A stretch of DNA of 64,000 bases from contig DATAVK010000077.1 in the NCBI GenBank assembly GCA_036267755.1, positions 7,855 to 71,854 of the forward strand, given 5' to 3'. Positions within the stretch are counted from its first letter, which is position 1. Every line of letters begins with the position of its first letter. The DNA comes from Mycobacteriales bacterium. GTDB lineage: Bacteria; Actinomycetota; Actinomycetes; JAFAQI01. Below, one piece after another: positions 1 to 64,000 of the stretch. The position numbers were made by a program, and so were the translations under genes. Under the pieces are notes generated by a model. It did not search any database. It worked only from the letters and a program-made list of their open reading frames with translations, and was not told the DNA's origin.

Positions 1-1
1 C

Positions 2-784
2 GGTGAGTGCTTCATCCCGATGTGGAACCGGATCCACAACAACAAGCAGGTCGCGCTGATGTACCCGAACGACGCGGATGGCAATGCCTTCCGCGATCCG
101 AAGACCGGGTTCCCGCCGATCATGCACAAGGCCGGCTACAAGACCGTGGACGGCGGCGCGTATCCCGACGGGACGACCGACTTCACCTCCATGATCTCGA
201 AGTTCAAGGCACACGACTGCGAGATCTTCCAGAACGCTCCGATCCCGCCGGACTTCAACGCGATGTGGAAGCAGTCGGCACAGCAGGGGTTCAAGCCAAA
301 GCTCGCGACCGTCGCCAAGGTGCTGCTGTTCCCGTCCGACGTCACGGCGCTCGGCAACCTCGCGCTCAACGTGGCCACCGACGCCTGGTGGACGCCGTTC
401 CACAAGCAGAACTCCTCGCTGGTGAGCAACCTGTCGGCCAAGCAGCTGGCGGACAACTTCCAGTCCTCGACCGGCAAGGAGTGGCTCCAGTCGCTCGGTA
501 CGACGTACTCGTTGTACGAGGTAGCGCACAACGCCTTCAGCAAGGTGAGCGACCCGCACGACCGCAAGGAGGTCGCGGCGCAGTTGCGGTCGATGAACTA
601 CACCGGGATGTCCGGCACGCTGGACTTCACCTCCGGCCCGGTCCCCGGCGTGGCGATCATCAAGCCGGTCGGGGTGCAGTGGAAGAAGGGCACCGGGCAG
701 TTCCCCTTCGAGCTGCAGGTCGTCGACAACTCTGCGAACAAGGCGGTCCCGGTCACCGCCGATCTCGAGCCCACCAACGCCTGA
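2..784 (+). CDS. HAAT-family (Liv-type) ABC transporter substrate-binding protein, 5'-truncated at window edge
   Basis: ORF enters from the window edge with no in-frame stop (GECFIPMWNRIHNNKQVALMYPNDADGNAF...). Translation resembles the C-terminal half of LivJ/LivK-type periplasmic binding proteins. Followed directly by livG/F/H/M-like genes. Confidence 0.75.
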   Translation, partial: GECFIPMWNRIHNNKQVALMYPNDADGNAFRDPKTGFPPIMHKAGYKTVDGGAYPDGTTDFTSMISKFKAHDCEIFQNAPIPPDFNAMWKQSAQQGFKPKLATVAKVLLFPSDVTALGNLALNVATDAWWTPFHKQNSSLVSNLSAKQLADNFQSSTGKEWLQSLGTTYSLYEVAHNAFSKVSDPHDRKEVAAQLRSMNYTGMSGTLDFTSGPVPGVAIIKPVGVQWKKGTGQFPFELQVVDNSANKAVPVTADLEPTNA

Positions 785-1590
785 TGGCGCAGCCGCTGCT
801 CCAGCTGGACAGCATCAGCAAGAGCTTCGGCCAGGTCATCGTCGCCGCCGACCTCTCGGTGCAGGTCGAGCCCGGATCGACGCTGGGCATCGTCGGGCCC
901 AACGGCGCCGGCAAGTCCAGCCTGTTCGCGATGGTGGCCGGCGACCTGCGGCCCGACTCAGGTGACGTCATCCTCAACGGCCAGCGGGTCACGGCGATGG
1001 GTTCCGCGGCGCGGTGCCGGCTCGGAATCGGTCGTACCTATCAGATCCCGCGCCCGTTCGAAGGCATGACCGTCTTCGAGAACGTCCTCGTGGCGAGCCA
1101 GCAGGGCGGCGGGATGCACGGCAAGCCAGCGCACGAGGCGACGCTCGCTGCGCTCCGTGAGACCGGGCTGCGCGGCCAGGCCAATCAGCCCGCCGGCCGG
1201 TTGGGACTGCTGGCTCGCAAGCGGCTGGAAGTCGCCCGCGCCATCGCCACCCGGCCGTCGCTGCTGCTGCTGGATGAGGTCGCGGGTGGGCTCACCGACC
1301 CCGAGGTCGCCGAGCTGGTCCAGATCGTTCGTGACGTGAACAGCCGTGGCGTCGCCGTGATCTGGATCGAGCACGTAGTCCGCGCCCTGCTCTCTACCGT
1401 CGACCGGATGCTCTGCCTCGCCGGGGGCTCGGTCATCGGTGACGGGAACCCGCGTGAGGTCCTCGCCCAACAACGGGTCAAGGAGATCTTCCTCGGCACC
1501 GAGGTGACGGCCGTCTCGGCGGCCCTCGCGGCCGACGGAGACGACACCGTGCACGCGGAGGACGGCTCCGCACCGGATACTGACGCATGA
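784..1590 (+). CDS. livG: branched-chain/neutral amino acid ABC transporter ATP-binding protein (LivG-like)
   Basis: Walker A GPNGAGKSS, ABC signature and LivG-like C-terminal extension. ATG at 784 overlaps the upstream stop (TGATG). The 7..1590 ORF in the track is a frame artefact of the upstream gene plus this one. Confidence 0.85.
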   Translation: MAQPLLQLDSISKSFGQVIVAADLSVQVEPGSTLGIVGPNGAGKSSLFAMVAGDLRPDSGDVILNGQRVTAMGSAARCRLGIGRTYQIPRPFEGMTVFENVLVASQQGGGMHGKPAHEATLAALRETGLRGQANQPAGRLGLLARKRLEVARAIATRPSLLLLDEVAGGLTDPEVAELVQIVRDVNSRGVAVIWIEHVVRALLSTVDRMLCLAGGSVIGDGNPREVLAQQRVKEIFLGTEVTAVSAALAADGDDTVHAEDGSAPDTDA

Positions 1591-2315
1591 CCTTGTTGGA
1601 GGTCTCGGACCTCGTGGTCCGACACGGTCAGCTCACGGCCGTCGAGGGGGTCCGGCTGTCGGTGGACGCCGGCGCGGCGGTTGCTGTCGTCGGTGCGAAC
1701 GGCGCCGGCAAATCGACCCTGCTGCGCACCATCTCGGGTCTGCACCACCCGGCGGCCGGACGGATCCGGTACGACGGCCAGGACGTGACCTCGGTGTCCA
1801 CCCACGAACGGGTACGTCGAGGCCTGGTCATGGTTCCCGAGGGCCGGCGGCTGTTCCCGTCGATGACCGTCGAGGAGAACCTGCTCGTGGGCGCCGCGGT
1901 CGGCCGCTCCGGCGACTGGTCGCTGGACCGGGTGTACGAGCTGTTCCCGTGGATGACCGAGCGTCGCGGTCAGGCGACCGGATTGCTATCGGGTGGCGAG
2001 CAGCAGGGCGTCGCGATCGGTCGGGCACTCATGACCAACCCGCGGGTGCTGCTGCTCGACGAGATCTCGCTCGGGCTGGCACCGGTGGCGGTGCAGCGGA
2101 TCTACAGCCAGCTGCCCGATCTGCTGGCCGCGGGGATGACGGCGCTCATCGTCGAGCAGGACGTGCGGCAGGCGCTGCGGTACGCCTCCCATGTGGTGTG
2201 CCTGCTGGAGGGTCGGATGACGCTGGAAGGCCCGCCCGCCGCGTTCACGCCGGAGCAGATCGAGGCGGCGTACTTCGGATTCATGGGGGCTGACGAGGCG
2301 GGTGCGACGGCGTGA
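1587..2315 (+). CDS. livF: branched-chain/neutral amino acid ABC transporter ATP-binding protein (LivF-like)
   Basis: Walker A GANGAGKST, LSGGEQQ signature. Start overlaps livG stop (ATGA). Confidence 0.85.
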   Translation: MTLLEVSDLVVRHGQLTAVEGVRLSVDAGAAVAVVGANGAGKSTLLRTISGLHHPAAGRIRYDGQDVTSVSTHERVRRGLVMVPEGRRLFPSMTVEENLLVGAAVGRSGDWSLDRVYELFPWMTERRGQATGLLSGGEQQGVAIGRALMTNPRVLLLDEISLGLAPVAVQRIYSQLPDLLAAGMTALIVEQDVRQALRYASHVVCLLEGRMTLEGPPAAFTPEQIEAAYFGFMGADEAGATA

Positions 2316-3181
2316 GCTGGGTCAATGCGGTGGCGCAAGGAATCCTGCTCGGTGGGCTGTTCGCGATGTTTGCCTGCGGGCTCTCGCTGTTGTTCGGCGT
2401 GATCGGTGTCATCAACCTTGCGCACGGTGACTTCGCCGTACTGGGCGCTTACCTCGTCATCGCCATCATTCCCAGCGTCGCCTTCAACGCGATGTGGGCG
2501 GTGCTGTTCGTCATCCCGATCTTTGCGGTGCTGGGATACGCCTTGCAGCGAACCGTGCTGCAACGAAGTATCGAGATCGACCCGCTCACCAGCCTGCTAG
2601 TGACCTTCGGGCTGTCCGTCGTCATCGAGAACGGCCTGCTCGAGAAGTACTCCAACGACAGCCAGTCGCTCGACGTCGGAGGACTGGTCCGCTCCGCGCT
2701 ACACGTGAACAGCCAGATCTCGTTGTCCTGGCTCAACATCGGCATCCTCGTCCTGGCCGTGATCGTGCTCTCCGCCGTGCAGCTGTTCCTCGGCCGGACC
2801 TCGATGGGGCGTCAGATCCGGGCGGTGGCCGACGACCGTGAGGCCGCGGAGATCGCGGGGGTGCGCACCAAGCACGTCGCCGGCATCGCGGCGGCCGTCG
2901 CGTTCGCGACCGTCGCCCTCGCCGGGCTGTGCTTCGGGTCGGTGCAGCAGTTCAGCCCGTACAGCGGCAGCTCGTTGCTGCTGTTCAGCTTCGAGGCCGT
3001 CATCATCGGCGGTCTCGGATCGCTGTGGGGAACCCTCGCCGGCGGGATCCTGCTCGGCGTCGCCCAGACGGTCGGCGCGCAGATCGACCCGAGCTCGGGC
3101 CAACTCGCTGGTCACCTGGTGTTCCTGGCGATCCTGGTGCTGCGGCCCAGCGGGCTGTTCCCGGCCCGGGCGACGGCATGA
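2312..3181 (+). CDS. livH: HAAT-family ABC transporter permease (LivH-like)
   Basis: Hydrophobic 289-aa protein (GVINLAHGDFAVLGAY...), typical LivH. Start overlaps livF stop. Confidence 0.85.
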   Translation: MSWVNAVAQGILLGGLFAMFACGLSLLFGVIGVINLAHGDFAVLGAYLVIAIIPSVAFNAMWAVLFVIPIFAVLGYALQRTVLQRSIEIDPLTSLLVTFGLSVVIENGLLEKYSNDSQSLDVGGLVRSALHVNSQISLSWLNIGILVLAVIVLSAVQLFLGRTSMGRQIRAVADDREAAEIAGVRTKHVAGIAAAVAFATVALAGLCFGSVQQFSPYSGSSLLLFSFEAVIIGGLGSLWGTLAGGILLGVAQTVGAQIDPSSGQLAGHLVFLAILVLRPSGLFPARATA

Positions 3182-4206
3182 CCGCAGCGGTGGATTCGAC
3201 GGCGTCACCGGCGACCCTCGACTCGGCGAGGATTCGCCGGGCCCAGCGCGGCGGCATCTGGATCCTGCCGATCTCGGTGCTCGTCGTCCTCGCGCTGGCC
3301 TACGCGCCGTATGCCGTGACAGAGGGCCACACGAACACGCTGGTGAACTTCTTCATCCTCCTGGTCGTGGGGGTCATGTGGAACGTGCTCGCCGGCTTCG
3401 CCGGGCTGGTCTCGGTCGGCCAGCAGGCCTACATCGGGCTCGGCGCGTACTCGGTGCTGGTGCTGGCACAGCACGGGCTGAATCCGTTCCTCGCGCTGCC
3501 GCTCGGCATCCTCATCTGCGCGGTCGCCGCGATCCCGGTGTCGTTCGTGGTCTTCCGGCTCCGCGGCGGATACTTCGCGATCGGGACCTGGGTGGTCGCC
3601 GAGGTGTTCTACCTGGTGACCATCAAGTTCGCCTCGCTGGGCGGTGGCACCGGCGCATCGCTACCGGGGCTGAACTACAGCGCGACGGTGCTCGCCGCCC
3701 TCACTTACTGGGCCGCGCTGGCCGTGGCCGTTCTCGCGCTGCTTTCGGCGTACCTGCTGCTGCGGAGCCGGATCGGGCTGGCGCTGACCGCGGTCCGTGA
3801 CAGTGAGGTCGCCGCCGCGAGCGTCGGCGTTCGGGTGTCGCGAGCCAAGCGCATCGTGTACGCGCTGGCGTCCGCTGGCGCGGGCGGCGCAGGAGGCCTG
3901 CTCATCATCAGCCAGCTCAACGTGCAGCCGAGTGACACCGTCGGCGTGTACGGCGTGAAGTGGTCGGCGTACATGCTGTTCGTGGTGCTGATCGGCGGGA
4001 TCGGGTCGCTGGAGGGGCCGATCCTCGGCACCATCGTCTTCTTCGTGCTGCAGCAGACCCTCGCCAACTACGGCGCCTGGTACCTCATCATCATCGGCGT
4101 GGTCGCCATCGCGATGGCGATGTTCCTGCGACGGGGGCTGTGGGGTCTGGTCGAGCGCAGCGGGCTACGGCTGTTCCCGGTCGGCTACTGGGTCCGAGAA
4201 CCCTAG
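3178..4206 (+). CDS. livM: HAAT-family ABC transporter permease (LivM-like)
   Basis: ATG at 3178 overlaps livH stop (ATGA). Hydrophobic LivM-like sequence (GQQAYIGLGAYSVLVL...). Confidence 0.8.
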   Translation: MTAAVDSTASPATLDSARIRRAQRGGIWILPISVLVVLALAYAPYAVTEGHTNTLVNFFILLVVGVMWNVLAGFAGLVSVGQQAYIGLGAYSVLVLAQHGLNPFLALPLGILICAVAAIPVSFVVFRLRGGYFAIGTWVVAEVFYLVTIKFASLGGGTGASLPGLNYSATVLAALTYWAALAVAVLALLSAYLLLRSRIGLALTAVRDSEVAAASVGVRVSRAKRIVYALASAGAGGAGGLLIISQLNVQPSDTVGVYGVKWSAYMLFVVLIGGIGSLEGPILGTIVFFVLQQTLANYGAWYLIIIGVVAIAMAMFLRRGLWGLVERSGLRLFPVGYWVREP

Positions 4207-4207
4207 G

Positions 4208-4253
4208 TTTGTGAACCGCTACTGCCCGCCGGCGGTAAGCGGCAGTTCACAAA
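4208..4253. terminator. imperfect hairpin between convergent livM and rhodanese genes (TTTGTGAACCGC...GCGGCAGTTCACAAA)
   Basis: Inverted repeat seen directly in the sequence, located between convergent gene ends. Likely a bidirectional terminator. Confidence 0.4.
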
Positions 4254-4630
4254 GCGATGGTCGGGAGGCCTTGAGCACGCCAGGCGCGGTAGCCGCCGTC
4301 GAGATCGGTCGCGCGATAGATCCCCAACTGCTGCAGCGACACGGCGGCCAGGCTGGACGCGTACCCCTCGTTGCACACGATGACGATCCAGGCGTCGTAC
4401 GACGCCATCGGAAGCCGCGCGTCGGAGGCCGGATCGAGCCGCCACTCCAACACGTTGCGGTCAATCACGAGGGCGCCGGGGATCTCGCCCTCGGTCACCC
4501 GGTTGGTCTCGGGCCGGATGTCGACGAGGATCGCGCCCGCTGCGACTGCGTCGAAGGCCTCGCGAGGCCGCAGCCGCCTGATCAGCTGGCGGGCGTCGCT
4601 AAGGACGTCCTCGATGGAGGGGGCAGTCAT
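4247..4630 (-). CDS. rhodanese-domain sulfurtransferase
   Basis: 127 aa with a rhodanese-like active-site region (IVIVCNEGYASS). Start overlaps the downstream cysteine dioxygenase gene stop. Confidence 0.8.
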   Translation of the reverse strand: MTAPSIEDVLSDARQLIRRLRPREAFDAVAAGAILVDIRPETNRVTEGEIPGALVIDRNVLEWRLDPASDARLPMASYDAWIVIVCNEGYASSLAAVSLQQLGIYRATDLDGGYRAWRAQGLPTIAL

Positions 4631-5148
4631 GCCGTCGGCTCCGGTTCGTTCGTCAGTGCGGTGTGACGCACTCGCAGCCCCGTGGGCGCGGTGTCGTAGA
4701 ACGTCATGGCTTGCAGTGGGGGCGAATAGGCGTGGATGCTCACCGCCGGGAGCGCGGAGGGGTTGCTGACGTCGTGGATGACGTCGGGGGCGACCTCGCG
4801 GGTGCCACCGGAGTGCAGAGTCGAGAAGGTCCTCGCGTCACGCTGCCGGGAGGCGCGGACCTCGCTGAGCGTTCCCTCCACGACCGTGAAGGCCGCAGCG
4901 GACCCGCCGTGATCGTGGAAGTCCGTGCCGGTGCCGGTCAGCCAGGTCAGCAGCCAGACCTCGACATCGTCGTCGGAGCGGAGCCGGGTCCACCACCGCT
5001 CGTTCGTCCCGAACTGGACCAGCGGCATCCACGAGGCGGTGTCGGCGGCGACCTCACGGACGATGGCGGCGAGCTCCGTCGTGGGGAGCGGCGGCCGCCT
5101 GACCCGGAGGGTTGCAGAAGACGTCATGACTAAAGCGTACCGAATCAC
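4627..5148 (-). CDS. cysteine dioxygenase type I-like cupin
   Basis: Cupin metal-site residues (FHDHGGSAAAF). Rhodanese-CDO pairing is common in actinobacteria. Exact start uncertain. Confidence 0.7.
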   Translation of the reverse strand: MIRYALVMTSSATLRVRRPPLPTTELAAIVREVAADTASWMPLVQFGTNERWWTRLRSDDDVEVWLLTWLTGTGTDFHDHGGSAAAFTVVEGTLSEVRASRQRDARTFSTLHSGGTREVAPDVIHDVSNPSALPAVSIHAYSPPLQAMTFYDTAPTGLRVRHTALTNEPEPTA

Positions 5149-5210
5149 TTAAGATGGTCAAGTATAAACGGCCAAAGTCACTGCACCGAGTTTCGGGGCA
5201 GGATGGAGGC

Positions 5211-5783
5211 ATGACGGTGGAGCCGGCGCGCGGGAGGTTGCTGGTCGCGTCTCCCACCCTGCGCGAGCCGACCTTTCACCGGACCGTCATCGCGATCCTC
5301 GAGCACACTGACGAAGGCGCATTGGGGGTCGTCGTCAACCGGCCGGGTGACGTGTCGCTCAGCGACGTCGTGCCATCGGTCGCGGACCTCGCCAGCGAGC
5401 CGGCGGTGCTGTTCGCGGGTGGCCCGGTCGAGCCGCAGGCTGCCATCGCCCTGGGCATGGTCCCGGCGGGCAGTGCCGCAACGGTCGGGCCAGCCGAGGG
5501 CTGGCGCCCGGTGGTCCCGCCGCTGGTGACCGTCGACCTGGACCACGACCCGCTCGTCCTGGCCGCCGCGATGCGCGAGCTGCGCGTCTTCGCCGGGTAC
5601 GCCGGATGGAGCGCGGGCCAGCTGGAGTCGGAGATCGCGGCGGGAGCCTGGTACGTCGTGGATTCGTTGCCGCTCGACCCGTTCTTCCCGGCACCCGAGC
5701 GGCTATGGTCCGCTGTCTTGCGCCGGCAGCCGTGGCCGCTGTCGGCGGTCGCCCACTTTCCGCTCGACCCGACGCAGAACTGA
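5211..5783 (+). CDS. YqgE/AlgH family protein (UPF0301)
   Basis: Typical YqgE/AlgH sequence (GRLLVASPTLREPTFHRTVIAILEH...GALGVVVNRP). Start chosen at an internal ATG of ORF 5154..5783. Confidence 0.75.
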   Translation: MTVEPARGRLLVASPTLREPTFHRTVIAILEHTDEGALGVVVNRPGDVSLSDVVPSVADLASEPAVLFAGGPVEPQAAIALGMVPAGSAATVGPAEGWRPVVPPLVTVDLDHDPLVLAAAMRELRVFAGYAGWSAGQLESEIAAGAWYVVDSLPLDPFFPAPERLWSAVLRRQPWPLSAVAHFPLDPTQN

Positions 5784-5792
5784 GGTCATCGC

Positions 5793-6716
5793 ATGAGCCA
5801 GCGCACGGCACCCAGCGGTCAGCAGTGGCCGATCCGGCACGGTGACCACCAGGCGGTCGTGGTCGAGGTAGGCGGTGGCCTGCGCAGCTACCAGGTCGGG
5901 GACCGGCAGGTGCTTGACGGGTACGACGTCACGGCGATGGCGGACGGCGCCCGCTGCCAGACGCTGGTGCCGTGGCCGAACCGGGTGCAGGACGGGGTCT
6001 GGCACCACGATGGCACCGCGATGCAGCTGACCTTGACCGAGCCGGAGCAGCGCAACGCCATCCATGGTCTGGTGCGATGGGCCGCGTGGACGGCGGTCGA
6101 GCGCTCCGACGCCGCGGTGACCGTGAGCTGCAGGTCGTACCCCCAGCCGGGTTACCCGTTCGCGATCGAGGTGAGCAACGCCTGGTCGCTGTCCGACACC
6201 GGCCTCGAGGTCGTCACCACGATCGTCAACCGCGGCGGTGCGCCGGCGCCGGTGGCGTGCGGGTTCCACCCTTACATCACTGCTGGTACTCCGACGGTTG
6301 ACACGGCGACGCTGCACCTGCCGGCCGCCAGCTATCTCCCCACCGGCGCCCAGCAGATCCCCACCGGTCGGGAGAGCGTGGCCGGCACGCCTTACGACTT
6401 CCGCGAGCCGCACCCGATCGGCGACCTCCAGATCGACCACACCCTCACCGACCTCGCCCGCGACGCGGACGGCCGGTTCCGGCTCCGGCTGACCGGCGAG
6501 CGCGAGGTGACGGTCTGGATGGACGAGGCCTATCCCTACGTGGAGGTCTTCAGCGGTGACGCGCTGCCAGATCCCGCACGGCGACGGCAGGGACTCGGCA
6601 TCGAGCCGATGAGCGCCCCGCCGAACGCGCTCGTGACCGGTGAGTCGGTGGTCTGGCTGGCGCCTGACCAGTCGTGGCGTGGCACCTGGGGTATCGAACC
6701 GATCGCTGCGGGGTAA
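5793..6716 (+). CDS. aldose 1-epimerase family protein
   Basis: 307 aa with galactose mutarotase-like motifs (NAIHG, GFHPY). Confidence 0.75.
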   Translation: MSQRTAPSGQQWPIRHGDHQAVVVEVGGGLRSYQVGDRQVLDGYDVTAMADGARCQTLVPWPNRVQDGVWHHDGTAMQLTLTEPEQRNAIHGLVRWAAWTAVERSDAAVTVSCRSYPQPGYPFAIEVSNAWSLSDTGLEVVTTIVNRGGAPAPVACGFHPYITAGTPTVDTATLHLPAASYLPTGAQQIPTGRESVAGTPYDFREPHPIGDLQIDHTLTDLARDADGRFRLRLTGEREVTVWMDEAYPYVEVFSGDALPDPARRRQGLGIEPMSAPPNALVTGESVVWLAPDQSWRGTWGIEPIAAG

Positions 6717-6758
6717 GAGACCGCTACATCCGCCTACGTCCCGCCCGGCTCGGGCTGG

Positions 6759-8438
6759 GTGGCGACGGCCCTACGATCGGGAGAGGACACCGTGGTGCTG
6801 CGCCGCGTCGCCGGACTGCTCAGCGAGACCGTGCACGGTGGCGTCGCGGCCGTTCGGGTCGGAGCCCGCAGCGGGCTGATCCGACCGGTGCGCCCGGACC
6901 GACTGATCGGCATGGCGGACGGTTACCGCCGGTGGGGGATGAGCCCGGCGGCGGCCTACGCGATCGGCGCCGCGCGTGATCCGGGTCGGCTCGCCGTGAT
7001 CGACGAGCGAGAGTCGGTCAGCTATGCCGAGATCCACCGCCGGAGCAGCATCGTCGCGGCCGAGCTCGCCGAACTCGGCGTCGGCTCGGGTGACGCCGTT
7101 GCACTGCTGGCCCGGAACTCCGCGGCGTTCGTCGTGGCGCAGGTCGCAATCTGCAAGCTCGGAGCCGACGTGCTCTACGTCAACACGGGCTTCGCGGGTC
7201 CCCAGCTCGGCGACGTGCTGGGCGACGAGAAGGCCGCCGCGCTGATCGCCGACGACGAGTTCGGCTCCATGATCGACGAGCTCGACGTCTCGATCCCGCG
7301 GCTGACCGCGTGGGTCGACGACGAGAGCGAACCGTCGGACAGCATCGCCGGCCTGGTCGCGGCTGCGCCGGGTGCGGCACCATCGCTGCCGTCGCCCGGC
7401 AGAGACAGCCGGCACGTCATCCTCACCAGCGGTACGACGGGGAAACCGAAGGGTGCGTCGCGCGCGGCTCCGGGTGCGCTCGCCGGGATGGTCGAGGGCA
7501 TCGCCGTACTGGATGCGATCCCGTACCGAGGTCGCGGCGTGACCGTGCTCGCTGCGCCGGCCTTCCACGCCTGGGGGCTTGCGAACCTCACGATTGCGAT
7601 GCTGCTGCAGTCCACTCTCGTGATGCGCCGACGCTTCGATCCCGAAGCGACGCTCGAGCTGATCGAGACCTACCACGCGGACACGCTGGCGGCGGTTCCC
7701 GTGATGTGCCAACGGATCCTCGAGGTGAAGGCCGAGCCCGACACGTCATCGCTGGCGATCGTGTCGCTGTCCGGATCGGCGCTTGCCCCAACGCTCGCCG
7801 AGGCCTTCATGGACCGCTTCGGTGACGTCTTGTACAGCCTGTACGGCTCCACCGAGGTCGCTTACGTCAGCGTCGCGCAGCCACGGGACCTGCGAGAGGC
7901 ACCCGGCACGGCGGGTCGCGTCGTACGCGGCGTCACGGTTCGCATCGTGGATGAGGACGACAACGACGTCGCGCCCGGGGAGACCGGTCGGATCTTCGCT
8001 GGCAGCGCGATGTCGTTCGAGGGCTACACCAGCGGCGAGGACAAGAGCCGGCTCGGCAAGTTGGCGTCCATCGGCGATGTCGGCCGGATCGGTGACGACG
8101 GCCGGCTCTACGTCGAGGGCCGCGACGACGACATGATCGTCTCCGGCGGCGAGAACGTGTTCCCGGCCGAGGTCGAGGAGACGCTGCACCAACACTCCGA
8201 CGTCGCCGATGTGGCCGTGGTGGGAGTCGACGACGAGAAGTTCGGCCAGGCTCTGGTGGCTCATGTGGTGTTGCGTGACGGCGGCTCGGCGAGCGACGAC
8301 GACCTGCGGGCTCACGTGAAGAAGCATCTGGCCGGTTACAAGGTGCCGCGCGAGGTTGTCTTCCACGACGAGCTGCCGCGCAACGAGACCGGCAAGGTGG
8401 TCAAGTCGGAGCTCGCCTCAGAGCCCGATTCCGAGTAG
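6759..8438 (+). CDS. AMP-dependent synthetase/ligase (acyl-CoA synthetase, FadD-like)
   Basis: AMP-binding signature ILTSGTTGKPKGA, C-terminal GKVVK. Start could be a few codons downstream. Confidence 0.85.
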   Translation: MATALRSGEDTVVLRRVAGLLSETVHGGVAAVRVGARSGLIRPVRPDRLIGMADGYRRWGMSPAAAYAIGAARDPGRLAVIDERESVSYAEIHRRSSIVAAELAELGVGSGDAVALLARNSAAFVVAQVAICKLGADVLYVNTGFAGPQLGDVLGDEKAAALIADDEFGSMIDELDVSIPRLTAWVDDESEPSDSIAGLVAAAPGAAPSLPSPGRDSRHVILTSGTTGKPKGASRAAPGALAGMVEGIAVLDAIPYRGRGVTVLAAPAFHAWGLANLTIAMLLQSTLVMRRRFDPEATLELIETYHADTLAAVPVMCQRILEVKAEPDTSSLAIVSLSGSALAPTLAEAFMDRFGDVLYSLYGSTEVAYVSVAQPRDLREAPGTAGRVVRGVTVRIVDEDDNDVAPGETGRIFAGSAMSFEGYTSGEDKSRLGKLASIGDVGRIGDDGRLYVEGRDDDMIVSGGENVFPAEVEETLHQHSDVADVAVVGVDDEKFGQALVAHVVLRDGGSASDDDLRAHVKKHLAGYKVPREVVFHDELPRNETGKVVKSELASEPDSE

Positions 8439-8536
8439 GGCCGACCACGACTCACAGCGAGTCGCAGTGTCGCGTTCATGTCGGGGTCGCGGCGTGGTCC
8501 GGGTGCGTTCACCTGCGACTCCTACGTTGCAGCCGC

Positions 8537-11500
8537 ATGAGGTCTTCGGTGCAGCGACTCGGTTCTCGGCGGCTCGGCGCCATCGTCGCCTGCGGGGTGA
8601 TCGGCGGCTCGGCTTTGGTCGCGGCCGGCGGCGTCGCCTCCGCGGCGACCGGCTTGGCGCCGGGCGACCTCGTGGTCTACCGCGTCGGTGACGGGACGAC
8701 AGCACTGTCAGGTACGGCGGCTCCTGTCTTCCTTGACGAGTACACCCCGGCAGGAACCCTGGTCACGTCGGTGCCGATGCCGACGGTGGCGAGCGGTGCC
8801 GGCCAACCGCTCGTTGCGAGCGGCTCGGCGAGCTCGGAGGGGCTGCTTTCGTTGTCCGGCGACGGCCGCTACCTGGTGGCGCCCGGGTACGACGCCGCCG
8901 TCGGTACGACGAAAATCGCGAGCAGCAGCTCGACCGCCGTACCCCGCACGGTCGCCCGGGTCGACGCCAGCGGCACGGTCGACACGTCGACGGCGCTGAC
9001 CGATTTCGCGACTGGGAACAATCCCCGGTCGGCGACCAGCTCCGACGGAACGTCGATCTGGGTGGGTGGCGCTGCTGGCGGACCGCGCTACACCACGCTC
9101 GGCGCCACGACATCGACGGAGCTGGACAGCGGGACCTTCAAGAACGTCCGGCAAGTCGCGGACTTCGACGGCCAGCTCTACGCCTCGGCCGACCCCACCA
9201 AAGCCGGGCTGACGATCGGCACCGTCGGCAGCGGGCTTCCGACCACGACCGGCCAGACCGTCAGCAACCTGCCGTTCGCCCCGCCTCCCGGCGACCCCTA
9301 CGGCTACTCGTTGCTCACGCTCGGCAACGGCACCGCTCCTGACACTTTGTACGAAGCTGACCTCACGGCAGGCGCGGTCGTGAAGTACGGCCTGGTCAGT
9401 GGTAGCTGGGTCGCCGAGGGTTCGGTCCAGGTATCGAGCCCAGAGGGCCTCACTGCGAACGACGACAACGGCACGGTCAGCATCTACGCGACCAGCAGCG
9501 GTGCGAACGGCACCAGCGGCACGGTGTACGCGATCTCCGACAGCAGCGGCGTCGGCGGGACCCTGACCGGCACCGCCACCCCGATCGCGACGCTGCCCGC
9601 CAACGAGGCGGCCCGCGGCATCGCGTTCGCGCCCGGCACGGTGATCGGCACCGGCGGCGGCATCAAGCCGCCGCCCGTCGTCCCGACCATCAGCACCCCA
9701 CGCAGCGCGCTCCCGGCCGCGCTCGGCGACCCCACCAACCCGACACTGCCCGTGACCGTCGGTGATCCGGACGTCGATGCCAGCCAGCTCACGGTCACGG
9801 TCACGTCGTCGGACGCCTCGATCGCTCCCGACGACGGCATCACGATCTCCGGGTCGGGCGCCGACCGGACTCTCACGGTGACGCCAGCCGCCGTCGGCAT
9901 CGCGACCATCACCCTCACCGTGACTGCACCGGATGAGTCGTCGGCCAGCGAGCAGATCCGGTACGGCGTGTCCGCGGACCTCACGGGTGATCTCGGGCCG
10001 CAGGGCTCCGGGCTGCGGTACTACTCCGGCGCGGGAAACGCCTCGGCCGCCGTCGACGTGGGTGGCGGATACGCGGTCGTCGCCGATGACGAGAACGACG
10101 TGCTGCGGCTCTACGACCTGAGCGAGTCCGGCCCGCCGGTGCAGACCTTCGACTTCACCGGGCAGCTGCCGTTCGGGACCAGCGAGGTCGACGTCGAAGC
10201 CGCGGCCCGAGTCGGCAACGTCATCTACTGGGAGGGGTCGATGAGCACCGGCTCGAGTGGCGACCTCGAACCCGCCAGGAGCACGGTCTTCGCGACCAGC
10301 GTGTCCGGCACGGGTGCCAACACGACGCTGACGTATCTCGGCAGCTACACCGGCCTGCTCGGCGACCTGATCGCCTGGGACCAAAGCAATGGCAACGCCC
10401 TCGGGCTGGCCGCCTCGGCTGCCGCCGGAGTCGGTGGTCACGAAGCCGACGCGCTCAACGTCGAGGGTCTCGAGTTCGCGGCCGGCAGCAGCTCGACGGC
10501 GTACCTCGCCTTCCGGGCGCCGCTGGAGCCGACCACCAACCGTCATCTCGCGATGCTCATCCCGGTGACCAACTTCGCCGACCTCGCGACGAACGGGAAC
10601 CCGGGAACCACCCACGCCACGTTCGGATCGCCGATCTTCTTCGACCTCGGCGGCCTCGGTATCCGCGACATCCGCGAGAACGCAGACGGGCAGTACCTCA
10701 TCGTCGCCGGCACCGCGGACGACTCCAACAGCGGATTCGTCCTCTACACCTGGGACGGCAACCCGGCGCACGCGCCGCGACAGACGCAGACCGTCCTTCC
10801 GCAGCTCCCTTCGGCGGACAACCTGGGGGCATGGGAAACCATCGTCAGCACGCCCGATCCGCTCGTGTCGGGTGCGCCGGTCCAGCTGCTCCAGGACGAC
10901 GGCGACGTCGACTGGTACGGCGACGGCCTGACCTCGAAGACCGGCACCGTGACCGACCTGCAGAAGGACCTCGGCGTGGTGTTCGACTACGCAGCGCCGA
11001 CGCCGCAGGCCACAGCGGTGACCGTCACATCGAGCGCCAACCCGACCGCGCCCGGCAAGGCCGTGACCCTCACAGCCACGGTGTCCGGCCTCGCCGACGA
11101 GGCCACGCCGACTGGCTCGGTGACCTTCTCGATCACCGGCGCCGACGGCTCCCACGTCAGCTGCTCCGGGTCCAACACCGTGACCCTCGGTGGCGGAGTA
11201 GCGACCTGCTCGCTCCCGGCCGGCGCGTTGCGGGCGAGCGGATCGGCCTACACGGTGACGGCGAGCTACGCCGGGACCGCCGACGACGCCGGCAGTGTCG
11301 GCACGCTCACCGAGACGGTCACCGGCGCGCCGACAGTGACCGCGGCGGCCGCCGTGACGTTGTTGCCGAAGGCCGGCCGGTCGGTCGCGGTGCTTGCGGC
11401 CGTCATCCCGACCAAGTCCGTCCCCGCGCTGCTCACCGGCTCGGTCATCTTCACGGTGACCGACAGCAGCGGTCACGTCACCGGCACCGGATCGGCAGCG

Positions 11501-11650
11501 CTCACGCCCTTCCTGCCGGTCGCCAGCTTCACCATCCCCGGCGCTGCGCTGCCGGCCGCTGGCACGTACTCGGTGCAGGTCCGGTACTCCGGGGACGAGT
11601 TCTACTCGCCGAGCACGACCAGCTTCAGTCTGCGGATCAGTCGCGCCTAG
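8537..11650 (+). CDS. large secreted multi-domain protein with C-terminal Ig-like (Big-type) repeats
   Basis: 1037 aa. N-terminal signal peptide (RRLGAIVACGVIGGSALVAAGGVASAAT). Thr/Ser/Gly-rich beta-rich regions. Several roughly 90-aa Ig-like repeats at the C-terminus (AVTVTSSANPTAPGKAVTLTATVSG..., VIFTVTDSSGHVTGTGSA...). Confidence 0.7.
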   Translation: MRSSVQRLGSRRLGAIVACGVIGGSALVAAGGVASAATGLAPGDLVVYRVGDGTTALSGTAAPVFLDEYTPAGTLVTSVPMPTVASGAGQPLVASGSASSEGLLSLSGDGRYLVAPGYDAAVGTTKIASSSSTAVPRTVARVDASGTVDTSTALTDFATGNNPRSATSSDGTSIWVGGAAGGPRYTTLGATTSTELDSGTFKNVRQVADFDGQLYASADPTKAGLTIGTVGSGLPTTTGQTVSNLPFAPPPGDPYGYSLLTLGNGTAPDTLYEADLTAGAVVKYGLVSGSWVAEGSVQVSSPEGLTANDDNGTVSIYATSSGANGTSGTVYAISDSSGVGGTLTGTATPIATLPANEAARGIAFAPGTVIGTGGGIKPPPVVPTISTPRSALPAALGDPTNPTLPVTVGDPDVDASQLTVTVTSSDASIAPDDGITISGSGADRTLTVTPAAVGIATITLTVTAPDESSASEQIRYGVSADLTGDLGPQGSGLRYYSGAGNASAAVDVGGGYAVVADDENDVLRLYDLSESGPPVQTFDFTGQLPFGTSEVDVEAAARVGNVIYWEGSMSTGSSGDLEPARSTVFATSVSGTGANTTLTYLGSYTGLLGDLIAWDQSNGNALGLAASAAAGVGGHEADALNVEGLEFAAGSSSTAYLAFRAPLEPTTNRHLAMLIPVTNFADLATNGNPGTTHATFGSPIFFDLGGLGIRDIRENADGQYLIVAGTADDSNSGFVLYTWDGNPAHAPRQTQTVLPQLPSADNLGAWETIVSTPDPLVSGAPVQLLQDDGDVDWYGDGLTSKTGTVTDLQKDLGVVFDYAAPTPQATAVTVTSSANPTAPGKAVTLTATVSGLADEATPTGSVTFSITGADGSHVSCSGSNTVTLGGGVATCSLPAGALRASGSAYTVTASYAGTADDAGSVGTLTETVTGAPTVTAAAAVTLLPKAGRSVAVLAAVIPTKSVPALLTGSVIFTVTDSSGHVTGTGSAALTPFLPVASFTIPGAALPAAGTYSVQVRYSGDEFYSPSTTSFSLRISRA

Positions 11651-12366
11651 CGACTGTCACCGACACCGAGGCTGAAGGCGGTGTCCGACACCGGTACGGC
11701 GTCCTTGGCGGGGAACGTCCGGAACGCGTGGTCGGCGACGTGCACGGTGACCCCGAACCAGTACTTCTCGTTGCGGAAATGGTGCAGCCGATGCGCCCGG
11801 TAGACGTAGCGGTAGTAGCGGCTGCGGGGCCGGTACGTCGAGTGGATGAGGAAGTGCGTCCACTCATACGTCAGGTACATCGCTGACGAGACGAGCATCG
11901 CCATGAACGCCAGCCTGACCGTCGGCGCGACGAGCAGGTAGAACGGCACCTGGGCAAGGCACGTCGCGATCAGGACCGGGCGCGGGACCAGGACCAGACC
12001 GAGGACCTTGGGGTCCCGGTGGTGTTGGCGATGCCGCCTGGCGCCCAGCGGGTCCACCGTGAGTCGCCCTATCGTGCGCGGCTTCCAGTGCAGCACGGTG
12101 ACGTGGATGACCCACTCGGTGAAGGGTTGTAGGCCGAGGATCGCCGCGAGCACCACGGCGTCCCAACGTGACCAGCCGCCGAGCGCGATCCGTACGCCGG
12201 CGAAGACCAGCACGAGCGGCGCGAGCACGCGGGCGCTGAACGTCCTGCTGAAGATCGCCGCCGCCCGGCGCAGACCCAGGCCGGGCCCGGTGTAGTCCTC
12301 AGGCTGGGCCTCGCGACCACTCGGCCGCATCTCGGTGACCGCCACCTGGTCAGTGTGACGCCGCAC
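11647..12366 (-). CDS. fatty acid hydroxylase / sterol desaturase superfamily membrane protein
   Basis: His-box motifs HRQHHRD and HRLHHF in a hydrophobic protein. Its stop overlaps the stop of the convergent large gene at a shared CTAG. Confidence 0.75.
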   Translation of the reverse strand: MRRHTDQVAVTEMRPSGREAQPEDYTGPGLGLRRAAAIFSRTFSARVLAPLVLVFAGVRIALGGWSRWDAVVLAAILGLQPFTEWVIHVTVLHWKPRTIGRLTVDPLGARRHRQHHRDPKVLGLVLVPRPVLIATCLAQVPFYLLVAPTVRLAFMAMLVSSAMYLTYEWTHFLIHSTYRPRSRYYRYVYRAHRLHHFRNEKYWFGVTVHVADHAFRTFPAKDAVPVSDTAFSLGVGDSR

Positions 12367-12461
12367 CGGTTCTCGCGCCAGACCGGTCTAGAGCGCCCGG
12401 ATGCCCGCAAAGGCCGCGTCCCGGGGCCGCCCCGGGTTACCGTGCCTAGGTGGATCCGCTC

Positions 12462-12980
12462 ATGGCACCGACCCTGGCGGCCGCTCTCCTGCTCGTCCTG
12501 GCCGGTGCACCGAAGCTGGTGAATCCGCACGACACCCGCCGTGCGCTGCGCTCGGTCGGGTTCCCGGTTCCAGCGATCGCGGTGCGGGCGGGCGGCCTGG
12601 TCGAGGTGGGCATCGGCACGCTGGCGGTGCTGCACGGCGGTCGGGTCGCCGACGGGCTGGTTGCTGCGTCGTACCTCGGGTTCACCGGCTTCGTCATCGT
12701 GGCGCTGCGCAGCGGGGGAGTCATCGCGTCGTGCGGCTGCGTCGGCCGCCCCGACACCCCGCCGACTCTCGCTCACGTGCTGGTCACGGCCGCGTTCACG
12801 GTTTTGACAGGTGTCGCAGCGGCGGTCGGCTCCACCGGCGTGCTGACATGGACCACGTCGTCCATGTCGACGGTCCACCAGGTGGCCGTCCTCGGGTTCG
12901 CCGTCCTGATCGCCTGGCTCGCGTGGCTCGCCCTGGCGGAGCTGCCGCGGCTGCGGGCCATCGAACGCTTCGTTGCCTAA
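12462..12980 (+). CDS. MauE-like (methylamine utilisation protein MauE / DoxX-like) membrane protein
   Basis: Polytopic membrane protein with a C-x-C in a transmembrane helix (IASCGCVGRP), characteristic of the MauE family. ATG at 12462 is preceded by AGGTGG. GTG at 12450 is an alternative start. Confidence 0.65.
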   Translation: MAPTLAAALLLVLAGAPKLVNPHDTRRALRSVGFPVPAIAVRAGGLVEVGIGTLAVLHGGRVADGLVAASYLGFTGFVIVALRSGGVIASCGCVGRPDTPPTLAHVLVTAAFTVLTGVAAAVGSTGVLTWTTSSMSTVHQVAVLGFAVLIAWLAWLALAELPRLRAIERFVA

Positions 12981-12993
12981 TAAGGGGTTCCAC

Positions 12994-13704
12994 GTGTTGG
13001 CACTGGTCATAGCGGAGGGGGTCGCGGTCGCCCTTCTTGGCCTGCTGGTCGCCGGGTTGCTGCGCAGCCACGCCGAGATCCTTCGCGCGCTGCACGACCT
13101 CGGCGCGGACCTCGATCCTGACGGCCGCGCACCCGTCATCCCGGCCACTCGAGTCGCGTCGCTGCGGGCCGAGGACATCGCGCACGACATCGCGGGGCAG
13201 CGGTTGGACGGCAGTGCCGCGGCGGTCGGCGTGGTCGGCGCGCCCCACGACTCGGTGCTGGCCTTCCTTTCCAGTGGCTGCGCGACGTGCCACCCGTTCT
13301 GGGACTCGTTGCGCGCCGGTGTCTCGCCGGTCGGTGATTCTCGCGTGGTCGTCGTCGTCCAGGACGAGGACAACCGCAGCCGGCTGCAGCAGCTCGCCGG
13401 AGCTGACCTCGACGTGGTCGCCTCGTCACGTGCGTGGGCTGACTACGGCGTCCCGGGTTCCCCGCACATCGTCCAGGTGCACGGCCCGACCGGCCGGGTC
13501 GTCGGTGAGGGCACCGGCCAGACCTGGGAGCAGGTGATGGACTTGCTCAGTCACGGTGATGACGCCCGCCGCGGGTCGAGACAGGAACCCGGGACCGACG
13601 ACCGGGACAACGCCACCCGGATCGACGCCGAGCTCGCTGCGGCGGGGATCGGGCCGGGCCATCCGAGCCTGCACGACGAGCGGCCGCCGCTGGAGACCGG
13701 GTGA
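12994..13704 (+). CDS. membrane-anchored thioredoxin-like thiol:disulfide oxidoreductase (TlpA/ResA/MauD-like)
   Basis: N-terminal TM anchor, then a CxxC thioredoxin motif (SSGCATCHPFW) and a redoxin-like fold. Acidic, disordered C-terminal tail. GTG start with AAGGGG RBS. The ORF track begins at TTG 12973. Confidence 0.7.
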   Translation: MLALVIAEGVAVALLGLLVAGLLRSHAEILRALHDLGADLDPDGRAPVIPATRVASLRAEDIAHDIAGQRLDGSAAAVGVVGAPHDSVLAFLSSGCATCHPFWDSLRAGVSPVGDSRVVVVVQDEDNRSRLQQLAGADLDVVASSRAWADYGVPGSPHIVQVHGPTGRVVGEGTGQTWEQVMDLLSHGDDARRGSRQEPGTDDRDNATRIDAELAAAGIGPGHPSLHDERPPLETG

Positions 13705-13790
13705 GCGGAGCTGCCATCACGCTGGTGCTGGGCGTCGCGGCGGCTGTGGTGGCCGGGCTCCGCGCGACCTGGTCACCTTGAGGTGAGTCG

Positions 13791-14384
13791 ATGCTGGCGA
13801 GCATCAGCCCGCTAGTTGAGCGGGCACCCGGAACCCGATGGTGGCGCCTGGCCGGTTCATACCTGGTCGGGTCGGTCGTCGGTGGCTCGGCCGTGGGCGC
13901 TGCCCTCGGCGCGGTGGGCGAGGCGGTGCGGCTCCGGCACTCGTGGGTCGCCCTCGCCGCGGTCACTGCGGCACTGGCCGTCCTTGCGGCACTTGCCGAC
14001 CTGGCCGGTCGGGTGCCGAGTCGGCGGCGACAGGTGGACGAGACCTGGTTGTCGACGTACCGCGACTGGGTGATCGGGACCGGGTTCGGCGTCCAGCTCG
14101 GCGTGGGGGCGGTCACGATCGTCACCTCCGCGTCGACGTACCTGACGTGGTGGTTCGAGGCGGCCTCGGGCTCCGCTGTCGCGGGAGCGGTGATCGGCGG
14201 CTGCTTCGGTCTGGCGCGCGGCCTGCCATTGCTCAGCATGGCCGGCGTCCGCGACGCGGGCGAGCTGCGTCGGCGCAATGCCGCGATCGTCACCGCTCTG
14301 CCCGTCGCTCGCCGGCTCGCCGTCGGTGCGCAGCTGTCGATCGCCGGCCTGGTCGGCGTCGCCGCCGTTGTGGCGGCTCGCTGA
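13791..14384 (+). CDS. integral membrane protein of unknown function (about 5-6 TM)
   Basis: ATG preceded by GAGGTGA. Hydrophobic throughout. Stop overlaps the next start by 1 nt. Confidence 0.55.
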   Translation: MLASISPLVERAPGTRWWRLAGSYLVGSVVGGSAVGAALGAVGEAVRLRHSWVALAAVTAALAVLAALADLAGRVPSRRRQVDETWLSTYRDWVIGTGFGVQLGVGAVTIVTSASTYLTWWFEAASGSAVAGAVIGGCFGLARGLPLLSMAGVRDAGELRRRNAAIVTALPVARRLAVGAQLSIAGLVGVAAVVAAR

Positions 14385-14830
14385 TGGCGCAGGTGCATGC
14401 CTACGGCCTCTCGCTCGAGGCCCCGACGGGGTGGGACGTTCACGTCTACCGGCGGCAGACCGACGACGGGAGTACGCCGTACCCGATCGTGCACGCCTCG
14501 AACTTCCCGTTGCCGCGACGCCGCGGCGACTTCGGGGTGGGCGCCGTCGAACGGATGTCGCGGGACCACGTGCTCGTGGTGCTCTTCGAGTACGAGCCCG
14601 CCGCGGCGCACACCCCGCTGTTTCGGGTGACCCGCCGGCCGCAGCCGCGGGCTCACGACTTCCACCCCCAGCAGCTGCAGCGCACCGTCCCCGGTCAGAG
14701 CGGGGCCCAGTGGTTCTTCACCGAGGGCAACCGCCCGTTCTGCCTTTACGTCGTCATGGGCGGTCACACCCGCCGCGCCCAGCTGCTGCCCCACGTCCAC
14801 CGGCTGCTCGACAGCCTGATCGTGCACTAG
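14384..14830 (+). CDS. hypothetical cytoplasmic protein (148 aa) in the MauE-like operon
   Basis: ATG at 14384 overlaps the upstream stop (TGATG). No signal peptide. High GC3 codon usage. Internal part of ORF 13838..14830. Confidence 0.5.
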   Translation: MAQVHAYGLSLEAPTGWDVHVYRRQTDDGSTPYPIVHASNFPLPRRRGDFGVGAVERMSRDHVLVVLFEYEPAAAHTPLFRVTRRPQPRAHDFHPQQLQRTVPGQSGAQWFFTEGNRPFCLYVVMGGHTRRAQLLPHVHRLLDSLIVH

Positions 14831-14840
14831 GAGGACGAAC

Positions 14841-16406
14841 GTGGTCACCGAACGCTTGGTCAACAAGGCGTCCGAGCTGCTGTCCCACCGGCTGGGACGG
14901 CGCGGCTTCCTGGTGCGCACCGCCGTCGTCGGCTCGGCCCTCGCGACGTCCGGTCTGGACTACGTGCTCAAGCCGCAGAGCGCCTATGCGTCGGTGTGCG
15001 GGAGCGGCTCGTCCTGCTCATCCGGGTGGACGGCGATGTGCTGCACCATCCACGAGGGCGTCAACCAGTGCCCGCCCGGGAGCTTCGCCGGCGGCTGGTG
15101 GAAGGCCGACGGCGCCAGCCTGTGTGGTGGCAAGGCCCGCTACTACATCGACTGCCAGGGTGAGTGCACCCACTGCGGCTGCGGCGGCGGAGCCTTCTGC
15201 GCCTCGCACTGCCTGAACTGCCGGAGTCACTGCGCCGACGGCTCCTGCGACAAACGGCACGTCTGCCACAACGTCTTCCGGTACGGCCAGTGCGACCGCA
15301 ACCGGCACTGCTCGGGCCCTGTGCTGTGTCGCGCGATCTCGTGCACGCCGCCGTGGAAGTGGGCCGACTGCAGTGATGCCAGCGCCACCGATAACGCGAC
15401 CCGGACCCACTCCGCGTCCTGCCTGTCCGGCTGGACCCACATCGCTAAGCGATACACCGCCCTCGGATCGCAGGGATCGGTCCTCGGCGCCTCCGTCAAC
15501 GGTGAGCACACCTCCGGGCACGCCAAGATCCAGCACTACGTCCATGGCCGGATGTACTGGTCGCAGGACACCGGTGCGCACTATCTCATCGGAAGGGTGG
15601 TCCACCGGTACGACGTGATCGGCCAGAACCATTCGCCGCTCGGCCTGCCGACCTCGGACGCCAAGCGACTCCCCGACCACGGTCTGGCGGCGCACTTCCA
15701 GCACGGCGCGATCTACGAGCGACCGAACGGCAATGCTCACGCGATATGGGGGACGGTCTATACGAAGTGGCATCAACTCGGTGACCAGACCGGCCCACTC
15801 GGATATCCGACGAGCGACGTGGTCGACATCGTGTCCGGCGGGGTGCGGGCGACGTTCGTGCACGGCGGCATCTACAACGGCCCCGACACCGCTGCCCACG
15901 CAGTCTGGGGACCGCTCTACACGACGTACGTCGGGCTAGACCAACAGGCGGGCCTGCTCGGCTTCCCCCGCAGCGACGTGACGGTGAACGCTGATGGGGT
16001 TGGCAGCCACGTCCGCTTCGTCGACGGGATCGTCGAGCGGGACCCGGCCGGCGAGGTGCACTCGCTGTGGGACGCAGTGGGCACCGCGTACATCGCGCTG
16101 GGGGCCGACGCGTCGCCGTTGGGGTATCCCACAACGGACGTCGAGACCGGCAGCGATTCGCCTGACGGGGAGACCTTCGCCAGGTTCGCGACTTTCGTCA
16201 ACGGCACACCAACCCTCAGCGGTTCCATCACGCTGGCCCCGGAAGCCACGACAGCGTTCGGTGTGTGGGGCCCGATCTACACGCAATGGCAAAAAGACGG
16301 CGGCGCCACTGGCGCCCTGGGCTATCCGATTTCGAACGTGACGACCAACTCCGACGGCACCCAGACGTGCACGTTCCAGCACGGGACTCTCACGTACAAC
16401 CCGTGA
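14841..16406 (+). CDS. Tat-exported protein with hyper-cysteine-rich domain and C-terminal LGFP repeats
   Basis: GTG at 14841 preceded by AGGAGGA. Twin-arginine signal (GRRGFLVRTAVVGSALATSG, AYA cleavage region). About 22 Cys between residues 51-195 (CPPG, CTHCGCGGG, SHCLNCRSHC). At least 5 LGFP-type repeats (SPLGLPTSD, GPLGYPTSD, GLLGFPRSD, SPLGYPTTD, GALGYPISN). Confidence 0.7.
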   Translation: MVTERLVNKASELLSHRLGRRGFLVRTAVVGSALATSGLDYVLKPQSAYASVCGSGSSCSSGWTAMCCTIHEGVNQCPPGSFAGGWWKADGASLCGGKARYYIDCQGECTHCGCGGGAFCASHCLNCRSHCADGSCDKRHVCHNVFRYGQCDRNRHCSGPVLCRAISCTPPWKWADCSDASATDNATRTHSASCLSGWTHIAKRYTALGSQGSVLGASVNGEHTSGHAKIQHYVHGRMYWSQDTGAHYLIGRVVHRYDVIGQNHSPLGLPTSDAKRLPDHGLAAHFQHGAIYERPNGNAHAIWGTVYTKWHQLGDQTGPLGYPTSDVVDIVSGGVRATFVHGGIYNGPDTAAHAVWGPLYTTYVGLDQQAGLLGFPRSDVTVNADGVGSHVRFVDGIVERDPAGEVHSLWDAVGTAYIALGADASPLGYPTTDVETGSDSPDGETFARFATFVNGTPTLSGSITLAPEATTAFGVWGPIYTQWQKDGGATGALGYPISNVTTNSDGTQTCTFQHGTLTYNP

Positions 16407-16422
16407 ACTGGACCGCCCGCGG

Positions 16423-17883
16423 TCAGCCGATGGTGGGGCGGTGCATCGCCGGAGCCTCGGGCGCGACGGCGGTCGGCTCGGGGCGCCGGGGACCGAGTCG
16501 CATCAGCGTCGCCGTGGAACCGGCGGGGACGAACTCCCGCATGCCTCGCTCCGCGGTCGACTTGGGCGTGTCCACCACGATCGGGTGCTCCTTGGCGTAC
16601 GCGTCCTGCCGGATTCCGGTGACCTGCCAGGACACCTCGAGGCCGGACGTGCCGCCGGCGATCTGGAACCGGTTGTTCTTGACCGTGCTGGCTACGTAGA
16701 CCGGGGCGTGCGCGCCAATCGTCGTCAGCTGGTAGCGGAAGTCGCGATTCAGCGCGCCGAAGTACTCGGGGAGCTCGACGGTGGCCTTGCCGTCGCCGTC
16801 CAGCACGACGTTGCCGTTGTAGACGTTCATCATGTCCGGCGACTCGACGAACGAATGCGACAGCCAGCGCTGCTCGGGATCCAGTGGATGGTCGATCTTG
16901 AACGACCCGGCGGTCTTCGAGAGCGTGCCGGCCACGTGGGCATTTCCCTGCGACCAGAGCCCGAACGATGCGGAGTTCGACGCCTGGCCGAACACGCCGT
17001 ACGTCTGGTTCGTGCCGGTGTCCGTGGCGAGACCGTACAGGGCGTACGTCGTGCCCTGGCCCCAGACGCCAACGTAACCGGAGTCGCCGCGGACCCCGGC
17101 GGTGCGACCGTTCGCACCCTGGACGCCATACTGCCCGCCGGTCCCACTCACCGCGGCGCCGTTGACGTTCGACGTCGTGCCGGCGACTCCGGTCGTCGAG
17201 CCCGAGCCGTAGACCCCCGTCGACCCGGCTCCGTACACCCCGTACGTACTTCCTGACCCGTAGCTGCCATACGTGCTGCCGGAGGCGTAAAGGCCATAGC
17301 CGCCCCCCGAGGCGTACATGCCGACGCTTCCGCTGCTGGTGGCGCTGAAGATCGCGCCGTAGGACCCGCCGGTGCCACGAACACCCGTGTATCCACCCGT
17401 CCCGGAAACGCCATAGGTGCTCGTCGAGGTGCCGCTGACACCGGTCCCGGTGCTCGAGGTGCCGCTGATCCCGGTCCCCGCTCCTGCAATGCCGCTGATA
17501 GCGCTCGAAGTGCTAGCCGTGCTGGTCGTCGTACCCCGGAGCGTGATGTCGCGCGTGCTCTTCACATCGAGCTGGGACGCCGGACTCTTCGTCCCGATGC
17601 CCACGAGGCCGGCGGCCGTTATCCGCATCCGCTCGGCCACAGACGTGTGCTTCGACGTCCGAGTCTTGAAGATCAGGGCTGCCGGATTGGTGGGCCCGAG
17701 GAAGTTCTTGCTCGTGACCTTCCGGTTGCCACCGAGCTTCCATGTGGTGGAGGCCGAGGCCGCGGACGCGTCGTCCGGCGACGCCACTTCCGTCAGCCCA
17801 ACCGCGGCTGCTGCGGCGGTCCCGGCAAGCAGGAACCGGCGCGGGAATCGTCGTTCGATGGCATCACTGTCGACAGCAGGCAT
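16423..17883 (-). CDS. Tat-exported Gly/Ser/Tyr/Thr short-repeat (fibre-like) protein with conserved C-terminal globular domain
   Basis: Tat motif (RRFPRRFLLAGTAAAAAVG). Long run of degenerate 6-9 aa repeats (GSTYG, SGTGGY, YGVSGT). Non-repetitive C-terminal roughly 190 aa. ATG at 17883 preceded by GGGGGGA. Alternative ATG at 17904. Confidence 0.65.
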   Translation of the reverse strand: MPAVDSDAIERRFPRRFLLAGTAAAAAVGLTEVASPDDASAASASTTWKLGGNRKVTSKNFLGPTNPAALIFKTRTSKHTSVAERMRITAAGLVGIGTKSPASQLDVKSTRDITLRGTTTSTASTSSAISGIAGAGTGISGTSSTGTGVSGTSTSTYGVSGTGGYTGVRGTGGSYGAIFSATSSGSVGMYASGGGYGLYASGSTYGSYGSGSTYGVYGAGSTGVYGSGSTTGVAGTTSNVNGAAVSGTGGQYGVQGANGRTAGVRGDSGYVGVWGQGTTYALYGLATDTGTNQTYGVFGQASNSASFGLWSQGNAHVAGTLSKTAGSFKIDHPLDPEQRWLSHSFVESPDMMNVYNGNVVLDGDGKATVELPEYFGALNRDFRYQLTTIGAHAPVYVASTVKNNRFQIAGGTSGLEVSWQVTGIRQDAYAKEHPIVVDTPKSTAERGMREFVPAGSTATLMRLGPRRPEPTAVAPEAPAMHRPTIG

Positions 17884-18043
17884 GGTGTCCCCCCAAGGCC
17901 ACATGCTCAGCGAATGGCGTCGCCGAGCGCCAATGGTGCGGCAGCATATGCCAGACGTGCCGACTCTGCGGACTGGCGCTAAGGTTCGCCCCGAACCCGG
18001 TTCTAGGGGCTGGGACCGCAGTCACGACCGCGGAGGTTCCTTC

Positions 18044-18835
18044 GTGCCAGCGCTGCTCGATGTCGACCGCATCAGCGTCCGGTTCGGTGGGCTGACCGCG
18101 CTCACCGAGGTCTCGGCGTCGGTTGCTGACGGTGAGGTGGTCGGGGTCATCGGACCCAACGGCGCCGGGAAGACGACGCTGTTCAACGTGGTCTGCGGCT
18201 TCGTCCGCCCGAGCGAAGGATCGCTGCGCTGGCGCGGCGCGACCCTGTCGCGGCACCGCCCGCACCAGCTCGCCGGACTTGGCATTGCGCGCACCCTGCA
18301 GAGCCTCGGGCTGTTCACCAACCTCTCCGTCCTCGACAACGTCGTCGTGGGCGCCGACCATCACGCTCGCTCCTGGTTCGGCTCAGGACTGTTCGCACTT
18401 CCGCGTGGCGATCGTGACGAGCGGGAGCTGCGCGAGCGCGCGTTGCGCACCCTCGAGGAGCTCGGCATCGCCGACACAGCGGCACGGATGCCCGACCAGC
18501 TGCCCTACGGCGTCCAGAAGCGGGTCGCGCTCGCCCGCGCGATCGTGGCGGACCCGGCCCTGCTGCTGCTCGACGAGCCGGCCTCCGGGCTCTCGAGTGC
18601 GGAGATGGACGACCTCGCGACGTTGATCCGCGAGCTGTCGGGGCGAATGGGTGTGCTGCTCGTCGAGCACCACATGGACCTCGTCATGTCGGTCTGCGAC
18701 CGGATCTGTGTCCTTGACTTCGGTCGGTGCATCGCGACCGGCACGCCGGAGGAGATCCGCGAGGACCCGAACGTCCTCGAGGCCTACCTCGGCGAAGCCG
18801 TCGACGCCTCTACCGAGGAGGTCCGTGATGCTTGA
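18044..18835 (+). CDS. livG: HAAT-family ABC transporter ATP-binding protein (LivG-like)
   Basis: GTG at 18044 with GGAGG 6 nt upstream. Walker A GPNGAGKTT. Confidence 0.8.
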   Translation: MPALLDVDRISVRFGGLTALTEVSASVADGEVVGVIGPNGAGKTTLFNVVCGFVRPSEGSLRWRGATLSRHRPHQLAGLGIARTLQSLGLFTNLSVLDNVVVGADHHARSWFGSGLFALPRGDRDERELRERALRTLEELGIADTAARMPDQLPYGVQKRVALARAIVADPALLLLDEPASGLSSAEMDDLATLIRELSGRMGVLLVEHHMDLVMSVCDRICVLDFGRCIATGTPEEIREDPNVLEAYLGEAVDASTEEVRDA

Positions 18836-19535
18836 GCTCACCGACGTCGTGACGACGTACGGCGCCGTGCACGCACTCGACGGCGTCTCGATCTCCGTGC
18901 CGGACGGGACGATCCTCGCGGTCCTCGGCGCCAACGGTGCGGGCAAGACGACGTTGTTGCGCAGCATCAACGGCCTGGTGCGAGCCCGCTCCGGCAGTAT
19001 TCGGTACGACGGCCGCGATCTGCTGCGCACCAAGGTGGAGGATGTCGTGAGCCTCGGGATCGCTCACGTCCCCGAGGGTCGGGGCGTCATCACGGAGCTG
19101 ACCGTCGAGGAGAACCTGCGGCTGGGCGCGCTGTGGCGCGGTGACCGCGACGAGTGTGCGACGAACCTGGCGGCGACCTATCAGATGTTCCCGCCGCTCG
19201 CGGAGCGCCGGAACAAGGCGGCGGACACGCTCTCCGGCGGCGAACGCCAGATGCTCGTCGTGGGGCGAGCCTTGATGAGCCGCCCGAAGCTGCTGCTGCT
19301 CGACGAGCCGTCCTTGGGGCTGGCGCCTCGCATCACCGCGCAGATCATGGCCACCCTCCGCCGGTTGCGCGACGAGCAGCAGCTGACCGTCGTCCTCGTC
19401 GAGCAGAACGCACGCAGCGCCCTGTCGGTGGCCGACAGCGCCGTCGTGCTCAACCTCGGCAAGGTGGTTGCGCAGGGCAGCGCCGCCGAGCTGGCCGCCG
19501 ATGACAAACTTCGACACGCCTATCTGGGGTTCTGA
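18828..19535 (+). CDS. livF: HAAT-family ABC transporter ATP-binding protein (LivF-like)
   Basis: ATG at 18828 overlaps the upstream gene end. Walker A GANGAGKTT, LSGGERQM. Confidence 0.85.
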   Translation: MLELTDVVTTYGAVHALDGVSISVPDGTILAVLGANGAGKTTLLRSINGLVRARSGSIRYDGRDLLRTKVEDVVSLGIAHVPEGRGVITELTVEENLRLGALWRGDRDECATNLAATYQMFPPLAERRNKAADTLSGGERQMLVVGRALMSRPKLLLLDEPSLGLAPRITAQIMATLRRLRDEQQLTVVLVEQNARSALSVADSAVVLNLGKVVAQGSAAELAADDKLRHAYLGF

Positions 19536-19537
19536 CC

Positions 19538-20422
19538 ATGACGCCCATCAACCTCATCCTCAACGGCATCGCGTTCGGCAGCATCTACGCGGCTGTGGCG
19601 CTGGCCCTGGTGCTGATCTGGCGCTCCACCCGCATCGTGAACTTCGCGCAGGGCGGGATGCTCATGGTGACGACGTTCATCGCCTACACGCTGGTGCAGG
19701 AGCACGGCCAGAACTACTGGGTCGGTCTCGTGGTGGCGTTGCTTGCCGGCTTGGTCATCGGTGCCGTCGTCGAGCGGGTGCTGGTCCGGCCGGTCGAGGG
19801 GGCGTCGCCGCTCAACGCCGTCATCCTGACCCTTGGCCTGCTGCTCCTCTTGCAGGGTGGCGCCGGGATGATCTGGGGGAACGGGGTTGCGTCGTACCCG
19901 CCCGCGTTCTCGACGATCTTCTACCGCGTCGGTCACCAGGAGCTGCTCTTCTCGCCGAACTACCTGTTCGTCGTGGTCTCCGTGGCTGTCGTCGTGGTGC
20001 TGCTGTATCTACTGTTCCAACGCACGTCGATCGGGCTACGGATGCGGGCGTCTGCGTTCAGCCCGGAGGTCGCCCGACTGCTCGGCGTACGGGTCGGACG
20101 CATGCTCACGCTCGGCTGGGCCCTGGCTGCGGCGGTAGGTGCGCTAGCTGGTGTGCTGATCGCCGGCACCGCCCCGAACTACATGAACCCGAACGGCTTC
20201 GACGCCCTGCTGATCTATGGCTTCACCGCGGCCGTGATCGGAGGTCTCGACTCTCCGATCGGCGCGGTCGTCGGGGGCCTGCTGATGGGAATCGCGTTTG
20301 CCTTTCTCAACAACTACGTCAGCGTCCAGATCGACACGTTCTATGCGCTGGTTCTGCTGACGGTCGTCCTGATGGTCCGCCCGTCCGGGTTGTTCAGCCG
20401 GACCGCCACGAGAAGGGTGTGA
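19538..20422 (+). CDS. livH: HAAT-family ABC transporter permease (LivH-like)
   Basis: Hydrophobic LivH-like sequence (IVNFAQGGMLMVTTFIAY...). Confidence 0.85.
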   Translation: MTPINLILNGIAFGSIYAAVALALVLIWRSTRIVNFAQGGMLMVTTFIAYTLVQEHGQNYWVGLVVALLAGLVIGAVVERVLVRPVEGASPLNAVILTLGLLLLLQGGAGMIWGNGVASYPPAFSTIFYRVGHQELLFSPNYLFVVVSVAVVVVLLYLLFQRTSIGLRMRASAFSPEVARLLGVRVGRMLTLGWALAAAVGALAGVLIAGTAPNYMNPNGFDALLIYGFTAAVIGGLDSPIGAVVGGLLMGIAFAFLNNYVSVQIDTFYALVLLTVVLMVRPSGLFSRTATRRV

Positions 20423-21462
20423 CCGTGCCGGGCGTCCTGGGTCGCTCCACGCTGCTGCGCCACGTGCTGTTCGCCGTCATCGGCGGCGCGGCACTGTTCC
20501 TGCTGACGCACGAGCTGGGGGAGTTCCGCAACTCCCAGCTGGCCAATATCGCCTACATCGCTTGCGCCACGGCGGGGCTCACCGTGCTCACCGGCCTGTC
20601 CGGCCAGGTGTCCATAGGCCACGGAGCATTCATGTTCATCGGTGCCTATACCGCGGCGCTGTTCCTCAAGCACGACCTGGCCGAGCGACTGTTGCAGCAC
20701 TCTGGCAATGCCAACTTCGGTCTGATCATCGTCCTGCTCGCAGCAGTTCTGGTCTGCGCTCTGGTGGGCGGCGTCGTCGGTGTCGCGGCAGCCAGGCTGC
20801 GCGGCCCCTACCTCGCGGGGATCACGCTTGCGCTGGCGATCGGCATCCCCGTCCTGCCGTTGTGGTCGAAGCTAGAAGGGCCGCTCGGCGGGCACGCCGG
20901 CCTCCCGGTCAATGCACCGGCACCGCCGACCAGCGTGGACTACGTGCGCTTCCAGGCCTGGATCTGTTGTCTGTCGGCGGTCATCGTGATTTTCCTGTTG
21001 GCGAACCTGAGCCGGAGCCGGGTCGGGCGGGCATTCCGCGCCGTCCGTGATGACGAGATCTCCGCTTCACTCGCCGGATTGTCTGTGGCCCGCGTGCAAG
21101 TGCTCGCTTTTGTGGTCAGCGCAGCGTGTGCAGGCTTGTCGGGCGGCCTGTTCGCCATCGTGGCTGGCAGCGTCGGACCGGCGTCGTTCCCGTTGTCGTT
21201 GTCGTTCTATTTGTTGGCTGCCATCGTCTTCGGCGGTCTCGGTTCGTTGGCCGGAGCGGTGTACGGCGCCGTGCTGATCACGTTGCTGCCGAACTGGTCG
21301 ACCGACATCGCGAACTCGCTGTCGTTGTCGATGCGGGTGCAGAACAACCTGCCATTGGTGATCCTCGGTGCTGCGCTTATCGTTGCCATGCTGGTGTTCC
21401 CAAGCGGGGTGCAGGGACTGCTTCGCCGCGGCTGGGGAACGGTCGCGCGGCGCGCTACGTAA
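20419..21462 (+). CDS. livM: HAAT-family ABC transporter permease (LivM-like)
   Basis: GTG at 20419 overlaps the livH stop. LivM-like (GQVSIGHGAFMFIGAYTAALF...). Confidence 0.8.
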   Translation: MTVPGVLGRSTLLRHVLFAVIGGAALFLLTHELGEFRNSQLANIAYIACATAGLTVLTGLSGQVSIGHGAFMFIGAYTAALFLKHDLAERLLQHSGNANFGLIIVLLAAVLVCALVGGVVGVAAARLRGPYLAGITLALAIGIPVLPLWSKLEGPLGGHAGLPVNAPAPPTSVDYVRFQAWICCLSAVIVIFLLANLSRSRVGRAFRAVRDDEISASLAGLSVARVQVLAFVVSAACAGLSGGLFAIVAGSVGPASFPLSLSFYLLAAIVFGGLGSLAGAVYGAVLITLLPNWSTDIANSLSLSMRVQNNLPLVILGAALIVAMLVFPSGVQGLLRRGWGTVARRAT

Positions 21463-21556
21463 CGCGACGGACACGATACTCACCGGTAACTCGTCACAGA
21501 ACGAGATTCGGTCTATGTTGCTCGCAGATCGCCCCGGTCTGACCCTCGGAGGAGCA

Positions 21557-22891
21557 ATGACCAGAACATCCATTCGCCTTTTCGCTGGCGGCGCGTTGCT
21601 CGCCGTCGCGGTCGCCGCATGTGGTGGAAGTAGCAGCGGTGGCAGTCCTTCGAGCGGCTCGTCCCCGAGCAGCGGCGGCGCCAACACTGCATCCGCGCCC
21701 GGCATTACCGCGACGACGGTCACGATCGGCAGCCATCAGCCACTGACCGGTGTCGCGGCGCCGGGGTACGACGAGATCGCGCCGGCGTCGAACGCCTACT
21801 TCCAGTGGGTCAACGCCCACGGCGGCATCAACGGTCGGAAGATCGTCTACAAGTATCTCGACGACGCCTACAACCCCGCACAGACGGTCACCGTCGTCCA
21901 CAAGCTGGTCCTACAGGACAAGGTGTTCGCGATCTTCAATGGTCTCGGCACCCCCACCCATCAGCAGGTCGTGGCGTACCTCAACTCGCAGAAGATCCCC
22001 GACCTGTTCGTGGCTTCCGGCTGCCTGTGCTGGAATATGCCGTCCACCCAGCCCGAGACGTTCGGTTGGCAGCCCGACTACACGATCGAGGGCAAGATCC
22101 TCGGCCAATACATCACCCAAAAGTTCAAGGGGCAGAAGGTCGCCGTCTTCGCGCAGGGCGACGACTTCGGCCACAACGGCGTCAAGGGACTGCAGGACGA
22201 GGTCCCATCGAGCCAGATCGCGACGATCCAGTACTACGACCCGACCAACACCAACGTCGCGCCGCAGGTGCAGAAGCTTGCCCAGTCCGGAGCGAAGATC
22301 GTCGTGTCGTTCACGGTGCCGGCGTTCACCGCGCTGCTCCAGCTCACCGCGTTGCAGCTGAAGTACCAGCCTCAGCTCGTGGTCAGCAACGTCGGGTCCG
22401 ATCCGAAGACGCTGGCGGGCTTGCTGACGTCGTTCTCGAAGGGCAAGGCGCCAGGTTCGAAGCTGATCCAGGGGATCATCACCGACGGCTACCTGTCCTC
22501 GCCGGCGGACACGAGCAACTCGTGGATCCAGCTGTTCCAGCAGGTCCATCAGCAGTACATCCCGAAGCTGCCGTTCGACGGCAACGTGGAGTACGGCATG
22601 GCGGCGGCGTACACCTTCGTCCAGGCCTTGAAGGCGGCTGGTCAGAACCCGACCCGGGCAAGCATCGTGTCGGCGATCCAGTCGAGTCACTTCACCGGTC
22701 CGGGCCTGGTGCCGTTCGGCTTCTCCAGCTCCTCGCATGCCGGCTACACCGGCGTCCAGATCGGAGTCATCAAGGGCAGCGCGATCCACTTGCTCGGGCA
22801 GCCGATGACGACCGATGACGGTAGCGGCGCGATCACGCCGTTCACCACCCAGCAGCCGGCTGCGCCGGCGAACGGGATCCCCTCCAACTGA
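21557..22891 (+). CDS. HAAT-family ABC transporter substrate-binding lipoprotein
   Basis: ATG at 21557 preceded by GGAGG. Lipobox (LLAVAVAACGGSSSG) then a Ser/Gly linker. LivJ-like fold motifs. Located at the 3' end of the operon, unlike the first operon. Confidence 0.8.
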   Translation: MTRTSIRLFAGGALLAVAVAACGGSSSGGSPSSGSSPSSGGANTASAPGITATTVTIGSHQPLTGVAAPGYDEIAPASNAYFQWVNAHGGINGRKIVYKYLDDAYNPAQTVTVVHKLVLQDKVFAIFNGLGTPTHQQVVAYLNSQKIPDLFVASGCLCWNMPSTQPETFGWQPDYTIEGKILGQYITQKFKGQKVAVFAQGDDFGHNGVKGLQDEVPSSQIATIQYYDPTNTNVAPQVQKLAQSGAKIVVSFTVPAFTALLQLTALQLKYQPQLVVSNVGSDPKTLAGLLTSFSKGKAPGSKLIQGIITDGYLSSPADTSNSWIQLFQQVHQQYIPKLPFDGNVEYGMAAAYTFVQALKAAGQNPTRASIVSAIQSSHFTGPGLVPFGFSSSSHAGYTGVQIGVIKGSAIHLLGQPMTTDDGSGAITPFTTQQPAAPANGIPSN

Positions 22892-22969
22892 TCGAGTGAC
22901 GGGGGTTGTTGGGCACGGCGGCGCGCGTTACGGTTCGTCTACCGCCGCCAGGCGAAGAGGAGCCGCGCC

Positions 22970-23578
22970 GTGCCCATCAACCCCCAGACCACAGCCGTAG
23001 TGCTCATCGAGTACCAGAACGACTTCACCTCTGACGGGGGTGTGCTGCACGGCGCCGTCGCCGGCGTGATGGACTCCACCGGGATGCTCGAGAACACCCG
23101 AGCGCTCGTCGATGCCGCACGTGACGCCGGCGCCACCATGATGCACGCACCGATCATGTTCGCCGAGGGCTACAACGAGATCAGCTCGCACCCCTACGGC
23201 ATCCTCAAGGGGGTCGTTGACGGCAAGGCGTTCGTCAAGGACTCGTGGGGCGCCGCGATCGTCGACGACCTTGCCCCCGCGGACGGTGACATCGTCATCG
23301 AAGGTAAGCGCGGGCTCGACACCTTCGCCAGCACGAACCTCGACTTCATCCTGCGCAGCAAGGGAATCACGACGATTGCGCTCGGTGGTTTCCTCACCAA
23401 CTGCTGTGTCGAGTCCACGATGCGCTCGGGGTACGAGAACGGCTACCAGGTGATCACCTTGAGCGACTGTCTCGCAGCAACGTCCGCGGAAGAGCACGAC
23501 AACGCACTGAAGTTCGACTTCCCGATGTTCTCCGAGCCGATGGCGTCGAAGGACTTCATCGCCGAGCTAGCCGGCTAG
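22970..23578 (+). CDS. isochorismatase-family cysteine hydrolase
   Basis: GTG start preceded by GAGGAG. 202 aa with isochorismatase-like core (TTIALGGFLTNCCVESTMRSGYENGY). Confidence 0.75.
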   Translation: MPINPQTTAVVLIEYQNDFTSDGGVLHGAVAGVMDSTGMLENTRALVDAARDAGATMMHAPIMFAEGYNEISSHPYGILKGVVDGKAFVKDSWGAAIVDDLAPADGDIVIEGKRGLDTFASTNLDFILRSKGITTIALGGFLTNCCVESTMRSGYENGYQVITLSDCLAATSAEEHDNALKFDFPMFSEPMASKDFIAELAG

Positions 23579-23616
23579 GGCACCCGGCTCCAGCCGGGCG
23601 CGCTAGGTTCCGGCTC

Positions 23617-24321
23617 ATGACAGAGACCATCGATGACGAGGCGGTCCGGTCGAGCCGGCTGCTCGATGCCCAGGCCAAGGCGGCCGAGCTGTTCGAGGCG
23701 GTGGAGGCGCGTCGGGTGATCGCGCCGGGCGTCCGCGAGTCCGAAGCCAGCACCGCGATCCGCACGCTCGCCGCCGACATGTTCGGCGTCAGCCGCTACT
23801 GGCACAAGCGGATCGTGCGGGCGGCCGCCAACACCCTGCACCCGTACGACGAGAACCCCCCGGACCTCACCATCGGTGAGGACGACATCGTGTTCGCTGA
23901 CTTCGGGCCGATCTTCGTCGAGTGGGAGGCGGACTTCGGTCGGACCTTCGTGCTCGGCGCCGATCCGGCAAAGCATCGGCTTCGCGACACCCTGCCGGTG
24001 CTCTTCGAGTCTGGGCGAGAGTTCTTCGAGACCCGGCCGGAAGTGACCGGCGAGCAGCTGTTCGAGCACGTGATGGAGCTGACCACGCAGGCCGGCTATG
24101 AGTACGGCGGCGCCATGGCTGGTCACCTGCTGGGCGAGTTCCCGCACGAGAAGCTCGCGGGCGACGAGATCATGTCCTACATCGCCCCGGGCAACGACCA
24201 GCCGATGCGCCGGCTGGACGACAAGGGCCGGCGATGTCACTGGATCCTCGAGATCCACCTGATCGACCGGGAGCGCCAGATCGGCGGGTTCTACGAGGAG
24301 CTGCTCGACATCCACTCCTGA
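23617..24321 (+). CDS. short M24-family (creatinase/prolidase-like) metallopeptidase-fold protein
   Basis: 234 aa resembling the pita-bread catalytic domain (DDIVFADFGPIFVEWEADFGRTFV...). Family assignment tentative. Confidence 0.5.
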   Translation: MTETIDDEAVRSSRLLDAQAKAAELFEAVEARRVIAPGVRESEASTAIRTLAADMFGVSRYWHKRIVRAAANTLHPYDENPPDLTIGEDDIVFADFGPIFVEWEADFGRTFVLGADPAKHRLRDTLPVLFESGREFFETRPEVTGEQLFEHVMELTTQAGYEYGGAMAGHLLGEFPHEKLAGDEIMSYIAPGNDQPMRRLDDKGRRCHWILEIHLIDRERQIGGFYEELLDIHS

Positions 24322-24401
24322 CGTCGCGACCGTTCGCTGAACCGAAGTTCCTCCGGCGACGTAGGTTGGGTCGGGGACCGAGCTTGGCGGAGGATCTAGG
24401 T

Positions 24402-26132
24402 ATGGCGGTCCTGCTGGCGATCGGGTTCGTCGCAGGACTTCTCACCATCGTCTCGCCGTGCGTCCTGCCCGTCCTTCCCGCAGTTATCGCCTCCGGTGTC
24501 ACCGCCGGTGGCCGGCGCCGCGCGTTCGCGATAGCGGTCGGCCTGGCGCTGGCCTTCGGTCTCTCGGCGCTGTTCAGCATCCGACTCCTGCAGGCACTGC
24601 ACCTACCGCTCGGGCTCCGTTACGACCTGGCGATCGTTGCGCTGTTCGTGGTCGCGGCCGGGCTGATCGTCCCCCGGTTCGGCGAGCTGCTGGAGCGGCC
24701 GTTTACCCGGCTCGGCGCCGGTCGGGCGCCGAACAAGGAGCGCGGCGGCCTCGTGCTCGGTGCGAGCCTCGGTCTGCTGTACCTCCCGTGCGGCGGCCCG
24801 ATCCTTGCCACGATCGCCGCGGTCGGGAGCCCGTCGGGATCCATCAGCGCACGCGCCGTGGCACTCACGGCGGCGTACTCGCTCGGCATCGCCCTGCCGA
24901 TCTTCGGTCTCGTCCTCGCCACGGATCAACTGACCGGAGCGACGACGTGGTTGCGAAGCCACGCCCTGGCGACGCGGCGGACTGGCGGCGTTCTGCTCGC
25001 CGTGAGCGCGTTGGCGATCACCTTCGGCGCGGCGACCTCGTTGCAGACCCACGTCCCGTCGTACACCAGCAAGATCGAGGACCACCTCACCGCCGGGCGC
25101 TCCGTGTCCTCCGATCTGGGACGGATCGGCAACGTGCACGAGTCCCAGGCTGCCAAGCGAGTGCAGCAGTCGGTGACCGAGCCCGCGGTGCCGAGCACGA
25201 ACGACCCGGTCGACAAGGTGCCGAGCATTGCCGCGGCGTCCCTGACGAGCTACGGCCCGGCGCCCAACTTCGCGAAGGTGACGCGATGGTTCAACACACC
25301 GGCCGGCCTGAACCTCGCCGCCCTGCACGGCAAGGTCGTCCTCATCGACTTCTGGACCTATTCCTGCATCAACTGCTTGCGCAGCCTCCCGCACGTCAAG
25401 GCGTGGTACACCCGCTACCACTCGGCCGGTCTCGACGTCATTGGCGTCCACACGCCGGAGTTCGACTTCGAGCACGACGCGTCCAACGTGCAGGCGGCGA
25501 TCAAACGGCTGGGCATCCCGTACCCGGTCGCGATGGACAACGACTACGGAACCTGGGACGCCTGGGGCAACAACTCCTGGCCTGCTGAGTACCTGATCGA
25601 CGCGCAGGGCAACGTGCGATTCGGATCGATCGGTGAGGGCGACTACGGGCAGATGGAAGCGGCCATCCGCGCGCTGTTGAAGTCCAACGGCGCCGCTCTC
25701 CCGCCGCCCACCTCGGTGCCGGACACGACGCCACAGGAGCCGTCTACCGCCGAGAGCTACCTCGGCTACCAGCGCCTTGCGCGCTACGAGGGAACGCCCA
25801 TCGTCAAGGACCGGAAGGCGACGTACGCCTTCGCGCCGAGCCTGAAGGCCAGCCAGCTCAGCTACTCCGGGCAGTGGACCGTCGGCCAGCAGCAGATCCT
25901 CGCGGGCGCCGGAGCGCAGCTACGGATCAACCTCTCGGCCAGCGACGTGTACCTCGTCCTGTCCGGCGCCGGCACCGTCACCGGCACCCTCGACGGCAAA
26001 GCCCTGCCCGCCCAACGGGTGTCCGGGGTGCCGACGCTCTACACGCTGCTGTCTGGTCAGAAAGTCCGCAGCGGCATCCTCGACCTGCGATTCACGCCGG
26101 GGCTCTCCGCCTATGACTTCACGTTCGGCTGA
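24402..26132 (+). CDS. DipZ-like protein: CcdA/DsbD transmembrane domain fused to thioredoxin-like domain and a C-terminal beta-rich domain
   Basis: ATG at 24402 preceded by GGAGGA. Motifs SPCVLPVLP and LYLPCGGP (CcdA) and WTYSCINCLRS (CxxC). C-terminal roughly 150 aa of unknown function. Architecture matches mycobacterial DipZ. Confidence 0.8.
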   Translation: MAVLLAIGFVAGLLTIVSPCVLPVLPAVIASGVTAGGRRRAFAIAVGLALAFGLSALFSIRLLQALHLPLGLRYDLAIVALFVVAAGLIVPRFGELLERPFTRLGAGRAPNKERGGLVLGASLGLLYLPCGGPILATIAAVGSPSGSISARAVALTAAYSLGIALPIFGLVLATDQLTGATTWLRSHALATRRTGGVLLAVSALAITFGAATSLQTHVPSYTSKIEDHLTAGRSVSSDLGRIGNVHESQAAKRVQQSVTEPAVPSTNDPVDKVPSIAAASLTSYGPAPNFAKVTRWFNTPAGLNLAALHGKVVLIDFWTYSCINCLRSLPHVKAWYTRYHSAGLDVIGVHTPEFDFEHDASNVQAAIKRLGIPYPVAMDNDYGTWDAWGNNSWPAEYLIDAQGNVRFGSIGEGDYGQMEAAIRALLKSNGAALPPPTSVPDTTPQEPSTAESYLGYQRLARYEGTPIVKDRKATYAFAPSLKASQLSYSGQWTVGQQQILAGAGAQLRINLSASDVYLVLSGAGTVTGTLDGKALPAQRVSGVPTLYTLLSGQKVRSGILDLRFTPGLSAYDFTFG

Positions 26133-26142
26133 TCGTGAAGTC
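26115..26142. terminator. hairpin (GACTTCACG...CGTGAAGTC) at convergent junction of dipZ-like and peptidase genes
   Basis: 9-bp perfect stem with 10-nt loop seen in sequence. Overlaps the dipZ-like stop codon. Confidence 0.35.
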
Positions 26143-26154
26143 GTAGGCGGGAAG

Positions 26155-27780
26155 TCAGCGCAGCAGCACGAAGGGCAGCCGGGCTGCCTGCGCGGGCCGC
26201 ACCGTGTTCGGTGTGGCCGCGCTCGAGGACGACGCCTTCGGGTTCGGGTCGGGCAGCGGCTTGCACTTCGTGTCCGCTCGGTTGCCCGAAACCCGCTTCG
26301 GGAGCGTCCCGGACTTCAGGTATGCCGCGACCTTGTTGTCCACGCACGCGTCACCGAACAGTGAGTCCGCGTGGGTCGCGCCGCCCGGCTCGCCGATCAG
26401 GCTGGAGTGCGGGTAGAGCTTGCGGACCTCGAGGCTTCCCTCGTACGGCGTCGCTGCGTCCTTGGTCTCGTCGATGAGCAGGGCGCTCGTCGTCTTCTTG
26501 CCGTTGATCTTCACCACGTGGTGGGTCTTGCTCTTCCAGTACTCGCAGGGCCCGTTGAACCACGTGTTGTCCCAGGTGAGGAACGGGTACTTCTTGGCGT
26601 ACTTCTTCGAGTCCTTGAGCACCTTGTGCAGCCCCGGGTACTTCAGGTCGCTGCACTCCACCGCGTTGTAGACGGCGAACTCATTGTCGTCGCCGGGGCC
26701 TTCGGCGCTGTCGTACTGCGCGAGCATGGGCGCGTAGTGACCCTTCGTGAACTTCACCCAGGCCGACGCGAGGTCCTCCCAGCCGAACCGGTAGTACGCC
26801 GCTCCGCTGAAGGCGTCGGTCCACTCGCTCGGACCGACCTTGCCCTTCGGGTGCTTGGCGAGCGCGTGCAGCGTCGCGTAGTACTTGGCGCTGACCTGCT
26901 TCTGGGTCTTCCCGAGGTGGTAGACGGAGTGGTACTTCGCGACCCACTTCAGGTAGATGTGCAGGTTGCGGTTGAAGGCGACGTCCTGGCTGAGGTTGGC
27001 CTTGTACCAAACGTGACGCGGGTCGATGTTGCTGTCCAGGACCATGTACTTCAGGTGGGTCGGGAACAGCGTCGAGTAGACCTGGCCCAGGTAGGTGCCG
27101 TAGGAGAACCCGTAGTAGCTGATCTGCGAGACGCCGATCGCGGCACGGATCGCGTCCATGTCCAGCGCGGAGTCCTTGGTGGTGATGTTGTTGAGGAGTG
27201 CGGGCTGCTTCTTCTCGCACGACGCGGCGTACTTCTTGGACCGCTTCTCCCAGTACTTGAGAATCGTCGACGTCGTCGGGGTGTAGTTCTTCCGCGGCGG
27301 GTTGAAGTAGTTGTTCTGGCAGTGCAGGGCCGGCTTGCTCGCACCGACTCCGCGGGGGTCCCAGCTCACCCAGTCGTAATCGTCACCGACATGGTGCGGG
27401 ACCGCGGGCTGCAGGAAGAAGCCGAGATCGAGACCGGCACCGCCGGGGCCGCCCGGGTTGCTCAGCATGGCGCCCTTGTAGTTGGCGTCCGAACTGGTGT
27501 GCTTGGTGAGCGACAGCTCCAGTGTGATCTTCGGCCCGGTCGGGTGGGCGTAGTTCAGCGGCACCTTCAGCGGCGCACACTGCACCGTCGTCCCCTCGAG
27601 GTCGGGGTATTGCTTCGTTGGGCAGGCGCCCCAGGGGAGCGCGGTCTCGACCGTGTCGGGAACCGCTGCCCGGGACGCGGGTGCCGACGGGTGAGCCGCC
27701 GCCGTCCCGATCGCAGGTCCGACAGTGAGCAGGCCGGCAGCGGTGGCGATGGACACGGCCACCATCAGGACTCGCTTCAC
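26155..27780 (-). CDS. secreted alpha/beta-hydrolase, tripeptidyl aminopeptidase (TAP/S33)-like
   Basis: Signal peptide. GxSxG nucleophile motif GFSYGTYLG. Lys-rich composition. Local GC about 57-60% versus about 70% in flanks. GTG start preceded by GAGAGGTG. Confidence 0.75.
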   Translation of the reverse strand: MKRVLMVAVSIATAAGLLTVGPAIGTAAAHPSAPASRAAVPDTVETALPWGACPTKQYPDLEGTTVQCAPLKVPLNYAHPTGPKITLELSLTKHTSSDANYKGAMLSNPGGPGGAGLDLGFFLQPAVPHHVGDDYDWVSWDPRGVGASKPALHCQNNYFNPPRKNYTPTTSTILKYWEKRSKKYAASCEKKQPALLNNITTKDSALDMDAIRAAIGVSQISYYGFSYGTYLGQVYSTLFPTHLKYMVLDSNIDPRHVWYKANLSQDVAFNRNLHIYLKWVAKYHSVYHLGKTQKQVSAKYYATLHALAKHPKGKVGPSEWTDAFSGAAYYRFGWEDLASAWVKFTKGHYAPMLAQYDSAEGPGDDNEFAVYNAVECSDLKYPGLHKVLKDSKKYAKKYPFLTWDNTWFNGPCEYWKSKTHHVVKINGKKTTSALLIDETKDAATPYEGSLEVRKLYPHSSLIGEPGGATHADSLFGDACVDNKVAAYLKSGTLPKRVSGNRADTKCKPLPDPNPKASSSSAATPNTVRPAQAARLPFVLLR

Positions 27781-27851
27781 GAAGCAACACCTCTCGATCG
27801 ATGCGGACGACCCGCGGAGTCTGCCGCACCGGCGACAAATCGGTCAAACGC

Positions 27852-28097
27852 TCAGCAGGCGTGTGAGCTGCCGAGGCCGGGCTCCTCCGCCAACGAGCGC
27901 AGGGCGTCGGCCAGCAGCCCGATCAGTCCGGCAACGCCTGACGCCGCCATCTGGTGCGTGGCGACGCAGCCGTCCTCGCGCCACAGGCTGAGCGTGACCA
28001 TGCCGAGGTCGGGATGAGCGGCCACGCGCAGCGCGCGGCCCTCCTGGCGGCTGTCCCACTGGACACCGCCGCGTTCCGGTAGCGGCGACACGCTCAT
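27852..28097 (-). CDS. small hypothetical protein (81 aa)
   Basis: High GC3 ORF in an otherwise empty interval. The opposite-strand ORF is Arg-rich and antisense-like. No recognisable domain. Confidence 0.4.
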   Translation of the reverse strand: MSVSPLPERGGVQWDSRQEGRALRVAAHPDLGMVTLSLWREDGCVATHQMAASGVAGLIGLLADALRSLAEEPGLGSSHAC

Positions 28098-28175
28098 GGT
28101 CGGATCATGAACCTCGGGACGAGGCCGCGTCTAGCGAATGACCGAACGCGCTTGGCGGCTCGCCGCAGCGTCCGC

Positions 28176-28538
28176 TCAGGTACCGATGTCCGGGTAGGGC
28201 AGTGCCATGTGGGTCAGCTTGGCCGCATAGTCGAGCTGCATCGCGAGCGGCTCGGTGTGGTCGCGCTCGAACATCCCGATCCACAGCGTCAACGTGAGGA
28301 ACGGGTGCGCTCCCATCTCGAACAGCGCGACATGGTCGTGCCTCACAAGCGCCGACCGCTCGGCCTCGGTGAACTCCAGCCAGGTCGAACGTTCCGCACT
28401 GGGCAAGTTGAGGACCTCGTTGGCTCGCTCGGCCTCCCACCAGGTCACCGTCCCGGCGGGGTCCTCGCGGTAGCGCTCGACCAGCGCGGGATCGCGATCG
28501 ACGGTGTACAGGAACTTGTTCAGGAGGTACTTGCTCAT
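28176..28538 (-). CDS. LigA-like small subunit of LigAB-type extradiol aromatic ring-opening dioxygenase
   Basis: 120 aa. Start overlaps the upstream LigB-like gene stop (ATGA). Size and position fit the LigAB alpha subunit. Confidence 0.6.
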   Translation of the reverse strand: MSKYLLNKFLYTVDRDPALVERYREDPAGTVTWWEAERANEVLNLPSAERSTWLEFTEAERSALVRHDHVALFEMGAHPFLTLTLWIGMFERDHTEPLAMQLDYAAKLTHMALPYPDIGT

Positions 28539-29395
28539 GCGTCCACCCCGCCCGGATACCAGGTGAAGTACGCCTCCATCGTGTGGAACAGATCGAGGTT
28601 GTCGGCGTAGTCGGCCTTGGCGTAGCCCGCGACCCCCATCATGAGCATGAAGTCCATGAACCCATGCGTCGCATTACCGGGCGCGTGCAGGCTGTCGAGG
28701 GTCACGTTCGCGAGGCAGCCGTCGATGTCGCCGTTCGCGATCCATTCCACTGCTTTGGCGTCGAACTCCGGGTCCGGCCCGTGCGCACCGAACTGGCGTG
28801 GCCCGCCGAGTTCGAGCGAGAGGTGACCGGTTCCCACGACCGCCACCCGCAGGTCGCTCGGCCAGGCGTCGATCAGCTCGCGAATCGTGCGACCCAGCGC
28901 CACGAACCTTTCCGGGCGGGGCAACGGCGGCGCGAAGATGTTGGTGTAGATCGGCACCACGGGCAGGTCGTTTTGCGGACGCACTGTGAGGATCGGGCAC
29001 GTGATGCTGTGGTCGACCCGGAGCTCGTTGCTGAACGCCAGGTCGAACCCTCGGTCGATGCCCTCTCGGAGCAGGTACGCCGAGAGCTCCTCGTGACCGG
29101 TCAGCCGCATCCGGGGTAGCCCGAACTCGCGTTCCTCGTTGTAGTAGTTCGCGTCGTAGAACGGCGCCTTACCAACGAGGAACTGCGGCATGTTGCCGAG
29201 CCAGAGCTGATGAAAGTGATCGGAGCCGACCATGACCAGCAGATTCGGCTGGGCGCGGGTCAGCGTCTCCCGATACGCCTCGACCTTGCGCCGCCACTCG
29301 GCCGCGAACGGCGGCGCCGTCTCGGGAGGCAGCAGCGACGTGGCGTAGTAGAAGGGGTGATGGGTGGTCGCGAGCACGGCGACGAGCTTGGCCAA
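28535..29395 (-). CDS. class III extradiol ring-cleavage dioxygenase catalytic subunit (LigB family)
   Basis: 286 aa with LigB-type motifs (VGSDHF, His ligand region). Precedes the LigA-like gene. Confidence 0.75.
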   Translation of the reverse strand: MAKLVAVLATTHHPFYYATSLLPPETAPPFAAEWRRKVEAYRETLTRAQPNLLVMVGSDHFHQLWLGNMPQFLVGKAPFYDANYYNEEREFGLPRMRLTGHEELSAYLLREGIDRGFDLAFSNELRVDHSITCPILTVRPQNDLPVVPIYTNIFAPPLPRPERFVALGRTIRELIDAWPSDLRVAVVGTGHLSLELGGPRQFGAHGPDPEFDAKAVEWIANGDIDGCLANVTLDSLHAPGNATHGFMDFMLMMGVAGYAKADYADNLDLFHTMEAYFTWYPGGVDA

Positions 29396-29436
29396 CGACC
29401 CGCGTCCTTTCCCTTAACAGTCTCGTCGAGCTGCTG

Positions 29437-29450
29437 CGGACAGCTGTCCG
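29437..29450. promoter_or_regulatory. perfect 14-bp palindrome CGGACAGCTGTCCG in divergent ligB/iclR intergenic region; candidate IclR operator
   Basis: Perfect palindrome seen in sequence. A related GGACAGTTGTCC box lies upstream of the next operon. Confidence 0.45.
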
Positions 29451-29523
29451 CGTGACGGCAGGTATGACGATCCGCCGCTGCGGTCACGGTGTCAAGACCG
29501 GCTCGCTGTGCGACCATCGCGGC

Positions 29524-30357
29524 ATGACGAAACGGGGTTCCGGCCCGGACTTCGTGGAGGCGTTGGCCCGCGGACTCGATGTCCTGACGAGTCTGGGCAC
29601 GACCACCCAACCGCTGTCACTGCGGGAGGTGGCTGATCAGGCAGGGCTCGCCCGACCGACCGCGAGGCGGTTGTTGCTCACGCTCATCGAGCTCGGGTAT
29701 GTCCGGGTCGACCAAGGAGCTTTTGCGCTCACCCCTCGCGCTCTCGACCTCGGCATGGCCTACGTCAGCTCGCTGGGGGTATGGGAGCTCGCCCGGCCTC
29801 ACCTGGAGTCACTGGTCGGGCAGACCGGCGAGTCCTCGTCAATGGCTCAGCTCGACGGTGGCGACATCGTGTATGTCGCGCGAGTCGCCGTACCGAAGAT
29901 CATCACGTTACGCGTCGAGATCGGCACGAGGTTCCCGGCTTTGGTGACATCGCAGGGAAAGGTGCTGCTTGCGTCGCTGAATGCTGATGCGCTCGCGGCC
30001 GCACTTTCAGAGCCCAGCCGCTCGGGCCTTCCCCCGTTGCTGCCCCGGGATCCGGCTGCGGTCAGGGTCGAGCTCGACACGGTCCGGGCCCGTGGTTGGG
30101 CCTTGGCGGATGAGGAGCTTGCTCCGGGTATCCGGTCTGTTGCGGTACCGGTTCGAGACGGTGCCGGCGCGGTCCGTGCCGCGATGAACGTCACGGTGCA
30201 CGCCGCGGAAACGACGGTCGAGACACTGGTAGAGGAGTACCTCCCGAGGCTGATCGTGGCCGCCAGCAACGTCAGTGCGGACTGGGTGCGCCGTGATGCC
30301 TGCCCGCATGTCGAGGTCGCACCGTTCGGCGCTGAGGCGTGGCCGGGCACGGCTTGA
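29524..30357 (+). CDS. IclR-family transcriptional regulator (PcaR/PobR-like)
   Basis: HTH region (LSLREVADQAGLARPTARRLLLTLIELGYV) and IclR effector domain. Alternative upstream starts at 29452 and 29464. Confidence 0.8.
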   Translation: MTKRGSGPDFVEALARGLDVLTSLGTTTQPLSLREVADQAGLARPTARRLLLTLIELGYVRVDQGAFALTPRALDLGMAYVSSLGVWELARPHLESLVGQTGESSSMAQLDGGDIVYVARVAVPKIITLRVEIGTRFPALVTSQGKVLLASLNADALAAALSEPSRSGLPPLLPRDPAAVRVELDTVRARGWALADEELAPGIRSVAVPVRDGAGAVRAAMNVTVHAAETTVETLVEEYLPRLIVAASNVSADWVRRDACPHVEVAPFGAEAWPGTA

Positions 30358-30392
30358 CACCTCGGCTGCGGCATCGGAGAGTTCGGATTGAC

Positions 30393-30404
30393 GGACAGTT
30401 GTCC
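30393..30404. promoter_or_regulatory. GGACAGTTGTCC near-palindrome upstream of CoA-transferase operon; second copy of putative IclR box
   Basis: Seen in sequence about 20 nt upstream of the GTG start at 30425. Confidence 0.4.
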
Positions 30405-30424
30405 GGCAGACGGTCGGAGGTCAG

Positions 30425-31588
30425 GTGAGCGAGCCGGCCGCGACGTCACGAGGGCCGTTGGACGGTCTCGTTGTCGCGGACTTCTCGCGGGTTCTCGCGG
30501 GCCCCTACTGCACGATGCTGCTGGGCGATCTCGGTGCCGAGGTCATCAAGGTCGAAGGGCCGTCAGGCGACGACACCCGGCACTGGACCCCGCCGAAGCG
30601 TGGCGACGTCGGCACGTACTACCTGGCTATCAATCGCAACAAGCGCTCGATCGTCTTGGACTTCTCCGACGCCGCGGACCTCGAGCTGGCGCATCGGTTG
30701 GCGGCTCGCGCTGACGTCGTCATCCAGAACTTCAAGCCAGGCGGTCTCACGCGGTTCCGGCTCGATTACGACAGTGTTCGTGCGCTGAACCCGCGCAGCG
30801 TGTACTGCTCGATCAGCGGCTTCGGCGCCGGGCAGGGTGCCTCGTTGCCCGGCTACGACCTGCTGGTGCAGGCGGTGTCAGGGCTGATGAGCCTCACCGG
30901 CAGCCCGGATGGGCCGGCCTATCGGGCGGGGATCTCGGTCTTCGATGTCATGACCGGCTTGCACTCCGCGATCGGGATCCTCGCGGCTCTGCGGCACCGT
31001 GACGCTACCGGTGAAGGGCAGCATGTCGAGACGAACCTGTTGTCCTCGGCAATGTCGTCGCTGGTGAACCAGACATCGGCGTACCTCGCCGGCGGCGTGG
31101 TGCCGGAGCGGATGGGTAACGCTCACCTCAGCCTGTTCCCCTACGAACCGATGCCCACGAGCGACGGCGAGATCATCGTCATTGCCGGCAACGACAGGCA
31201 GTTCGGCACGCTCTGCGCCGCGCTTGGCCGACCCGAGCTCGCCGACGACGACCGGTTCGCGACGGTCGCCGGCCGCAATGAGAATCGTGAGCTGCTGCGC
31301 CCCGAGCTCGAGGAACTGCTGTCCCATCGAACGGCAACCGAGTGGTTCGACGTACTCACCGAGGCAGGAGTGGCGTGTGGACCGATCAACACCATCGAGG
31401 GCGGCGTGAAGCTGGCAACGCAGCTTGGGCTCGAACCCGAGGTCGACATCGATGGCGTGCCGACGGTCCGCAACCCGATCCGGCTGTCCGCATCGCCCGT
31501 CACCTACCGCCACGCCCCCCCGGCGCTCGACGCTGACCGCGCCGGCATCCGGGCCTGGCTCGACGATGAGCGGGCGCAGGCCCGATGA
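30425..31588 (+). CDS. family III CoA-transferase (CaiB/BaiF family)
   Basis: GTG with GGAGG upstream. Family III CoA-transferase N-terminal motif (LDGLVVADFSRVLAGPYCTMLLGDLGAEVIKVE). Confidence 0.8.
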   Translation: MSEPAATSRGPLDGLVVADFSRVLAGPYCTMLLGDLGAEVIKVEGPSGDDTRHWTPPKRGDVGTYYLAINRNKRSIVLDFSDAADLELAHRLAARADVVIQNFKPGGLTRFRLDYDSVRALNPRSVYCSISGFGAGQGASLPGYDLLVQAVSGLMSLTGSPDGPAYRAGISVFDVMTGLHSAIGILAALRHRDATGEGQHVETNLLSSAMSSLVNQTSAYLAGGVVPERMGNAHLSLFPYEPMPTSDGEIIVIAGNDRQFGTLCAALGRPELADDDRFATVAGRNENRELLRPELEELLSHRTATEWFDVLTEAGVACGPINTIEGGVKLATQLGLEPEVDIDGVPTVRNPIRLSASPVTYRHAPPALDADRAGIRAWLDDERAQAR

Positions 31589-32370
31589 GCGAGACACCGT
31601 CGTTCCCGACATCACTCGGTACGTCGACCGAGGACACCATCTCGCTGCTCGGTCAGGACCTGTCGACTGACCTGATCGGCCACGTCGGGTTCGGCGAGCT
31701 CGCGTACTGGCTGATGACGCTGCAGCGGCCGACTCCCGGGCAAACCCGGATGTTCGAAGCCGTGCTGGTCGCGCTCGCCGATCACGGTTTCACGCCGACA
31801 GCCATCGCGGCCCGGGTCACGTTGCTGAGCGCGCCGGACTCGCTGCAGGGCGCCCTCGCCGCCGGGCTGCTCGGCGGCGGTTCCCGCTATCTGGGCGTCA
31901 CAGAGGACACCGGTGTTTTTCTCGCGTCGGCGTTGGCCGGGGCAGATCTCCCGGCGGACGAAGCGGCGTGGGATGCCCTTGCCCGCGAGGTCGTCGAGGC
32001 GCGCCGGTCGGCCGGGAAGTTCGTCCCCGGTCTCGGGCATCCGGTGCACAAGCACGGTGATCCGCGAACGCCGGTGATCATTGCTATTGCTCACGATTCC
32101 GGCGTCTACGGGCCCCACCTGGCCCTGTTCGAGGCGATCGGTCGCACCCATGCCGGCATCCTCGGCAAGCAACTGCCGCTCAACGGCGCCGGAGTGTGTG
32201 GCGCCGCCCTCGCCGACCTGGGCCTGTCGCCGGAGCTGCTCCGCGGCGTGGCTCTGCTGGCGCGCTGCGCCGGGCTGCTCGGCCAGCTGGCCGAGGAGAT
32301 GCGCCGTCCCATCGCCGATGCGATCTACCGCACGGTCGACCGCAACGCCGAATACATCGACCCACAGTGA
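31585..32370 (+). CDS. citrate synthase-family short protein, citryl-CoA lyase-like
   Basis: 261 aa with citrate-synthase catalytic signature (GLGHPVHKHGDPRT). Start overlaps the upstream stop. Confidence 0.6.
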   Translation: MSETPSFPTSLGTSTEDTISLLGQDLSTDLIGHVGFGELAYWLMTLQRPTPGQTRMFEAVLVALADHGFTPTAIAARVTLLSAPDSLQGALAAGLLGGGSRYLGVTEDTGVFLASALAGADLPADEAAWDALAREVVEARRSAGKFVPGLGHPVHKHGDPRTPVIIAIAHDSGVYGPHLALFEAIGRTHAGILGKQLPLNGAGVCGAALADLGLSPELLRGVALLARCAGLLGQLAEEMRRPIADAIYRTVDRNAEYIDPQ

Positions 32371-32395
32371 TCCGCCGTCACAGAAGGACAGCAGC

Positions 32396-34168
32396 ATGAG
32401 CACACCAGTTTGGGCAGTGGAGACCGACGTCCTCGTGGTCGGGTCGGGGCCGGCCGGCGCATCAGCGGCGCTGTTCCTGGCCAGCTACGGCACCAAGACG
32501 TTGGTCGTCACCAAGTACGGCAACCTCTCCGACACGCCTCGCGCGCACATCACCAACCAGCGGACGATGGAGACGCTGCGCGACATGGGCCTCGAGGAGC
32601 GGCTGATGCGCGAGGCCACGCCGTGGCCGCTGATGAGCAACACGACGTACTGCACCAGCCTCGCCGGCGATGAGCTCGGCCGAGTGCCGTCGTGGGGGAC
32701 CGACACCCGACGGCACGCCGACTACGAGCTGCAAAGCCCCTGCACCATGCTCGACGCGCCGCAGACCATCACGGAGCCGGTGATCATGCAGGCCGCTCAG
32801 GCGCGGGGCGCCAAGGTGCGCTTCGACACCGAGTACCTCTCGCACACCCAGGATGACTCCGGCGTCACGACGACGGTGCGGGACCGGCTCACCGGGACGG
32901 AGTACACGATCCGCTCGAAGTACCTGGTCGGTGGTGACGGCGCCCGCAGCAAGGTCGCGGCCGACCTCGACCTCCCGTTCGAGGGACCGGGGGCGGTCGG
33001 CGGGGCGCTGGGCATCATCTTCGAGGCCGACCTCTCACGCTTCGTGGCGCACCGGCCTTCGGTCCTCTACTGGATGGTGCAGCCGGGCGCGGAGAAGGAA
33101 GGCGTCGGCCTCGGCGTCCTGCGGATGATCAAGCCCTGGCACGAGTGGATGCTGATGTGGGGCTACGAGGCGGCGGCCGGCCCACCGGAGTTCACCGAGG
33201 AGTTCGTCCGCGAGCTCGCCGTGAAGCTGGTCGGCACCGAGGACTTCGAGATGCACGTGACGGCGACGTCGCCGTGGACCGTGAACCATCACTTCGCGAC
33301 CACCATCGCGAAGGGCCGCGTCTTCTGCGTCGGCGACGCGGTGCACCGACACCCACCGACGAACGGGCTCGGCTCCAACACCTCGATACAGGACTCGTAC
33401 AACCTGGCGTGGAAGCTGCACCATGTCCTCCAGGGCCTGGCGGCTGCGCCGCTGCTCGACAGCTACGACGCGGAACGCGCTCCGGTCGCTCGGCAGATCG
33501 TGGAGCGGGCCAACCTGAGCATCGCCGACACCGGCCGGATCCTGGCCGCCCTCGACGTCGCCGACACCACGGAGGCAGGGACCCTCGAGCGGCAGCTGGC
33601 GCTTCGGACCGCGCCCGGCCCCGAGGGGGAGAAGATCCGGGATGCGCTGCGCGAGGCGATCGCTTACAAGTCCTATGAGTTCAACGCCCACGGCGTCGAG
33701 CACAACCATCGGTATGCCTCCACGGCAGTGGTCCCGGACGGTACGGCGATGCCGCCCTACCAGCGCGATCCCGAGCTGTATGCCCAGCCGACCACCTGGC
33801 CGGGCGCGAAGCTGCCCCATACCTGGGTGACTCGCGACGGGCATCGGGTCTCGACGCTCGACCTCGCCGGGCATGGCGCGTTCAGCATCTGGACCGGCAT
33901 CGGCGGAGAGGCCTGGCTCGCCGCCGCCGAGGCGCTGACGGCCGAGAATGGACTCCCGATCACGCCGGTGAAGGTCGGACCGAAGCAGGCCTACGAGGAT
34001 CCCTACGGCACCTGGGCCGAGCTGCGGGAGATCGAGGACGGCGGCGTGCTCCTGGTCCGCCCCGACCTCTACGTGGCGGCCCGTCAGCTCGCTGCTCCGG
34101 ACTCCGACGAGGCAGCGACCCAGTGGCTGCGGTCGGCTGTGACGTCCGTTCTCGGTACGTCGGAGTGA
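32396..34168 (+). CDS. FAD-dependent aromatic ring hydroxylase (phenol 2-monooxygenase / PheA-TfdB type)
   Basis: FAD fingerprint DVLVVGSGPAGASAAL and GDAVHRHPPTNGLG. Thioredoxin-like C-terminal dimerisation region typical of phenol hydroxylases. ATG at 32396. Confidence 0.8.
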   Translation: MSTPVWAVETDVLVVGSGPAGASAALFLASYGTKTLVVTKYGNLSDTPRAHITNQRTMETLRDMGLEERLMREATPWPLMSNTTYCTSLAGDELGRVPSWGTDTRRHADYELQSPCTMLDAPQTITEPVIMQAAQARGAKVRFDTEYLSHTQDDSGVTTTVRDRLTGTEYTIRSKYLVGGDGARSKVAADLDLPFEGPGAVGGALGIIFEADLSRFVAHRPSVLYWMVQPGAEKEGVGLGVLRMIKPWHEWMLMWGYEAAAGPPEFTEEFVRELAVKLVGTEDFEMHVTATSPWTVNHHFATTIAKGRVFCVGDAVHRHPPTNGLGSNTSIQDSYNLAWKLHHVLQGLAAAPLLDSYDAERAPVARQIVERANLSIADTGRILAALDVADTTEAGTLERQLALRTAPGPEGEKIRDALREAIAYKSYEFNAHGVEHNHRYASTAVVPDGTAMPPYQRDPELYAQPTTWPGAKLPHTWVTRDGHRVSTLDLAGHGAFSIWTGIGGEAWLAAAEALTAENGLPITPVKVGPKQAYEDPYGTWAELREIEDGGVLLVRPDLYVAARQLAAPDSDEAATQWLRSAVTSVLGTSE

Positions 34169-35037
34169 GCGCCGAGCGCTTCAGCGAGGAGCGTTCAGCG
34201 GACGTCGTCGCCGCCAGCTTCTCCGGTACACCGGACGAGCGGCTCCGCGAGGTGATGACGTCGCTGGTTCACCATCTGCACGCGTTCGTCAAGGACGTCG
34301 AGCTGACCGAAAGCGAGTGGGCGGCCGGCATCGACTTCATCACTCGGACCGGCCAGATGAGCGACGAGACCCGGCAGGAGACCATCATGCTGTCGGACGT
34401 GCTGGGCGTCTCGATGCTCATCGAGACCATCAACCACCGCACCGGCGGGACGTCCACGGAGTCGACGGTTCTCGGCCCGTTCCACGTGGTGGCGTCGCCA
34501 CGGCGCGAGCTCGGCGACGACATCGCGCTCGACGGCAAGGGCGAGCGGTGCCTGGTCACCGGCCGCGTCCTCGGCCCTGACCACACGCCGTTGCCCGGCG
34601 CGATCGTCGACGTCTGGCAGGCGAACGACGAGGGCTTCTATGACGTCCAGCAGCCCGGGGTCCAACCCGAGCTGAACCTACGTGGCCTGTTCACCGCTGA
34701 CGGCAACGGCGAGTTCTGGTTCCGGTCGGTCGTGCCGCGCTACTACCCGATCCCCACCGACGGGCCGGTCGGCGAGCTGCTGAGCTCGACCGGTCGCCAC
34801 CCGTTCCGGCCGGCGCACCTGCATTTCATCGTGTCCGCGCCCGGCCATCGTCCGGTAACCACGCACCTGTTCGTCGACGACAGCCGGTACCTGGACTCCG
34901 ACGCCGTGTTCGGCGTCAAGGACAGCCTGGTCCGCGAGTTTCCTGAGATCGACGACCCGACCCGAGCTGTGGAGTTGGGACTGCCGAACCCGTTCCGGGC
35001 GGTGGACTTCGAGGTGACCCTGCAGCGGGCGCCCTAG
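34165..35037 (+). CDS. intradiol ring-cleavage dioxygenase (hydroxyquinol/catechol 1,2-dioxygenase)
   Basis: Intradiol dioxygenase core (GAIVDVWQANDEGFYD...RPAHLHFIV). GTG overlaps the upstream stop. Confidence 0.8.
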   Translation: MSAERFSEERSADVVAASFSGTPDERLREVMTSLVHHLHAFVKDVELTESEWAAGIDFITRTGQMSDETRQETIMLSDVLGVSMLIETINHRTGGTSTESTVLGPFHVVASPRRELGDDIALDGKGERCLVTGRVLGPDHTPLPGAIVDVWQANDEGFYDVQQPGVQPELNLRGLFTADGNGEFWFRSVVPRYYPIPTDGPVGELLSSTGRHPFRPAHLHFIVSAPGHRPVTTHLFVDDSRYLDSDAVFGVKDSLVREFPEIDDPTRAVELGLPNPFRAVDFEVTLQRAP

Positions 35038-36116
35038 TGAGCACGGCCGCCGAGTTCGTCTACGAGGCGCTGCCGATGCGGGTCGTCGTCGGCCCCGGCA
35101 CCGTGAGACGAGTGCGAGGCGAGCTCGACCGGCTGGGTGTCACACGTGCTCTCGTGCTGTGTACACCCGGGCAGCGGCCGGTCGGTCAGGCCGTCGCGGA
35201 CCTGCTCGGCGAGGTCTCCGCGGGGCTGCTGGCCGAGGCTCGGATGCACGTGCCGGTCGCGGTGGCCGAGCGAGCTCGAGACGTGGCGCGGGAGGTCGGG
35301 GCAACCGGCTGCGTCGCTGTCGGTGGTGGCTCGGCGATTGGGTTGGGAAAGGCCGTGGCCCTCGACCTCGGGCTGCCCGTGGTCGCCATCCCGACGACGT
35401 ACGCCGGCTCGGAGATGACTCCGGTCTGGGGCCTGACCGACGACACCGGAAAGCACACCGGCCGCGACCAGCGGGTGTTGCCAAGCAGCGTCATCTACGA
35501 CCCGGAGCTCACCCTGTCCTTGCCAGCGGCCACGTCGGTGACGAGTGGCTTCAACGCCGTCGCCCACGCGGTCGAGGCGCTATACGCGCCGGACGTCACG
35601 CCGATCATCTCCTTGATGGCCGGGGAAGGGACGCGGGCGGTCGTCGCGGCGTTGCCCGACATCGCGGCCGACCCGACGGATCTCGACGCCAGATCGGCAG
35701 CGCAGTACGGCGCCTGGCTGTGCGGCGCGTGTCTCGCAGCCACCACGATGTCGTTGCACCACAAGCTCTGTCACGCCCTTGGCGGCACCCTCGACCTGCC
35801 GCATGCGCCGACCCACACCGTCGTACTCCCGCATGTCCTGGCCTACAACCAGGCCAGCGCGCCGGCCGCGCGGCGTGCGCTCGGCACCGCCCTGGACACC
35901 GACGATCCCGCGCTGACGCTCTGGCAGCTGGCCGGTGACCTCGGCGCTCCCCGCTCACTTCACGAACTGGGGATGGCGGCCTCCGACATCGACGTGATCG
36001 CTGCCCAGGCGACCGACAATCCGTATGCGAACCCGCGTCCTGTCACGCGTGAGGACGTCGCTGCGCTGCTGCGTGACGCGTGGTCCGGTGCCCGGCCGGG
36101 CTCGTCGATTGCGTGA
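35037..36116 (+). CDS. maleylacetate reductase (iron-containing alcohol dehydrogenase family)
   Basis: Fe-ADH fold motifs (GGGSAIGLGKAVA). Position after the intradiol dioxygenase fits the hydroxyquinol pathway. Confidence 0.8.
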   Translation: MSTAAEFVYEALPMRVVVGPGTVRRVRGELDRLGVTRALVLCTPGQRPVGQAVADLLGEVSAGLLAEARMHVPVAVAERARDVAREVGATGCVAVGGGSAIGLGKAVALDLGLPVVAIPTTYAGSEMTPVWGLTDDTGKHTGRDQRVLPSSVIYDPELTLSLPAATSVTSGFNAVAHAVEALYAPDVTPIISLMAGEGTRAVVAALPDIAADPTDLDARSAAQYGAWLCGACLAATTMSLHHKLCHALGGTLDLPHAPTHTVVLPHVLAYNQASAPAARRALGTALDTDDPALTLWQLAGDLGAPRSLHELGMAASDIDVIAAQATDNPYANPRPVTREDVAALLRDAWSGARPGSSIA

Positions 36117-36131
36117 GGCCGGGCGAGGTGG

Positions 36132-36698
36132 CTAGGCCTTGCGCGCGATCCGGGTTTCCCGCGCGAGGACGGTGCCCTTCCTGGTGCTCAGGGTGAGCGT
36201 CTTGGCCGTGCAGTGGAACACCTCGTGGGTGACGCCACTCTGCGGCAGCGTGCCCGCATGGTGCTTACCGCGGTAGTGGTAGCTGTTCGTGCTGCTCTTC
36301 GTCCAGCCCTTCTCGGTGCTGCGTAGCCGATGGTGGCTGGTCACCTTGAACAGCAGCCGTTGGTAGCCGTGGATCACTTGCTTGAGCCGGTGGCCGCGGA
36401 AGTGACCGATCAGCGGCTTGGCATGGATCCAGGTGTTGTGGTCGATGCCGCTGGCGGAGATGTGGTCGATATCCCCACCGCCATACCGCATGTGGACCTT
36501 GTGCCCCTCGAAGTACGTCGACGTCTTGATCGCGTTGTCGTGCCAGGTGCCGATCAGGCAGTGGGCGCCGATCTTCGGCTTGTGGTGCACGGCGCTCGGG
36601 TGGCTGTCGGTAACGCCGTCGGCCGCCGGAAGGCCGGCCAGGGCGAGGCCACCCACCGTGGCGGCGACAACCACAAATCGTGACAGAGCAGTCGGCAT
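36132..36698 (-). CDS. secreted His-rich small protein of unknown function
   Basis: Signal peptide (MPTALSRFVVVAATVGGLALAGLPAADG), then about 160 aa with about 15% His plus many Lys. No recognisable catalytic motif. Confidence 0.55.
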   Translation of the reverse strand: MPTALSRFVVVAATVGGLALAGLPAADGVTDSHPSAVHHKPKIGAHCLIGTWHDNAIKTSTYFEGHKVHMRYGGGDIDHISASGIDHNTWIHAKPLIGHFRGHRLKQVIHGYQRLLFKVTSHHRLRSTEKGWTKSSTNSYHYRGKHHAGTLPQSGVTHEVFHCTAKTLTLSTRKGTVLARETRIARKA

Positions 36699-36757
36699 CC
36701 CGTGACGATAACCCCGACCGCCCGCCACACCCACCCGCCGAGCCGCACCAATGGGCC

Positions 36758-37642
36758 ATGCATGTGGCGGTGATGCAGCATGGAGAGGTGACATACGCGC
36801 TCGAGGATCGGGTCACGGGGCTCGACCTGGTGGCCGACCTCGTCGCGGACGGCGACGTCGTGATCCTCTCCGGGGCCGGGCTGTCCACCGAATCCGGGAT
36901 TCCTGATTACCGCGGTCCGAGCGGGCGAGCTCGGCGAGCCGATCCCATGACCTACCAGGTCTTCGTGGGCGACGCGGCCGACCGGCAGCGCTACTGGGCA
37001 CGCAGCCACCTCGGCTGGCGACAGGTCGCCCACGCCCGACCGAACGCAGGCCATGCCGCCGTCGCCGAGCTCGAGCGACGCAACCTGCTGGCCGGCATCA
37101 TCACGCAGAACGTGGACGGGTTGCACCAGGCCGCCGGCGCCCAGCGGGTGCTCGATCTGCACGGTCGCCTCGACCGCGTCGTGTGTCTCGGCTGCGGCGT
37201 GCGCAGCCGGCGTGATCGGTTGGACGTGAGACTCCGCGAGGCGAACGCCGAGTGGGAGGCGACGGCCGAGCTCTTCCAGCCGGACGGCGACGCGATCGTC
37301 GCGGCCACCGAGGTGGCTCGCTTCCAGGTCGTGGACTGCGAGTCGTGCGGCGGTCTGCTCAAGCCCGACGTGGTGTTCTTCGGCGAGAACGTGCCGCGCC
37401 CCCAGGTCGAGCACTCGTACGCGATGGTGGAGAGCGCGGGCGCGTTGCTGGTGCTCGGGTCGTCCCTGACGGTGGCGTCCGGCTACCGCTTCGTCCGGCA
37501 CGCGGCGAAGCTTGGCGTGCCGGTCGCGATCATCAACCAAGGACCGACCCGCGGTGACGGGCTCGCTGTCGGTCGCATCGACGCACCGCTGGGTACGACG
37601 CTCAGCACTCTAGTCGTGCAGCTTGCGGACCCAGCTGCCTGA
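36758..37642 (+). CDS. Sir2-family NAD-dependent protein deacylase
   Basis: Sirtuin motifs (GAGLSTESGIPDYRG, QNVDGLH) and a Zn ribbon (CLGCG...CESCGG). Confidence 0.85.
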   Translation: MHVAVMQHGEVTYALEDRVTGLDLVADLVADGDVVILSGAGLSTESGIPDYRGPSGRARRADPMTYQVFVGDAADRQRYWARSHLGWRQVAHARPNAGHAAVAELERRNLLAGIITQNVDGLHQAAGAQRVLDLHGRLDRVVCLGCGVRSRRDRLDVRLREANAEWEATAELFQPDGDAIVAATEVARFQVVDCESCGGLLKPDVVFFGENVPRPQVEHSYAMVESAGALLVLGSSLTVASGYRFVRHAAKLGVPVAIINQGPTRGDGLAVGRIDAPLGTTLSTLVVQLADPAA

Positions 37643-38326
37643 TCACCCGGATGCCGGGCGCGACGACCCATGGCGGAACGGCGCATCGAGGATCAGCAGC
37701 AACACGATCGCCAACGCCGCGGCGCTGACGACGTACCAAGGCCACGGTCCGAGGACCGACAGCAGCGAAGCGTGTTGCGGCACCGCCGCGAGGAACATGT
37801 AGTTCGAGCCGGTCAGCCAGTCGAACCCGCCAACGAAGACGGTGTAGCCCGCCGTGATCGCGAACACCCGCGGCACCGACCCGCGACGCGGCCGCCGGCG
37901 CAGGCCCACCACCAAAAACACTGCCGCCAGAACGATTCCGACGTGCCCGATGACGTACTCGAAGAACTCGAGGTGGGGGAAGCCGACCGACAGGTCGGGA
38001 GTCGCCACCGCCTGCAGCGTGCCGGCGAGGCCCCAGAAATACGTCAGCTCGACAGCGAGTTGCAGCTGCGGTCGCCAGCAGGCAACGGCCGCAACGATCA
38101 GAGCGACGTCACACAACGCCAGTGGCAACGACGACTGCACGCTCCAGCGGCCGTTCACCCACGGGGCGGTCACGAACACCAGTGCGTCCGCTGCCAGGAC
38201 GAGGGAGATGGCGCGACCGGGGTATCCCACCCACCGGCCAGGTCGATGCCTGGCACCGAGGCACAGTGCGACCCCGGCCGCGACGCCGAGTGAGACGGCG
38301 ACCCAGTAGGCGACCGGCGAGGTCAC
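37643..38326 (-). CDS. integral membrane protein (possibly TIGR02206/YwaF-like family)
   Basis: Hydrophobic protein. GTG at 38326 preceded by GGAGGG. The ORF's N-terminal Pro/Ser-rich extension is rejected. Family call tentative. Confidence 0.5.
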   Translation of the reverse strand: MTSPVAYWVAVSLGVAAGVALCLGARHRPGRWVGYPGRAISLVLAADALVFVTAPWVNGRWSVQSSLPLALCDVALIVAAVACWRPQLQLAVELTYFWGLAGTLQAVATPDLSVGFPHLEFFEYVIGHVGIVLAAVFLVVGLRRRPRRGSVPRVFAITAGYTVFVGGFDWLTGSNYMFLAAVPQHASLLSVLGPWPWYVVSAAALAIVLLLILDAPFRHGSSRPASG

Positions 38327-38388
38327 CGGTTCATCATCCCTCCGCCGAACCGAGCTGAGGGCAACGAATCTGTGGAACCCTCGGCCGG

Positions 38389-39705
38389 GTGGGCGACCGG
38401 CAGGAGATCTCGGCCTGGTCGATGTACTCGTGGGCCAACCACGGCTGGGAGACCACGGTGTCGACGGTCTTGATCGGGCCGTGGCTGCTGGCACTCGCGA
38501 CGAAGCATCGCGCCGGGTCGTCGACGCTGTTCAGCGTCATCGGGCTGCACCTCAAAGCGGAGTCGTTCCCGTCCTTCGTTGTCACGCTGGCCGCCCTGGC
38601 GCAGCTCGTCGTGCTGCCGTCGCTCGGGGCGGCGTCCGACCGGCTGGCCGACCGGCGCCGCTGGCTGTCCGGCGCCTGCGTGGCAGGCTCGGCCGTAGCT
38701 GTCCTACTCGCAGCGACTTCGGGCGGACAGTACGTCGTCGCCGGCGGGCTGTTCATCATCGGGAGCCTGGCCTACGGCGGGTCGAACGTGCTGTACAACG
38801 CCTATCTCCCGGAGATCGCGTCGCCGAAAGAGCGCGACTCAGTCTCGAGCCGAGGCTTCGCCTACGGGTACGTCGGTGGCGGGCTGCTACTGGCCGCGAA
38901 CCTTGCGCTGCTGCTGGCGCATCACGACATCGGCCTCAGCAAGTCGACCGCCGTACGGATCTGCTTCGTCTCGGCAGGCGCGTGGTGGTCGGTATTCGGG
39001 CTGTTGTCGTTGCGGCGGTTGCGAGGCCAGCGCCGTCCGGCCGATTCGTCGGCGCCGGCCGCCTCCCGTCGATGGTCGACGCGGGATACGTTCCGGCTGG
39101 TCTGGCGGATGCCGCAGACCCGGCGGTACCTGTTGGCGTACCTGCTGTTCTCCGATGCCATCTCGGCCGTGATCGGCCTGTCGTCAACGTTCATCACCCA
39201 TGAGCTGTTCGGCAACAGCGCCTCGCGCGCGGCCACGTTCCTCTTCGCGTTGATCTTGCTCATCCAGTTCGTCGCCATGGCCGGCGCCATGGCGTTCGCT
39301 CGTCTCGCCGCGCGGTTCGGCACCAAGCGGGTGCTGTTGGGCAGCCTGGTCATCTGGTGCCTCGTCATCCTCTACACCTACGCGGCGTTGCGGTCCAAGG
39401 CCCAGGCGGTGGTGGTCGGGATCGTGATCGGCATCGTGCTCGGTGGATCACAAGCGCTGGCACGGTCGTTGTGGTCGCAGCTCATCCCGCCGAGTCGGGA
39501 GGCGGCGTTCTTCGGGATCTTCGAGGTGGCAAACGAAGGAACCGCCTGGATCGCGCCGCTGCTGTTCACCGTTGTCGTGAACGCCACCGGCTCCTACCAC
39601 CAGGCGATCCTGTCGTTGCTCATCCTGTTCGTGACCGGCGGTGGCGTCCTCGCACTGACGGACCTGGACGCGGCGCGCACCGAGCAGCAAGGACTCGCCA
39701 CGTAG
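38389..39705 (+). CDS. MFS transporter, UMF1 (Atg22-like) family
   Basis: N-terminal motif EISAWSMYSWANHGWETTV, characteristic of UMF1. 12 predicted TM segments. Confidence 0.75.
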   Translation: MGDRQEISAWSMYSWANHGWETTVSTVLIGPWLLALATKHRAGSSTLFSVIGLHLKAESFPSFVVTLAALAQLVVLPSLGAASDRLADRRRWLSGACVAGSAVAVLLAATSGGQYVVAGGLFIIGSLAYGGSNVLYNAYLPEIASPKERDSVSSRGFAYGYVGGGLLLAANLALLLAHHDIGLSKSTAVRICFVSAGAWWSVFGLLSLRRLRGQRRPADSSAPAASRRWSTRDTFRLVWRMPQTRRYLLAYLLFSDAISAVIGLSSTFITHELFGNSASRAATFLFALILLIQFVAMAGAMAFARLAARFGTKRVLLGSLVIWCLVILYTYAALRSKAQAVVVGIVIGIVLGGSQALARSLWSQLIPPSREAAFFGIFEVANEGTAWIAPLLFTVVVNATGSYHQAILSLLILFVTGGGVLALTDLDAARTEQQGLAT

Positions 39706-39811
39706 CCGGATGCACCGAATGCGCGAAAAAGTGACGCCGGTTGGCCCAATCGAGTGACGCGATATCGGGGGGTTCGCGCCGTACTCTCGTTATATGGCCG
39801 GACCAGGTGGT

Positions 39812-40654
39812 ATGACGCTGCCGTCGCGCGCGTCCGGCGTTATCGATCGGTCGCTCGGTGACGAGACGATCCTTTACGACACCCGCAGCGACCAGGTTCA
39901 CCTGCTGGACCCGCTCGCCGCGGCGGTGTGGAACAGCTGCGACGGGGCATCACACAGCGCCGGTCAGCTGGTTGCCGCCGTTCGTGCGATCGACCCCGCT
40001 GCCGACAGCCGCACCGTGGACGCCGCCCTGAGCCGGCTCGACGAGATCGGGGTGCTCGCGCAGGGCATGTCCCGACGCACGATGCTGATGCGCGCTGCCG
40101 CCGTCGGTACCGGAGTCATCGTGATCCCGACCGTGACCAGCCTGGTCGGGCCGGTCGTCGCCGCGCATGCCAGCACGATGCACACGATCGTGCTGCAGAG
40201 CACCGCGCAGACCGCCGGGAAGCGGGACCCCGCCATCCAGGCCTGCGACACCGCAACGGGCACCTACATCGCGGCTTACGCCTTCACCAACTCGACGTAC
40301 TCCACGGTGGCCGGCACTGGGTGGGTCAGCTTCAACAACGGCGGCAGCGGCGCCAACCAGCACTACTACTACCGGATCCCGTTCACCCTGCCGACCGGCT
40401 TCAACCACGCGTCGATCACCCTCACCGGCTATACCGATGACTCCGCGGTCGTGTGGCTGAACGCGCCAACCACGGCATCGGGCGGCACCCAGATCGGCAC
40501 GGTCGGAGCCTGGAACGGCACCGCGACCACGTTCACCTACAACGCCACCGCGGGCTGGACTGCCGGCACTCACTACCTCTACTTCGTCGAGTTCAACTCC
40601 GGCGGTGGCGCGGAGGGCATCGACTTCTCCGCGACCATCACCTACAGCGCCTGA
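39812..40654 (+). CDS. protein with N-terminal PqqD-like (RRE-like) domain, internal Tat-like/TM segment and Thr/Gly-rich extracellular beta-rich domain
   Basis: ATG at 39812 preceded by AGGTGG (alternative ATG at 39794). Residues about 10-85 match the PqqD pattern (GDETILYDTRSDQVHLLDPLAAAVWNSCDG...VDAALSRLDEIGVL). Then SRRTMLMRAAAVGTGVIVIPTVTSLVGPVVAAHA, then a Thr/Gly/Tyr-rich domain. Confidence 0.6.
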   Translation: MTLPSRASGVIDRSLGDETILYDTRSDQVHLLDPLAAAVWNSCDGASHSAGQLVAAVRAIDPAADSRTVDAALSRLDEIGVLAQGMSRRTMLMRAAAVGTGVIVIPTVTSLVGPVVAAHASTMHTIVLQSTAQTAGKRDPAIQACDTATGTYIAAYAFTNSTYSTVAGTGWVSFNNGGSGANQHYYYRIPFTLPTGFNHASITLTGYTDDSAVVWLNAPTTASGGTQIGTVGAWNGTATTFTYNATAGWTAGTHYLYFVEFNSGGGAEGIDFSATITYSA

Positions 40655-41697
40655 CCTCGCGCGTCGGCGAGCTCGCGCGCCAGCCGGGTCACCAGTTCCG
40701 CTGCCGGCTCCTCGGTGACGTCACGCCAGCGAGCCCCGGCCCATAAGTGAAGGTTGTCGGCGTCGCCAGCCGCCGCCGCAGCGACCCGGATCGGCCGGGT
40801 CACATGATGCACCTCGGGATAGCTCGCCGGTGCCTGGTCGTTGCGGCGCCGGACGAAGCCGTTGACCAGCGCCCGAGCCGGCCGGCCGGTGAAGGCGCGG
40901 GTGAAGGTGGTCTCGGGGTACGGCGCATCGAGCAGGGCCTGTCGGTACGTCGCAGCCGCACCTGACTCCGGGCAACACACAAACGCGGTTCCCAACGCGG
41001 CAGCCACCGCTCCGCGGTCCAGCGCCGCCGCGATGTCGGCTCCGCTGGCTATGCCGCCTGCCGCGATCATCGGCACGGTCGTGACCGCGGCAACCTCCGC
41101 GAGCAGATCGAGGACACCGACCGTCGGGCCGCCCGCAACAAGCGACGTGTCGTCCCGGAACACGCCGCGATGGCCGCCAGCCTCGGCGCCCTGCACCGCG
41201 AGCAGGTCGACACCGTCCTCGACGGCCAGCGCAGCCTCCGACGTGGACGTGACGGTGGCGGCCACCAGCGCGCCGGTGTCGCGACGCAACCGCTCGCAGA
41301 GCTCCACCCCTGGCCGGTCGAAAGTGACACTCACGACCGCGGGTCGGTGCCGAACAAGCACGTCGAGCTTGTCTGGCAGTGCGTCGTCATCCCACCGCGG
41401 TGCGCCTGGCGCCGTCCCCAGTTGCTCGGCGAGCGGCACGAGGCTTGCCCGGTAGGCCTCGACGGCCGTGAGGTCGGAGGTCCGGGGTGAGGGCAAGAAG
41501 AGGTTGACGCCGTACGGCTGGTCAGTAAGCGCCTCGATCGAGGTGAGCTGGCCATCGAACGCCTCGGGAGTCAAGTAGCCGGCGGCGAGGAACCCCATGC
41601 CACCGGCCTCACTCACCGCCGCCGCGAGTGCCGGCGTCGACGGCCCGCCCGCCATCGGCGCGGCGATGATCGGCAACCGGTTCGGCAACAGTGGCAT
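40642..41697 (-). CDS. nitronate monooxygenase (NMO, 2-nitropropane dioxygenase-like FMN enzyme)
   Basis: NMO motifs (PIIAAPMAGG, GAEAGGHRG). Confidence 0.8.
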   Translation of the reverse strand: MPLLPNRLPIIAAPMAGGPSTPALAAAVSEAGGMGFLAAGYLTPEAFDGQLTSIEALTDQPYGVNLFLPSPRTSDLTAVEAYRASLVPLAEQLGTAPGAPRWDDDALPDKLDVLVRHRPAVVSVTFDRPGVELCERLRRDTGALVAATVTSTSEAALAVEDGVDLLAVQGAEAGGHRGVFRDDTSLVAGGPTVGVLDLLAEVAAVTTVPMIAAGGIASGADIAAALDRGAVAAALGTAFVCCPESGAAATYRQALLDAPYPETTFTRAFTGRPARALVNGFVRRRNDQAPASYPEVHHVTRPIRVAAAAAGDADNLHLWAGARWRDVTEEPAAELVTRLARELADARGQAL

Positions 41698-41786
41698 CGG
41701 CAGTCAACCTAGCCGCCGGTCGAGTCGCACCGGGGTGCGAGGATCGCACCGGGACGGTGGGGCGGGCCGCCCGCGAGGGAGGCAAC

Positions 41787-42833
41787 GTGCGTGCACTGAC
41801 CGTCAAGCCCACTGTGAAGGACTCGCTGCAGCTCAGCGACCTTCCCGATCCTGACGCCGCCGAGGGGTCCGTACTCGTCGCCGGGCTCGAGGTGGGCCTG
41901 TGCGGCACCGACGTCGAGATCGTCTCCGGTGCCTACGGCGCCGCGCCGCCGGGCCACGAGCTGCTGGTGCTCGGACACGAGAACCTCGGCCGAGTCCGAG
42001 AGGCACCGGCGGGTGGGGAACTTCATGAGGGCGATCTCGTCGTCGGCATTGTGCGGCGACCTGACCCGGTTCCCTGCGGCGCGTGTGCTGCCGGCGAGTG
42101 GGACATGTGCCGCAACGGCAAGTACACCGAGCACGGAATCATGGGTCTCGACGGATTCGCGCGGGAGCTGTGGCGCGCCGAGCCGGACGCCATGGTGCGG
42201 CTGGACCCGGGACTGTCCGAGGTCGGCGTGTTGCTCGAGCCGACCACGATCGTCGCCAAGGCCTGGGAGCAGATCGACCGGATCGGCACCCGCGCGTTCT
42301 ACGACCCGCACGTTGCGGTCGTTACCGGTGCCGGCCCGGTCGGGCTGCTGGCGGCGCTGCTCGGCGTGCAGCGCGGCCTTGAGGTGCATGTGTTCGATCA
42401 GGTCACGTCCGGGCCCAAGCCGGCACTGGTCGCGGACCTCGGAGCGACCTACCACTCCGACACGCTGACCGATTCTGGGATCCAGGGTGACGTGCTCGTT
42501 GAGTGCACTGGCGTGGCGTCGGTCATCGTGGAAGCCCTCAGTGGCGGCGCCATCGACGCCATCACGTGCCTGACCGGCGTGTCGACTCCGGGAAAGCAGG
42601 AGGACCTGGACATCGGGGCGCTGAACCGGAGCTGGGTGCTGCGCAACGACGTCGTCTTCGGCAGCGTCAACGCCAACCGACGGCACTACGACGCGGCTGC
42701 GAAGGCACTCGCTGCTGCCGACCCCGCGTGGCTGGGGCGGCTGATCACGCGCCGGGTGCCGCTGGCGCGCTACGCCGACGCGTTCGCGCGAGGCGAAGAC
42801 GACGTGAAGGTCGTCTTGGACCTGGGAGCATGA
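41787..42833 (+). CDS. zinc-dependent medium-chain dehydrogenase/reductase, glucose 1-dehydrogenase-like
   Basis: GTG at 41787 preceded by GAGGGAGG. Zn-binding GHE motif and Cys cluster (CGAC...C). NAD(P) site GAGPVGLLAA. Confidence 0.75.
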   Translation: MRALTVKPTVKDSLQLSDLPDPDAAEGSVLVAGLEVGLCGTDVEIVSGAYGAAPPGHELLVLGHENLGRVREAPAGGELHEGDLVVGIVRRPDPVPCGACAAGEWDMCRNGKYTEHGIMGLDGFARELWRAEPDAMVRLDPGLSEVGVLLEPTTIVAKAWEQIDRIGTRAFYDPHVAVVTGAGPVGLLAALLGVQRGLEVHVFDQVTSGPKPALVADLGATYHSDTLTDSGIQGDVLVECTGVASVIVEALSGGAIDAITCLTGVSTPGKQEDLDIGALNRSWVLRNDVVFGSVNANRRHYDAAAKALAAADPAWLGRLITRRVPLARYADAFARGEDDVKVVLDLGA

Positions 42834-43826
42834 TCATGGTGCGCTCAACCGGGTGCTAGCAGCGCGCGCGACCGCGAGCGCAACCACCATGCTGACGACC
42901 AGAAGTACGTCGAGCGAACCCGCGCGGAAGATGTCGTTTGAGCCGGCCGGGGACGTGACCACCCACCAGGCGGCTGACCCGAGGATGCCGAGCATGCCGA
43001 TGGCGGCTGCCCGGGCCAGCCGCGCTTCGACGGTCAAGGCCGTCGGGGACCAGCTGACCCGGCGCACCAGCCGCACCGCACCGAGCCCAGTCACCGCAAG
43101 AGTGATGGGACTGACCACGGTCCAGACCAGCTGGCCGAGCGGCAACGCCAGCAGGTCGTGCGGATGCGCCCAATACGCCGTCAATCCCACGGTCTCGGCC
43201 CAACCGAAGCCGGCGAGGTGCTCGGGAAGCACCGGTAGGTGGCCCGGAAAGAACAGTGGAGACCGACCCGGTTCGCCAGCTGCACCGGGCCATCCGCCCT
43301 GCACGTGAAGTCCGCCGATGACGAGGATGCCGACACCTGCAGCGACCACCGCGATCGGGCCGATGATCGATCGTCCGTTGCCGTGCCGGAGATCGCTCAG
43401 CACGGCGAACCCGACCGGCATCGCGGCAAGCAGCGCCAGCAGGACGAGATAGGCGATGCCGACAGACATCACCACGACACCGGTCGTCACCGCCGGGCTG
43501 TCGGGTGGCGCCAGGCGAGATCCGACGACGAGCTGGGACCACAACGACGTACCGCACACCACGAAGGCCATGACGGCGACCCCCGTCGTCGCCAGCGCGC
43601 CTTGCGGATGGGTGGCGGTGCGATGACCGAGACCGGCCACCGATAGTCGGGCCGCCACGCCGTTGACGACCACGTCGCCGGTACGCCGCAACGACCGTGG
43701 CCGCTCGGCGAGATCAGCGACCAGCAACTCGGTGAACTCCTCGCCGTACCGGTCTCGCCAGCTTCGTGGGTACCACCGCAGCAGTCGTTCGGCCTGCCTG
43801 GTCGCGCCGCCGGTCCCGGTCGTCAT
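42834..43826 (-). CDS. integral membrane protein of unknown function (PadR-associated)
   Basis: Hydrophobic 330-aa ORF. Start overlaps the stop of the upstream PadR gene. Confidence 0.55.
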   Translation of the reverse strand: MTTGTGGATRQAERLLRWYPRSWRDRYGEEFTELLVADLAERPRSLRRTGDVVVNGVAARLSVAGLGHRTATHPQGALATTGVAVMAFVVCGTSLWSQLVVGSRLAPPDSPAVTTGVVVMSVGIAYLVLLALLAAMPVGFAVLSDLRHGNGRSIIGPIAVVAAGVGILVIGGLHVQGGWPGAAGEPGRSPLFFPGHLPVLPEHLAGFGWAETVGLTAYWAHPHDLLALPLGQLVWTVVSPITLAVTGLGAVRLVRRVSWSPTALTVEARLARAAAIGMLGILGSAAWWVVTSPAGSNDIFRAGSLDVLLVVSMVVALAVARAASTRLSAP

Positions 43827-44200
43827 GCCGATTTCCAGCTGCTGCGTAACCGGCGCAAGCCGACGTCGGCCACCCGGCGCTGGTCGGCGAGGTGCTCGCG
43901 CAGTGCCGTCGCACCGGCAGCGGTCAGCTGATAGGGACGCCGGCGGTCGTCGCTCGCCAGTGCCTCGATCAGCCCCTGCCCCTCGAGTCGAGTGAGGGCC
44001 TCATACAACGTCCCCGGGGCGAGCCGGACGCTGGCGAAGTCTTCGATGTCCTTCGTGAGCGCATATCCATGCTTGGGACCCTCGGCGAGGCTCGAGAGGA
44101 TGAGCGTCGCCGGCCCGGCGTACCGGCCGAACCCACCCAGCGACTCCGGGGATGCGGCGTCGGCCGGTCGAGCGGTGCCGCGCTTCGCCATGGCGGTCAC
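43823..44200 (-). CDS. PadR-family transcriptional regulator
   Basis: Winged-helix PadR motif (GPKHGYALTKDIE...GTLYEALTRLEGQGLIE). Start may be the ATG 9 nt downstream. Confidence 0.8.
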   Translation of the reverse strand: MTAMAKRGTARPADAASPESLGGFGRYAGPATLILSSLAEGPKHGYALTKDIEDFASVRLAPGTLYEALTRLEGQGLIEALASDDRRRPYQLTAAGATALREHLADQRRVADVGLRRLRSSWKSA

Positions 44201-45288
44201 CTTACTCCGGCAGGCGATGCATCGGGGACCGAAACTGGCGGCGGGTGCAAGAGAGAGGGCAGCCGAGCGGACAGGAAGCTGCGTGGGAACCGATCACGAA
44301 GCCGCCAGATCCCGGCATCGACGACGAAGTGCGCCATGACCACACCGAGATACCCGCCGTAGATCAGGTGAGCGACCGAGCCGCCGGTGTGGAGATGGGA
44401 GGCACGATTCAATCCGAGGCCACCGAGCACCGCCGCGGCGAGCAGCGCGATCCTCTGCGCGACGGGTCGTCGCCCGGCGCGGGGCCCGACGGTCACCATC
44501 CCGACCAGCACGAGGTACTGCAGCCCGTGCGCGATCGTCATCCCACCGACGGCGGCGTACGGCGAGGCGAACACGAAGATCGGCAACGGGAAGCCGACCG
44601 CGAGCAGATAGGCGGCGCAGTAGCCGGCGGGTCGGTCGCGGGCCGGTCGCTGTAGCAACGCGACCAGGCCGACCGCGGCACTTGCCACGAAACCCACGGT
44701 CACGACGTGGAACGGGACGGCCGGGTACCAGCCACGGCGCGGATGCAGTGACAACTGCAGGGTTCCGGGGTGCAGCATCAGCGCCGCGATCCCAGCCCAA
44801 CCGGTGGCCAGAATCGACCAGCGCTCGAGTCGAGTGAGTGGCCCAAGCCCGAGGGCCGTTGCCGCCAGCGCCGTAATGCCGAGGTTCTGCTTCTGGAAGT
44901 GGAAGAACTGCCAGCCGAAATAGCCGAGCAGAACGATCGCGAGGTCACGCGGTGACAGCAGCGTGGCCATCACGCCGGACACCGCGACCAGAGCCAGCGG
45001 AACGATCACGTACCGAGCCGATCTCTCCGGGGCGTGCGCCCGGACCTCACGGAACGAAAACAGCCATCCGGTCCCGGCGATGTGCACCGACGACCCGACG
45101 AACAACAACCATCCCAACCCGTACGCCGGCGCGGCCCCGGCGGCCGGCGATGTCGCGATGGCCAGCCCGAACGCTCCGACGGTGAGTGCGACGGTCGTCC
45201 ACAACCACGCCTGCGAGGTGCCGCTTCGGGCTGGCCGACCCGGGATGGCGATCGGCTTGGCGGCGAAGGTCGGCGTCTCAGCCACCAC
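44197..45288 (-). CDS. integral membrane protein of unknown function
   Basis: 363-aa hydrophobic ORF. Stop overlaps the PadR start. Confidence 0.5.
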   Translation of the reverse strand: MVAETPTFAAKPIAIPGRPARSGTSQAWLWTTVALTVGAFGLAIATSPAAGAAPAYGLGWLLFVGSSVHIAGTGWLFSFREVRAHAPERSARYVIVPLALVAVSGVMATLLSPRDLAIVLLGYFGWQFFHFQKQNLGITALAATALGLGPLTRLERWSILATGWAGIAALMLHPGTLQLSLHPRRGWYPAVPFHVVTVGFVASAAVGLVALLQRPARDRPAGYCAAYLLAVGFPLPIFVFASPYAAVGGMTIAHGLQYLVLVGMVTVGPRAGRRPVAQRIALLAAAVLGGLGLNRASHLHTGGSVAHLIYGGYLGVVMAHFVVDAGIWRLRDRFPRSFLSARLPSLLHPPPVSVPDASPAGVR

Positions 45289-45532
45289 CGCAACCTCCGG
45301 CGGCTCCCGCCGTACCGGTCAGCAGGTAGCCCACCGCAATCAGGACGCCGGCCAGGATCGCAACCGTCAGCGCCAGAGCAGCGACTGCCCGCACGGCGCC
45401 CGCGGCGACGTGCCATCGCGGCCGCCCGTCATCACTCTGGAGAGCCACGCGATGGCGTGCGCTGTACATGGCGAGGGTCAACTCGGAAGGCATCATGCCG
45501 GCACCGTAGTTCGTCGTACGGTATATCGTCAA
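45278..45532 (-). CDS. small hypothetical protein with C-terminal TM helix (84 aa)
   Basis: High GC3. Its stop overlaps the downstream membrane-protein start, suggesting translational coupling. No domain recognised. Confidence 0.35.
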   Translation of the reverse strand: MTIYRTTNYGAGMMPSELTLAMYSARHRVALQSDDGRPRWHVAAGAVRAVAALALTVAILAGVLIAVGYLLTGTAGAAGGCGGG

Positions 45533-45552
45533 CCGAACTATCGTGATCCGAA

Positions 45553-46806
45553 CTACTTCAGGCAGCCTTCCTTGGAGGCAGTCTTCGCGTGGATCGGCTT
45601 GTGACTAGCTCCACCGGAAGTCGCGGTCGCGGGGATCGGCCGGTCGTGGAGGATCGCCTGCCACAGCTGCGGCGCCTTCGTTGGGTCCCACTGCACGTCC
45701 GCGCTGGGTACGCCGGACGACGGCGAGGGGTTGAGCGGAACGGTAAGCAGCTGGACACCGCCGGACCCCACGTTGTGCAGCGCCGATGCCAGCTGCTGCA
45801 TCGTCGAGAAGCCGAACCCATCCGTCGTCAGCGAGTGAGCGACGGCGGAGAGCACCTTGGTGAGCTTGACCGGGTTGAGCAGCAGGCTGCCGCTGGTGAC
45901 CTTCCGGATCATCGCGCCGATGAACTGCTGCTGCCGCTTGATCCGGGAGATGTCGCTGCCGTTACCGATGCCGTACCGGGCGCGCATCAGGTCCAGCGCC
46001 TGGCCACCGTTGATCTCGACGTCCTTGCCTGCCGGCAGCTTGAGACCGCTCCCGATCGGCGTGCCGGTGGCAGGATCGATGCGCTTCGGGTCGCTCAGCG
46101 GCTGGGCGACGCACATCCGGACACCACCCAGCGCCTCGACGATGTGCTCGAACCCGACGAAGTTGACGACGGCGTAGTGGTCGATCCGGATGTCGGTGAG
46201 GTGCTGGATCGCCGTGATGGTGCAGCTGGCGCCGCCCTCGGAGAAGGCCGCGTTGAACTTCGACATGAACGGCTTCGAATGCTTGCCGTGCGGCAGGTTG
46301 CAGGCGGGGATCTGCACGTAAGAGTCACGGGGGATGCTGACCAAGGTCGCGTGCTTGCCGCCGGCCGAGATGTGCAGGATCAGCGTCGTGTCCGAGCGTT
46401 GACCGGGGACGTCGGACCCACCCGTGCCCTTTCCGTTGGATCCAGACCGGCTGTCCGAGCCGATCAGCAGGAAGTTCTCAGCGTTCGCGACCGGCTTTGG
46501 CGGTGGCGGCCCGGCCGGGACGGGCCGCGCGACGGTGATGCCGCCCTCGATGTGTCGAGCCACGAAGAAGACAGTCCCGCCGGCCAGTACGACGACGACG
46601 GCGAGACCCAGCGCCGTCCAGCGCAGCACACCGACCCAGCGCGGTCTCGGACCTTGGGCCGCCCTACGGGCTCGCCGGCCCTCGCGCCACGACGAGAATC
46701 GCCCGCGCAGTGAAGGCGGCGTCGGTCCACTCGAGGTCGTCACAGTCCTGGTGTCATACCCGGTCGGGGTGGGTGGTTTAACCGCCCCTCGTCGGGGGCA
46801 CAACAC
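45553..46806 (-). CDS. LytR-CpsA-Psr (LCP) family cell-wall polymer transferase
   Basis: LCP core (TLILHISAGGKHATLVSIPRDSYVQIP, QALDLMRARY). N-terminal cytoplasmic tail plus TM. Exact start uncertain. Confidence 0.8.
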   Translation of the reverse strand: MLCPRRGAVKPPTPTGYDTRTVTTSSGPTPPSLRGRFSSWREGRRARRAAQGPRPRWVGVLRWTALGLAVVVVLAGGTVFFVARHIEGGITVARPVPAGPPPPKPVANAENFLLIGSDSRSGSNGKGTGGSDVPGQRSDTTLILHISAGGKHATLVSIPRDSYVQIPACNLPHGKHSKPFMSKFNAAFSEGGASCTITAIQHLTDIRIDHYAVVNFVGFEHIVEALGGVRMCVAQPLSDPKRIDPATGTPIGSGLKLPAGKDVEINGGQALDLMRARYGIGNGSDISRIKRQQQFIGAMIRKVTSGSLLLNPVKLTKVLSAVAHSLTTDGFGFSTMQQLASALHNVGSGGVQLLTVPLNPSPSSGVPSADVQWDPTKAPQLWQAILHDRPIPATATSGGASHKPIHAKTASKEGCLK

Positions 46807-46940
46807 AAGGCCGCCCTCCGGAGACGCCTAAAAACCGTTGATAGTCAAGGGCCGTCACCCGAACGGGCGGTTTCCGGTCAAACGCCTCGGGGATCAACAG
46901 GGAGACAGTTATTTTCATTCGCTGATGGGGGGAAGACGCC

Positions 46941-48536
46941 ATGCCCACGGTGTCCAAGGCCTTTCAGCGGATCGGCGGCGCAGCCGTGGCCGCTGGGTTG
47001 CTCGTGCCTGTGATGGCGGTTGCCGCGAACGCCGGGCCGCATTCGAGCGCTGCCCACGCCAGCTCGTGCTCCAGCAAGGCGGCGACTAGCACCTCGGTCG
47101 CCCGGCTCGGCGCCGGTGTCAGCCTCACGACCGGCCAGGCGGGCAACCTCTACCCGGCCGGTTCGTCGACGCACCTGCTGGTCACCGACCCGTCCAGCGG
47201 ACCCGCCACTCAGCAGGTCCGGCTGCAGGTGAGCAACCAGACCCAGTCCTTGGGCACAGTTCAGGCGTCCGTGAGCCGTCCCGCCGCGAAGGCCGCTGCA
47301 ACCAGCGCGCGGAAGTCCGTGAAGGTGCCGAACCGTCCGGGCTGGTACCAGATCCGCGCCGAGCGGGTCAGCGGCAGCCAGGTCCTCGGCGTCAGCTGCC
47401 TCTGGTACGGCGTCGCGATGCCGAACGCCGCACTCAACCTCGACACCCTGCCCGCTGGCAAGGACTGGGGCGGTCCCGGCCCGCTGCGCGACGTGGCGCT
47501 CAGCGCCCAGCTCGGGCTCAACGTCGTACGGATCCAGCTCAACGTCGACAGCTTCCTCGCGAACCCCGGCTACGCCGACCCCGAGCTCACGCAGGCCGCC
47601 CACCGGGCCGCCAAGCTGGGCCTGCGGTTCGTGGTTCAGATCGGTCAGGGCGCTCCCGACGAGACCGCCGCCGTCAAGAACGGCAGCTGGGGTCACCTGG
47701 TCCGCCGGATCGTCACGCAGTACCCCGCGGTGCGCTACTGGTCGCCCTGGAACGAGCCCAACGCCGGCGAGTTCTTCTACGGCAGCGTGAAGACCTACAT
47801 CGACCGAGTCCTCGTGCCAGCCGACAAGGCAGTCCACGCGGTCAGCCCCGAGGCGAAGGTCGTCGGCGGATCCGCCATCGGTGACGACGCCCCGTGGTGG
47901 AACAAGTTCGCGGCCCTCGGCGGCTTCCACGACTGCGACGCGATCTCCGTGAACCCCTACACCTCCTACCTCGGCGCTCCCGAGACAGCAGGCCTGCTCG
48001 GCGACCTGCGGCTGGTCCGCAGCCTCGCGAAGAGCCACGGCGCGTCGCACAAGCCGATCCTCGACACCGAGTCGGCCTACCCCTCGACCTACCAGGGCGT
48101 GCACGCCAATCTCAGCACCCAGGCCGACTACGTCTCCCGTAAGTACGTGCTCGAGCGGGCGCTGGGTGTCGACTCCGGCGAGTACCTGATCGAGGGCGGC
48201 TACCAGAACTGGGACATCATCGACTACAACCACGGTGTGAAGCCCGCCGCCATGGCGCTGTCCGCGGCATCCACCCTGCTGGCCCACCGCCACTTCGTCG
48301 GATGGGTCCACACCGGCAAGGCCGACGTCTACGCCGCTCGCTTCTCGGCGGCGCACGGGAGCAGCCACCAGCTCATCGTCACCTGGTCGTCGAAGGGCTC
48401 GCACAGGGTTGGTCTGCACGGCACTCACGCCGGCTACAGCGTCTTCGGCGCACCGGCCCGGTTCAGCGGCCACGTGATGGCAACCGGAGCCCTCAGCTTC
48501 CTGAGCGTGTCGGCCGGTTCCAACCCGCTCGTCTGA
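46941..48536 (+). CDS. secreted clan GH-A (TIM-barrel) glycoside hydrolase
   Basis: Signal peptide. NEP catalytic-acid motif (WSPWNEPN) typical of GH5/GH39-like enzymes. Confidence 0.65.
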   Translation: MPTVSKAFQRIGGAAVAAGLLVPVMAVAANAGPHSSAAHASSCSSKAATSTSVARLGAGVSLTTGQAGNLYPAGSSTHLLVTDPSSGPATQQVRLQVSNQTQSLGTVQASVSRPAAKAAATSARKSVKVPNRPGWYQIRAERVSGSQVLGVSCLWYGVAMPNAALNLDTLPAGKDWGGPGPLRDVALSAQLGLNVVRIQLNVDSFLANPGYADPELTQAAHRAAKLGLRFVVQIGQGAPDETAAVKNGSWGHLVRRIVTQYPAVRYWSPWNEPNAGEFFYGSVKTYIDRVLVPADKAVHAVSPEAKVVGGSAIGDDAPWWNKFAALGGFHDCDAISVNPYTSYLGAPETAGLLGDLRLVRSLAKSHGASHKPILDTESAYPSTYQGVHANLSTQADYVSRKYVLERALGVDSGEYLIEGGYQNWDIIDYNHGVKPAAMALSAASTLLAHRHFVGWVHTGKADVYAARFSAAHGSSHQLIVTWSSKGSHRVGLHGTHAGYSVFGAPARFSGHVMATGALSFLSVSAGSNPLV

Positions 48537-48546
48537 TTCACCCGCC

Positions 48547-49875
48547 TCAGCGCAGCCGGTACAGCACTTCGCCGGCATCCGGTACGACGAGGGTGTCCGG
48601 GTCGGCCTCGTAACCGGGGATGTCAATGCTGGCGGGATCCAGATAGCCCAAGTTGACCGACCGCACCACAGCCTCGGGAATGCCGGTCGCCAGGGTGACC
48701 CTCACCCGGTCGTGCTCGCCGTTGGTCGCATCCCAGGTGCCGGCGCCGCGCAGGTGGGTCGAATGCGCTAGCACGGACCAGTGGATGTCCTGGAAGTCGT
48801 CCCACTGCTTCAGGAAGTAGTCGCGGCAGTGGTAGCCGATCCGGTTGATCTCCGGATGCATGGGGGCGATCTCGGTGATGTGCGGCGCATAGATCACGAC
48901 CTCGCCGCCGTCGGCGATCACCGGCTCGACCTTGTAGAAGCCCTTTGCCGCCGTCCAGATGTCGTCGTAGCGGCGCGGCATCAGCGAGAGAACACGGTGC
49001 ACGGGCTCGTGGAGGTAGCGGACATGGGTCAGCGCCGAGATGTCTGCGGCAGCCGCCCAGGCTCGCTCGGGCGTCCCGAACGCCGCGGCGTGCAACGCGA
49101 CGCTGCCGGTCTGGACGACCACGCACAGCGCCAGCCGCTGGGCGGGGATCAGCGCCGCCGCCTCGTCGATCAGTGCCCGCACTGGCGTCGTGCCGCGGGT
49201 GCCGATGATGGTGGCACTCGTGATCAGCGCGCCCAGCCAGTGCGACAGGTCGATGATCTCCTGGCCGGCGACACCGGGGAAGAAGTACTTGTTGCCGCCC
49301 GAGAAGCCGACGACCTCGTGCGGGAACACCGGTCCGACGACCAGTGCGATGTCGTGCTCCGCCACGGCACGGTTCAGCGTCACGTCTACCGCGCTCGACA
49401 TCCGACCGTCGGAGAGCTCGGCCACCCGGTTGGCTGGGATGGTGCCGAGATCGACGAACGTCCGCGGGTCGTGCCACTCGTGATTGAGCACCGTCAGCCC
49501 GGGATACCTGTCGTCGAGCCGGCCGACCGGGTAACCCAGCCACTCGGCGAGCTCGGGCTCGGACATCGGCGCGTGGGTCCCGAGTGCCACCAGCGCGGTC
49601 ATCCTCGACACCCGACCGTGCAGGCAGCGATGGATGGCGTCCAACAGCAGCGGCATCGGGCAGCTGCGAGTGCCATCCGGCACCACGATGCAGACGCTGC
49701 GACCGTCGAGATCGAGTGGTTGCAACGATTCCTCGACGAACTCGATGACCTGGTCGTCGGTGAGTGCGGTGTGGGCAGCGCCGATGACGGCGTCGAACTC
49801 CGCGTCGCCGGCATCACGGTCCAGCGGGTTCGTGACATAGCCGCTCGGCATCCGGCTCGCCTTCCGTTTAGGCAC
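48547..49875 (-). CDS. LarA-like (lactate racemase N-terminal domain / DUF2088) nickel-pincer-type hydroxyacid racemase/epimerase family protein
   Basis: LarA-family motifs (LGTHAPM, GGNKYFFPG, HSTHLRG). Start may be the internal ATG at 49851. Confidence 0.65.
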   Translation of the reverse strand: MPKRKASRMPSGYVTNPLDRDAGDAEFDAVIGAAHTALTDDQVIEFVEESLQPLDLDGRSVCIVVPDGTRSCPMPLLLDAIHRCLHGRVSRMTALVALGTHAPMSEPELAEWLGYPVGRLDDRYPGLTVLNHEWHDPRTFVDLGTIPANRVAELSDGRMSSAVDVTLNRAVAEHDIALVVGPVFPHEVVGFSGGNKYFFPGVAGQEIIDLSHWLGALITSATIIGTRGTTPVRALIDEAAALIPAQRLALCVVVQTGSVALHAAAFGTPERAWAAAADISALTHVRYLHEPVHRVLSLMPRRYDDIWTAAKGFYKVEPVIADGGEVVIYAPHITEIAPMHPEINRIGYHCRDYFLKQWDDFQDIHWSVLAHSTHLRGAGTWDATNGEHDRVRVTLATGIPEAVVRSVNLGYLDPASIDIPGYEADPDTLVVPDAGEVLYRLR

Positions 49876-49892
49876 CAGGCCACGCTAGTGAC

Positions 49893-51311
49893 ATGACGCC
49901 CTCCTCAGCCAGCCCGCCCGACCCGGACCGGTTGCTCCCAGCCGACCCCGGAGTGCGTGGCCTGGCCCGGCGGATCCACGACCACGTCGCCGATCTGCCG
50001 ATCGTGTCGCCGCATGGGCACGTCGACCCGCGCGTGCTGCTCGACGACGTGGCATTCAGCGATCCGACGACACTGCTGGTCTCGCCGGACCATTACGTGT
50101 TCCGGTTGTTGCACGCGTCCGGCGTACCGCTCGAGAGTCTCGGCGTCGGCCGCGACACCCTCACCGAGGACCAGGCGCGGGCGGCGTGGCGATTGCTCTG
50201 CGCCCACTGGCAGGTCTTCCGCGGTACGCCGGTCCGCTACTGGCTCGAGACGGAGTTGGCCGAGATCTTCGGGGTGACAGAGCGGCTGAGTGCCGACACG
50301 GCCGACGCGGTGTACGACGATGTCGCGGCTTGCCTGGGCCGGCCGGAGTTTCGCCCGAGGGCATTGTTCGAGCGGTTCGGCATCGAGGTGCTCGCGACGA
50401 CCGACGACCCTACTGACGACCTGGCTGCTCACGCGGCGCTGCGCGCCGACCCCACATGGCATGGTCGGGTGATCCCGACCTTCCGCCCCGACGGGTTGCT
50501 GGAACCGGATTCGCCGGGCTGGGTCGAGGCGATCGCGGCGCTGGGACGCGTCAGTGGTATCGACACCGGCAGCTACGCCGGATTCGTCGCAGCGTTGGAG
50601 AACCGGCGTCGCTACTTCATCGAGCACGGTGCAGTGTCGAGCGACCACGCGCATCTCGATGTCCGGACCGACCCATTGGATGCGCCCGAGGCCGATCGGA
50701 TCTACCGGTCGGCGGTGCGCGGCATGGCCACGACTGAGGAGACGACCGCGTTCCGTCGCCACATGCTCGGGGAGATGGCGCGGATGTCGTGCGACGACGG
50801 TCTGGTGATGACGCTGCACCCCGGTGTCTGCCGCAACCATCACCCTGCGACCTTCGAGCGGTTCGGCCCCGACACCGGACACGACATCCCAGTGTCGGCC
50901 GAGTTCACCCGCGCCCTGCGGCCGATGCTCGAGCGCTACGGCACGCACCCGAACCTGCACGTCGTCCTGTTCACGGTCGACGAGACCACGTTCTCCCGCG
51001 AGATCGCGCCGCTGGCCGGCTTCTACCCCTCGGTGTACGTCGGCGCGCCCTGGTGGTTCCTCGACGCGCCTGACGCAATCCGTCGCTTCCGGGCGGCGGT
51101 CACCGAGACGGTGGGGTTCAGCCGTACCAGCGGTTTCGTCGACGACACGCGCGCGTTCTGCTCCATCCCGGCCCGCCATGACATGTCGCGCCGGGTCGAC
51201 GCCGGTTACCTTGCCGGGCTGGTTGCTGAGCATCGGCTCGACGAGGACGAGGCGCTCGACACCGCCCGCGCACTTGTGGTCGACAACCCCAGAAGGGTCT
51301 TCAAGCTGTGA
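49893..51311 (+). CDS. uxaC: glucuronate (uronate) isomerase
   Basis: UxaC motifs (IVSPHGHVDPR, HPGVCRNHH). Confidence 0.85.
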   Translation: MTPSSASPPDPDRLLPADPGVRGLARRIHDHVADLPIVSPHGHVDPRVLLDDVAFSDPTTLLVSPDHYVFRLLHASGVPLESLGVGRDTLTEDQARAAWRLLCAHWQVFRGTPVRYWLETELAEIFGVTERLSADTADAVYDDVAACLGRPEFRPRALFERFGIEVLATTDDPTDDLAAHAALRADPTWHGRVIPTFRPDGLLEPDSPGWVEAIAALGRVSGIDTGSYAGFVAALENRRRYFIEHGAVSSDHAHLDVRTDPLDAPEADRIYRSAVRGMATTEETTAFRRHMLGEMARMSCDDGLVMTLHPGVCRNHHPATFERFGPDTGHDIPVSAEFTRALRPMLERYGTHPNLHVVLFTVDETTFSREIAPLAGFYPSVYVGAPWWFLDAPDAIRRFRAAVTETVGFSRTSGFVDDTRAFCSIPARHDMSRRVDAGYLAGLVAEHRLDEDEALDTARALVVDNPRRVFKL

Positions 51312-52630
51312 GCGGGGCGGCTCGGACGCCGTCGCCGCTGTCGCGCCGCGCTGGCGACGGCCGCGAGAGCGCGCCGGTCCGGCAGGTGCATCTCGGACTC
51401 GGCGGCTTCTTCCGCGCCCACCAAGCCTGGTACACCGAGCACTGTCCCGATCGCGACGAGTGGGGGATCGCGGCGTTCACCGGACGAAGTCGCGACCTAG
51501 CCGACACCTTGACGGGCCAGGACAGCCTCTACACGCTGGTGACCCGCTCCCCGTCGGAGGACCGGTTCGAGGTCGTGAGCAGCCTGTCCGCCTGCTACCG
51601 CGGCAGTGACCAGGAGACCTTCCGGGCCCGCCTCGCTTCGGCACAGGTGCGGCTGCTGACGCTGACCATCACGGAAGCCGGCTACCGGCGCGAGGCGACC
51701 GGCCTCGCCAGCGTCCCTGATCGGCTGGTTGCCGCCCTCGCCGCTCGTCGGGCGGCCGACGCCGGACCGATCACGCTCGTGCCCTGCGACAACCTTCCGG
51801 GCAACGGCGGGGTGCTGGCCCGCGTCATCGCAGAGCTCGCCGGTGAGATTGACCCGGCACTGGCCGACTGGATCGAGGAGTCGGTCAGCTTCGTCGACAC
51901 CGTTGTCGACCGGATCACGCCGCGGCTCGACCCGGCTGACCTCGCTCTGGTGGCCGCCGCGACCGGTCGGGCGGATCGAGCACCCGTCGTCACCGAGCCC
52001 TTCAGTGAGTGGGTGCTGCGCGGCTCCTTCCCTGCCGGACGTCCCGCCTGGGACCACGCCGGCGCCCGGTTCACGGACAGCATCGAGCCGTTCGAGCAGC
52101 GCAAGCTGTGGCTGCTGAACGGCGGTCACTCGCTGCTCGCCTACGCCGGCAGCCTGCGCGGGCACCGGACGGTTGCGGACGCGGTCGCCGATGAGACCTG
52201 CCTCGGCTGGCTCGACGAATGGTGGCAGGAAGCCGCGGCGCACCTGGAGCTACCGGACACTGAGATCGCCGACTATCGGGCGGCACTGCTCGATCGGTTC
52301 GGCAACCACCGGATTCGTCACCAGCTGGCACAGATCGCCGCGGACGGATCGCAGAAGCTCCCGGTCCGCGTGGTGCCCGTGGTCCTGGCAGAGCGAGCTC
52401 TCGGGCGCTCCTCGGTAGGTGGTCTCCGGGTCATCGCCGGCTGGCTGTGCCACCTGCGTGGTGCCGGCGTACCGATCAGTGACCCGCGCGCCGCAGAGCT
52501 GACCGAGCTGGTGCGGGGCCCGCTCGGCAGTGCAGCCAGTCGTCTGCTGCGCTGGCTTGACCCGGCGCTCGGCGACGACGCCGTCGTCGTCTCGACGGTC
52601 ACGGAGCTGGCCGCCGGTCTCAGCACCTAG
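51308..52630 (+). CDS. mannitol dehydrogenase-family oxidoreductase (fructuronate/tagaturonate reductase-like)
   Basis: Long-chain mannitol dehydrogenase family (VHLGLGGFFRAHQAWY). GTG overlaps the uxaC stop. Confidence 0.75.
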   Translation: MSGAARTPSPLSRRAGDGRESAPVRQVHLGLGGFFRAHQAWYTEHCPDRDEWGIAAFTGRSRDLADTLTGQDSLYTLVTRSPSEDRFEVVSSLSACYRGSDQETFRARLASAQVRLLTLTITEAGYRREATGLASVPDRLVAALAARRAADAGPITLVPCDNLPGNGGVLARVIAELAGEIDPALADWIEESVSFVDTVVDRITPRLDPADLALVAAATGRADRAPVVTEPFSEWVLRGSFPAGRPAWDHAGARFTDSIEPFEQRKLWLLNGGHSLLAYAGSLRGHRTVADAVADETCLGWLDEWWQEAAAHLELPDTEIADYRAALLDRFGNHRIRHQLAQIAADGSQKLPVRVVPVVLAERALGRSSVGGLRVIAGWLCHLRGAGVPISDPRAAELTELVRGPLGSAASRLLRWLDPALGDDAVVVSTVTELAAGLST

Positions 52631-52742
52631 GGGAAGTCGCCGAGATTCTCGACCAGCCTGACCAACATGCTCTACTAACTTGGCCAACTCGCCCGAGTAA
52701 TGTAAGCCACAACCGGACCGACCATCTTGCCGAGGAGTAGCC

Positions 52743-54038
52743 GTGACCGACACCAACAGCTGGAGCTTCGAGACCCGCCAGATCCATGCCGGGCAGGTGC
52801 CCGACCCCACGACGGGTGCCCGCGCGCTACCGATCTACGCGACGACGTCGTACGTCTTCCGTGACACCGAGCACGCGGCCAACCTGTTCAGCCTCGCGGA
52901 GCCCGGCAACATCTACACCCGGATCATGAACCCGACACAGGACGTCGTGGAGCAACGCCTCGCCTCGCTCGAGGGCGGCGTCGGTGCGCTGCTCGTCAGC
53001 TCGGGTCAGGCGGCGACCACGCTCGCGCTGCTCAACGTGGCCGAGACCGGCGACCACGTTCTCTCCTCGGCCAGCCTGTACGGCGGCACCTACAACTTGT
53101 TCCACTACACGCTGCCGAAGCTCGGCGTCGAGGTGGAGTTCGTCGAGGACCAGGACGATCTCGACGAGTGGCGCTCGAAGTCCCGCGACAACACCAAGGC
53201 GTTCTACGCCGAGACCATCGGCAACCCGGCCGGCAACGTTCTCGACATCGAGGGCGTCGCGGGTGTCGCGCACGAGATCGGCGTACCGCTCGTCGTCGAC
53301 AACACGATCGCGACGCCGTACCTGATCCGCCCGTTCGAGCATGGCGCGGACGTTGTCGTGCACTCGGCCACGAAGTTCATCGGCGGGCACGGCACGGTGA
53401 TCGCGGGTGCCATCGTCGACGGCGGCACGTTCGACTACTCCAACGGCCGGTTCCCCGGATTCACCGAGCCGGACCCGAGCTACAACGGCATCGCGTTCTG
53501 GCCGGCACTCGGCGCCGGCAGCTACATCGCCAAGACCCGGGTGCAGGGGCTGCGCGACGTTGGGGCCGCGCTCTCGCCGTTCAACGCGTTCCTGCTCGCC
53601 CAGGGCCTCGAGACGCTGAGCCTGCGGATGGAACGTCACGTTGCCAATGCGGTCCGCACCGCCGAGTGGCTCGAGGGACGCGACGAGGTCGAGCGGGTCC
53701 AGTACGCCGGACTTGCGTCATCGAAGTGGAACGCCGCCGCCAAGAAGTACGCACCCAAGGGCGCCGGCTCGGTGCTGGCGTTCGAGATCAAGGGCGGCGT
53801 CGAGGCCGGCAAGAAGTTCGTCGAGTCGCTGGAGCTGTTCAGCCACGTGGCCAACATCGGCGACGTCCGGTCGCTCGTGATCCACCCGGCATCGACGACC
53901 CACTCGCAGCTCAACCCGGCCGAGCAGATCAGCACCGGTGTGACGCCGGGCCTGGTGCGGCTATCCCTGGGGCTGGAAGGGATCGAGGACATCCTCGCCG
54001 ACCTGGACGCGGGTTTCCGTGCGGCGAAGGGCGCCTGA
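52743..54038 (+). CDS. metY: O-acetylhomoserine aminocarboxypropyltransferase (O-acetylhomoserine sulfhydrylase)
   Basis: PLP-dependent Cys/Met metabolism family, N-terminal ETRQIHAGQ and HSATKFIGGHG lysine region. Confidence 0.9.
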   Translation: MTDTNSWSFETRQIHAGQVPDPTTGARALPIYATTSYVFRDTEHAANLFSLAEPGNIYTRIMNPTQDVVEQRLASLEGGVGALLVSSGQAATTLALLNVAETGDHVLSSASLYGGTYNLFHYTLPKLGVEVEFVEDQDDLDEWRSKSRDNTKAFYAETIGNPAGNVLDIEGVAGVAHEIGVPLVVDNTIATPYLIRPFEHGADVVVHSATKFIGGHGTVIAGAIVDGGTFDYSNGRFPGFTEPDPSYNGIAFWPALGAGSYIAKTRVQGLRDVGAALSPFNAFLLAQGLETLSLRMERHVANAVRTAEWLEGRDEVERVQYAGLASSKWNAAAKKYAPKGAGSVLAFEIKGGVEAGKKFVESLELFSHVANIGDVRSLVIHPASTTHSQLNPAEQISTGVTPGLVRLSLGLEGIEDILADLDAGFRAAKGA

Positions 54039-54044
54039 CCTCAG

Positions 54045-55238
54045 GTGCCCGAACCCTTGCCGCCGGTCCCGGCCACCGGGGCCTGGCGGGACGGCGATCC
54101 GCCGGGTGACCGGCGGTTCGTCGACCTTCCCGGTCGCCTCTTGCTCGAGGCCGGCGGAGAGCTCCCGAGTGTCCGGGTCGCGTACGAGACCTGGGGGACG
54201 CTCTCCCCGCGTCGCGACAACGCCGTCCTGGTGCTGCATGCTTTGACCGGCGACAGCCACCTCACCGGCCCGGTCGGGCCGGCGCATCGGGCCCCCGGAT
54301 GGTGGGCCGCCATGGTGGGGCCCGGCCGCCCGCTCGACCCTGACCGCTGGTTCCTGGTCTGTCCCAACGTGCTCGGTGGCTGCCAGGGCACGACCGGCCC
54401 GTCATCGCCAGCGCCGGACGGGAAGCCGTGGGGGTCGCGGTTCCCCGAGATCACCGTCCGCGACCAGGTGGCCGTCGAGCGGTCGTTCATGGACGTGTTG
54501 GGGATCCCGCGCTGGGCGTCCGTCGTGGGTGGCTCGATGGGTGGGATGCGGGCGCTCGAATGGCTGATCGGCCACCGGGACCGAGTCGACTCCGGGCTGG
54601 TGCTGGCCGTCGGCGCCTACAGCACGGCCGACCAGATCGGGCTGCAGACGACGCAGCAACAAGCGATCCTGACCGATCCGGGGTACGCCGGCGGCGACTA
54701 CCACGACGCCCCCGACGGCGAGGGGCCGCATCGTGGGATGGGGGTGGCCCGCCGGATCGCGCACCTGTCCTACCGCAGCGAGTTCGAGCTGGGGGAGCGC
54801 TTCGGGCGCTCGCCGCAGGACAACGAGGACGTGCTCCGCGGTGGTCGCTACGCCGTACAGTCCTATCTCGACCATCACGCCGACAAGCTCGCGCGCCGCT
54901 TCGATGCGGGCAGCTACATGGTGTTGACGCAAGCGATGAACACCCACGACGTCGGACGCGATCGCGGCGGCGTGGCCGCGGCACTCGGCCAGATCGAGGC
55001 ACCTGTCGTCGTCGCCGGGATCGACAGCGACCGGCTGTACCCGATCCACCTGCAGCAGGAGATCGCCTTGCTCACCCCGACCTCGGACGGGTTGCGGACG
55101 GTCCGGTCGCCGTACGGTCATGACGGCTTCCTGGTCGAGACCGAGGCGGTCGGAGACCTGCTGCGGGAAACCCTCGATCTGGCGCCGGCCGCGCGCTCAG
55201 CCCAACGCGACCTGAGGGCCGCGACCGAGCCTCGCTGA
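54045..55238 (+). CDS. metX: homoserine O-acetyltransferase
   Basis: Alpha/beta-hydrolase MetX motifs ([23 protein letters not shown]). GTG start. Confidence 0.9.
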
Positions 55239-55246
55239 GGAGGAGC

Positions 55247-55645
55247 ATGCCCGCCATCCATAAGGTCAACGTCCCAGGACTCGAGCGACTCCCTGCCTTC
55301 AGCCACGCGACCGTTGTCGGTGACCAGGTCTTCGTGTCCGGAACCCTCGGATTCCCGCCAGGGTCAGATCATCTGATCGACGGCGGGACGGCGGCCGAGA
55401 CCACGCAGACGTTGCGCAACATCGAGACAGTGCTAGCGAGCTGCGGGTGCTCGCTGGCCGACGTGGCCAAGGTCAACGTGTACCTCACCGACATGAGCAC
55501 GTTCCCCGCCATGAACGAGGCCTACATCGCGGCCTTTGGGGACGACCCGCCGGCACGGATCACCATCGGGTGCAACGGGCTCGCGCTCGGCGCCGCCGTC
55601 GAGATCGACTGCATCGCCTTCGTCCCGGCCGGCGACGGGTCCTGA
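55247..55645 (+). CDS. RidA/YjgF family reactive-intermediate deaminase
   Basis: 132 aa with RidA motifs (GDQVFVSGTLG, AKVNVYLTD). Confidence 0.85.
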   Translation: MPAIHKVNVPGLERLPAFSHATVVGDQVFVSGTLGFPPGSDHLIDGGTAAETTQTLRNIETVLASCGCSLADVAKVNVYLTDMSTFPAMNEAYIAAFGDDPPARITIGCNGLALGAAVEIDCIAFVPAGDGS

Positions 55646-55661
55646 GCCGGGACGTTGGTCG

Positions 55662-56225
55662 TCAGGCCGGCGTGCCGACCAGTTGCACACCGGCCTCGCG
55701 GAGCTCGTCGACCGTGGTCGCGGCGGTGGTCGGCGAGACCGCCGCCGTGAGGTCGAGCAGCACCGTCGTCTCGAAGCCTTCTCGGGCCGCATCCAGCGCG
55801 GTCGCCCGCACGCAGTAGTCGGTCGCAATGCCGACCACGTCGACGTGATCGACGCTGTGTTCACGTAGCCAGTCGGCGAGCAGGGTGCCCTGCGGGTCGC
55901 GCCCCTCGAAGCCGCTGTACGCCGCGGCGTGTCGACCCTTGTCGAACACCGCGTCGACGCGCTGGGTGTCGAACGCCGGGTGCAGCTCGGAGCCCGCCGT
56001 ACCGACCCGGCAGTGCGGCGGCCAGCTGTCTACGAAATCGGGGTGGTCGGAGAAGTGGCTCCCCGGGTCGAGGTGCATGTCGCGGGTGGCGGCGACCGCG
56101 TCGTAACTGGTGGCGGCCAGCATCGCGCTGATCCCGGCCGCGACTGCCGCTCCACCGTCGACCGCGAGCGATCCGCCCTCGCAGAAATCGTTTTGTACGT
56201 CGACGACGATCAGCGCGCGGGTCAT
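55662..56225 (-). CDS. pncA: nicotinamidase/pyrazinamidase
   Basis: Near-collinear with M. tuberculosis PncA (ALIVVDVQNDFCEGGSLAV, SWPPHC, VVGIATDYCV). Confidence 0.9.
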   Translation of the reverse strand: MTRALIVVDVQNDFCEGGSLAVDGGAAVAAGISAMLAATSYDAVAATRDMHLDPGSHFSDHPDFVDSWPPHCRVGTAGSELHPAFDTQRVDAVFDKGRHAAAYSGFEGRDPQGTLLADWLREHSVDHVDVVGIATDYCVRATALDAAREGFETTVLLDLTAAVSPTTAATTVDELREAGVQLVGTPA

Positions 56226-57544
56226 GGTGGAGCCTCCTCGTGGACGGTCGGGATCGCGGGATCACCCTGCGAGAGCTTCAACGCCTCGGGCGGAAGTGCG
56301 TCCCGCGAGGCGCGGCAGTGCTTCCGGGCGTCGGCGAGCGCCGCGATCTCGAGCGGCTCGCCGTCGCGCATCACGGGGATCTGCAGGGCTCGCTCGTCGT
56401 CGCGGGTGGCCGTCGTCGGGCCGGTTCGCACCACCTCGAGCAGCGCCATACCCGAGTCGTCGTGGCGTCGCGTCGCATGCTTTCGGCCGCCGTGGGAGAT
56501 CTTGCCCGGCGAGCGCTTCTCGACCGCTTCCATCGTGCCGTCGCTGCGTTCCCGCGCGACCAGCTTGTAGACGAAGCCGGCGGTGGGAGCACCACTGCCC
56601 GTGACGATCGACGTACCGACGCCGTAGGCATCCACGGGTGCCGAGGCGAGCCCTGCGATCGCGAACTCGTCGAGGTCGCCGGTCACGACGATGCGCGTGT
56701 CCCGTGCGCCGAGCTCGTCGAGCAGCCGGCGTACCTGGTGGGCCTCCAACGCGAGGTCGCCGGAGTCCAGCCGCACCGCACCGAGCGACCGGCCGGCGGC
56801 CTCGACCGCCCGGCGGATGCCTTGCGTCACGTCGAAGGTGTCGACCAGCAGGGTCGTCCCCGCGCCCAACGACGCGACCTGGGCCCGGAACGCACTGAGC
56901 TCGTCGTCGTGCACCAGCGTGAACGCGTGGGCGGCGGTGCCGGCGGTCGGCACCCCCCACTCCCGCCCGGCCTGCAGGTTGGACGTGGTCGCGAAACCAG
57001 CGAGGTAGGCGGCGCGGGCGGCCGCGACCGCTGATGCTTCGTGGGTGCGCCGCGAGCCCATCTCGATGCACGGCCGGTCGTCCGCAGCGACGATCATGCG
57101 TGCCGCAGCGCTGGCGACCGCGCTGTCGTGGTTGAGGACCGACAGCACCAGCGTCTCGAGAACGACGCACTCGGCGAAGCCGCCCTCGACGGTGAGCACG
57201 GGCGAGTCCGGCAGGTAGACCTCACCCTCGGCGTAGGCATCGACCGAGCCGGAGAACCGGTACGACTTGAGCCATTGCCTCGTCTCTGCGTCGACGATGT
57301 CGTGCGCGTCGAGAAAGTCCAGCGTGTCGTCGTCGAAACGGAACTCTGGGAGCAGCTGCACCAGCCGGCCGAGGCCGGCCACCACGCCGTACCGGCGTCG
57401 GCGGGGCAGCGATCGGGCGAAGACCTCGAAGACGCAGCGCCGATCGGCCGCTCCGCTGCCCAGCGCGGCCTGGACCATGGTCAGCTCATACTGATCGGTG
57501 AGCAACGCGGTCGAGCCCGCCCGATCCGGAGGGGATGCGCCCAC
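56222..57544 (-). CDS. pncB: nicotinate phosphoribosyltransferase
   Basis: PncB N-terminal motif ALLTDQYELTM. Stop overlaps the pncA start. Confidence 0.9.
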   Translation of the reverse strand: MGASPPDRAGSTALLTDQYELTMVQAALGSGAADRRCVFEVFARSLPRRRRYGVVAGLGRLVQLLPEFRFDDDTLDFLDAHDIVDAETRQWLKSYRFSGSVDAYAEGEVYLPDSPVLTVEGGFAECVVLETLVLSVLNHDSAVASAAARMIVAADDRPCIEMGSRRTHEASAVAAARAAYLAGFATTSNLQAGREWGVPTAGTAAHAFTLVHDDELSAFRAQVASLGAGTTLLVDTFDVTQGIRRAVEAAGRSLGAVRLDSGDLALEAHQVRRLLDELGARDTRIVVTGDLDEFAIAGLASAPVDAYGVGTSIVTGSGAPTAGFVYKLVARERSDGTMEAVEKRSPGKISHGGRKHATRRHDDSGMALLEVVRTGPTTATRDDERALQIPVMRDGEPLEIAALADARKHCRASRDALPPEALKLSQGDPAIPTVHEEAPP

Positions 57545-57596
57545 ACATCGACCCTAGTCGGCGCCACCCGCGCCTCGAAGATGAGACGATGGCGTC

Positions 57597-57887
57597 ATGT
57601 CGGCGCCGACCGTCGAACGCACCGAGCGACCTGACACCCATGACGTCGTCGAACCCGATCGTCCGTGGGTCACGATCGTCTGGAACGACCCCGTCAACCT
57701 GATGAGCTACGTGACGTGGGTCTTCCAGAAGCTCTTCGGCTACAGCAAGGAGAAGGCGACCAGCTTGATGCTCGACGTCCACCACAAGGGCCGGGCAACG
57801 GTCTCGTCCGGTACCCGCGAGCAGATGGAGCGCGATGTCACGCGGCTGCACACCGCGGGACTGTGGGCGACGTTGCAGCAGGACTGA
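57597..57887 (+). CDS. clpS: ATP-dependent Clp protease adaptor ClpS
   Basis: 96 aa with ClpS core ([26 protein letters not shown]). Confidence 0.9.
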
Positions 57888-57888
57888 G

Positions 57889-58452
57889 ATGGCGTCGGTA
57901 CGGCGGAAGGGCGACGCCATTCGCGTCGAGCTCAAGCCGGAGGAGGCCGCCCTGCTCCGGGTTCTGGTCGGCGAGGTGCTCCGGTTGCTCGATCCCGGCC
58001 CGGCCGAGACCGGCGCCGACCCGCTTGAGGAGCTGACCGGCATGTCGTCACAGCCGGTCGAGTCCCCGACCGATCCGGCGCTACAGCGGCTGCTTCCCGA
58101 CGCCTACGCCGAGGACGACGTCGCCGCCCGAGAGTTCCGTCGGCTGACCGACTCGGACCTGCGGGGCGCAAAACGTGAGGCCCTGCAGCACATCGTCGAC
58201 TCACTCGCGACCGGCCAGCCGACCCGCTCGGGTGCTTCCCGCTTCGTGCTTGACCAGGCGAGCGCGGCCGCGTGGTTGCCGGCGCTCACCGACGTACGCC
58301 TCGTGGTCGCCTCGCGGCTCGGGATCGAGGAGGACATCGACCTGGAACGGATGGCGGTCGACCCCGATACGGCCCGGTTCGACGAGATCGCGCTCTACGA
58401 CTGGCTGTCCTATCTGCAGGAGGCGCTGGTCCACGCCGTCGCCGGCGACTGA
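57889..58452 (+). CDS. DUF2017-family protein (conserved clpS neighbour in actinobacteria)
   Basis: ATG at 57889 immediately after the clpS stop. Acidic, helical protein. Synteny with clpS. Confidence 0.6.
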   Translation: MASVRRKGDAIRVELKPEEAALLRVLVGEVLRLLDPGPAETGADPLEELTGMSSQPVESPTDPALQRLLPDAYAEDDVAAREFRRLTDSDLRGAKREALQHIVDSLATGQPTRSGASRFVLDQASAAAWLPALTDVRLVVASRLGIEEDIDLERMAVDPDTARFDEIALYDWLSYLQEALVHAVAGD

Positions 58453-58464
58453 CCCACCCCCCTG

Positions 58465-58541
58465 GCGATGATCATGACGCTCTCGTCGCGAAACACCGAC
58501 GGCTCGCCTGCGCGTTCCGACGAAAGCGTCATGATCATCGC
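58465..58541. terminator. long inverted repeat (24-bp arms, 1 mismatch; core ATGATCATGACGCT) between convergent genes
   Basis: GCGATGATCATGACGCTCTCGTCG ... CGACGAAAGCGTCATGATCATCGC with a 29-nt loop, seen directly in sequence. Overlaps the 3' end of the phosphatase gene. Confidence 0.5.
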
Positions 58542-59068
58542 GAGAGGCGGTACTCCCAGCCCGGCTGCCAAGTGAATGGCGACGCGAGCGACTCCGCCAG
58601 CGCCACGTTGTCCACCACCTCATCGAGTGCCCACTTGGTAACCGAGTGACCGATCACGAGGATGCGCTGCCCGTCGTAGCGGATCCGGACGTCGTCGAGC
58701 CAGGACATGACCCGGTCCGCGGCTTGCCGCCAGCTCTCGCCATCCGGATACGGGTCGTGCAGGTGCTCGGGGACGTTCAGGTCGCCGACGGCCGCACCGT
58801 TGAGCCGGCCGTAGTTGCACTCGCGCAGTCGCGGGTCCACGAGTACGGGCGCGCTGGCGCCGGCGAAAGCGATCTCGCTGGTCTCGACCGCGCGCCTCAG
58901 GTCTGAGCTGCACACCGCGTCGATGTCGTCTTCCCGCCGCCGCAGGCCCAGCTGGCGAGCCTGCTCGCGGCCGGCCGCCGACAGCTCGCCCGGCAACCAG
59001 CCGGTCGCGCGGCCGGTCTCGTTGTCGACGGTGGTCGCGTGGGTCTCGAAAACCACGCTCAGCGCCAC
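58535..59068 (-). CDS. histidine phosphatase family (phosphoglycerate mutase-like) protein
   Basis: Motifs LSVVFETHATT...GR and SSDLRRAVETS. GTG start chosen at 59068. The ORF's N-terminal extension to 59176 would overlap mec. Confidence 0.7.
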   Translation of the reverse strand: MALSVVFETHATTVDNETGRATGWLPGELSAAGREQARQLGLRRREDDIDAVCSSDLRRAVETSEIAFAGASAPVLVDPRLRECNYGRLNGAAVGDLNVPEHLHDPYPDGESWRQAADRVMSWLDDVRIRYDGQRILVIGHSVTKWALDEVVDNVALAESLASPFTWQPGWEYRLSR

Positions 59069-59116
59069 GCGGTCACGGTAGCCAGCGCGGGCTGCGGTCG
59101 TCGTACTCTCGCAGCC

Positions 59117-59524
59117 GTGCTGACCCTGACGCAGGAGTTGTACGACGCGATCGTCGCGCACGCGCGACGCGACCATCCGGATGAGGCGTGCGGGATCATC
59201 GCCGGGCCGGTCGGGTCGGATCGGGCGGAGCGCATCGTCCCGATGCTCAACGCCGAGCGGTCACCGACCTTCTACCGCTTCGACTCGATGGAGCAGCTGC
59301 GGGTCTGGCGGGAGATGGACGAGCGCGACGAGGAGCCGGTCGTCGTCTACCACTCGCACACGGCGACCGAGGCCTATCCCTCGCGCACGGACGTCGGGCT
59401 CGCCCAGGAGCCGGGCGCCCACTACGTCCTGGTCTCGACGCGTGAGCCGGACCAGACGGAGTTTCGCAGCTTCCGGATCCTGGACGGTGAGGTCAGCGAG
59501 GAGCCGATCGAGATCAGCGGTTGA
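59117..59524 (+). CDS. mec: JAMM/MPN+ metalloprotease Mec (CysO-thiocarboxylate/cysteine adduct hydrolase)
   Basis: JAMM motif (HSHTATEAYPSRTD) and EACG. Conserved position upstream of cysO-cysM. GTG at 59117. Alternative GTG at 59039. Confidence 0.8.
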   Translation: MLTLTQELYDAIVAHARRDHPDEACGIIAGPVGSDRAERIVPMLNAERSPTFYRFDSMEQLRVWREMDERDEEPVVVYHSHTATEAYPSRTDVGLAQEPGAHYVLVSTREPDQTEFRSFRILDGEVSEEPIEISG

Positions 59525-60805
<1,281 letters not shown>

Positions 60806-60810
60806 ACCCT

Positions 60811-60862
60811 CGGTTTGTGCAGGCTGCGCCGTCACCCGTTGCCGCAAAGTCTGCACAAACCG
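60811..60862. repeat. about 52-bp repeat copy 1 containing a perfect 12-bp stem hairpin (CGGTTTGTGCAG...CTGCACAAACCG), immediately after the cysM stop
   Basis: About 85% identical to the copy at 61878..61930. Stem-loop seen directly in sequence. Confidence 0.7.
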
Positions 60863-60933
60863 TCAAGACGCCGCTGTCCACAGATCTGTCGGAGGCGTTG
60901 AGAGCAACAGCGCCGTGACATGACGCTGGGTTG

Positions 60934-61935
60934 ATGCTCAATCCGCGGCGCGATGTCGGCCTCTTGCACCTCGGCCAGGACACCGGCGGAGCTGTGCATC
61001 TGGACGAGTGTCGGGCCGCCACTGTCGGCGACGACCGCACCGGATACCTCGTCGAATCCGGCCGTTGGCAGTCGCCGTACCCGCGCGTGTTCGTCACGTT
61101 CAGCGGCCCCATCCCTGCATTGACCAGGCAATATGCCGCTTTGCTGTACGCCGGCGAAGGTGCCGTCCTGAGCCACGAGACCGCGGGCGCAGGCTTCGCG
61201 CTGTGCCGAGAGCCCGAGCTGATTCACGTCACCGTGCCCTATACGCGGGAGGTGGAGGACCAATCGGGACTCAAGATCCACCGGTCCCGCACGCTGTGTC
61301 GCGACGACTGCCATCCCGCACTGTCGCCCGCGCGGACGACCGTTGAGCGGACGATCCTCGATCTGCTGCGTCATCGACGTACGGCGGATGCCGCCCTCGG
61401 ACTGGTCGCCGATGCACTTCGGTGCCGATTGACGACACCAGACCGGCTCCGCGCCGCTTTGGAGCAACGGCCGCGCACACGTTGGCGACGGGTGGTAGCC
61501 GCGGCATTGCCCGATCTGCAACGTGGGGCGCAATCCCCTCTTGAGATCCGCGACGCACGGATTAGGCGAGCCCACGGACTGCCGCCGGGGCGTCGACAGG
61601 TACGACGCTTGCGGGATGGCACGGAGTATCTCGACGTTGTGATCGAAGAATGGGGCCTGCATGTCGAACTGGACGGCCGGCTCGGCCACGACCGAGCTCG
61701 TGAAATCTGGAGGGACATGCGGCGGGACAACGCAAGCGAGGTTCGTGGCATGGCCCATCTGCGCTACGGCTGGGCCGACCTGGTCGATCGACCGTGCGAG
61801 GTAGCGAGGGAGCAGGCTCGAGTGTTGCGCCGCCGGGGCTGGTCGGGGCGATTTCGCCGCTGTCCGGCGTGCCCACTCGGATTTGTGAAGGGTGTGCCGT
61901 CACCGGTGGCCGCTAAGTCTGCACAAACCGAATAG
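60934..61935 (+). CDS. DUF559 (Vsr/restriction-endonuclease-like fold) protein with N-terminal AbiEi-like domain
   Basis: C-terminal DUF559 pattern (YLDVVIEEWGLHVELDGRLGHDRAREIWRDMRRDNASEVRGMAHLRYGW). The last 11 codons are encoded by repeat copy 2. TTG at 60931 is an alternative start. Confidence 0.65.
   Translation: MLNPRRDVGLLHLGQDTGGAVHLDECRAATVGDDRTGYLVESGRWQSPYPRVFVTFSGPIPALTRQYAALLYAGEGAVLSHETAGAGFALCREPELIHVTVPYTREVEDQSGLKIHRSRTLCRDDCHPALSPARTTVERTILDLLRHRRTADAALGLVADALRCRLTTPDRLRAALEQRPRTRWRRVVAAALPDLQRGAQSPLEIRDARIRRAHGLPPGRRQVRRLRDGTEYLDVVIEEWGLHVELDGRLGHDRAREIWRDMRRDNASEVRGMAHLRYGWADLVDRPCEVAREQARVLRRRGWSGRFRRCPACPLGFVKGVPSPVAAKSAQTE
61878..61930. repeat. about 53-bp repeat copy 2 (CGGATTTGTGAAG...GCCGCTAAGTCTGCACAAACCG), degenerate hairpin
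   Basis: Direct repeat of 60811..60862. Forms the 3' end of the DUF559 ORF, just upstream of murI. Confidence 0.7.
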
Positions 61936-61944
61936 ATTGGGGGG

Positions 61945-62778
61945 GTGGATGCACCGCTCGGCATCTTCGACAGCGGGGTCGGAGGCCTGACCGTCGCCCG
62001 CGCCGTGTTGGACCAACTCCCGGCGGAACGCATCGTCTACGTCGGCGACACTGCCCACCAGCCGTACGGGCCGCGCCGGATCGCGGACGTCCGCCGGCTC
62101 GCCCTCGAGGTGATGGATGCGCTCGTCTCCGAGCACGGTGTGAAGCTGCTCGTCATCGCCTGCAACTCCGCCAGCGCCGCCTGCCTGCGCGACGCCCGCG
62201 AGCGCTACGACATCGGTGTCGTCGAGGTGATCCAACCCGCGGTACGCCGGGCTGTGGCAGCGACCCGCAACGGCAAGATCGGCGTGCTCGGCACCCGCGC
62301 CACGATCGACAGCCAAGCGTACGACGATGCCTTCGCCGCGGCGCCGCACATCGAGCTCACGACAGTCGCCTGCCCGCGCTTCGTGGAGTTCGTCGAGCGC
62401 GGCGACACCAACAGCGCGGAGCTGTTGCAGGTCGCGCAGCAGTATCTGGCGCCGATCGTCCACGCCGGCTGCGACACCCTCGTCCTCGGCTGCACCCACT
62501 ACCCGCTGCTCACCGGCGTCATCTCCTATGTGGTGGGCGACGCGGTGACGCTGGTGTCCAGCGCGGAGGAGACCGCCAAGGACGTCTATCGCGAGCTCGC
62601 CCGCACCCAGGGCTTCCGCGATGAGGACCTGCCGCGTCCGGTTCACGAGTTCTTGTCGACGGGCGACCCGGAGCCGTTCGAGCGGCTGGGCCGGCGGTTT
62701 CTCGGGCCGGAGGTGGCCGCCGTCGCTCATGCCAGCCGCACCGAGGCCGGCCCCGGCCGCGCGGATCTCAGCGCGTGA
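61945..62778 (+). CDS. murI: glutamate racemase
   Basis: MurI motifs ([29 protein letters not shown]). GTG start after a G-rich stretch. Confidence 0.9.
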
Positions 62779-63524
62779 GGTTGACCGTTGTCGGGTCGGC
62801 CGGCACCTTCCCGGGCCCGACCTCGGCCTGCTCGTCGTACCTCGTCGAGCACGAGGGATTCCGGCTGCTGCTCGATGTCGGGAACGGCTCGATCGGCGCG
62901 CTGCAGACCGCCTGCGGCCTGCTCGGCCCTGATGCGGTCATCGTCAGCCACCTCCACGGTGACCACTACCTCGACCTGGTGACCTGGACCTACGCCCGTC
63001 GTTACCACCCCGACGGAGCGGCGCCCGTGCTCCCGGTCTACGGCCCGCGCGACATCAAGCGCTCGGTCGCGGCCGCCTTCGGGCGAGACGTGACGTCCAT
63101 GCTCGACGAGGTGTACGACTTCCGCGGGCTGGATCACGACCAGCGGATCGAGGTCGGGCCGTTCACCGTGGACCTCGCCGAGGTGAACCACCCGGTAGAG
63201 ACCTATGCGATGCGGGTCAGCGCCGGCGGCCGGTCCCTCACCTACAGCGCCGACTCCGGAGTCTGCGACGCCCTCATCAACCTGGCCAGCGAAACCGACA
63301 TGTTCCTCTGCGAGGCGTCGTACCTCGACGGTGAGGACAACCCGCCCGACATCCACCTCACCGGCCGGCAGGCTGCGGAGCACGCCACCAAAGCCGGGGT
63401 CGACCGGCTGCTGCTCACCCATCTGGTGCCCTGGGGTGACGAGGCCCGTACCCTCACTGAGGCTCACGGCGGCTTCGACAGCGAGATCGCCGTGGCACGG
63501 CCACTGGCCGTTTACGAGCTCTGA
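62775..63524 (+). CDS. MBL-fold metallo-hydrolase
   Basis: Metallo-beta-lactamase motif [10 protein letters not shown]. Conserved neighbour of murI/rph. GTG overlaps the murI stop. Confidence 0.8.
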
Positions 63525-63558
63525 CGAGCCCCGACGAAACTGCGACGAGAGGTACGAC

Positions 63559-64000
63559 GTGAGCGACTCAGCCGGGACCGGACGACCCGGAGGCCGCGCC
63601 GACGACGCGTTGCGCCCGGTCACCATCACGCGTCGCTGGCTCGACCACGCGGAGGGTTCGGTGCTCGTGGAGTTCGGGCGCACCCGGGTGCTGTGCGCGG
63701 CGTCGGTCACCGAAGGCGTGCCCAGATGGCGAAAGGGCAGCGGCCTGGGCTGGGTGACCGCCGAGTACGCGATGTTGCCGCGAGCTACCCACACCCGCAG
63801 CGACCGTGAGTCGGTCAAGGGCCGAATCGGCGGCCGCACCCACGAGATCTCCCGGCTGGTCGGCCGCTCGCTGCGCGCCGCCGTCGACTACAAGGCGCTC
63901 GGCGAGAACACGATCGTCATCGACTGCGATGTCCTGCAGGCCGATGGCGGGACCCGGACCGCCGCGATCACCGGCGCCTACGTCGCCCTGGCCGACGCCG
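63559..64000 (+). CDS. rph: ribonuclease PH, 3'-truncated at window edge
   Basis: Not in the ORF track because it has no stop. GTG at 63559 preceded by GAGAGG. Translation is near-collinear with RNase PH (LRPVTITR...[11 protein letters not shown]...[24 protein letters not shown]...[18 protein letters not shown]). Confidence 0.85.

Follow-up and report, generated by a model that had tools for sequence, protein, structure and literature searches.

In the 64-kb window, i.e., the whole stretch of DNA analyzed here, two ~52-nt hairpins at positions 60811-60862 and 61878-61930 enclose a single gene (60934-61935) in the gap between cysM and murI, and comparison with related loci points to this hairpin–gene–hairpin layout as one that is common, and apparently undescribed, among the examined loci of a very large protein family. 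We consider it somewhat probable (roughly 55%) that 60811-61930 is an old resident belonging to a large actinobacterial family of selfish, hairpin-bounded nuclease cassettes that were once mobile or still are.

Hairpins and gene in the cysM–murI gap

The gap lies in a conserved block (cysO-cysM / murI-MBL-rph), and its features, in window coordinates, are as follows:

59855-60805, + strand: cysM-type cysteine synthase gene (PALP, TIGR01136), upstream flank, outside the cassette
60811-60862, + strand: hairpin copy 1, the 5' boundary repeat, CGGTTTGTGCAGG...CCTGCACAAACCG, with a perfect outer stem CGGTTTGTGCAG/CTGCACAAACCG
60877-60882, + strand: leader motif TCCACA, 51 nt 5' of the start codon
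60934-61935, + strand: gene for an AbiEi-like protein with a predicted DUF559/Vsr-like nuclease domain, 333 aa, the single ORF between the hairpins
61878-61930, + strand: hairpin copy 2, the 3' boundary repeat, which overlaps the gene at its 3' end
61886-61888, + strand: TGA within the left arm of copy 2, the ancestral stop codon that is no longer in frame
61945-62778, + strand: murI glutamate racemase gene, downstream flank, outside the cassette

The pair of hairpin repeats around one gene, first reported in the initial annotation, is real: the two copies are 88% identical across 49 ungapped nt, and their starts are 1068 nt apart. Copy 1 starts 6 nt past the cysM stop codon TAG (60803-60805), and copy 2 ends 14 nt ahead of the murI start codon GTG (61945). 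The predicted fold of copy 1 is highly stable (-29.4 kcal/mol, z = -4.9, with 0 of 200 shuffled sequences as stable), whereas that of copy 2 is weaker (-21.7 kcal/mol, z = -1.5). In the left arm, GTGCAGG in copy 1 is replaced by GTGAAGG in copy 2, a change that yields the TGA stop codon usual in the family. A 16-mer common to both copies, AAGTCTGCACAAACCG, occurs twice in the 64 kb, as also seen by blastn, when no occurrence is expected by chance. Further copies of the 50-nt repeat, which the initial annotation had suggested looking for, were found neither in the window beyond these two nor in 80 related genomes (blastn-short); what does exist is a set of family paralogues with hairpin pairs of their own, described below.

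The same annotation had read the repeats as possible terminators, and this did not hold up in the canonical sense: the hairpins lack a T-tract (the next bases are TCAAGACG and AATAGATT), they do not score as canonical intrinsic terminators, and no terminator-like site was detected within 60600-62100. Termination without a T-tract is, however, reported in actinobacteria, and the hairpins may insulate the adjacent genes by ending transcription in this way. No sigma-70-like or canonical promoter was detected at the locus, Rfam returned no match for either the region or the whole window, and the 64-kb window holds no tRNA genes as integration targets. Other long hairpins are located between convergent genes in this genome, e.g., at 58474-58532.

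The TCCACA motif was found ~50 nt before the start codon in each of the 10 close family loci, paralogues at unrelated genomic sites among them, with the variants TCCCCA in L171 and CCCACA in L085, and is possibly a promoter element or a protein site. Since it is kept ~50 nt upstream in paralogues located elsewhere, the conserved unit reaches at least to within 2-21 nt of copy 1.

Encoded protein and its frameshifted tail

Homologues begin at MLNP, which identifies ATG 60934 as the true start codon. The protein comprises an AbiEi-like winged helix (residues ~1-200), a DUF559/Vsr-like domain (~205-300), and conserved C-terminal cysteines. Of the two domains named in the initial annotation, the AbiEi-like one is clear: the N-terminal ~200 aa match PADLOC AbiEi models (E = 2.6e-18) and, by Foldseek, the AbiEi structure 6y8q and Rv2827c (1zel) with E = 5e-6 to 2e-4, while AbiEi_4 is matched by 8 of 29 relatives. 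The match of the window protein to DUF559 (PF04480) is weak (E = 0.17, 12.2 bits versus a cut-off of 20.6) and the assignment is backed at the family level, with 13 of 29 relatives matching DUF559 (best E = 1e-3), 5 of 29 matching the Vsr-type REase model MTES_1575, two distant members scoring above the Pfam DUF559 cut-off (L004, 22.1 bits; L027, 23.2 bits), and one relative named “DUF559 domain-containing protein” by NCBI.

Structure models reached a pLDDT of 87.8 for the full-length protein and 82.7 for the C-terminal domain. For the latter, the top six Foldseek matches included the DUF559 structure 3hrl (TM-score on target 0.58, 20% identity) as well as 3r3p, which is I-Bth0305I (TM-score 0.52), both at weak E-values of 0.36-0.47. 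These two proteins are members of the Vsr/DUF559 clade (PMC3424549). Across 29 sequences, that of the window among them, residues E232, D235, H244, E246, D248, and G249, as well as H253, D254, R261, D262, D266, and N267, do not vary. All family-invariant residues are kept in the window protein, including an acidic/histidine motif (..LD.. /.E.DG..H.. / D..RD) that we take to be the DUF559 signature of a putative nuclease. Sequence searches of the PDB with the window protein and the family profile returned no match, and no HUH or DDE domain was found in the window protein or its relatives.

The gene is under purifying selection (dN/dS 0.07-0.15 versus orthologues), and this, like the structure models and fold matches above, speaks for a functional protein. 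Its codon composition is atypical, with a GC3 of 0.72-0.81 in the family gene versus 0.89-0.95 in the flanking genes. Its synonymous divergence exceeds that of the flanks, a difference that is real but confounded by the lower GC3 of the gene.

The initial annotation had also described a peptide shared by the end of the ORF and by copy 1. The final codons of the ORF are indeed part of copy 2, but the shared peptide is an artefact of a frameshift. In a DNA alignment with the three nearest relatives (L081, L082, and L083), only the window displays an 11-nt deletion, between about 61879 and 61880, which shifts the frame past the TGA at 61886-61888, so that the ORF runs on to the TAG at 61933-61935. 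The last 12-13 residues form a frameshifted tail, PSPVAAKSAQTE, that is absent from homologues in the protein alignment, and copy 1 translates to the same peptide simply because the DNA itself is repeated. The deletion would have given the window protein a harmless or mildly degenerate 12-residue tail.

Hairpin pairs and gene distribution across the family

The family includes 16,106 clusters at 50% identity (E <= 1e-3), or 6,016 clusters at E <= 1e-10, which databases name “DUF559”, “AbiEi antitoxin”, “very-short-patch-repair endonuclease”, or “hypothetical”. In actinobacteria, 16 of the 21 family loci examined carry their own hairpin pair, both among nearer members (the window, L081, L082, L084, L085, L086, L168, L169, and L171) and among distant ones (29-46% identical; L010, L094, and L048, and also L004, L027, L068, and L003). 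Local alignment of the upstream against the downstream flank yielded scores of 44-72 for 8 of 10 family genes versus <= 27 for 73 neighboring control genes and for mismatched non-orthologous pairs, and no hairpin pair was found around the 73 control genes. Across ~1.35 Mb scanned, hairpins of this class adjoin family genes with one exception, which lies in the window: a solo hairpin at 4208-4253 (outer stem TTTGTGA...TCACAAA), with no family gene beside it, is located between convergent genes, carries a host-gene TGA stop codon in its arm, and has an orthologue in L174. Despite this exception, the repeats are tied to the DUF559-type family, as the initial annotation had supposed, and are not a generic REP element.

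Hairpins of one locus are far more alike, with a within-locus similarity of 79-93%, than hairpins of different loci. The inner hairpin sequence differs completely between paralogue loci, and close paralogues (60-70% identical) share the outer stem alone, (GG)TT(T)GTGA.G...C.TCACAA(A)CC, with an invariant core GTG...CAC; this stem, along with the in-arm TGA, is common to loci in the dnaG, ogt, secG, and cysM gaps. Distant subfamilies residing in the same cysM–murI gap bear unrelated hairpins, i.e., the hairpin tracks the protein and not the locus. Throughout the family, the stop codon is normally located within the left arm of the 3' hairpin.

Compensatory changes maintain the stems: both sides changed in 11 of 14 outer-stem pairs, the 36 compensatory cells counted exceeded the 15 +/- 3 of shuffled sets, and the share of paired cells was 82%, compared with 23-43% for slid partners. 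Mismatches of the G-T and A-C types were equally frequent in the stems (19 versus 20), and thus do not point to RNA, single-stranded DNA, or duplex palindrome as the acting form. The C (copy 1) versus A (copy 2) difference is repeated at three independent loci (window/L081, L171, and L169). Among orthologues, each copy 1 is nearer to copy 2 than to other copies 1, although this signal amounts to only about 2-3 sites, and a two-base change within one lineage was found in both copies; most of the apparent concerted evolution in orthologues is accounted for by a slowly evolving copy 2. If both hairpins travel with the element, their within-locus similarity requires either homogenization or a recent origin.

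Occupied and empty sites were compared through MurI-anchored scans of GTDB genomes and metagenomes. The nearest relatives (L081, L082, and L083, CysM 94% identical) hold the same gene in the same gap, with both repeats in two of the three; copy 1 has an orthologue in L081 and L082, and is missing in L083. This shows that the gene has been located between cysM and murI since before the lineages of the window and these three relatives split. The gap is empty or differently filled in six further genomes (L001, L088, L089, L092, L096, and L099, CysM 84-86% identical): in CysM ~85% relatives it measures 24-1464 bp, with other content or nothing, and cassette-free gaps are often 8-76 bp long and devoid of such a hairpin. 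These results support a lineage-restricted insertion of the gene into an otherwise conserved block. The insertion envisioned in the initial annotation therefore stands, though not as a recent event: the same gene is in place in the CysM 94% relatives, so that, by the refuting condition which the annotation itself had set, the arrangement is ancestral in this clade. The associated ideas of an insertion “carrying its own target” or of a “duplicated terminator” went unconfirmed, as no single-hairpin empty site was found among the cassette-free relatives, the nearest of which are ~85% identical in CysM and too distant to decide.

Family members were also detected in further housekeeping gaps (after dnaG, ogt, and secG), with three paralogues in three different housekeeping gaps in one MAG, and the neighbors at nine other family loci are housekeeping genes. 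Opposite orientations are found within one gap (L086 versus L171, and window versus L169), and the window protein is 62-70% identical to paralogues elsewhere versus ~45% to the cysM–murI residents of L002 and L104. Several family copies are frameshifted. All paralogues are 60-70% identical and none near-identical, hence no recent transposition was seen; searches yielded no match among 72,556 plasmids, one weak match (32%) among phages, and no viral contig in IMG/VR. We infer that the family was mobile at least in the past, through a mechanism that would involve its own protein and hairpins.

Known systems and competing explanations

Several known systems share part of this architecture. Like free-standing homing endonuclease genes, the cassettes consist of a lone predicted nuclease gene in short gaps of conserved housekeeping genes, and their patchy distribution recalls the homing cycle in that the gene may be intact, degenerate, or absent; occupied and empty alleles, typical of a homing gene, both occur at cysM–murI in related genomes. 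The homing enzyme I-Bth0305I (Vsr-like, EDxHD, 3r3p) has a Vsr/DUF559-clade domain and, with 3hrl, is among the top but weak structural matches of the putative nuclease domain. Known homing genes, on the other hand, do not carry ~50-bp hairpin direct repeats on both sides, and typically reside in phages, introns, and inteins; the present family is chromosomal, with no plasmid match and one weak phage match. Moreover, homology-driven homing alone cannot give both orientations in one gap.

IS200/IS605 elements are small, with one main gene, same-orientation subterminal imperfect hairpins, and no terminal inverted repeats. The cassette is similar in its single gene and its same-orientation end hairpins without terminal inverted repeats, but it encodes a predicted wHTH + PD-(D/E)xK-type protein where IS200/IS605 encode the HUH Y1 transposase TnpA, its family lacks the multiple near-identical copies of these elements, and its 3' hairpin, unlike theirs, overlaps the stop codon. 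The 60-70% identity of the paralogues and the lack of an HUH or DDE domain rule against an insertion sequence. In REP/RAYT systems, an extragenic palindrome flanks a single gene, the product of which presumably recognizes it, and repeat and protein co-vary. The cassettes likewise have palindromes that are associated with, and flank, a single gene; RAYTs, however, belong to the HUH enzymes, and a genome usually has one of them alongside hundreds of dispersed REPs, whereas each cassette gene copy has a private pair, with one solo hairpin in 64 kb. An integron cassette is an ORF followed by an imperfect ~50-140-bp palindrome (attC), so that ORFs in an array are bracketed by similar palindromes, as is the single ORF here. 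Nevertheless, inspection showed no agreement between the ends GGTTTGTG/CACAAACC and the R''/R' consensus RYYYAAC/GTTRRRY, which led us to reject an integron/attC origin, and the cassettes are singly scattered, with their own conserved leader and no integrase, attI, or array. A dif/Xer-type model was similarly ruled out by inspection of the repeat ends and context.

Finally, the N-terminal ~200 residues resemble AbiEi antitoxins (S. agalactiae 6y8q; M. tuberculosis Rv2827c, 1zel) in both fold and profile, and the window protein has the N-terminal winged helix-turn-helix of an AbiEi-like antitoxin. Both AbiEi and Rv2827c are binders of inverted repeats located close to the gene that encodes them (PMC7319586). 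The family differs from these antitoxins by an extra C-terminal nuclease-like domain and by palindromes at both gene ends, not at the promoter alone. Membership in an AbiE type IV toxin–antitoxin system was rejected because the toxin partner is absent: no AbiEii/DUF1814 gene is adjacent, the neighbors being cysM and murI.

In the cassette reading that we favor, the unit would be composed of a 5' hairpin, a short TCCACA leader, the AbiEi-like + Vsr/DUF559-type gene, and a 3' hairpin copy, and such units would be, or would have been, selfish and mobile. Just as AbiEi proteins bind inverted repeats, the encoded protein may recognize the palindromic repeats, and its predicted nuclease domain may cut at or near them, leading to cassette excision and insertion; alternatively, it may cleave cassette-free alleles and thereby drive homing-type copying. 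This reading is weakened by the lack of recent transposition and of plasmid matches, with one weak phage match, by the tenuous nuclease assignment for the window protein (Pfam E = 0.17; Foldseek E = 0.36-0.47), and by the solo hairpin at 4208-4253, which has the same outer stem away from family genes and is conserved in a relative. Long vertical persistence and strong purifying selection would equally suit a domesticated host gene. A broader proposal, which we offer tentatively, is that the AbiEi–DUF559 family (>6,000 clusters at 50% identity) is an unrecognized class of actinobacterial mobile element, in which a wHTH–Vsr-type nuclease would recognize and process, as hairpins or cruciforms, the ~50-bp palindromic terminal direct repeats of its own element, with which it co-evolves, and the element would move or home into short housekeeping gaps in either orientation, solo hairpins being scars of cassette loss.

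The repeats could instead derive from the target, if a pre-existing intergenic palindrome were duplicated upon insertion as a very long target-site duplication, e.g., if an extruded cruciform were cut at its two bases and then filled in, and were not element ends at all. Per-insertion duplication predicts exactly what was observed, i.e., near-identical copies at each locus and wholly different inner sequences between loci, a palindromic target would naturally allow insertion in either orientation, and a solo hairpin of the same class does exist between convergent genes, here and in a relative. We nonetheless regard this origin as unlikely: cassette-free cysM–murI gaps (often 8-76 bp) contain no hairpin, so that no target is visible there, paralogues at unrelated loci have the outer stem and in-arm TGA in common, and the C/A difference between copies at window/L081, L171, and L169 is more readily accounted for by separate inheritance of the two ends. 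In addition, ~50 bp is, to our knowledge, far longer than any known target-site duplication.

A rather more doubtful possibility is that of a resident host gene, an AbiEi-type regulator or defense nuclease of old acquisition whose palindromes serve as operators (upstream) and terminator (downstream) with no role in movement, and whose patchiness reflects differential loss. AbiEi and Rv2827c autoregulate via inverted repeats in their promoters (PMC7319586), and the strong purifying selection, the synteny in the nearest relatives, and the lack of recent copies, plasmid carriage, or clear phage carriage would all be consistent with such a gene. Left unexplained, however, are the likeness of the 3' to the 5' hairpin at 16 of 21 loci, the paralogues in many housekeeping gaps and in both orientations, and the fact that the window gene has its closer relatives among paralogues at other sites and not among residents of its own gap, and no AbiEii toxin partner lies next to the gene, between cysM and murI. 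Lastly, a generic REP-like or terminator hairpin flanking an unrelated gene by chance, for which the solo TTTGTGA...TCACAAA hairpin and the other long hairpins between convergent genes (e.g., 58474-58532) could be invoked, is largely refuted and highly improbable, given that the 64 kb contain just two occurrences of the specific repeat against a chance expectation of none, that the class adjoins family genes in ~1.35 Mb save one case, and that pairs are found at family genes and at 0 of 73 control genes.

Genomes and metagenomes of actinobacteria very commonly encode proteins of this family, yet these are uninformatively annotated, and no description of the architecture was found in the literature on DUF559, AbiEi and palindromes, MTES_1575, or actinobacterial free-standing homing genes. 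If the selfish-cassette reading is correct, a large block of uninformative or misleading annotation would be explained, these genes being neither toxin–antitoxin antitoxins nor Vsr repair enzymes, and the cassettes would account for some of the variation seen where conserved operons join, as between cysM and murI. Each cassette would then provide a matched protein and ~50-bp palindrome, i.e., natural specificity variants for biochemistry, and the family as a whole may represent a nuclease-based, hairpin- or cruciform-dependent form of DNA movement distinct from HUH, DDE, and recombinase systems. Even under the conservative reading, flanking palindromes that co-vary with a DNA-binding protein offer a testable case of protein–site co-evolution.

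Hairpins and protein of the cysM–murI cassette

The cassette, an AbiEi-DUF559 gene with a hairpin on each side (window 60811-61930), lies in the gene order cysO, cysM, hairpin copy 1, leader, open reading frame (ORF), hairpin copy 2, murI, with the following features:

59855-60805, cysM
60811-60862, hairpin copy 1
71 nt, leader between copy 1 and the ORF
60934-61935, ORF, the sole gene between the hairpins
61878-61930, hairpin copy 2, overlapping the 3' end of the ORF
61945, GTG start of murI

The two hairpins, spaced 1068 apart, show 88% identity over 49 nt aligned without gaps, with one additional base in copy 2, and share a 16-mer absent elsewhere in the 64 kb (chance expectation, none), confirming the gene bracketed by hairpin repeats that the initial annotation had placed between cysM and murI. 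Folding energies were -29.4 kcal/mol (z = -4.9) for copy 1 and -21.7 kcal/mol (z = -1.5) for copy 2. The hairpins lack T-tracts, yielded no canonical terminator score, and matched no Rfam family.

For the encoded protein, no Pfam or NCBIfam model scored above threshold (DUF559, E = 0.17), residues 6-186 matched PADLOC AbiEi models (E = 2.6e-18), and the first 160-245 residues of an AlphaFold model (pLDDT 87.8) matched AbiEi (6y8q) and Rv2827c (1zel). An E/D/H-rich motif is invariant in the C-terminal domain, and the best matches to the model of this domain included, with weak statistics, 3hrl (a DUF559 structure) and 3r3p (a Vsr-like homing endonuclease), which belong to one PD-(D/E)xK clade (PMC3424549). 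Profile matches among relatives were to DUF559 in 13 of 29 and to the Vsr-type MTES_1575 model in 5 of 29, and distant members of the family score above the DUF559 cut-off. Overall, the proposed combination of AbiEi and DUF559 domains is reasonable, but the nuclease half is only weakly supported for the window protein itself.

The C-terminal tail, whose peptide the ORF end was noted to share with copy 1, is a lineage-specific accident. Homologues, at 316-321 aa, terminate ~8 residues past a conserved CxxC, and the PSPVAAKSAQTE tail was found in no homologue aligned. Orthologues stop at a TGA (..GATTTGTGAAGG..) that copy 2 carries in its left arm; directly upstream of this ancestral TGA, the window has an 11-nt deletion, and the resulting frameshift lets translation cross the hairpin as far as the TAG at 61933-61935.

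On the murI side, a -10-like hexamer, TA(G/C/A)ATT, lies 6-8 nt 5' of the murI GTG in the window (61933-61944 region) and in the compared loci L088, L092, L096, and L099; the window version, TAGATT, overlaps the present stop codon of the cassette gene. Because of this hexamer, the sequence suggests a leaderless murI transcript whose promoter would abut copy 2. A small conserved palindrome, ~GTGTGA(C/T)-N5-6-GTCACAC, occurs 5' of murI in the cassette-free loci L088 (less exact), L092, and L099 and is missing in the window; it may be a regulator site.

Age and probable past movement of the cassette

A MurI-anchored scan, with one genome per species, yielded 80 loci in which cysM and murI were separated by 8 bp to 3.4 kb. 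Among relatives, this gap was empty or held an acyl-CoA thioesterase (L040), a PRPP-synthetase-like gene (L056), a HAD hydrolase (L009), a RibD_C protein (L007), or unknown membrane proteins (L001), along with, at other loci, a tandem 47-nt repeat (L088) or long MITE-like hairpins (L092, L126, L019). This gap is a hot spot for variation in general (L001-L167). Distant relatives of the window gene (29-46%) were detected in 8 of the 80 loci, mostly on the opposite strand, and a metagenome scan added three further loci with distant relatives, as well as several gaps that were empty (CysM identity ~85%). No cassette-type hairpin was present in any of these empty gaps. No empty site with a single repeat copy, which the initial annotation had named as confirmation of an insertion, was found.

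The nearest orthologous loci (L081, L082, L083), obtained by exact-protein look-up of the closest homologues, are 94% identical to the window in CysM, 84-91% in MurI, and 76-82% in the ORF. All three carry the gene in the identical place and orientation, with both hairpins kept in L081 and L082 and copy 1 cleanly lost in L083. It follows that the common ancestor of this small clade already had the arrangement, which contradicts a young insertion; the next-nearest relatives lack it.

GC3 was 0.72-0.81 for the cassette gene vs 0.89-0.95 for its neighbors, and fourfold-site divergence was 0.54-0.68 vs 0.26-0.40, a comparison confounded with the GC3 difference; dN/dS of the gene was 0.07-0.15. Paralogues 64-66% identical occupy the secG/pgl gap in opposite orientations (L086 vs L171), as they do the cysM/murI gap (window vs L169), and the window protein is nearer to paralogues at other loci than to the cysM-murI residents of L002 and L104. 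In a profile search of the 1.35 Mb examined, family members within MurI-selected loci were confined to the cysM-murI gap, which makes this gap a preferred site. Counting against active mobility, the paralogues are all 60-70% identical to one another, and searches of plasmids and viral contigs returned no match and those of phages one weak match.

Paired hairpins across the family

The family comprises 16,106 clusters at 50% identity (E <= 1e-3), or 6,016 at E <= 1e-10, whose members are named "DUF559 domain-containing protein", "AbiEi antitoxin", "very-short-patch-repair endonuclease", or "hypothetical". Hairpin pairs were found at 16 of 21 loci. One MAG encodes three paralogues, after dnaG, ogt, and secG, each with its own 45-54-nt pair; pairs also flank the paralogues of L168, L169, and L171 and the distant members of L010, L094, L048, L004, L027, L068, and L003, while L104 and L035 have a single hairpin and L002 and L100 have none. 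Upstream-to-downstream flank alignments scored 44-72 for 8 of 10 close family genes vs a mean of 19.4 +/- 2.8 (maximum 27) for 73 neighboring control genes, and mismatched non-orthologous pairs scored <= 27. A TCCACA motif lies ~50 nt 5' of the start codon in 10/10 close loci.

Members of the close subfamily have locus-specific inner hairpin sequences and a common outer stem, with an invariant GTG...CAC; compensatory change, seen in 11 of 14 pairs, keeps the stem complementary (36 cells vs 15 +/- 3 in shuffles). The 3' copy usually has the stop codon within its left arm, and in the window, L081, L171, and L169, a perfectly pairing C in the 5' copy is replaced by an A, making TGA, in the 3' copy. 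Since G-T (19) and A-C (20) stem mismatches are about equally frequent, they give no indication of folding restricted to sense-strand RNA and are just as compatible with a cruciform or with a duplex palindrome bound by a dimeric protein. Conservation across the orthologues is higher for copy 2 (79-98%) than for copy 1 (73-77%), each copy 1 is nearest in sequence to its own copy 2 or to a closely related one, and a two-base difference (GTGACGGC vs GTGGCCGC) is common to both copies within lineages. These patterns hint weakly that the copies may be homogenized or co-selected.

Some family genes lie in two reading frames (L081 5909-6000, L002, L003, L035, L048, L104; in L081 the reading frame of the first ~30 codons differs from that of the remainder), which fits decay of some copies, with assembly errors in metagenome contigs as the alternative. 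The distant cassette of L027 (4589-4725 and 5841-5887) carries, on its 3' side, a tandem series of two or three hairpins whose arms are the same, and the flanking hairpins of L004 (4359-4417, 5405-5463) share arms, with loops seemingly inverted relative to each other; both patterns hint at hairpin-mediated rearrangement.

The window also contains a solo 46-nt hairpin (4208-4253, TTTGTGAACCGC...GCGGCAGTTCACAAA) with the outer-stem motif of the cassette repeats, between convergent genes for an ABC-transporter permease (+, stop 4204-4206) and a rhodanese (-), whose TGA stop lies inside a hairpin arm. It may be what a lost cassette left behind, a natural target, or simply a terminator of the ordinary kind. 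In L174 (rhodanese 92% identical), a homologous hairpin lies ~130 nt past the rhodanese gene, beside a different downstream neighbor, and identical copies of the window rhodanese occur on several JGI and Logan soil metagenome contigs (L175-L178). A 59-nt hairpin of unrelated sequence (58474-58532) separates a DUF2017 gene from a convergent minus-strand gene, and long T-tract-less hairpins may be the usual separators of convergent genes in this genome. The whole window contains no tRNA gene or Rfam family.

Possible mechanism and relation to known systems

Of the systems already described, free-standing homing endonuclease genes come close to the cassette in setting, patchy distribution, and clade of nuclease. 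Like IS200/IS605 elements, the cassette has hairpins of one orientation at both ends; like REP/RAYT systems, it shows co-variation of repeat and protein; and like integron cassettes, it places a palindrome 3' of an ORF. It departs from each of these three in a defining feature. An AbiE toxin-antitoxin system was ruled out, as the required toxin partner is missing. The literature searched, with incomplete coverage, contained no account of a hairpin-bounded AbiEi-DUF559 architecture; that the cassette represents a distinct class of mobile element is a tentative proposition, with odds of a little under one in three.

The analogy with AbiEi and Rv2827c, both of which bind inverted repeats (PMC7319586), and with the Vsr-like homing endonucleases (PMC3424549) makes it probable that the cassette protein recognizes the palindromes of its own cassette and nicks or cuts DNA. 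Such activity might excise and insert the cassette, drive homing into alleles that lack it, or have another role, and the hairpins could both be element-borne or stem from duplication of a target palindrome. Taken together, it is well supported that the window cassette is an old, vertically retained member of a large, hairpin-bounded AbiEi-DUF559 family that colonized gaps between housekeeping genes.
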